Below are positions 1 to 45,313 of a DNA stretch of 45,313 nt, one piece after another. The notes under the pieces are model-generated. The model made no database searches. It had not been told where the DNA came from and saw nothing but the letters and a program-made list of their open reading frames with translations. The DNA lies in contig DF237617.1 in assembly GCA_000708835.1 (NCBI GenBank), positions 1 to 45,313 of the forward strand, given 5' to 3'. This DNA is from Klebsormidium nitens (lineage: Eukaryota; Plantae; Klebsormidiophyceae). How positions within the stretch are numbered: the first letter of the stretch is position 1; the number at the start of each line of letters is the position of its first letter. A program made the translations under genes and the position numbers.

Positions 1-300
1 CTAGCTCTGGGAGTATTTTGGGAGTTAGTGGTCTCGGTGATCCGGTGGCATTTCTAGTTCAATACACGCGGCATGACCCGTAGTGCGTTTGCGAGGTACT
101 AGGTAGATACTAGAAACTTGAAAGGTGGTGTCGGACAAGGTACTGGTAGTAGTAAGTACCGGTATAGGTAGGCATGGTACTCGTTAAGTGTAGGTATGTA
201 CCGTATCGGTAACTTCTGTACAGTGTGTACGATTAGGTACTAGGCATCCAGATTCCAGTCAGGGTACGTGGTCCCTGGCCTAATGTTGACACCACGTCCT

Positions 301-463
301 CAGCTCTTTGTGTCAAACCTGCCACCGGGTTTCACATAATCCGATCATGGTTCCTGATCTTGAACCGTTCGATCGACGACAAGGCAGTCATCGGACGGCT
401 CAAGATCAGGAATCACGCTTCAAGATTTCTGGAACCCGATGGCAAGTTTGACGCAAACAGCTG
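301..463. repeat. Long imperfect inverted repeat / fold-back element
   Basis: Arm 301-333 (cagctctttgtgtcaaacctgccaccgggtttc) pairs with 432-463. Inner arm 351-373 (ttcctgatcttgaaccgttcgat) pairs with 390-412 at 21/23. The loop is 16 nt. Confidence 0.8.
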
Positions 464-482
464 TAACGTCTCGGAAATGTTG

Positions 483-669
483 AGTGGCACGGACAATTCG
501 CACCAAAAATAATTCTGACGGACTTGGTGCGAAAGAGTCCGGAAATCATTTGAGCATAAAGGTGCCCGGTTAGAGGGCTAAAAACTAGTCTTAACCCGCG
601 TTTGCGAACTGATAAGACAGAATAATGTAAATTTGTCGTAAAAGGCTGGTCCGAATTGTCCGTGCCACT
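483..669. mobile_element. MITE-like element with perfect 18-bp terminal inverted repeats
   Basis: agtggcacggacaattcg (483-500) is the exact reverse complement of 652-669. There is an internal 10-bp IR (ttcgcaccaa/ttggtgcgaa) and no coding capacity. No clear target-site duplication. Confidence 0.5.
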
Positions 670-936
670 GTGGTAATTCTGAGAGTACGGTACTAGTAGG
701 CGGCAACCTCAGACGGTTTAGCTAGCACCGGATTCCTCATTTCTCAGTGCACGAAGGATCAGGCTGGCAATTTGCAAGTCTTCATATTAAGATTCTTGGC
801 AGACGGTCTGCAGCTCCGTAGTGCACCTTTACCTAATTTGGCAGAAGAGAAGCTGCACGGAAGTGATTCTGCCCACCATTTTCCAGACGCAAGACATTCG
901 TTTTTGCAGAGCCTGAATCCTTTGGAGTGCCGCAAA

Positions 937-3900
937 ATGGCCCTTTCTGGAGTCGGGACCATGGTCTGGGTCGTGGCTGTTGTCCTCTCGGCTGCAGTGA
1001 TGGTTTCAGAGGCACGTTCCCTTTTGCAAGGTAAGCAGACAAGGGCTGGCCACCTGGTCCTACCGCCAGGGATCTGTTGAATCTGAGCGCCTGTTCATGA
1101 TCACAATATTCCATTGTTGCTGGAGGACAGAAACGATGTCACTTAGCACATATCCTTACCATGAGACACATCATTTGTTGGGAGCAGCAGGACCTGAAGA
1201 GCTGGGCAAAGCACTTGGCACCGCTGACCCACTTAATTTTGCGGTGGAGGATATGGGCAAAAATAAATGAGCGAAAATCCAAAGAGCCACTGCTTTTTGG
1301 ATTATTGCGCTGCTTTCAGATAGATGAGAATTTCACTAGAAGAAAGCACACTGGCAGTCTTCTACGGCGCCTCAAGGGCCTCCATCGTCTAAATCTGCAC
1401 AAGCATTTACTTCACCAGACCATGAAGGATTTGACAATGCTGTGATCTGCTGAACAGATACAGCCTTCAAAGAATTTCCAGAGGCAACTTCAAATCGACA
1501 ATGCGCTCCTTAAGAACAGTCCGCACTTTAAGCCCCTCTGAACTGGTTGGAATATCCACTTGTAATGCCCTTGCAATTCTCCCCTCCTCAACTTTGCGCT
1601 CTGGAGAACGGACATGCTTTTCATCATTGTCTAGCAATAAAATTGCAAGACGGTGGCCGAAAAGCGGTGAGATTGAAAGGAGGAGCAAAAAAGCGGTGAT
1701 ATTGAAAGGTAGTGTCAAGCATCAACCTTGCCGCGCCAATGCTGTCCAAGTCCCTTCGTCCGTTTCCAGTGGCCTTTTCTCACCGCTTGCAGATCCGTGT
1801 AACCCCTGCTTCTCTGCCGACGGAAGCTCGCAGATCTGTTGTACGGGGGGCAGGCAATGCGGCCCGCTCACAAGCGCCGGGCTTCCCACATGCTCGAGCG
1901 CCGGAGGTATGCTAGCTGCACCTTTGTTGCACTCCGGTAACTCTCACATAACTCGGGAGGCGTGCGACTTACCATAGGCGCCCCGGGAGACGGGTGGGGC
2001 TAGTAGGGTGGTTAGGATGGGTTCAGGTATGCAGAGCGTAATTTCTTGGGTTAAGAGTTTGGTTATGTACCCGGAAAACCCAAAATCCTGTATGTCACAC
2101 GCCCCTCCGCTCGCAATGAAAGTCACCATTATGTCTGTTGCTTGTCCACGTTTCGGAGGAAGACTGATCTCCTCTTCACAAGAACTTTCTCGCTTTTGCT
2201 CGATCCGGGCTGAGGTGAGATTCGGGGCAGCTGTGGCTCCTACTGCTGCCTTCTAGGTGGCGGATCGAGCTTAGCTTAACGCCCAATCTACCTGAACTAC
2301 CGGGTTTGCAGCTTCACGAGTTCAGGACGTCGACTTGAAACAGACCCTGACTCAGATCGCATTTGACATCGTACAAGCCTGCAGATCTTTCAAGTGCCCA
2401 ATGTCTCCCCACTTAAAACAGTAAATTTAGATGAACGTTCAGAGGCATTTGCTGCTTATGTGAGCTGGAAAAGCTTGAACGTCCTTCCCTTTCCCAGGAG
2501 CTCGACTCACGCGCTAGATGCTCGAATCTGATCTGAAGCCAGATTCGATTCAGCTTTATATCAGATAAAAGTCACATCAAATCTGTGGTCTTCGAAAGCG
2601 GCGCAATCGATGTTTTGCAGGGCCATCTTGCAATCCCTGCTATTCCGCCGACGGGAGTTCTTCCATATGCTGCAACGGCCCCGACGCTCAGTGCGGCCCG
2701 CAGTTGGCCAGTGGTGCGCCGACGTGCGTGCCCGTCGTAGGTGCGTCACCGCAGCTTTGCACGTTCGCTGATGATTACGTCATCAATTGAACATCTTAAG
2801 GTCGTTGAGGCCAGACTTGTGCACCGCGTGCAGACTTTTTGAATGCAAGATACTCCGTGACCCCTCTGGAATCAACATGCGGAGTTCGACTTTGCTTCTC
2901 TCACAGATGCTTATCTTAGTAACCTGACCGACTTGGTCCGCTGTGACTTTTATTCCGTCGAAGCTTACTGCACCGAAAGTTGGAAGCGCAAGACGTGCCG
3001 AGTCAGTCGAGAGATATTAAGCCAACCTCTTCTTGGTTCACCCTTCCAAGCAATGCCCATCTGAGCGGCACGTCATACATCCTCAACAATAGAATCTGAT
3101 TCTGGAACTCGCGCACCACCCAACGTGTTGCCACATGTTGTACGCAGTTTCTACATATCGCTCAGCAGCGACCTTTACCACGCAATCGAGTCCAGAGAGC
3201 TGAGAGAGGAATCTATTTTCACCTCAGCACGCGCCCAAAGTTGTTGACGAGTTCACCACAGGCGAAGAAGGAACTAGGGCGGCACAGCTGTGTGCCCAAC
3301 TCTGAAAACCGTTTAGCAGATGCGGAAAAGCATAACCTGCCTTCCAAAACGAAGCTCTGAACCCCAGGCTTTTCTCCCAGCGCCCAAGGTCATCATTGAC
3401 ACTGACTTCAACACGATCGGCGACGACGGACAAGTGGTGGCCATGGCTGCTCAGCTGTATGCGCAGGGCGTGATCGACATTCTGGGCTTAACAGTCGCGA
3501 CCGGCAACGCGTGGCTGGACCAGGCAAGTTTACTGCAGACTTTCTCCAGGAACACGCGCTAGTGTAGCTTCGTGTTATATCAGCATAATGTAGGGCTCTC
3601 CGTATTGCTCCGTATTGCTTCCAAAGTTTCGGTGGGAACTTCGTGTGGAACGCTGTCACAGCCGTCCGATATTGAGCTAATGATGCCAGTCTGAGCTGCG
3701 ACAACTTTTGAGTGTTAGCATTTGGGACCTGAGGCACGTGAGCTGGACCTCTCCTACCTATGTGACTTGCCAAACGTCCTTTTCTGCTGCCCTGATTTAA
3801 GACTCACATCGTTTTCGTAGCTCGAAAAGCCACTCTTTCGGAAGACTCAAAAAGTGCAGGGTCTAGGGTTCGAACTTAAAGAGGAACGTGTGTCCGAAAC

Positions 3901-5360
3901 TGATTTTCTTGAATTCAAGAAACGGTATGGACCGTTCCAATTTCTAAGTTTGCGGTCCATTTGCAGGAGCTCGTTGAGATTCTGAAAGCCGTGGAGCGCC
4001 TTGGGATCGCAACTAGAGTGGGCGTTTACGCAGGCGCGGCGGAGCCGTTCCCGCACACCTTCGCGAACTACACCGAAGAGGTGGCTCTTTTCGGCGACGC
4101 GATTGATTACGTAGGGGCGTATGCGACCCCGCCCCCGAGCGCCAGCGATTTGGTTCCCCCCCCGGATGGGTTTGCGTCTGCGACGCAACCGAAAGCGATG
4201 AACGCGGTGGACTTTATCATTGAGCAAGTGAAGAAGTACCCCGGAGAGGTGACGATTCTGGAGATCGCCCCCGCGGAGAATGTGGCGAACGCCATCCTGA
4301 AGGACCCCAGTATTGTGCCGCTGGTTAAGCAGGTAAGGGTGAACGCTCGTCCTTCTTGAGAGGCGCACTTTACGGTTGGAGAAGGAACGGATCAATCGGT
4401 ACAACGAGAAGCAGAATGCGTCTCGCGAAAAAACCTGTAGGCGGTTGCTGAATTGGGACCACTGTAGGCTTCAGTAGCAATGTCTGGCCTCGAATACTGG
4501 GCCAGGCAAGAGGCAATTAAGATAGTCACCAATTTTCATGCGTTGAATGAAGGTTTTCAACTTCTGCAACTCCTGCCGCAACGCTCGTGGCTCGAGCGCT
4601 GACGTATTACGGACGGGCGAAGCAGCTTGAACGAAGAACTGCCAGCCTCCGCTTTTCGGTCCTGTGAAACTCGTCTACTTCACGCGGAGGCGCGAACAAC
4701 TCAATCCTAGCGACCGACAAACTTCCAGCGTTGTCGAAGATAGCCTGATCAAACACGCTGATCCCGAACGCTTCAGGAAGAGTAACTTCGAGTCAGCCCC
4801 GTTTTCGAGAATACTTGACGCTTGCTTTGCCCGACAGGTGGTCACACAAGGCGGCCAAATGTATGTGGGCGGCAACTCCTACCGCGACGTCGCCGAGTTC
4901 AACTGGTGGTTCGCGCCGGACGCCGCTCGGACGGTGCTCCGCAGCGGAATTCCGGCCTACATCATCCCGCTCGACGCCACCAACAAAATCCCCCTCACTC
5001 TAGATACGTACACAGAGATCGCGACGCACGAGCCGGCGACCATAATTACCGAGCTCTACAGGAACGCGTTCGCCGCGTTCTTTGGCCCGGGCCCCCCGCC
5101 TTATCCGCTGTTTGTGTTTGACACGCTCGCGCTCGCGTACCTGGTGGATCCGTCGCTGGCAACGGACGTCCGTACGCTGTACATCTGTGAATACGGACTT
5201 CGACGCCGAATACGGAAAGGCGCTGGTGTACCCGGGGGATTCCCCCGGGCCGGCGAATGTGAAGACGTCCAAGGTGATCTTCAGTCTGGACGTCGTCCGG
5301 TTCAACGCCCTGTACGTCGACCTGCTGACCCGCCCAGTCCCGGTGCATTTTGCGCCATGA
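937..5360 (+). CDS. Secreted inosine-uridine-preferring nucleoside hydrolase with two N-terminal Cys-rich repeats; frameshift near the 3' end (possible pseudogene or assembly error)
   Basis: Exons 937-1030 (signal peptide MALSGVGTMVWVVAVVLSAAVMVSEA), 1793-1906, 2621-2740, 3381-3523 (GC donor), 3967-4332 and 4838-5360; phases are compatible. NH motifs: VIIDTDFNTIGDDGQ (DxDxxxDD), TVATGN, AEFNWWF, IPLD, VFDTLA. The frame shifts at about 5186. Confidence 0.85.
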
Positions 5361-6722
5361 TTCTTCGTTTGCTCTGATGGTTAAAAACACTTACTGATAG
5401 CGGTTGAAGAGTGCCGTCGTCATCAAACCAGTGTCACGCAATGTAAGCAGAGCAACCGGCTTAGCAAGCTTAGGAACCGACTATTTATGTCTACCATGCT
5501 TTCGTTGGGAGCGATGTCAGCGAATCGCTCCTCCGCAGGAATACTGTCGAAGACACAGTTTGAGTCAGTTGTAGAAATTTGTTCGACCGAGAAGGCTGAG
5601 TTTAGCAAGAGGTGAATCCTGAGCAACTTAAGCATCTCAGAGCTTAGTAATTGAGTTGATGCATCTGCAAAGTTCCAGGGGACAAAAAGGCAACGCTTGT
5701 TTTGTGGATTTTGACTCAGTTGGATACTGCAAAGTCAAATACTGGCGCCTGAATTCGGCGTGCATCAGCGGATCTCTGCACCGAATCAGCCTCATCCTAA
5801 AATCGAATCACTGCGGCGTAGCTCCTAAGCCGGCGCACTTTGAAAATAAGCCTAGGAACTGCCTATACGGAGTGGCTTGGTTGGCAAGTTTACTTTCACG
5901 AGTAAACGGCGCAGCCCCAAGATCATGACAGTGATATGAAACTTACAGCTGCATCAGAATCCCAGTGGAGCAGGATGCTGACCGTTGTTACGATATTAAT
6001 TATTGTGTTACTGAATGCACTACCGTAGCGGGATCCGTCACGCAGTTTACTGAGTCAGGGAAACGTGATCAATCGTTGGCCCTACACGATACGCGTCCTC
6101 TTTTGATTCCCTGGTCATGCACGTCATGCATCATGGGCCCGCCCCTCATGGTGACTCCTGAGTAATTGCTCATCCAGCGCCATCATCATACGGTCAAACG
6201 TAGACAAGCTTTTCGCTTAGGACATCTTACATTACTACGGGCACAAAGCAGAGCTGCCGCATGGCTATTTTGAACATACATAAATGATTCTCGACCGATG
6301 CCGTCAACCTTAAAGGACTAATGTCATTCGCTCATACCTGAAAGCAGCGCAGTGGGCTTATGGCCTGCAAAGTAAGTGTCCGCGCTGCAAATGTTATTTG
6401 AGGGCTCTTGCAGCCAGACACTGCGGCCTTTCGCTGAAAGAAAGCCCAAGAAGTGTCGTGTTTCGCCATACGCTCGAAATGGGTTTACATGTACCATCAG
6501 GTGCACCTGACCGTAATGACGGTATCTTTCTTGCCCTGTCCTACCACGTTGAAACCCTTTAGCTGTTCGACCTTTCTGCATGAACTTGCACAGTGAGACG
6601 GACCATCCTCTCTGTTGGAACCGTTGATCAAGCAAGCCGATACTCATGCAAGTTCGACTGTGGACAGTTTAGCCGTTGTGAATCTAAGAACTGTCTAGCT
6701 GATCGGCTACCTAAGCGTGCCT

Positions 6723-9700
6723 TCAATCTGTGGACGAGTGCTGCAACCTACTCGCACCGGGCCCTGCTCTGGCAACCGCGGCAGGTGTGTAATCAGACAA
6801 CTTCCCGAGGGGGGTCAGTCCGCCGGATTCCGTTCCTTCGTCCAACGGATCCTCCTTGATCTCACTCAACCGCTCCGACGACGCAACTCGCAAGTCGGGC
6901 GAGGCTCTCGCTCCCTTCAACGGCGACGTATCGACCTCCGGTGCGTTTCCCCGCTCGTCTTCGGTGATTTCGCTCTGCTTGAAGCTCTTCCGCTCCTTCG
7001 GGCCGCCAGCCTTGGGCGACGTACCTTCCCCGGGCTCGTCTCCGTCCGACATACCTGCCGGAACGCAAGTGGAACGTGTCAGTGTTGTAGTTTCGGGAAA
7101 AGCTTCATCGCTCCTTTCATACTCTGTAGAAAGGCTTATGAGAAATTGCCTTTGCACCAGTGTTTGATGACCGATTTGTCTGGGCATCAATCGAACTTGA
7201 TTTTGAAAACCTCCATTCTACTATTTATCTTCAAATGTGACCGTTCTCCTTGACTGACCGAGAAAGGGAGAACCAGAGGGTAACCCGCGACGATGAGTCG
7301 ACTCCTCCTCCCGCCAGATACTACAAAACAGCCGAACACAAAACTTGCCGAGGCCGCGACTCGTGCCCCAAGTCCCGGAATCGTCTCCTTGCGAAAATAC
7401 TTCCGTCCACGAGAGAATATTTTCGACCCTACAGTGCGCTTCCCCCCAAGATGCCACGTGTCATCCTCTCGCCGCTCACCGCGCGCGCGGCTGATGGCCC
7501 GCTGCCAGCGGCCCTTGATCTCGTTGACGTGGAGCACGGTGTCGATCCGGCCCCGGATGTCCTGCATGCGGTCCTGCACCTCCTCCTGCAGCTCCTCGAT
7601 CTCGTCCTCGATGTCGCCCCAGTACACCCGGTAGATCTCCTTCCCGATGTACCCCAGCACCGCCACCGCCGTGCCTGATCGGAAGTAAAAGAATGCGTCA
7701 ATTGTGACGTCAGCAAGCAGATACGTCTGTGCAATGTTTTGGCGACTTTGGAGAGTTTCGGAAAGGCGTTCCTGCATGCTAAGAGCTGATATCCTTCCCG
7801 ACGTACCCTAGCACCCTACCGCCGTGCCAGATCGGACGAAAGAGAGTGCGTCAGACTGTGACGTCAGCAAGCATACATCTGTGCTGTCAGTTTTTGCGGA
7901 GAGTTGCCGAACGGCTTTCTTGGATGCTAAAAAGCTGATATCTTTGAGCAGATTGAGCCTCTTTGGAAAGTTTACAGTTGGCGTGCGAGCACTTTGATCC
8001 TCTGACCGCCTCAATGATGAGGAAAAATATCAGTCATGGCATTGTTGTGAATCTTGCAACGAACTCGCTGGAGCTCGCGAGAACGAAAACAGACAAAGGT
8101 GAAGAAGAGAACGAGAGTTTACTTAGGCATGCAAGATTATAGTGCAGCGCCGTATGTGACGCAAATGTGGACACGTATGCGTGCATCGAGAAGAACCGAT
8201 GGAAAGAGGCACTCACCTAGCAACGCGATGCCCTGCGCATGTGGGGATGCCATCCAGGCCATAACGATGCAGAGGGACACGGGCACCAGCATCAGACCTG
8301 CGCGCGCACACGAAGTCCTCAGCTCGTCAAAGATTCAGAGCGGCGCGAGGTCCAACTCTTGCATTTTTGTGACGAGGTCGAATTCAGTAGGTGTCGGGAG
8401 AACCTGCTCGGAGACCATCTCAGAGTCGGCCCCAGAAAAAGCGCAGCAAATCGATGTGCGAAGCCTTCTCGTGAACATCCTTCGTCAAAGCATGACCAAA
8501 AGCTTCAAGGGTCGCAACCATAGTTACAGAACATTGGCAGCGCTCACCCGCGAGCAGGTATGTAGAGACGGGGATCATGTAGGGCCGGAATGCGTCCTCC
8601 TCGCTGAAGCGCAGCTGGACCAGCGCCCCGAATTTGAGGATGGTCGAGAGGGAGTAGAAGAGCATGTCGGCCTGTGGCCAAGCGACACGTGTCAGCACAA
8701 AGGCAAACAAAACTCTGCAGTTCCGAGACTGCCCATGATGATGTTGCCTTCGACGTCAGCTCCCAAGTCGCACTTAAATTCAATTCTATGAAACACGTCA
8801 GTAATCGTAGCTCGAGGAGGAGCATCAGAGTGGAAGCTTTAACGACCCTGCGGTCGAAAGATACAAACTCCTCGATCGGACTGGCAGTAAACCTCTTGGG
8901 GACTCCCTGCGATTTGTGTTCGTTTGAGATCATCGCAGAAGCCAGGCAATTAGCTCTCAGAAGTCAGAAGCTGTTACATCCTGGTGTCGTACCTCGGCAA
9001 GGCTGGTGAAGTTGAAGCCGATGAGGAAGAGCGTGCAGGCGGACGTCAGCAGGATGGCCGCCCACGGCGTGTTGTACCGGGGGTGCAGCGTGCGGAACAT
9101 AGGTGGCGCCTGCGGTGACGGCATCGCTGACGTCAGCAACTCGTGAAGGCCTGCGTTTTCCCAGTTTTCGCTTGCATTTCTACTTGCGAGCGTCACGTCT
9201 TTCATCGACTCGGCCTTGCAAAGGCAGAGCAATCGAAACAGGCATCTTCCGAATCTTTGGAGAATCTCACAATGATTCCGCGGCTAACATGGCGCCTCAC
9301 CTGGCGAATGAGCGACATCCCGTAGACGAGCCTCGAGTTGGTGCACAGCCGCGTGAGCAGCAGCCCCAGAGCGCTCAGTGCTGCGGCCAGGCCCATCCAA
9401 ACCTGAACAAGCGTGAAGTAGCTTCAGCAACTAGAGCATCTGTACTTCGACACTTTTGAAAGTTGCGAGGACGATTTGAGCAGACTCGGCATCAGACTGT
9501 CTCTGGTACCGTGGTACACTTCTCGGAACGAGCGGAGCGGCAGAACTAACAGAACCCATGGAAGGAGAACGTGGACTACAGTTTTCATTTCTGGACCCCC
9601 ACACCATATTGGTATCCTATGCGCGCGTGGCTCAAAGATTGGTTACTTTTCAGGTCACCCGGTCGCCTGGCTTTGGCCCGTCCAGTCACAGTATTTCATT

Positions 9701-12352
9701 TGCGTGCCAGGTATTCGAGCCCCTGGTGGGTTACGATCGGTCGGTCAACCAGTCAAGGCTACGTTTAATCGCTCAAGCTACACCTGAGTCTTTCGAAGCT
9801 CGCGCACAGAGTAAGTGCTGTTGTGGGGGTCCAGAACTGAAAACTGTAGTCCGCGTTCTCCTTCCACGGGTTCTAACAGCTTCAACGGTCACCCGTCCTA
9901 AAAGACGATGCCGACAAGCACAGAGTAGCGAAAATTTCTCAATCGGCCTGTGACCCCTACCTCAATGCAAGGTTGTCCGAAAGAGAGTGTCTACGCTTTT
10001 TCGAGAGGTAGAAAATGTTTGGGAAGAGGCGACTGTATGCTACTTGTACGTTTGCACCTTACGAAGAGGATATTGAGGCCTCACCTTGAGCCATTTCCCC
10101 CCAACTTGCTCAGCAACAGTCGCAAACGTGCCCGTGTGCCATGCTGCCACGTTGGGGAGCACGCTTATCCCCACAAACGTTGGCAATGCGTAGCAGAGCG
10201 TCACCAGCGCAACGGTCACGCTCAACGCACGGGGGTAGGCTCGGGACGGGTCAGCAACCTCTGCAGCGCAGTTCCCAGAAGCGTCGAACCTGTGCACAAA
10301 TGCGAAAAGTGAGCGTCTCGATTGGATTGTCCTGATGAGGACGCGGGTCATACATAGCTGCAGGCCACTTTGGCTTCGAAATTCATGAAGAATCTCAAAA
10401 CTAGGAGCAAATGGGTGTCAATAGCTGGAACCGAACATCTTGAATATCGAAACATATCCGCCTGTAAAGCTTCCTCTTACAGGAGACAAGAAACGGTGCT
10501 CTTGCCACGACTTTGAAGCAACAACCTGCAGCCTAAGCCTCCTTCTACGACGAACCTCAGAGCAATTAGTAAAGCGATGCCTGGCTCACCCAGACAGGTT
10601 CCACAGGAGGACTGTGATGAGCCGCCCCCAGTTGATGGTGGTGGGGAAGGGATCCGCGAGCCATGCGAAATTGAGTTGAGGGAGCCCCGCCAGGATCATA
10701 ACTACGAAGGGGAGGAGCACCAGAACGCCAAAGATGACAGAAGCGGATCCCACAATGTCGACACCCCGGATGTTGAGCAGCGTGACCAGCATGACCACCC
10801 CAACCTTGGCCCCAATGGAGACGGATGTGGAGATGGACCCCGGAGAGAAGAGCGACTCTGAGAGGTAGTCGACAAACAGGACGGGGTACAGCGCGTTGTC
10901 CAGGACGCTGTCAGGAAGAAAGGGGAGCAGAAGGTTTGAAGATGTGTAAGACGACAACAGAAAGGGGGTCTGAGTCAAAGGAGTACCAGCAGTTGCTGCC
11001 TTCCCAAAGTTTGACGTATGAGATTCGAAGACCAGGATTTGGGAACCGGGACTAAAGCCCAGGATCTCTTGACCTGGAAGTTCGTCGTCAGATTGTGAGG
11101 CATCTGCAAATTATGCTCTGGAGAGCCATCTATGCTGGCTGTTCCGACAAGAGGGAGCTGCTTTTTCCATCGACCTTCTTACAATGCTGCGAGAAGTTTT
11201 TGAAGTGGCAGTTGAATTCGAGAAAAGTATTGGTACAGAAACCATGATATGCTGAGCACAGCACTGACAGTTCCTTTATGTAGCAATTTTGCTGAGGCAA
11301 AACGCGCCTGCGCCAGACGGGGTATGGTCTTTTATGTTGCTCAAAGTATCATCGATCAGATGATTATGAAGATCCCTCATGCTGCATCTTTTGCATCCAA
11401 TAAAAAACACACTCCAGAAAATAAGCATGAACGACCTGCTCACCTGTAGAAGAATGCATAGCAGCTGTTGACAAAGCTCCAGAAAGGACCAAAGGCGCGG
11501 TACACCCAAAGCACGTGGCCTCCAGACTCTGGGATCATGCACGCTAGCTCTGCGGTCATGAAGGCCAGTGGAGCGCACCACATGAATGGCAGGACTAGCA
11601 ACCCTAGAAAGACCAGCAGGGCGCCCCCAGCGCCGACGCTGTCCTCCAACCCATACGGACCCTGCAATTTGGCACGGTGCAGACAGAGATAAGAGCATGT
11701 CGACCAATTTGTTCTGACAATTTCGAATCAGATTGCTCCAAGCTGCATGAATGATGTTGCATACTTGTAATCCTAGCAGGCATTCACGTTGTGTCCATTT
11801 AAGGAGCTCATTTTCCTGATCTGCAGAAAGAAAGGAAGGTTCATGTCCTTCTCATTCCAATGTGTCTCCCTCAGCAATAAGGCAATGTCAACAATCGCAA
11901 TATGACAATGCTTCATCTGACAAGGTTAGACCACCTACCCCAGCAACTGCGAAGAAGGTTATTCCTGTAAGCTGCAGCGTTGTCAGCAGATGCGTTTTGC
12001 TGATGAGGCCTCCGGCAATTGCCAGGCTTGGGCCTTGATCTCCTTTCAGGGGGGTGATTGGCCTGCTCTGATACTCATCCTGCAGCGCTCCCAGGGGCCC
12101 TAGGTGCATGTGACTACTTCTGCGAGAGCCACCCTGCGGTATGCTCTGGGTGAAGCTGCCCTGCCTGCTGCCTAAAGACAGCGGTCCTGACTCCTGCCGG
12201 AAGCTGCTTCGTCTGCTCCAGTTGTGAGCACCCCTGCGCTCAGAGCTGTTCTGTCGGCTCAGGCCAGGCACGTTTTCTTGCGCAGAAGATGAGGGGGCAC
12301 TTTCAGCAACTTCCACAGGCTCCTGCAGGCGCTCATAAGCTGGACCCCCCAT
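6723..12352 (-). CDS. APC-superfamily amino acid/polyamine permease (plant PUT/LAT-like), 10 exons
   Basis: Exons 11939-12352, 11444-11661, 10590-10907, 10085-10289, 9301-9402, 8993-9109, 8548-8671, 8217-8297, 7480-7674, 6723-7123, all GT-AG and in phase. Motifs: FFAVAGGPYGLED, AELACMIPESGG, DNALYPVLF, LWNLSGFD, EVADPSRAYPRAL, HPRYNTPWAAI, LRFSEEDAFRPY. Confidence 0.9.
7634..7935. repeat. ~154-bp tandem duplication spanning the intron 8 acceptor and the start of exon 9 of the permease
   Basis: 7634-7787 aligns with 7788-7935. The transcript-upstream copy has the acceptor AG changed to TG and a 1-nt deletion. Confidence 0.85.
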
Positions 12353-13325
12353 GCTGACCCCAGCTGGTATACCTTGTCCCCGTCCTGAGACCCGCGCTTC
12401 GTTTTTACATTCCTCGCTAAGGGCTTGCTAAGTTGCCGCAGATGACAAGCCTAGGATGGCAGCAGCATGTAAAGTTTGAGCTGAAAGGGAGCTCTAGCAT
12501 TGGGCAAGTCTCTGACAGGCGCAGACGTTTCCCTTCCTGCATTGATGATTTGGCTCCCCCTACTTATGCTCAACAAGTGGAGGAAAGCGCTATGAAAGAT
12601 GAAACAAGAGTGCTGATCAACATCAACATGTTGACACATTATGCACGCAGCTTATCTATGTAGTCTGAAGATAAAACTTAACAATACAGGCTACAGTTGC
12701 AAGTAGTTATGTGCACAAGGAGAGCACAAAGTCGTGCAGTACAAATGCACCAGACAGCTCAGCTGCATATTGCTGCAAATGCTGCGGCTGTAGTCTTAAA
12801 GTTAGCGTGTTTTGGATGTGAGGGCAGTCTGCGGTGGACTTGCATCGAAAAATGTCCGACGGCATCCTGCTCTGCTCCTCAAAACCGTTGATACAATCTT
12901 CTATCCTGGATCCAACGGTGCAAGTGACACATGCATCAGAATGTGCGCGCATCGCAAACGTCCTGAGGGCTCGTGGTAATGGTCAAATGATAATGGTCAC
13001 TGGCCGGGCCGATGCAAGGAAGAAAGGGCGCGCGCCGCGCTCTGCAGGCTGGCTGCAGCTTTGTCTGTCACCAAAGCTGTCTTGCAAAAGCAGGAGCCGC
13101 AGATTGTGAACAGAGGCCGCCACAAGAGTGCTCTGTCATCTGGGCAGATGAGAAGTCGACATCTGACGGTAGCTTTGTAACTCCTTGTGAGACTCACATA
13201 CTTGCTGGAATCAGGCGCAGGCACGAGGGAGTCAAGGTTTCACTTGTCCCATAGCAGCGGCATCAATTGCCGGTACTCTTGGTGCGGGCGTTTTCTGAAA
13301 GTGTCCAGGCCTATCCTGTACAACC

Positions 13326-15582
13326 ATGAGGAAGCTCAAATTTCACGAGCAGAAGCTGCTGAAGAAAGTCGACTTTTTGCAATGGAAGAACGAGCACAAC
13401 CTTCGAGAAGTGCAGGCCATGCGGCAGTACCACATCACCGACCGGGACGATTACAAAAAGTGAGTCCTGAGAATCTGACGGGAGTTTCTTGTGATGCTAC
13501 TGGTGGTGGTATTGTTCGCAGACTGAACATGTTGGCCCACGTTGCGGCCTTTGGATGGGTATGATGGGCATCTTGGCGGTTGGCAGACTTGGAAGGGAGG
13601 TTCTTTGGGCAGGAGCTTGGCCCAGTTCCTGTGTTCGATGGTTGAGAGCATCGGCTATTCTCCTTCGAAATGATGTAGCTTGCACATCCTTCTGCAACAA
13701 AGTGGACACCAGATATGAGAGAATCTACAGACTGCTCGTTTTTAAAAGAATGTAATCAACTAACAACATCGAGGTGGCATGTTGCCTTCACTTATGTAAC
13801 TTCAGTTGTGAGCAGTGGTTCGTGATATACTCCCCAAGGATCTTGCACAACCTTCCAAGTAGAGGTAGTTTGTAAGATGGCGAGGAGGTACTTTTGCACT
13901 CTCTACATCAGTACCAGGGTGGTAGATTGAGCGGTCAGGCACTCCTGTTCAGACTAGGCTGGAGTTACCAAGTTTTCGCAGGCCTTCGGAGGGTTACTCG
14001 AGAGGGAATCACAACTGTCCTTTTTGCCGGTCATTCGTCTTACTTGCGGCACAAACTTTGAGTTGGGACCTACCGCGCGCTTGCTTGGAATCGCCGTTTA
14101 GCTTAATGCGCCTCGTTGGTGACCGGTTTAGGAGAAAGCTTTTTCTCCGCTTGCTCCAACGCTGCCATTCATGCCATTCTGTGTCACGGTCAACCTGATC
14201 TTCGCTTAGATCTAGGGGGAAATTATAGTACCACAAATAAAGGTACTGGAGATCGGACTGTCCATCGGTCCTTTTGTGCAGGTACAACAAACTCTGCGGG
14301 ATGGTCACCAAGCTGACCAGCATCTTGAAGAAGCTAGACCCACAAGATCCATTCAGGATCGAGCTCACTGATCAGCTGCTCGAGAAACTGTAAGTCGATG
14401 CTCTCTTCTCATCAAGGCGAGGTGCAAAAGCTCGTCCTTCGTTTTCGGCACAGAGAAAAACACGGCAGCATCTGTGCCGTTTGAGTCTCGAACCCGCTTC
14501 TTTGTAACCAGGGGGGATGGCATGATCGCGCCACAGCTTTTGAATTGTGTCTTCAGCCCGAATATGGAGGTTTGTTCCTCGCATCACTAAACATTTCCTT
14601 TCTTTCACTGCAGGTACAATATGGGCGTCATTCCGACCCGGAAAAGCCTTGCGTTATGTGATAAGCTTTCAACCTCCTCTTTCTGCCGGTAAGTCAGACC
14701 CGGACGTATCAGTCAAAAATAAGCTGGTGCGATGGTTCGTTGTGCAATCACTTGTGCAGGTTTGTAGCGCGTTCTGTGATATAGTCGTTTCAAAGTTATT
14801 GTTCGAGCCCTGCTACAGTTTTTCCTTGGCTCTGGAAATAGGCCTTACTCACACTAGCCCGTCGGTTCATGTAGATTTTCAATCTCACACAGCGTTCACA
14901 GGTTGTTTTCTAAATGAATATTTTTATTTGGCCTATGACACGATTCCTAGCAGCAAATGTTGTTTTCTCATCATTTTCTGTTTTCAGGCGCCGACTGGCG
15001 GTCATGCTCGTCCGGCTGAAATTTGCGGAGACGATGCGGGAGGCGGTGACTTTTGTGGAGCAAGGACGTAAGGGTCGCTTTTCCAGAAACGGCGGATGTC
15101 TTTCAGCATTCTGCGGACCGTGTCAGCACCAATTGGTGCCCTGACAGCAGTTCACTTTTGCCGTATGCATGATCAAGCATTGTGCATGGTTCTATGGTGG
15201 GCAAAGCTGGGGTTACGGTACATTCACTTCTCGACTGTTCAGGATTACGAAGGATGTCGAGTCTTTCTCTCAGCGAAATGTCCGAAAATATTTCTATGAC
15301 AGCGGTGCCGCTCTTTAGTAGCACTGATGAAACCGATCTATTGCAATCTCGGAAGGGTACCTCTGTGAGAAATTTGGCTGCAAACCAGGCCTGTTTCATT
15401 GCTCATTGTAGCTCTGCTATCACGTTGCAGATATTCGGGTGGGTCCAGAGACTGTGACCGATCCCGCGTTCTTGGTGGTAAGAAACATGGAGGACTTCGT
15501 AACCTGGGTAGATACCTCCAAGATCAAGCGGAAGGTGCTCAAGTATAACGACAAGTTGGACGATTACGATCTACTAGGATAG
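13326..15582 (+). CDS. IMP3: U3 snoRNP protein IMP3 (ribosomal S4 family)
   Basis: Exons 13326-13459, 14282-14389, 14614-14688, 14988-15067, 15431-15582. The product reads [18 protein letters not shown]...[15 protein letters not shown]...[15 protein letters not shown]...[25 protein letters not shown]. Confidence 0.97.
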
Positions 15583-16599
15583 ACCATTCGAGCGGATTCC
15601 AAGAAAAAACGGAGAGTAGCTCACTTAGTGAGCTGTTGTGTAACGCCTCAGTTGCGGAGTCAGGGAGGCTGTATCGGAGTCCTTGCTGAGACATCGCTAG
15701 CTGCATACAAGCTGTGTATGGCGGCTTTGTAAGGTTTAGTCTATAAAAGGAGTCACCTTTTCTGGTTGAGGAGCCCTTGACCCAACTCGATCAAAAGCGC
15801 AAGCCGGTTGTTGAAAATGCTATGTGGCGCTTGCCCAAATCTGTTTCTTGTATAGAGCTAACAAATCTGTAAGAAGCCCATGCACTCAGTGCATGCGCGG
15901 AGACTTGAACTTAAAGTGTACTTTCAACAATCATGCATGGCTGTCACAGTGTGCTCTCAATCATTTGCATTGACTCAGCGCACGCACGCCGATTTGAGGT
16001 TAGGTAGGAGTAATCTCATCAACGGCTGTGCTGTCGATGTATTAAAGCAATCGACAACGTGATCATCCTTTGATGATTCCGCGCGACGAAACAGATTATA
16101 TTGCACAAACCACTTCTGACGCACACCGTGTGCCCGTGCTGCTCATGAGTATGTAGTTTCTCACAGCGGCTTCGGACCAGATGTGCTCAAGCGAGGAAAC
16201 ACCACAAGGGTCCCGCCAAAGGCTATTTACTGGACTTCATAGCTTGCGGCCACTAGCTTGGTAAAGTGGTGCACCTTGAGTATCTCAAGAAACCATGTCC
16301 GATGCAAAAGGCCAGCTTGAGATGCATTCAAATCGACATCATTACGTCTCGTGGTTCGGGCACTTGTACAGCTGTCCAAGTTCCTACCAGCGCAACACTA
16401 TCCGATGCCAGCCCCCGATCGAAAAGCCTGTTCCTACACCCTCTATACCAAGAAGGACAAATTGCCTTCAGACCAACCATAGATTGTCTCAGAAGCATAC
16501 ATTTGTGATCCTAGCACTGGCGCCGAGGCCGATTGATTCGATACATATCACCTCAACCCACCTCTGTGTTGAGCACTTCTCTGGCTAGCACCACGTAAT

Positions 16600-19500
16600 T
16601 CATGCGACACAGGTCTTCTTGTGCTCCTTCCAATCAGCCCGCTGACAATCTGCGCTGCAGTACCGTGCGCTCCTGCAAACAGAGGGCGGCCAACCAATAA
16701 ACTCTCAATTGCCTTTCGAAAGGATCATGAGCCCCTGGAACAGAGGCCGGTCGCCAATGTTTCAAACGCTTTTCTTACTTACGTCCAGAGCACTTCTGCA
16801 TCCCCGCACTTTAACATCTGAACACGACTCACCTTTCATCAATCTTTCTCAACTAGGAGCGCCTGGAAAAGCAGGAATCTTCTCAAGTAGCAGCAAATCA
16901 ACGCGGGAAAACTTCAAAGCAGTGTTTTGGACTTACTTGCAGCGCGAGCAACGCTTCAGCTCCCCCGGCATCTTCAGCGCCCCGCACTGGTCGCACGGGA
17001 GCTGCACTCCGGCCTCAAAGTGGACGAACCCGTGTACCACGCTCTCTGGCACGAGGTCCCCGGGGGAAACCAACCCGCTCGCAATGAAGCGACGGAGCAG
17101 ATCCGCAGCCTGGGAACAAGCAGTATTGAAGTCGGGTTAAGATAGCGCATACAAACTGAGTCGATTCCAAGAATGGGGGACGGGTGAGGTTAGAGTGGGT
17201 ATGAGTGCGGAGCGGGTGAGGTTAATTCTAGAGTTTTAGTCAAGAACGTTCCCGATTCTGAAATATTATCTCGACCTGGCTTAAATCGACCCCAAAATGG
17301 AGACTTACCTGGGAGCGGACGTCCGGGGCCTGGTTTCCCGACGCAAGCCTGGCGAGAGTGGACACGACTGGCGAGGGGAGACGGCCCGGAGGGAAGGCTT
17401 CCAGGGAGAGGAGGGAGAGGAAGAAGTCCGGAAGCAACTGTCGGGAGAGACGAGAAACGGGTCAGAAGGAACTTGCGAGGATGGCAACGGAAAGCTGGAC
17501 GACTGTCGGGCTGGAAGCGCAGATCACCGATCGAGATTTGCTAACCGGTAAGCGGTAGAGGAGCTTAACGCAAGCTGAAAGGGAGAAGGAATTGGTGAGT
17601 CGAAAAGAATCGGTGATTCGAAGTAAAATCAACATAACGTCAGTAGGCCCAATCTCTTAGGGCAGCGAATAGGATTTTAAAGCGTTCTCAAAATTCACCG
17701 ATAGGGGTAAGTTGAGGGGCCTGATAACACTGCTTCCTCAAAATGCTCATTGAAAAGCTGGACCAGACTGAGTTCCCACCTTAGAAGCAGAAGAGGAGAG
17801 TGAAATCTTGGCAGGGCCTAGGAGAATGCATACGGTACCCGACATTGGGATCCCACAAGGTAAGAGGGCAGAAAACTTTGAAATGCAAGAAAGCCGGGGG
17901 GCAATAGGTTTGGTAGATGCACTAACGTCTACTTCTTGAAACCCTGTGGGCCCAGGAATCACCGCGAATCTGGGGGCGTGGTCGACGAACCGTGCGACCG
18001 TGGCGAGCAGGCCCTCCTGACGGGCGAGATCGGCAGCGAGGGCCTTGTCTTCAGGCCTGTATGATGTAGAGTCATCAGAGAACTTTTGCCGTCCCTATTT
18101 TGTGAACTCTGTGCATGACTTCATGAATATCGGTCAGTGATCTTACGAAGTCGTGCTCCTTTTACCGGAAGAGTTACGAAACTGACTTGCAAAGATTGCA
18201 AGCCGGGTCCTTGAAGCTTCGTTAAAGTAACAAAGTGGCCCGTAAATGTGAAATCACGTACCTGTCGTTGTTCACCAGTCTCTTGGCGATCATGAGCGCC
18301 GAATGACCAGAGGCGATTTCGTAGTCCCAGTGGATCATAAGCCACGACAGGATTGTTGCGAATTCTGGACGAGATTCAAGAGTTGGGTTAGAATGCGGCG
18401 AACTGGTGAGGTGGTCTGGATGCCCCGCAAGGAACCGCGCCAAGAATCTATTCAGAGTTCACTTGTCGGCAAGAATAAACTGGCTAGTTCTGCATTCATA
18501 GTGTCGGTCTTGAACTTACTGTTACACTTTCAAGAAGTCAACAATTTTGGGATCCCTCTGTCATCAGATAGTAAGAAGGCCGAGGCACTTGTACAGAGAA
18601 AATCATCCTTCCAGCGCTCAAAAATGCCGACGCGTCTTTGGGCACGTCGCAGGGATCCGACGAGAGTCAGGTAACAATTCTCCCCGCTATCGCACCAAAG
18701 TCAGGAAGGCCTGCTATTCTGATTGGTCTGTCATCATGAACCTTGAATCTTCGAGCAACTAACAAAAAAATGCGCTATGCATTGGTCATAGCTTGTATTT
18801 TGCACCATCTTTAAACAGTCAAGAGCGGTTCTCAAACGAAAGTAGATGGCTCTGGGTTGAACGTCCTTTTTGGGAAACAATCAGAGCAAAATAAGATTTG
18901 CTCTTTCAGTTAACGAGGATGAGCGCACAAGGTACGGATCTCAGCTCGTTGAGGAACATCTCTTGCTCGTTGGAGATGTTGGCCAGAACGGTAGTCAGGT
19001 TTCCCAGCATCTTGCCGAAGTCGATGAGGCGCGCATCGCGCGGGACGTCATCCGCGCGCTCGGTCAATTGCGCGAGCACGCACACCAGCTTCCGGACCGC
19101 GCCTCCCTTGATCAGGGCCTCGATTGTCTGCTGCTTCTCGCCTGGAACAAACTGTCTGTATCAGTCGTTTGTGACATGCGTGCCAGACTTTGACCACACT
19201 TCGTTTGAGTTGAGATCTCCGCAGACGCTTGTTCGATGGTGCTGTTATTGCTACCATATCTGTGCGCTGAATGGACCGACGGTTGGTTCAACCCTTTTGA
19301 AAGGTGAGAGGCATGACAAGTGACGTTCAGGTTGGGAAATCTAGCTCAGATTATGAGGCGCAAGTAAGTGACGACGACAATCTTCGAAGCCCCAGAATCT
19401 GCAAGTGCCTTTCATTTTCTCAGAGGAAACCTGACAAGAATGCATGGATTGAGACTATCCCGACGAAGTGTGACAAAGCTTATGAATAATCTGAAGCGCA

Positions 19501-20978
19501 AGATGAAGCGAGACACGTAACTCTCTCTCTTTTTTCCCTCAATTCCATGCACAACCCTGCCAGTCAAAGGATTCTACAAGATCGTTGTTTGCGTAGAATA
19601 ATGTGACTGTCTTTTTCAATCTGTTCAAAAGAAATACTGAGTGGAAAAGATTACTACGTTTGAGATCCTACCAGAGAGTTGGCCAGCCAGGGTATCTTGG
19701 CCGCTGTACGTCGCGCGCCATGCAAAATCCGGCTCCACCAGATTGCTGAAGAGCCTGACAGTCCATCCGGGCAGGTTGACATCCATCGGACTAAGCAGAT
19801 CGTCTAGAGTGAACGCCGAAGCGACAAACTTGGCAATTAGCGGCTTCAGCGCATCTCTCTCTTGGAACCTTCTGACATAGACAAGTCCTCCATCTCCCAG
19901 GAAGATGGACAGCGTCTGCAGAGCCTGTGGAAAGGATGAAACAAGTCTCGATCTAAGCAAGACACAACTCTAACTTACATTTGCTTCTTTACTTTCTTGG
20001 TCATCTTAGAGCTGTTTGAAACTGGAAGACACTCGCAGGCAAACCAGAGATAGAAAGAACAGGACGAATATCGAAGTTTGAGAATGAGGGTTGCTTCAAT
20101 GATTATGACAATATCTGGTGAACGAAAGAGAAGACATCAACTCTTGCATATATATGCGACAGTGCTTTTGCTCAAAGGTATAAGAGAGAATACTACGGCA
20201 GAGGAAACGGATTTCAGAAACAAATGCCCTTTGTTCATCTCATGCTTAGCAGTCAAAAAATTGATATAATAAAGTGTTACAATCAGTATAGGCAAGCTGG
20301 ATAACCACACAATAGCTATTATTTGTTGATTCTCTCTACCTGCGAGCACTTCAAGTTGACCTAGATTCCTGAGTCACTCTGCTTTTCACAATTTCTAATC
20401 AGTGCCAAATCTTCCTAAGAAAAGCTGCTTGCAACAACCAATCTCACCTCCAGATTCTCCGGTTGTTTTTTCGCAATGTCAATAGCCGCGTCCATAAATC
20501 CAAGCCCCAACGCTTCAGGAAACATCCCCGTGCGGAGCTGGCCGCCAGAAGTCATGGCTGCTAGGCCACTCCTCACCATGGCAGTATGCATCGCTTTCTC
20601 TGAGTGAAGATGCTTCACCAACAGCATAAATTGCTGCACAAACTCTCGCATGCCTTCAGGCACGTCATCATCCCCCAGACCGACCTTCATCCCGGTGGAA
20701 ATGATGAAAAGAACCTTCTCGAGCTCTTCTGGTGACAGGTCCTTCAGAGCAACACGTTGATCCAGAATCTTCAAACAGCGTGGAATGTCATAGGTAGTGC
20801 AAGAATCGGAGGGCATAACCATGGGAGGCACAGCGACTGTCCTAGCTGACGTTGCAGCGCGGACAACCGCTTCTTTGGCATGCTGGAGAGCTCTGACACG
20901 AATTGCCTCGAGGCCTTCATTGATCTTCTCTGTTGTCCTCTGCACATTGATTTGTTCTTTGGGAGGTGGCGCTTCCAT
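16600..20978 (-). CDS. MYND zinc-finger protein, tandem copy A (8 exons; predicted TAA at the exon 3/4 junction)
   Basis: Exons 20448-20978, 19672-19924, 18929-19141, 18262-18364, 17927-18056, 17309-17437, 16937-17109, 16600-16672. C-terminus CDQCGALKMPGELKRCSRCKSARYCSADCQRADWKEHKKTC is a MYND finger. Splicing at the paralogous site gives CCT T|AA. Confidence 0.8.
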
Positions 20979-22260
20979 CTTCTTTTGTGGATCAAACTGA
21001 GGTTCTTGAGAGCGGAGAGATCGATTTGGATGGGTAACTTTGAAAAGGTTTGCATACAAGGCGCCTCGTGATTCAGGTCCTATTGACACAAGGTGACGCA
21101 GGATGCGCATGCCAAAATGCCCCGCCGAAAAGCAGAATGCTCGCCTTGCTCCCACTTGCCCCTGTCTAAGAATTCGAAAGAGTTCATGCATGAACTGTCG
21201 AAGACTGATTTGATTTTGGGGCTCTCGGGCTGAAGACAAAGGTAGCTTGACGACCGGGGTGCACTTTCCGGGCAGGTTTCAAGCCCGGAGTCAGCTTTCT
21301 GGCTTTATATCTTCAGGCCCCGGCGCGCCGGTACCCGGTTACATTCACGATGGTCATTTGAGTGCTCGGGACGATTGACCATCGCAGACTTTCTGCTGCT
21401 CATAGAACGTCATCCTGACGAACTTGCGAGGAATCGACGTTCGAAGTGCTAGAAACTCTCCTCGACGAAGCAAACAACATTTGATTCGGCCCTTGCACTG
21501 GTTTGTGTGAGAGAGGACACAAGAAGCGCACTAGCTGCAAGCTTTCGACCTCACTGCACTGGATTCGGCTTCGCTGGGTTGACTCAAACTGGCGACACGC
21601 CGTGACCGATTGCAGCTCTGAATGGAGTCAGAATCATGAAGCTTATTGTAGCATAAACATCCAGCTCGACTAAGTCATCTGGTCCCCGTCATGTCATAGA
21701 CACACAGATAGACCAACTGCTGAGCGGGAGCCGGTCGCACTTGAATACATGTCGTGCAACGCACATCGACTGTTGCATGCCCACGCAAGGCTCAAGCAAC
21801 CACATTAGCACGTGATCCATAGTTGCTTATAGCGAAGATCCTTGATTTAAGAATTAAAGCACAACATTCAACTTAAATACATTCTATGAAATGGCCATGG
21901 CTTTTCATTCGAGTCACACTGCTTGCAGGCAGCGTGTAGGTCAATCAGGAAGGTGTCGCTTGGCAAGAAAGGAACCGAGATATGGTGCCTGATGCTGGAG
22001 TCTACAGTCCCTCCTGTGGCTCAAGAAACCCTCACTTCGATTCGAGACCAGATAATCCGATGACAGCGCCTGACGGAAAAGACTCACTTTAAAACCCCTG
22101 TATTCGGACCAGCTCAAAGTGCCTAGCTCAAAACAGCCGTAGCGTGTTTTGCAAGGCATGTTATCGAAGGTCTCGACTGACGTCGAGGGATCGTTATTAC
22201 ACTTATAGTACCGCAGAGAAGCCTTCAATCCAGCAGAAATCCTCTCGGCTGGTGCTACAT

Positions 22261-25200
22261 TCAGGCGACGCAGGTCTTCTTATGCTCATTCCAATCAGCC
22301 CGCTGACAATCCGCGCTGCAGTACCGTGCGCTCCTGCAAATGAAGGGCGGCTATCTGGTCCCATTCTCATTGTGTTTAAGACTAATTTCAGGATCTCAAG
22401 CCCCTTGAAAGGAGTTCGACATAGCGCATTCACTATTTCCAACTTGAGTCGGAGCTCCAACATAGGTCTACATCGCGCACTTTAAACGCCTTTCACATGA
22501 TTCACCGTTCATTATCAAATACCGGACGTGCCTAATGAACACGTAACATTCTTTGAGTAGCAGCAAGTGCAAGTAGAAAAATTGAAACAGTAACCTCCAC
22601 TTACTTGCAGCGCGAGCACCTTTTCAGCTCCCCCGGGACCTTCAGCGCCCCGCACTGGTCGCACGGGAGCTGCACCCCGGCCTCAAAGTGGACGAAGCCG
22701 TGCACCACGCTCCCTGGCACGAGGTCCCCCGGGGAGACCAAACCGGCCGCGATGAAGCGACGGAGGAGGTCCGCAGCCTGGAAACGAGAAGTCTAGTGAG
22801 GATTAACCCAGGTTGAAACATTACGGTGCCCGGGGGATGGGCCCGAGGTTAGCTGGGGCTTAGAGTGAAACCGCGTGCAGAGCGGGTAATTTGGCTTACA
22901 GGGTTTAGTTAACTGCATCCTCCCGCTTCTCGAATGATCTCAACCTCGGTTTCACCTCTTTTCTATCAAGCAATGGGAAAGATTAGGGTAAAGGTTAAAA
23001 AGGTCCCTTGTCAATACTCAATCAAACTATTTCTCATACAACTCCACGAGCTGATTCGAGACTTACCTTGGAGCGGACGGCCGGTGCCTGGTTCCCGGCC
23101 GCAAGCCTGGCGAGAGTGGACACGATGGGCGAGGGGAGAGCGCCCGGGGGGAAGACTTCCAGGGAGAGGAGGGAGAGGAAGACGTCCGGAAGTAACTGTC
23201 GAGACAAGGAAAGACGGTTTAGAAGGAAGATGGGAACATGGTCAATGCAAGCTTGTTCAAAAGGGGTCGAAGCGGAATTACGTCCGGATTGGCAACGTCT
23301 GGCACGATAGAATCTTCACACAAGCGTTGGAAAGCAGGCGAATCAAATTTTCTCAGTCCCGACGACGAAAGCCGCAAGAGCCGCTCTTACAGGGCAGTGA
23401 AGAGGGCTACACACTGTTCTCAAGATTCAAGAAACGGATGATATGAGGGACCTCGTGTCGGCAGCATGTAGAAATTGCTAAGAATGCTCATTGGTACTTT
23501 GGAGCTGGTTGAGTCCTCAGCTAAAGAGTAGAAAGAGGAGACAGAAAACGTGCGGGTCCAAGAACATACACCCGCCGGTGGAAACACACGCGAATTGAGA
23601 GGGAACGCTGAAATCGCCTGGGGAATCTGGGGCGGTCGGATTTTTTTGTTTATGGACGTACGTTTACTTCTTGAACGCCTGTGGGCCCGGGAATCACCAC
23701 AATGTTGGGGGAGTAGTCGACGAATCTTGCGACCGCGGCGAGGAGGCCCTCCTGGCGAGCCATCTCGGCAACCAGGGCCTTGTCTTCCGGCCTGCGTGAC
23801 GTGGCAAGAAGAGCAGTGTTCTGACACATGTCATCGTTTCGATGCCAAAGTCCGTGCCCCTGCACGTCTCTTTGTCAGGGGTGTCGCTTGCGATATCGTG
23901 ACCTTCAGGATGTCAAACAAAGCCCATCTCGAGAGAACTTTTTTATCTCCTTATTTATGAAGAATAAAGGATTCAGCCTGCCATTACAGATCACTCTTTT
24001 TGATCACTACACATGCTTGAGTAAATGCGTCCCCCTCTGGGAGGTTTCGCCGTCCGTTTCGTGTGACGGGAAAATTTTTTCAGTCGTCCGTCGCGAGTAG
24101 TTGGACCAAGCTAGCGACTGCTCTAACACTCACACAATCATTACTGAAGTGTATAAGGTCGTTTCTTTTCAAAAAGGAAGCCCGCCGAAAGCACTCTTTT
24201 AAACAGTAGATAAGGCAACAAGCTGGCCCGTTGATATCGAAGCACGCACCTGTCGCTGTTCACCAGTCTGAGAGCGATCATGAGCGCCGCGACACCCGAG
24301 GCGATCTCCTAGTCCCAGTGGGTCATGAGCCACGACAGGCTTGTTGCGAATTCTGTACGGAAGCTGGAATCTGGGTTACAAGGTTCCCAAACAAGCGGAG
24401 GCTCCTGAGGAGCCGCAAACATTCGCACCAGTATCTGTAAAGAGTTTGGCGGTCGGTAAAATCAAACCGCTTGATCTACTATGTTATCTTCGTTGCTGTT
24501 TCCTTACTTCTAATTCCTCAGAAGGAGAGAAGGGGAGTGTTCTGCTTCTGTGAAAATGACAGATGCAAGGCCTCGCTACAGAAATTGGCAGAGCACCCTT
24601 CGAGACAACAACCCGTTCTACCCGTTTCTTCGCAGGGCCAGATAATCATCGGATGAAAGAGAGCGGAGCATGAGCAAGGAACCGACCGGAAAGGAACATG
24701 TTTCTCCGAGGTTGAAAAGAGAGTTAGGGTGGGCCTGCTGCTTTGAGTGATCTGTCAGCAGAAAATGAAGAGCCCTGGACCAATTGCACCAGAACACGCG
24801 CTACAGATTGGTCTAGCGGTTTTTTCCGTGCAATCTTAATCAAACAGTCTGTGTGGTCTCAGGATGAAAGAAGACTGCTCTGGATTAGCACGTCTGTTAT
24901 GAAGACTTTCGAACAAGTCCGGATACATTGGTAAGAGTGACTTCACCAGGCACGGATCTCAGATCGTCGAGGAATATTTCTTCCTCGTTGGAAATGTTGC
25001 CCAGGACGGAAGTCAGGTTTCCCAGCATCTTGCCAAAGTCGATGAGACGCGCGTCGCGTGGGACGTCACCCGCGCGCTCGGCCATCTGCGCGAGCACGCG
25101 CACCATATTCCGAACCGCGCCTCCTCTAATCAGGGCCTCAACTGCCTGCTTCTTCGCGCCTGGAAGAAAAGCTGTGTGTCAGTGTTCGTAAAAGCGTGCC

Positions 25201-27011
25201 ATACTCTGACCGTAGTCTGTGTATGAGTACCTTTTCAGGTGCCATTCAATACTCTGTCATTTCCAACATCTGTATCCGTGACGGAAGGATCAGTTCGTTG
25301 AATCGTATTTGAATGGTGAGGTATCACTCGTGACGTTTAGGTTGCACACGCTCTATCTCAGAGCATGAGGCGCATGGAAGTGACAATGAGCCATCTTTCA
25401 AGACCAAAAATTGCATGTGCTGTTTACCTCGCAGGTTGCGTTGAGATGCATGGACTTGAAATCATCTTGTCAAAATGTAACAAGCAGCCTTTCAACTCTC
25501 TCTTAGAATCAAGCACACGATGAACCGAATTGCCTGGTTGTCTCTGTTCTTTCTTGTCTTCCATGCACGATCTCCCCGTCAATAATCCTGTGTCAATTTC
25601 GTTGTTTGCGATCCTATCCGGCTGTCATTCCGAGCAATATCAAAGGAAACAGCAGGGAAATTCCAACACGTCGAAATTTTACCTGAGAGAGGTCCAGCTC
25701 GAGTATCTTGGCCGGCGTACGCCGCGCGCCATGCAGAATCCGGACTCACGAGGTTACTGAAGAGCTTGACCGTCCATCCAGGCAGGCTGACGTCCATCGG
25801 ACGGATCAGATCGTCTAAAGTGAATTCTGACGCGACGAAGTTGGCAATCAACGGCTGCAGCGCTGCTCTCTCGTGGAACCTTCTGACGTAGACAACACCT
25901 CCATCTCCTAGGAAAGTGGAAAGCGTCTGCAGGGCCTGTGGAAAGAACGAAAAACATCTCGAGCTCAGCAAGTGACTCAGGCTGAAATTTACCTACGTTT
26001 TCTACTTATACCATGACCCTAATATTTGACTCGCAAGGAAACCAGGAATAATTGATAAAAACTAAGATTGAGTATTGAGGATGAAGGTTGCCAGATCCGA
26101 TCTTGCAATCAACTGGTGGATAAAAGAAACAACATAAACAAGTTCTTCATCCTAGATGACGTCAGCGCTTTCTCAAAAAGACGGTGCTTGTGTTTTAAAA
26201 ATAGAGAAATTTCTACAGAAGACACACTCCATGAAAACCTCTAACAGGAAAGGGGTATAGGGTATCAGTGCCATTTTTGGATCTCGAAGCTTAGCTTACA
26301 AATGATTGCATAGAGCATTATCATGCACACTGCTGAGTTGACTGATGACCGAGCAGAAACTGGTCCTTGCTTTGAGTTCTCTCTACCTGTGGACAGCTAC
26401 ACTATCAATAGGCAAATTACTCTGCTTCTCAAAGTTCCTTAGCTGTTAGTCTCCAAAAGGACCCTGCTTACAAGGATTCTTACCTCGAGATTGGTCGGAT
26501 GTTCGATCACAATGTCAATTGCTGCGTCCAGGAATGCGAGCCCCATCGCTTCAGGATACAGTCCCATGCGGAGCTGACCACCTGAGGTCATGCCTGCTAA
26601 GCCACTCTTCACCATTGCAACATGCATTGCTTTCTCTGAGTGAAGAAGCTGCACGAGGCCCATCATTTGCGGCACAAAGTGCATGCCTTCCGGTACTTCG
26701 TCCTGCCTCAGACCGACCTTCAGTCCAGTGGAGATGGTAAAGAAAACTTTCTCGAGTTCTTCTGCGGACAGGTCCTTTAGAGCAACCGGCTTCTCCAGAA
26801 TCTTCAAACAGCCTGGGAGGTCATAGGTGGTGCCAGGATCGCTAGGTTTAACCATGGGAGGCACAGGGACTGGTCTAGCTGACGCTGCAGCACGGAAAAC
26901 CTCCTCTTTGGCATGCTGGAGAGCTCTGACGCGGATCGTCTCAAGGTCTTCATTGATTATCTCTTTTGTCTTCTGCACATCGACTTCTTCTTTGGCAGGT
27001 AGCGCTTCCAT
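22261..27011 (-). pseudogene. MYND zinc-finger protein, tandem copy B (in-frame TAG in exon 4)
   Basis: Exons 26484-27011, 25683-25935, 24947-25159, 24250-24352, 23662-23791, 23067-23195, 22605-22777, 22261-22333. Exon 4 reads CAC TGG GAC TAG where copies A and C have TAC and TAT (stop at 24309-24311). Confidence 0.8.
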
Positions 27012-28096
27012 CTTGTCTCTTAAGGTAGAACCAAAATGCTTGAGCGGAAGGAGATCGTTTTGAGTGGGTGCCTATTGAAACGGCTTCGGAGAAGGCGCCT
27101 TCGCAATACATAGAGACCCTTTCAAAAAGCTGAGGGCAGGATGCGCGTGCCAATCTGGTGCCCGCCAGGAGGCAAATTGCTCTCGCTGTTGCCCTGCTTC
27201 TTTCCAAACATTTGAAAAGTTCGTGCATAAAGTCACAAGAGACTGCATGAAACCTTGAAGACTGACATGACTTTCGAGGGCCCCGGTGAGCCCGGGGTAG
27301 GGAGAAGGTAGCTTGACGACCGGGGGTCACTTCCCGGGCACATTCGAGATTCGGAATCCACTTTCTGCTCTTATACCTTCAGGACTCCGCGCGGTCCTCA
27401 ATGACGACTACTGTAAGTGCTCGGGGAAATGACCCGCGCAGGTTTGCTGACGCTCAGAGGACGTCATCCTGACGAAGCGTGCTCGATTCCTCGAGAATCA
27501 CGAAGTCCGACTATCTTTGGTTTGACGAGGAATAGCACACAATTCGACAATTGCACTCGGTGTTGTAAGTGGAGCGTCATTATGCGTACACGCAAGCTAC
27601 CTGTGTTTTGCAATCGGACTGCCTTCGAAGGGCCCATGGACCTGAAGATAGTGAAGCGGGGCAGGACAGAAATGTCAATTCGATTCGCAGCTTGCGGGTT
27701 GTGCTGGATACCGAACTGATATGTTTATTGGCGACATAGTGCTTGCACACTACATCTGATGGGGTAAAGCTGCGACGTCAGGGTTGTCGCCCGCTCACTG
27801 ACATGGTGTAAGCTGCTTGAAGCTGTCACTGAATCCTGTGACTGCTCTGTGATCTACAGAACGGTCGTACGGACCTTCGACTTGCTTTCAGCGCGCTACA
27901 CAATCCGATGCTGGGCCTCGACCGGACAGAATCTTCCTAAACGTCTGTATTGTGTAGCATAATACCAACCATGGCGTTTCTTAAGAAGCATACGTTCTTC
28001 GCTTCGTGGCACTGCCGCCAAAGTCAATCCAAATGGTACTACTTACAACCAAATTTCCCCTAAGGCCAGCACTTATCCATTCCGCTAGAGTCAGAT

Positions 28097-31000
28097 TCAT
28101 ACTAAACAGGTCTTCCTGTGCTCCTTCCAGTCAGCCCGCTGACACTGCGCGCTGCAGTACCGTGCGCTCCTGCAAAAAAAGAGGGGCCATTTGGTCGACT
28201 CTTCGACTGAACTCAAGAATGATATCAGGACCAGTAGGCCTTTAAGTAGAGGCCGTTCGCAAAAGGAACAATCAACTCATCCAACTACCTTTGGAGCATC
28301 AAGATCTGCACCTCGAACTGAGAATAGCTTAACGTTATTCACCGCTCAATATTCCCCTCCCAATCGGAAGAATATTTTCCTCGCAGTTGGAAGCGCCTGG
28401 ACAGCTCAAAAGTTTCGCAGATTATCAGCAAGCCGATGGCGGGACTGCAGCGCAGCAACCTCGACTCACTTGCATCGCGAGCACCTCTTCAGCTCTCCCG
28501 GGGACTTCAGCGCTCCGCACTGGTCACACGGGAGCTGCACCCCGGCCTCAAAGTGGACGAACCCGTGCACCACGCTCCCCGGCACGAGGTCCCCGGGGGA
28601 GACCAGCCCGGCCGCGATGAAGCGACGGAGCAGGTCCGCAGCCCATGAACGAACAGTATCCATTTCACGTGACAAATATTTCAGTGACCGGGGGACGGTT
28701 GGGGCTAGCCTGGGGGTTAGGTTGAGTACGGTTGGAGAACGGGTGAGTTTCTTTCTAGGGTTACAGTAAGGTGCGCCAATTTCGAATCTCAATCTCGCTC
28801 AACTCAGCCTTACTTCGAAACTTACCTGGGAACGGACGTCCGGTGCCTGGTTTCCGGACGTAAGCCTAGCGAGAGTGGACACGACTGGCGAGGGAAGAGG
28901 ACCGGGCGGGAAGGCGTCCAGGGAGAGAAGCGAGAGGAAGGCGCCCGGGAGCAGCTGCCAGGAGAGGCGCGAAAGGAGTCAGAAAAAGGATGCGAAAAAG
29001 GCCAATGGAAAATGGTAGGTGTTTCCAAGGTCAGATCTCCGGTTCAAAAACTTGGCAACCAGCAAGCGTTCTGATTTAATGGATCCTTTAAGAATCGGAA
29101 AATTCTCAGCACGCCCACTACACAGAGCAGCTATTGGAGATTAGAATTGACTTCCGGTCAATTAAGAGGAGTTATGCAATACCTCATTACGGCATTCGAA
29201 GGACACTCCTTACAAGTTTCCTTCTCAGATTGGACCTGTATGAATACCCGCCAGAAATGGAAGATGAAGTGTATAAGACGTGCCGGGGCCCGCAGCATTG
29301 CAGACTTTATAGGCACTAGACTCATAGGCTAAGAGAGAAGGAAATCAAACTTTCGAAAAAACGAGGGCAGTGCGATCGGTAGACGGACTTACGTTCACTT
29401 CTTTGACGCCTGTGGGCCCCGGAACCACCACAAAGTTGGGGGAGAAATCGACAAATCTTGCGACCGCGGCGAGGAGGCCCTCCTGACGGACGATTTCAGC
29501 GACCAGGGCCTTGTCTTCCGGCCTGCGTGATGAGCAGATCGCAAGCCAACTTGTCCAATTTTGCAGCACATGATTGCACGGACATCGGTGCAAAGGTCTT
29601 ACAAAGACTCACTTGTGCGACCGTGAGGATCAAGATACCAAGAGAAGCAGGATTCCAGTCTGGAAGCAGTTTTAGATGTCTGTCGCTCTTTCCCAGCAAA
29701 AGCTTTCGTAAGCCTCTCGACTCACAACCAATCCCCTCAGTGATGCGCTCGCTTCTGAAAGAAGTCACGCGAGCTGGGTCACGTGCCAACAAAGACCCTC
29801 TTCATTCTTGCACGAGTCGGCGAAACTCAGCAACTGCTCTGATAATTAAGGACTTAATTTTAATTTGACGTCTTGCCTCTTCTCTAACAACCTGCCCGCC
29901 AGAAGCACTCTACCAGATAGCGTATAAGGAAACAAGGTTCCCGAAGATCTGAAGAACCTACCTGTCGCTCTTGGTTAGTCTCTTGGCGATCATGACCGCC
30001 GTGTGACCGGAGCTAAGATCATAGTCCCAGTGGGTCATGAGCCACGACAGGCTTGACGCGAACTCTGCACGGATGTTTTAATGCTGTTGCAAGGGGCCGG
30101 ATAATGTTGGCTGGTCTGACCCGCATTTTTTTGCGCAATTTCTCTCCAAGCTGATTTATTGATTGACAGAGGTAGAGTCACTGGATCTGCCCTTTCATTG
30201 CAACGCTACAATGGTCAAAGTACCCTTTGAGAAAGAAAGCGTTCTCTTTACTAGAGCCTGAAATCCGGACGGTCGACGCGTGAACAGTAAGCTAAACCCA
30301 TGATTGCTCCCTCTACGAACAGTATGGTGGCCCGCTGAGGGAACAGATCTTTAGCAGGAATGTTATTTTCTGAACCGATCACAGCAAGACACACGCTATG
30401 ATCTGGTAAAAAGTTGTTGGATCCTAGCATCTTCGAACAGATCAAGTACTTCCCAATGCTCTCGAACAAGCTGTCAGAAGCGCGCCTTCCTCATATCCGA
30501 TTCGGTGGAAGGACCTTACCAGGTACAGATCTTAGGTCGTCGAGGAACATCTGCTGCGCGTTGGAGACGTTGGCTAGGACACTGGCCAGATTCCCCAGCA
30601 TCTTGCCAAAGTCGATTAGGTGCACATCGCGCGGGACGTCGCCCGCGCGCTCGGCCATCTGCGCGAGCACGCGCACCAGCTTCCGGACGGCGCCTCCCTT
30701 GATCAGGGCCTCAGTCGCCTGCTTCTTCACGCCTGAAAGAAGTGCGTGTCAGTCTTATGCAACACGCATCACGCATAACTACTTCGTCGATGAGCTTGAA
30801 TGACCTTTGACGGTGGCCGCACGAAAAGCCTCTTTAGGAACGACCTCAATCCAGAACGGCCTCAATCCAGAACGGGGTCACTGCTTACTGGTATGTTTCA
30901 AATGTCGAGGCGTGATATGTGAAGTTAGAATTGCGAAGGGTCTATCTTAAGTTTCGAAAGCACAATAAGTGCAGAATAACTCTCCTATGACTGCTGCAGG

Positions 31001-32644
31001 TGCCTTAACCCCCTTTGCACCTTCAAAACTGGAAAAATCACTCTTTTTGATAGGATTATCTGAGCTTGTGAGATCATCCCCCTGAACGGATGAGCAGCTC
31101 CAATATCCTTAAAGAGCAATTCGCAACACGAGTCGAAGAACCGGACGGTTGTCATTGATCATTCTAGCCGTTCGTGCACAATAAGCCCCGTTTTTAGGAG
31201 CCTGCAATATTGTTTGATGTGCATAATACTTTGTTGAAGTCCTTCAGCATCAAGGAAAATCAAGAGTGGAAGCTCTTCTTAGAAGATAAAACGTCCTACC
31301 TGACAGACAGCTTGCTCCAGGAACCAGCTGCCGAGGATCTAATCGGCCGCCGTACGCCGCCCTGAACTCAAAGTCCGGCGCCACGAGACTGCCGAAGAGC
31401 CTGACCGTCCATCCGGGTAGATTCACATCCATCGGACGGAGCAGATCGTCTAGAGTGAACTCTGAAGCGACGAAGTTGGCGATCAACGGCTGCAGCGCTC
31501 CTCTCTCGTGGAACTTCTTAACGTAAGCAGGTCCTCCATCCGCTATGAAAACGGAGAGAGTCTGCAGGGCCTGTTGAAATGCGAGACACGTCTTGATTTC
31601 GGCAAGACACAAACTAAACCTCACTCCACTTCTTCGAAACTCCAACCTTGGTTGGAATGACACACTTCAAGGCAAATCAGAGATAATGAAATACCTTTTT
31701 GAGATCGCTGTTTGCCGAAAAATTCTGCCCAATTGCGTCTGTCAACCAAGCTTTGGACCTTCGAGATAAATCTGAGGATGGTCTGAATCAGCGGCTCCAC
31801 ATTTGACAGTGCTTCTTCTGGAAAGAGATAGGATGATTGGACAGCAGACACATTTTCAAATCAAAGTTCCTGGGAAAGAAGATTCTCTACGAAACGAGTG
31901 CATTCATCCGTTTTCAGCTTCTTGCAGTCCAAATACAGGACAAAATGCTGTAACAAAATCTGTGACTGAGTGACCAAGTAACAGCTGATTTTGCTTTTTG
32001 AATTCTCTGTCTATGCGACCAACTAGAATCTAAAAACATTCATAACTAGAGGTTCTCCTTTCAAACTTCTTAGCGTCTTTTTGTGGCAGGCCAGATTGAA
32101 ATCCACTGCTCACCTCCAGATTCGTGGGATCTTCCATCACAATGTCAACCGCTGCCTCCAGAAAGCCAAGCCCCATCGCTTCAGGATACAGCCCCATGCG
32201 AAGCTGGCCGCCAGAGGTCATGCCTGCCAGTCCATTCCTCACCATAGCGGTCTGCATCGCTTTGTCTGAGTGAAGATGCTTCACCAGGAGCATGAACTTG
32301 TGCACAAATACCTGCATGCCTTCCGGCACCTCATCATGCCTCAGACCGACCTTCAGCCCGGTAGAGAGGGTGAAGAGAACCTTCTCAAGCTCTTCTGTTG
32401 ACAGGTCATTCAGAAATACAGCCTTCTCCAGGATCTTGAGACTGCCTGGGATGTCATAGGTGGTGCCAGAATCGGAGGGCATAACCATGGGAGGCACAGC
32501 GACTGTCTTAGCTGACGCTGCAGCACGGAAAACCTCTTCTTTGGCATGCTGGAGAGCTTTGACGCGGATTGTCTCGAGGTCCTTGTTGATCTTCTCTGTT
32601 GTTTTCTGCACGTCAATCTGTTCCTTGGCAGGTGACGCTTCCAT
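28097..32644 (-). CDS. MYND zinc-finger protein, tandem copy C (exon 7 acceptor AG lost)
   Basis: Exons 32114-32644, 31300-31570, 30520-30732, 29962-30064, 29393-29522, 28826-28954, 28470-28642, 28097-28169. The exon 7 acceptor is ttcatGG|GCT, versus cccAG|GCT in A and tccAG|GCT in B. Confidence 0.8.
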
Positions 32645-34155
32645 CTTGTTTCGTAGGTTTGGCTCAAAATTCTTGAAAGCAGAGAGGACAGGTACGTCCC
32701 AAGTGCCGCCTCCTAAAGGGTTTGCGAAGAAAGCGCTCTCGTAATAACGATGCGTGCAGGATGGTTGTACCGAAGTTCTTCGCCAGGAAGTAAAAGGGCT
32801 CGCTGCAGCTCTGCTCCTTGCAAAAACTTCGTGCATGAACACTGCCATTGGAGGCTCTGCCTTCCTGATTGTCGCCGCCTGTGGAAGCTTTCGAGCTTGA
32901 TTTGACATTTGGTGCCCGGGGCAGCTGGTTGGTATCTTGGCAACCGGGGGCGCACTTTCCCGGGCCTCGGCACGCTTCAGACCCTGGTGTCAATCACATC
33001 CCTGAACCTCGCGAGATACCCATGCAGTGACATTGATGGGGACCGGTACAGATTTGCTCCCACTCAGAGGGCGCCATCGAGGCGCCATCATGGCATCCAG
33101 CGCCATCTTGACAAACCCTCGAGAGTTCCGAACTTGAAGTTCATGACTTTTTGTGTTTTGAAGAGGATTCAACGGCCTTTCATCTACATAGCGTTCTTGC
33201 TGAAGTCTCATGTGTGAACAGGCTCCTCATGCGCACATGCTGAGTCCCTTCTTAAGTAATTGCTCTCTGTCTGCCTGCGCGGGGTTGATTTGAAGCTGTC
33301 AATTGTGCGGATACCACAGTATCCGGCAGCCCCTCAGCCTTGTCAAGCACACTCGTTGCCAAATCATTCTGAAGGCACTCTGAACGACACCACATCATGG
33401 CCACGACGACGACGACATCAGTAGCTGCATGATCGAGCTACAGCCGGAGCTGGTTGCAAGAGAGTATGATCGGGTACAACGCAGTCAGTCAGTCGGTCAG
33501 TTCAGAAGCTTGTGTCGATAGTTGGGCAATGATGCCAATTGTAGCCCCACTTCCAACGTGCTGTATAACCGATCAAACCGTTTTATAAACGTTTTCGCGA
33601 TCTACTTTGCGTACATTTGTGTCGGTCGATCGGTAGCAGATTCGTTGATGGACATGCCTGATCAAGGGCGTCAGCTACATAGCATTCGACTGTGTGATGG
33701 CAGCGTACCGCAATCAATCACATGATAGTGGACGTCGGCATGACAAGAAAAGAATAGCAATGTGCTGCATGGTTAAAGCGACGCAGTGACTGCATGACAA
33801 GATCCTGGCAGCTGGAATATATATTGCCTCATGGGATACTCCTTGAGGTCCACGTTGTCATACTCAGAGATTGGCGCTCCTTTTCTATCACTGCATGGCC
33901 CTTAAAAAGCCTGAGCGGATATAAGTCACCTTGATTTGTGTGCATACGGTAGATCTTGCAACATATTTGTCCAGTTTTTCAGCCCTTTCTGTACGTCCGT
34001 ACAGACATCTCTATTCTGCTCACCTTTCCTGACTGCGCGTGCATTATTTTGTTTCCTCGACAATTTTCGTCTCGCTTACGTACACCTGACTCATCAGACT
34101 TATGTACACGTGGCTCATTTTAACATATGTCCGCATGGCATATTCGGACGCCCAA

Positions 34156-37100
34156 CTACTCCACGTCAAGCACCACTTTCCCGCGGACGTCCTTGCTGTA
34201 CTGCAGCGCCTGCGCCTCCACCACGTGGCTCAGCGGCAAGTGTTTCCCGACGTCGATGTGCAGCGTCCCGTCCGATGCCAGCCGTGCGATCTCGTGCAGC
34301 GCATCCTCGTCGGGCCGCATCACCGCCCACGAATAATCTGCGAGAACGGGGTTTTCTTTCTAATCGTTATGCTTCAACGCAAACCGTAGAGTGAGCGTAA
34401 GGTTCCCCCGATCCTCCAGTACCAGGGGGATGCACGACCGGTCAACAAACGAACGAGGGGAGGGGTCCAGACTTAAGTGCTTTTAAGATCAAGAGACTTC
34501 CAGATCCACTTTAAAAGGAACCGCGAACGAGGGGCTTGTCAAGCTTTTAGCATTGGCCTTCTGCAAAGCTGCCTTAGCAATCGCATCTAGATAGCCTGCT
34601 GTCAACGTAAACCAACCCTTCCGAACGAGAAGAAGAGCGCCTTGATTCCAGCAGTGCCGCAACCGGTGCGGCGAATCCAGTCTACTCTGCGAGGACTTTC
34701 ACGAGAGCACCAGACCCTAGCGGCCTCGAAGATGAATCTCACACCGCAATCCCAGATTCAGCTTCTGTATCGCCTCACAAACTCAACACCTACAGAAAAG
34801 CTGCCGCTGTCAGCGCGCCTGGTGAAAGGAAAGATAATTTCACACCCGAAGGACGCTCATAAACTTCCAGCAAATGTCGGCCCAACTTTCAAACGACAAA
34901 CCAGCACAACATGCCGGTCCGAGCCGTATACTGCAGCCACTTCCTACGTGTAAACCCTTGGTGTCGTCCAAACTCCCTATTAAGACCTCGCCCCTCCCAC
35001 GAACCACAACCGAAATGATTTTAGATAAGGCGAAAGTGGACACTCACCAACCCCGTGCGAGTACTGGAACTGCAGCCGCTTTCTCGCGAGTTGCGCCACC
35101 GAGGCCGCCCCCCCGGCCACGATCCCCAACTCGTCCGTCAACCGGGCAGTCTCTCCGTGCAGCGTGACATAGTGCCCGCCCTTGCGCAGAAGCTCGATTC
35201 CCAGTTGTTCCGTCTCCGGCTTTCCCAGTGCGTCCAAAACGACGTCGTAATGGCCCTCCGCCGCTTGCTTCACTTCCTGCGAGGAGGCAATGCTACCATA
35301 AGCTATTGGAATCGAAGAAGATACGGAGTTTCTTAGGGAGTCCTTCGTCCTCGGTCGAACCGACCTGAGCCGCTCCATCTCTGAGATGGCTGAGCGGACC
35401 CAAAACTTGGCCCATTGCCATCTGCTGCACTGTTTCTGGTCGCAACAGGACGGGCCCCAGAGAAGCCGTAAAGTATTTTCGGGTCAGCCTAGTCGAGCAG
35501 CCAACCTCTGAGCGGCCCACTCTTGTTCGAGTGTGGGCCCAAGCGGGGGGCAAATGTTGACCGCCCACAAAATCGTGACATGGACGGGATCTGCAGAAGC
35601 TCTCCAGGAAGACAAAGCGGTGTTGAGCATCTCATCCGCGTCCGCGATGATTACATAGACATTCTCGGACAGATCCTTAGCGAGCAGAGACGACCTTCAA
35701 AAGCAGTGAGCAATATCCCGCGTTTTGATCCTCTTAACTTCTTCCTCCCTGGGACCCGAGCATAGCCACAGTTTCTAGCGAGCCTCAGGCAGCAGCAGAG
35801 TAATCTTTCATCAACTCGGCACTACCTCTTCCTTATTTCTGCTTGGCCTACTATCTATTCCTCCTGAAGCCGGAACAGCTCTCACCACGCCCCCATATTG
35901 GCCTACGGTCAAAAACACGTCCCTGCCCCCCATACCTGCCAACAACCAGAAACGAGTTCAGACTCCAAAGAAACGGAACGATGTCCTGTTTGCCTCACCT
36001 TTGCGCTCTTTGCGTAGTGGATCGCGTGGCTCGCCCCCACTTTCTTGACGATGTCCATGCTACGGTTGCCACACGTGCAGCTCACGTCGGCCCCGGCAGC
36101 ACGCGCCAGCTGGATTGCAGACAGGCCCACAGCGCCCCCCGCTCCAAGCACCATCAACCGCTGCCTGCACTCGAAATGAGGCCAAATCTTCCATACGTCG
36201 AAGTACTTTCCGGGAGGTAGACTGTCTCATTGTTAAGACAGTCCGTTGGTTGAAGTCAGTCCATGATTAAACAATTGGTACAAACAGCCCCACCGCGCCC
36301 CCTGCTCCCAGCACCATCAGACGCTGCCTGGAAACAGAAATGGAGCCAAAGTCTCCTTACTGTTTGATAGACTAGTTGTTAGAAACTCCGTGAATGGTTG
36401 ATGGGAGTCCGGACTGGAGGACTGGTACTCGAGCAGATACTTCAGGAAAACTCTGCGTCGTTAAGAACCTGGTTTCAAAAGCCTAGAAGTTCCAAGAACG
36501 ATGGCATTTACACTTGTGTGACAACCTGTACATCTCCTTAAAATGCTCCGAAGAATCAAAGCCCAACCTCTGATCTGTTTGATTGGTTTTTAAGCAGTGT
36601 TAACAACTTTGAAAGAAATGAAAGAAGTAGCATGTGGTCACCTGCAGCAGGTAGCACAGTTCCTGGGATCGTTTGTCCACGAAGGGGCTACCCTACCATA
36701 GGTTCAATGGGTACTGGTGGCATACGCCATGGTCCTGTGCAATTCTGATTTGTAACCTTCTTCATTCCCACACCAATCAAGCAATATTGGGTGTAATTGG
36801 TCATGAATCCTCGCAGCTTCTGTACAATCATCCACCTCCACCAGGCACCCTCTCTTCCAAACAAACCTTTCAGAAGATTCTCCTGAAGCTGCACCTCACC
36901 CCTTTTTCAGCTTTCCAATGCTCCGCACAGCCCTCCAAGCCGTGAGCGCCGCAAACGGTATCGTCGCCGCCTCCCGGTGCGAGAGGTTCTGCGGTTTTGG
37001 TTGCAGCTCCGAGCAGTCTGCGACCGTGTACTGACTGTATGTCCCGAAGACAGCCGTCGGATGCAGGGCTCCAAATACGGAATCCCCAACTTTGAAGCTT

Positions 37101-38132
37101 CCGATGCCGGATCCTAACGCTGCGACCTCGCCACTTAAGTCCCGGCCCAGGACCAAGGGTAAGAGGGGCTCAAAGATGGACCTTCCGTAGCCTTCTCGTA
37201 TCTGCAAGAGTCATTTAATGGTACTCTATTAGGAGTTTGAACGTGAAAAGACTTGAGGGGCCAATCGGTCAGACGGCGTATTCTGTGCGCTCCAGATACC
37301 CAGATTGAAAGTGAGCGCTGTTCATACTGAAATTACTTTGGTTAAATGGTAAAATCGAGATGGAGACGAGGATTTGGGGTGCCTTTGGCTTTCTTCAGTT
37401 GCCAGGGCACTGATGGCTGGCATCTCTAACTTCAGCAGGTGCGCCCCAGTAATGATTGCAATACGTTCTGATCAGCGGTACGATTGGAACGGGTGCACAT
37501 TCGCAGAGTGGGTGCACATTTGCAGAGTTCTTTGTTAAAGAGTGGTGAGAGTTTTGGCGCACCACTTCTGAACCTTCCATGCTTGTAACTGGCTGGTAAA
37601 TTTCAATGCAAATTGCTGATAGGAGAGCGGCACCCAAGTTTCTCTACAGTGGCTGATCCTACATCAAAGAAGCATTCCATGGCTCCGTCTGAAAGTCTAA
37701 ACGACGCTTTTACGCAATCTGCATAAGAAAGTGCTCTCCGTAGCGACAGCGGATATTCATTTCTGTGAATCCCCCACATCATAGAAGATGAAAGGAATCT
37801 GGAAAACTTCATAGAAGGTTTGCATGATCACCCCGGGTGCACTTAAAGCAAGCTGTCATTGCCCTCACCCGCACGTCGAGCGGGTTGATCGCCGCCGCAT
37901 GCACCTTGACCAAGACTTGCCCCGCCTTGACCGGGGGCACGTTCACACCGTCCCTCAGCTGCAGAACTTCGGGGCCGCCAAAACGGGGCAGCACCACTGC
38001 CTTGCACCGCTGCACCGCCTGATGGCCCTCCGCGCCCCTGCATGCCGTCGATGCGAATGCGCGGCATTGCTCGAGGTCAGCTGCGGACCATCGAAGAAGC
38101 CACGCCTTGTGCCAGACGCCTCGAAGGGCCAT
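34156..38132 (-). CDS. Reticulon-4-interacting protein 1-like NADPH oxidoreductase (MDR/quinone-reductase family), probable mitochondrial presequence
   Basis: Exons 37869-38132, 36900-37201, 35999-36164, 35048-35276, 34156-34337. Motifs: FGGPEVL, VKVHAAAINPLD, LPLVLGRDLSGEV, IPFAALTAW, VLGAGGAVG, YDVVLDALG, RGKVVL. Confidence 0.92.
36115..36430. repeat. ~163-bp tandem duplication spanning the intron 2 acceptor and the start of exon 3 of the RTN4IP1-like gene
   Basis: About 36121-36280 aligns with about 36284-36430. The upstream copy keeps its AG acceptor and reads QRLMVLGAGGAVGLFVPIV*. Confidence 0.85.
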
Positions 38133-39149
38133 GTTGCGCTCGTGAAACAGTTGTTGACGTCAGGCGGCAGCCTGAGCAGGCTTCTTTCCGCTGAATTTCC
38201 AATTTCCTAGGTAGTGAAAAGCAACCGTCGCGCGCGGCGGGGCCGCGCGCCAGCCTTCGGACGGCCCGGGTCCGATGGACTCGGAACCGGCGTCGCGGCC
38301 TGCGCGCGCTCAGCCTGTCACGGGGCGGCGCGAGTCTCAAATCCCACCTAACTCGCTCGGCCGTCCGATGAGCAGGGTTTCTGTGAGCACCGTCGATAAG
38401 GGATTTCGGCCGGAAGCAGTGAAAGTGCCCGGTCTGGCCCCATACCCATAAGCTATGCGCCTAGGCCATCTTAAAAGCCACATTGAAGGCTGCCTGACTC
38501 GCAAGACCACTTGCAAGGTTCTGGCAAGCCGCGAGCCTTCCATGTCACTGTCACTATGTACACTGAGCTAAGCCACTCGGCTGAGCGGCCCCAAGTCTTC
38601 GCGTTGGCCCTCCCCCAAGTGCACTCAGCCAAGGACCTACATTCTGTTCCACGAACTGTGTCACCATATGTATGTGAACTTCTGGATTCAAAGATTGCGC
38701 AAGGATTCAGCAGCGCTATGGTGAGCGAGAGGCGAGATCGACCATTACAATGATCTGGTCGCGTCGCAATATTGCAACTCCTGATCAAGGTGTGTGTGCA
38801 ATACGCCGCCGGTGGACCTTGGCATTTTTGCGTGTGCAATCATCATTCAAGTGCACAACTCTCTTTTTGATCGCATTCAACTGAAGTGCTGACGGCGAGC
38901 TGGGGGCATTTGCTCTATTGAGCTTCTTGGATGTTTTCCAGCCTATGCCGCTTGCTTTGCAAGAGGAGGGTGGTACTGTACTTTCAAACGAGTTGAATTT
39001 CAATGGAACTCATTGGGGCAGGGCGTTCAACTTTGACACATAGCTGCGCTTATCATGCGACACAATCAGGTTGTTATGCCTCCCTTGCGTGCGCGTCGCT
39101 GGTCGCCGCTATTAGCAGTGGTCTTTACTACCGTGGACGTAGTGTCTTC

Positions 39150-40350
39150 AGAGGCTGAAAGTCAAAACTCTTGTTGTGAAGAGCTTAGAAGCTTATATCA
39201 AGAGAGAAGTTTTGACTGGTTGGCGCTATCACACACAACCATTGAGAATCTTGCGTGGAATGGTTGGCCTTGCGAGGGAGTCAAAAATTCTGTCTTAAAA
39301 AGCTCAAATGCTTATATCAAGAGGGAAGTTTTGACTGGTGGGCGCTATCACCCACCGCGTTTTGAGAATCTTGCGTGGAATGGTTGGCCTTGCGAGCGAG
39401 TCAAAAGTTCTGGTCTGAAAAGCTTATTTGCTTACGTCAAGTGGAGACTTTTGACTGGTGGGCGCTATCACTATATCACTCACAACACCTGTTGGATTGT
39501 TGGTAGAATGCATGGTCGGCCTTGCGAAGAAGTCAAAACTTCGGTCTTCTGAGAGTTCAAATGCTTATATGAAGAGGGAACTTTTGCCTGGTTGGCGCTA
39601 TCACCCACAGTGTTGAAAATCTTGCGTGGAATGGTTGGCCTTGCGAGGAAGTCAGAAGGTTTATCTTGAAAAGCTCAAATGCTTATATCAGGAGGGGATT
39701 TTTGAACGGTGGGCGCTATCACCATATCACTCACTGTTGGTAGAATGCATGGTCGGTCTTGCAGCGAGTCAAAAATATCTGTCGAATTGCTGGTGGGATG
39801 GTCGGCTCTGCGAGGAAGTCAGAAGTTCTGTCTTGAAAAGCTCAAATGCTTATATCAAGAGGGAACTTTTGACTGGTGGGTGCTATCACCCACAGCTTTT
39901 GAGAATCTTGCGTTGAATGGTCGACCTTGCGGAGAAGTCAGAAGTTCTGTCTTGAGAAGCTCAAATGCTTATATCAGAAGGGATCTTTTGACTGGTGGGC
40001 GCTATCACTCACAACATCTATTGGATTATTGGTGGAATGGTCGGCCTTACAATCAGGTCAGAATTTCTAACCTCAGAGGATGAAAAGCTTTTACTCACGA
40101 GGGAGCTTTTGACTGTCTTGCGCTATCACTTACAAATTTTTGGGAAAATGGACGAAATCTATCACGAGTCAAAAGTCTCGTCCTCAAGCGATGAAAAGCT
40201 TGTACATACAAAGGAACTTTTGACTGGTGTGCACTATCACTCACAGCGTTCTCCAAAAAAGACGGTCTTGCCTACGAGTCAAAAGCTTTGACCTAGAGGT
40301 ATACAAAGCTTCTACTCATGGAGGAAGTTCTGACTGGTTGCCACAGACGG
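39150..40350. repeat. Minisatellite array, about 10 units of about 119 bp, with two alternating unit types
   Basis: The core aaagctcaaatgcttatatcaagagggaacttttgactggtgggcgctatcac recurs at about 39193, 39312, 39432, 39565, 39683, 39850 and 39969. Degenerate copies lie at about 40089, 40199 and 40308. Confidence 0.92.
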
Positions 40351-40752
40351 TTTGGAAATGCCACTGGAAGTTTGGAAATGGCTGCCCGTGTGAGCGCCCA
40401 TGTCTTGCACAGGGTTGCCGCGACTCTCTCAGCGCTTATGCTTTTCACGACAACATCTTATCTGCAGGCTGGCAACGGTCAAGGGGTTATGCCGACTTCA
40501 AGTCTGGTCCATGGTACTTTTGGCCCACATGCTGCCAGTTCTCGCCCAACCTTGCCGCGTTGCACCAGCACGGGCCTCTCCGGACCTTGTCAACCTTCAG
40601 CAAGCACCGCCAGCTTGTGCCAACATGCTCCTTTCTTGCCCGTGAGATTAGCCAACGACCCTTAAATTTTCGCATCGATCATGAGTAGGATTGTGCGTTT
40701 TGCAAGAGCTTAGGGATAAGATGCGGGCTCAAATGCCAGAGTCTGCTTTGCC

Positions 40753-41469
40753 TTGAGGTGGATGCTGATGGCGCTGTTCCAAGATGCAAGAGAACCCACT
40801 AGAGTCTTGCAAGAGCTTAGGGAGATTGAGAACGACCAAAGCTCAGAGCTTCTCTTTCGTTTCCGTGGCAGGATGGACCCGGCGACGGTCTCTCGAGATG
40901 TGAAAGAGCCTTCCGATGTCGTGCTCCTCGCCTCAACCAACCCCGCCGCCAACGCACAATTGCATGAGGCGCTAGCCCGTGGTCAAGCCGTCCGGAGCTA
41001 CGCGGCAGTCCACTTCCAGGGCTCGGCTCCACTTTTTGGCGACATCAGAAGCGTTCCGGCTGCCGTCTCGCCCCTGCCAAATGCTGGGGGCGTGCGAGGA
41101 GGGCGCCCGTCCTATGCAGCCAAGCAGGGGGGCACGGACTTTATGTTCGACTATGGGTTTGCCTTCAGTCTGCGGCCTGCTGGAGCTTTTGCTCGAGGCG
41201 GACTTGGATCGACGTGCATCGGGCGCATTTGTGGCGGAAAGGGGGCGGTCTACGCAAGGGGAAGTGAGCCGTTCATCTGGGAGAGGAAACGGAACCGGGG
41301 TGGGGCACTGGTCTGCCGAGGTGGGGGAGGGCACCTCCTGTGCTTGCGGTGCGTAGAGGCCGAGTATGAAGCTGGTCGCCCCTTTGTCTCGAGCGCGAGC
41401 GGATGCCCCGTTCCTCAGCAAGAGCTCTTTACCAAGTATGAAGCCTTCCCCGGGACGAAGGAGCTTTGA
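40753..41469 (+). CDS. ORF in frame with the downstream transposase, separated by a single TGA; probable 5' part of the transposon ORF
   Basis: Same frame as ORF 41641. The only stop between 40720 and the donor at 42700 is TGA 41467-41469. It contains a Cys/His cluster (LVCRGGGGHLLCLRC). Confidence 0.55.
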   Translation: MRWMLMALFQDAREPTRVLQELREIENDQSSELLFRFRGRMDPATVSRDVKEPSDVVLLASTNPAANAQLHEALARGQAVRSYAAVHFQGSAPLFGDIRSVPAAVSPLPNAGGVRGGRPSYAAKQGGTDFMFDYGFAFSLRPAGAFARGGLGSTCIGRICGGKGAVYARGSEPFIWERKRNRGGALVCRGGGGHLLCLRCVEAEYEAGRPFVSSASGCPVPQQELFTKYEAFPGTKEL

Positions 41470-41640
41470 GAGGTACAGTCAGGGGAGGAGGCGAGTGAGG
41501 GCGGCCATCAGTTCTTTGTTCAAAGACGGGATCTCGACCCGTGTCTGCACTGTCGCGTTGAGCCCAAGGGGGATGCTCCAGCGAGGCGCGGTGTCAAGCG
41601 AGCCCTTGAGGAAGAACCAAACCCACGAGAACTCGGCCCG

Positions 41641-44600
41641 ATGGCAATCCTGTCAGAGATGGGCCGGAGCAGAATCCCTCCAATGGCTGTTGCTCCCGGC
41701 CTATTCCTCGTCCCACAGCTCGACGCCTGTAGTGGGCGCCTTCTAGACATCTCGACGACAAATCGGGGCCTCGTCAATGTGCCTCGACTTGTCAAGGTTG
41801 ACCACATGGGCAGCTTCCAGTGTCTATGCGGCCAGAGGGGGTGCCGGGATCACGAAATGGCGTTTTTGGAAGAGACACGGCGCATGAGCGGCTGGTGGCA
41901 CGGCGGGGAGGCCATCTTCACGGCCTTTGACGAAAGCCGCCCGTTTGTGCGGGAGGTCACGAGCGGCGTGCCGTGGTTGTTGCCACTGAACCACAGAGGG
42001 TGCGTGGGGAATGTGTTGCACGGGCCAGATGCGGAGGCGTGGAGGGGTGGGCCACAGCTTCGGGTCTTTGTCATGAGCAGTCCCGGAGAGACACCGGTGG
42101 TTTGCACGCTCGAAGGCACCAGCACGCACTGCAGCGGCATCGAGTGTGCGGGGCAGGAGAGGTGTCAACACCTGTCGAGGGTGTGCTCGAAGCAATCCTT
42201 GCCCCAGAGCGAGCCCTCAGCCAACGGGGCGATGCGACCCCTTGCTGATCGGCGGGCAGAAAGGGTCGAGCAGCGGGAAGCCGGTGCCAGGAGGCTCATG
42301 GTCTGCAACGACCCCCTTTGTCGGCGGCCGGACTCGAAGGTCGAGTGCACACACCAAAAGACGTCCGAGCCCTGGGAGTGCCTGCCGGCGGCGGCGCTTG
42401 ACATGGGCCACAGCCACAAGAAGATTGACACGATCATGAGTAGAGGTGGGGCGAGTGTCACGAGCCTCTGCGAGCGCTGGGGCGAGGAGGGCGTGCAACG
42501 GAGGGACAAGGCGAAGCACTTCTGTGCACCTCGACCCTTGGACCCGCTCTCTCCCTGCGGCCGCCCATGGCAGGTGGAGATCAGAAAGGCTGCCCTGACG
42601 ACGGCGGGGGCACGCTACGAGGTTACTACCTATCGGAGGGTCTGCCGGATTGCTCCGGGACGAGAGGCGGCATGCTGCTCGGTTGCTTACGACGGCCAGG
42701 TGAGTATCACTCTTCAAAATCATCTCCTCTCGCAATTCTCTTCTTCTCCAATCGAGCCATCGCTCTTCTATCTCTAGCATCACGGGCCTCCCTGAAACCT
42801 CGTGGTCCATTATGCTCTTGGAGCGCTTTTAGGATCAATTTCCATTTGAGATAGTATCGTGCTTTGCATGACGGTCTTGGATCAGGCACCCATGGTAGGC
42901 CGGAAAGATCACGGATTTGATAATTGCGCCGGGCATCCATAGTGGTCACGCAGTCCAGGAGATTGTATCGCCTTCCAATACAGTCATCGCAAACTACTGC
43001 TTCATGATGAGGAGGGAAGGGCCATCGAAAGCATAGATTGGACTGCTTGCACGATAAACATGCTTGCATTGGATACACTTTGATGCAAGGATGTGGGCCT
43101 GGCAAAGGCATCTTGGTTGATTGTGGATAGCTGTGCACTTTTGTCCCAACGTAATCGTACGCATCCTTGCACGTACATGCGGCAGCTGAGAGATCTTCCA
43201 GATCGAGCTTTCCATTTTCAGCAATGATACTGAGCACTGACCCAAATTGTGCGTTGGTGTTCATGCCAGATGTCCACCTTCTGCAATGGCCATTGAAAGA
43301 AGCAGCATAATCTGAACGCAATGACAATTGATCTTCTTGACTGCTGCTTGATTACAGGAGGACGGCATCTTCAACTTCTCCGGCACGACGCTCCTCTCGC
43401 ACGGCCTCCTCCTGCGCAACCACTTTGCGGCGGCCCTAGGGGCAGCCCACAGCCTCAACTTTGAGGCCGGCGACATGGCCGCGAGATGCCTGGAGGGGCT
43501 CGGAGTCCCTAGGCTAGACGATCGGGTGTTCGACTCGGCCATGCAAGCCTTCAACGACCTGGCGGCACGCGCACGGATCCAGCACGTGTGCTCGCGCTCC
43601 AATTGCGCGCACCTGTACACGAGCGAGGTGGAGGCGGCCGAGGCGGAGGCGCATGCATCTGGCGTCCCTCTGAAGGCGGAGCGAACGGAGGGGTTGACCT
43701 CGGATTTGGCAACGTACGCGTTTGGGCGAGACAAGGTCATCACCTTTGACGGCACCTTCTTTGCCAACGCAAGCGCCATGCGAGACTCGACCACGGAAGT
43801 GTCGCTGCATAGCATATGCGAGCCGGATCCGGGGGCGCCCAGGGTTGCTGGCGGCTTCACTTCACTGAGCGTGGGCGGGGTGCGGCCCTCACAGGGCGGA
43901 AGCCGAGCGCCTTTGGACGTGGCGCCAGAGGGGATCGACTGCCCTTGGAAGTACCGAAACGGACTTTCTGAGTTGCGGCCGGCCGTGCGATCACTCGTGC
44001 AGAGGTGGTGCAACTTCCGAAAAGCTGCGGCCCAAGGGAGCAACGCGCCTTTAAAGCCGGAGGAATTTGTCATGATGCGAGAAGGGCTGCCGGCAAATGT
44101 CGTTGCCCTGATCGACTTCGTGACGGAGGCGGAGGCGTGCGCCGACCCTGCCACGTGTGCCGTCTGCCAGGCGGTTCCGAGGCGGCCTTGGATGCAAGGG
44201 TTTCTCAAAGAGGGGCCGGTGGGGCCAACCGGTTGGTGCCCAACCCACTTCCAACCATACGGAGCCCTGCTCCATACCCTGCTCATTCCGAGGTACTCCT
44301 GGGTGTTTGGGCGCATCGTCACCCTCAAGCTGTTGCGCCACTTGCTATTGGAGGGGCCCCTCGACGCGCGAGGCATGGCATACCTCTCCAACGACGGCCC
44401 CATGCTGGCGGCCGTTCTGCGCCTCCATCCCACGGCAGAAGGGTTGCACGCATTCCCTAGGACGTTGCGGCCACTCGTGCGGGACATCTACGCCACGAAC
44501 CTCCTGTGCTTTGAGCCCAGTGCGAACCGGCCCAGCTCGCACAATTCGCGGTCGCCTCTGGCTGCCCTCCATGACGCGACCGAACACCTGTGGACGATCG

Positions 44601-45313
44601 AAGGGGAAAGGCTGAGGCTCATGGGCCAAGTGGAGGCGGCCGCGATGGAGTACGCGGAGCAAAGGGGGGCAGTTCTAAAGTGGGCCGCCAATTCGGTCCT
44701 CTTCGAGCTCGAGGTCCGCGAGCCCTCATGCTACGAAGAGGGCGGGTTCCTTCGAGCGCCGTCAACACTCTGCGCGGAGCGGGTTGCCGCCGTTTCGGCG
44801 TACGCGTTCCACCCTTTGCTGTACGGGCGGCCGCGATTCGTGGACTGGGAAGACGAGGCGGGCCGTGGAAAGAAGGGGTCGGAGGAGCGTCTAACTCAAC
44901 ACTGCAGCGCCCCCAACCCACGATCATTCAAGGGGCGGGCCGGGATCTTCATCGCATGCTGCCAAGATCGGGCGCCCCTCGGGTACCATTGGCTCAAGGG
45001 CGGCGAGTCGGTCTTGGACCTCGGGACAATTCTCCTGACCCGGTTTCCCTTCAAGACGCTGCGGGGCATGACTGTCGTGGAGGACGCTTCGTGCAACGCG
45101 CAAGAGTGGATGCTGAACCGGGTACCGCAACTGGCAAAGTTCATTCTGTTTGTCGTTGACCGCTTCCATTCGGGGCCCATCAGCTGCGCGCCATCGGGAG
45201 CAAAGCGCTACGCTACGCACACGTGTGCTCCGACACTTTTCATCGACACTTTCCCGCAACATGAGCGGACAATCACGACAGCCTCGGAGGGCATCAATTC
45301 GGGGTTGAAGAGG
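41641..45313 (+). mobile_element. KDZ (Kyakuja-Dileera-Zisupton) transposase, Zisupton/HMGXB3-like; 3'-truncated by the window edge
   Basis: Exon 41641-42699, GT-AG intron 42700-43357, and exon 43358-45313, which I translated by hand as 652 codons with no stop (missing from the ORF track because it has no stop). It has SWIM-like clusters (CLCGQRGCRDH), a CxC4-like PCGRPW...RVC...CCSVAYDGQ|EDGIFNFS...LLSHGLL, VITFDG, and a catalytic core GIFIACC...GES...LLTRFP...EDASCN...MLNRVP...FVVDRFH...HTC...TTASEGINSGLK. Confidence 0.88.
42707..43264 (-). CDS. Intron-nested antisense gene: F-box-like N-terminus + C4 zinc finger + XPA-C-like putative DNA-binding domain (185 aa from the first ATG)
   Basis: Uninterrupted frame from 43351 to TGA 42707, lying wholly inside the transposase intron. 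Segments: VLSIIAENGKLDLEDLSAAACTCK (F-box-like); CLSC-x18-CDDC; YNLLDCVTTMDARRNYQIRDLSGLPWVPDPRPSCKARYYLKWKLILKALQEHNG followed by a basic helix (XPA-C-like). Confidence 0.7.
   Translation of the reverse strand: MNTNAQFGSVLSIIAENGKLDLEDLSAAACTCKDAYDYVGTKVHSYPQSTKMPLPGPHPCIKVYPMQACLSCKQSNLCFRWPFPPHHEAVVCDDCIGRRYNLLDCVTTMDARRNYQIRDLSGLPWVPDPRPSCKARYYLKWKLILKALQEHNGPRGFREARDARDRRAMARLEKKRIARGDDFEE

Follow-up and report, generated by a model that had tools for sequence, protein, structure and literature searches.

A gene nested antisense in the intron of a KDZ-like transposase of Klebsormidium nitens has been kept under purifying selection while the lineages that carry it diverged, and its product appears, from profile and structure matches, to be an XPA-fold protein distinct from XPA itself. 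It lies in the window analyzed here (the whole 45,313-nt contig DF237617.1), for which an original prediction had proposed an accessory gene hidden inside a transposase intron; nine other copies share both the intron and the antisense gene, with dN/dS of 0.2-0.33. The features concerned are as follows, in window coordinates:

38321..38480, plus strand: left end of the element, starting approximately GGGGCGGCGCG; four copies agree inward of it and differ outside
39159..40338, no strand: repeat array (~119-nt units) that bears inverted AGTCAAAA/TTTTGACT boxes, recurring in the other arm of L002/L014
40873..42699, plus strand: first coding exon of the KDZ-like transposase, from a predicted start codon
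42700..43357, plus strand: transposase intron, phase-0 GT-AG, 658 nt, with boundaries common to nine other copies
43358..45313, plus strand: second transposase exon, running off the window; motifs nearly invariant in seven sister loci, dN/dS 0.12
42707..43264, minus strand: the nested gene, read antisense (185 aa and a stop codon); dN/dS 0.25-0.32 relative to its two closest copies
43130..43258, minus strand: three-helix N-terminal segment (aa 3-45), degenerate F-box-like (AlphaFold helices, sub-threshold Pfam match)
42980..43060, minus strand: C4 zinc finger (C69, C72, C92, C95), which aligns with that of XPA
42740..42955, minus strand: XPA/Rad14-like DNA-binding core with a shortened beta-hairpin and a long Arg/Lys-rich helix (aa 104-175)

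The transposase intron had been placed correctly: it reads GTGAGT...TTGAC...TTACAG in phase 0, separates YDGQ from EDGIFN, and contains 8 to 12 stops in each of the three sense frames. In ten copies, the window included, its splice sites interrupt the coding sequence between the same two codons; in the sisters GT follows YDG(Q/R/K) and AG precedes E(D/G)GIF, with intron lengths of 619 to 1,591 nt. The transposase transcript is presumably spliced here, and a search for repeats or a target duplication at the intron ends found none. Exon 2 contains candidate catalytic residues D (FDG, ~43748), D (EDA, ~45083), and E (ASEG, ~45287), along with DRFH and HTC motifs. Across seven sister loci the FDG, EDA.CN, DRFH, HTC, and (S/A)EG.N motifs, which we take to fit KDZ, are almost unchanged, and the Cys pattern of this Cys-rich protein is conserved across copies. 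A Pfam search of the exon pieces, each run separately with E up to 10, gave no match, KDZ and CxC models included, and so did not confirm the CxC4 label of the original prediction; "KDZ-like" is as far as these tests carry its putative identity. Exon 1 of the window copy, and of that copy alone in a comparison with three sisters, has a premature in-frame TGA (41467-41469) where the sisters have an Arg codon. Further insertions or introns lie within the transposase at L008:10684-11130 and ~8190 and at L009:3283-3817 and 1277-1454, and an extra intron after WFLNR is probable in L008 and L009.

On the opposite strand, the nested frame is free of stops from 43351 to 42710 (214 codons) and is bounded, as originally described, by a TAA at 43352-43354 and a TGA at 42707-42709; the ATG at 43264 gives a 185-aa product. 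A frame this long (214 codons or more without a stop) appeared in only 12 of 20,000 first-order Markov shuffles. The gene had been said to fill the intron edge to edge, which holds for the window copy but not for the family. Compared with L001 and L002, the window copy is missing one base at ~42741, so that its stop falls 7 nt inside the donor rather than 20 nt from it (corresponding to window 42720-42722), and both relatives have stops in the stretch ahead of the ATG that is open in the window copy. The exact fit is thus partly an accident of this copy. Elsewhere in the family, the start mostly lies 70-100 nt from the acceptor, and the stop may lie past the donor, within exon 1, or as much as 484 nt before reaching it; in L004 and the P0036/L013 clade the frame continues through the donor into exon 1. 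Several clades have an extra 70-130 C-terminal residues that are absent from the window subfamily.

The AT-richness of the intron is real (47% GC against 64% in the transposase exons, range 62-64%), but its reading as a sign of capture from another source is not supported. We rejected AT-richness as evidence of foreign capture because 47% GC equals that of host intron-rich DNA nearby (46%) and of the element's other genes (48-49% in the primase-helicase and recombinase-like genes); the element's noncoding arm has 49%. It is the transposase exons, not the nested gene, that are the base-composition outlier.

Protein searches yielded ~25 relatives of the nested protein from algal or environmental assemblies, and for ten of these we compared the DNA. 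At nine of the ten loci (L001, L002, L004, L005, L008, L009, L012, L013, and L016) the gene lies antisense in the same transposase intron, a count that gives no measure of the fraction of elements without the gene, because the nested protein was the query that led to every sister locus. Metagenome and viral contigs were scanned for patterns from this protein, P0018, a neighbor of P0018, and an exon-2 alignment, without a match; since the exon-2 scans matched nothing, elements with an empty intron were beyond the reach of the search. One presumed relative, P0013, was dropped as a spurious match to a fish protocadherin, and its locus, L007, was left out, as was the motif-profile score of L011, which would be circular with P0018 in the profile.

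Conservation with dN/dS below 1 in other copies had been the proposed check, and the gene is present in all nine, though broken in several. For the nested gene, dN/dS is 0.25 between the window and L001 (95% CI, 0.15-0.39), 0.32 between the window and L002 (0.20-0.48), 0.32 for the remaining pair among these three closest copies, and 0.21 for the distant pair L009/L016; the transposase gives 0.12-0.19. Differences between the window and L001/L002 fall mostly at third positions, and the nested frame is the only one of the six without stops. Identity to the window copy is 26-72% for the nested protein and 66-92% for the flanking exon ends, and the conserved Cys and core residues persist in nested proteins down to 26% identity. 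The gene is real, and it was under purifying selection while its lineages diverged. Its protein changes much faster than the transposase, a pattern that would also fit an arms race with host proteins. Individual copies are in decay: the nested frame is broken in L008, L012, and L013 and its start in L001, and the transposases of these copies are broken too.

Two other observations concern the same intron. In L009 (5798-6160) and L016 (6642-7067), which belong to the clade with a 1.59-kb intron, a second ORF on the transposase strand faces the XPA-like gene; it encodes an Ala/Arg/Lys-rich protein of 120-141 aa that is conserved between the two loci and has no significant Pfam match. At L001:9820-10002, the start of the nested gene is duplicated in tandem (~90 nt), and the two units resemble different sister copies, possibly as a result of recombination between copies.

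Searched singly against Pfam, PHROGs, and PDB, the 185-aa protein has no match. A profile of its family (14 members), when compared to PDB, bears out the CxxC..CxxC finger and XPA/Rad14 segment of the original prediction: the nine best matches are XPA or Rad14 (E, 6e-7 to 4e-4), followed by the XPA-like domain of SLC30A9, with an alignment that spans the C4 zinc finger through the basic helix. A repeat search agreed. The AlphaFold model has a mean pLDDT of 80 (85-93 across residues 51-150); in Foldseek, XPA/Rad14 structures occupy the first 16 rows, albeit with weak E values (from 7e-3), a VIA structure comparison gave Z 5.2 (rmsd 6.6, 79 aligned residues), and XPA_C clusters came first in an Atlas search, at a TM of about 0.32. 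Taken alone, these structural scores are modest (TM 0.2-0.33), but they agree with the profile; the Pfam XPA_C model stayed below its cut-off. The protein shares with XPA/Rad14 (PDB 6j44, 1xpa, and 5g32) the C4 finger, the T..eA...Y...DL core, the hairpin, the Y/F strand, and the basic helix, all in the same order. From this homology of fold, we infer that it binds DNA.

It differs from XPA in that its hairpin is 2-4 residues shorter in the profile alignments and lacks a fixed equivalent of the aromatic wedge (Trp175/Phe262): a hairpin aromatic (Y, F, or W) is present in several clades without being universal, and the window copy has Cys133. The profile match stops in the long helix, the C-terminal Cys pair (Cys261/Cys264) is missing, and in place of XPA's long N-terminal, partner-binding arm is an F-box-like N-terminus. 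These two cysteines define XPA, which is absent from green plants and algae (PMC10810185), whereas the nested protein sits on a mobile element in such a lineage. Given the missing Cys pair, the shorter hairpin, and the absence of XPA from green plants and algae, we consider it an XPA-fold protein and not an XPA orthologue.

The first reading had missed that the two genes belong to a large composite element, which has primase-helicase genes on the same strand as the nested gene. In sister elements, genes that face the transposase on this strand occupy L001:1506-7219, L002:1529-7243, and L014:5376-10570; they include a Prim-Pol/DUF5906 primase-helicase and, further out, pieces of a Herpes_ori_bp helicase. 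A HIRAN-like gene, also on the nested gene's strand, is a weak match (E, 0.015), and a recombinase-like gene has tyrosine-recombinase-like motifs by eye and no database match. The stretches of sister elements that were read showed no capsid gene. The iteron-like 119-nt repeat family recurs at L014:2938-3830, 6716-7330, and 10720-11210, while in L001 the equivalent place is taken by a 125-nt array of unrelated sequence. Related element sequence extends well over 14 kb; a right end, terminal inverted repeats, and a target site duplication (KDZ elements have 7-8 bp duplications and, in some lineages, inverted repeats) were not found in 25 kb of L002/L014. A candidate from these searches, GGGGCGG at L014:2561, was rejected for want of a matching duplication. 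An Rfam search gave no match, and a promoter scan with a bacterial model, which does not apply to a eukaryotic host, stayed at chance level.

As for the surroundings, the left end lies ~190 nt (38132-38321) upstream of the start codon of a minus-strand host gene of the ADH_N family (Pfam ADH_N), so the element probably inserted in the promoter region of this gene. Elsewhere in the window, at 20415-21239 and 32030-32908, the minus strand has two ORFs (274 and 292 aa) that are paralogs of each other.

A search for the donor lineage among viral proteins had been suggested, and giant-virus proteins do lead the viral fold matches (E, 2e-3 to 4e-2), one annotated as RAD14 and one as F-box. The top BFVD matches are from Satyrvirus (A0A3G5ACJ5), Clandestinovirus (A0A8F8PME3), Catovirus (A0A1V0SCB1), and Pandoravirus quercus (A0A2U7UAM6); the fourth is the F-box protein. 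The only free-standing relative among the ten loci, P0018 (E, 9.5e-5), has a long branch in the tree, and its ~5-kb contig (L011:1-5067) is giant-virus-like, with small, dense genes, a DUF5759 match (E, 2e-15), an expansin-like ORF by eye, and no transposase. An algal giant virus has an annotated DUF5759 as well (PMC12085832), and the literature describes an F-box/XPA-like outgroup clade that is separate from XPA (PMC10810185). By architecture and fold matches, this clade and the giant-virus proteins have the same apparent architecture as the nested protein; they are free-standing as far as known, whereas the nested gene is fixed in a transposase intron and its F-box is degenerate. The links of the nested gene appear to point to the giant-virus gene pool, direction of transfer aside, and its source is likely this F-box/XPA-like clade, which is also present in giant viruses. 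Trees of the nested protein and of the exon flanks (the two flanks joined with X) have no well-supported branch, so we claim neither a donor nor an order of events.

The explanation we favor, with somewhat better than even confidence, is that the gene is spliced out of the transposase message and read from the other strand, and that its protein binds branched DNA of the replicating or integrating element. Starting from the selection, fold, and linkage described above, we infer the splicing, transcription, and binding steps. Removal of the intron from the transposase transcript would leave the nested gene to be transcribed separately, driven by a promoter within or close to exon 2. Like the XPA domain, the protein would recognize branched or bent DNA, such as junctions of single and double strands; it would serve the element's own replication or transposition intermediates rather than host excision repair, alongside the HIRAN-like and primase-helicase products. 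Its F-box-like N-terminal helices may either serve for protein contacts or be left over as a relic. The gene is inherited with the transposase in the same intron, a position that would make separation of the two rare, and in sister elements it shares strand and base composition with the HIRAN-like, recombinase-like, and primase-helicase genes.

Alternatively, the protein may be a substrate adaptor of an SCF ubiquitin ligase, which we think unlikely: its N-terminus would bind SKP1, its XPA-like domain would act as a tether to a target or to DNA of the element, and host silencing or repair proteins would be ubiquitinated and removed, a role that would accord with its fast evolution. The F-box-like start that was originally proposed is partly borne out. 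The segment has three predicted helices and the pattern L.L.DL...A.TCK, the Pfam F-box-like profile matches 3 of 18 family members (best E, 0.011), language-model neighbors of the segment are nearly all F-box clusters (best 0.90, with only 100 shared features), and the Pandoravirus match and a Zisupton isoform for which an F-box has been reported (PMC12062965) point the same way. Against this, the window copy scores 11.5 bits where the cut-off is 24.3, the match is limited to profile positions 15-30 of 47 (the second half of the motif), no F-box appears among the PDB profile matches or in two fold searches with the N-terminal segment alone, and a comparison to COI1 is at background (Z 3.9). 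The F-box consensus has a leading Leu-Pro and a Trp, both of which are absent from the nested protein. An F-box ancestry of the segment is likely; SKP1 binding is uncertain, and we lean against it. More doubtful is an extended version, in which a KDZ transposase and a virus-derived primase-helicase module would form a capsid-less, self-replicating composite that uses the intron as a cargo bay, and a giant-virus-derived F-box/XPA protein would bind replication or integration junctions of the element, bring SCF to them, and strip host repair and silencing proteins from them. If true, such a junction-targeted SCF would be a new, DNA-structure-guided counter-defense.

It is improbable that the protein is instead a DNA-binding regulator that acts on the 119-nt arrays or a promoter and, aided by convergent transcription, tunes expression of the transposase or replicase. 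The fold of the XPA core also includes DNA-binding regulators, nested antisense genes can interfere with transcription, and repeat arrays with inverted boxes are present in both arms of the element. However, the arrays of L001 and the window are wholly different while their nested proteins are 72% identical, which argues against recognition of the repeat sequence, and selection at the protein level shows that more than antisense RNA is at stake. Capture of a true host XPA, which would direct nucleotide excision repair to the gaps left by transposition, is very improbable: homology to the XPA/Rad14 DNA-binding domain would suit it, but green plants and algae have no XPA (PMC10810185), and the nested protein lacks the C-terminal Cys pair and the long N-terminal arm, has a shorter hairpin, and matches Pfam XPA_C only below threshold. 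Finally, a chance frame, or the passive remnant of an independent element inserted in the intron, might explain why several copies are broken, but is largely refuted by the selection signal (dN/dS well below 1 in several clades), the rarity of such frames among shuffles, the Cys and core residues kept to 26% identity, and intron ends without repeats or target duplications.

Several parts of this picture are already known: cargo of giant KDZ (Kyakuja-Dileera-Zisupton) transposons, nested genes generally, the F-box/XPA-like clade, and the Zisupton F-box. Giant KDZ elements with accessory genes include fungal carriers of TET/JBP (PMC12730594), elements of up to 30 kb in Ectocarpus and Chlamydomonas (PMC12477816), and KDZ1-3 of Cryptococcus (PMC11343200); they resemble the present element in being large, with a Cys-rich D..D..H/C..E transposase and extra genes often on the opposite strand. 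The cargo described there lies beside the transposase, and in the passages covered none of it is intronic, XPA-like, or primase-helicase (PMC12730594, PMC12477816, PMC11343200); the present element differs further in that Pfam KDZ and CxC models do not match it and its inverted repeats and target duplication were not found. The Zisupton F-box isoform and fish F-box-CxC7 fusions (PMC12062965) likewise link an F-box to a KDZ element, but there it is part of the transposase-domain polypeptide, whereas here it belongs to a separate gene on the other strand. The original prediction knew of no nested cargo in KDZ elements, and our literature search, with most subscription papers outside its scope, found neither an XPA-like cargo nor a gene fixed in a transposase intron.

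Gene callers that allow one gene per locus miss a gene such as this one, which has long held a fixed position within the intron of the transposase. For most accessory genes of giant DNA transposons in eukaryotes no function is known; this one has a recognizable fold, and its product is small, so assays of DNA-junction and SKP1 binding would be simple. The F-box/XPA-like clade, so far uncharacterized, may gain a function from it as well. The finding connects KDZ transposons with primase-helicase replicons and the gene pools of giant viruses, and it suggests that a domain of the XPA type, the core of a human repair factor, serves a mobile element whose host lineage has lost XPA.
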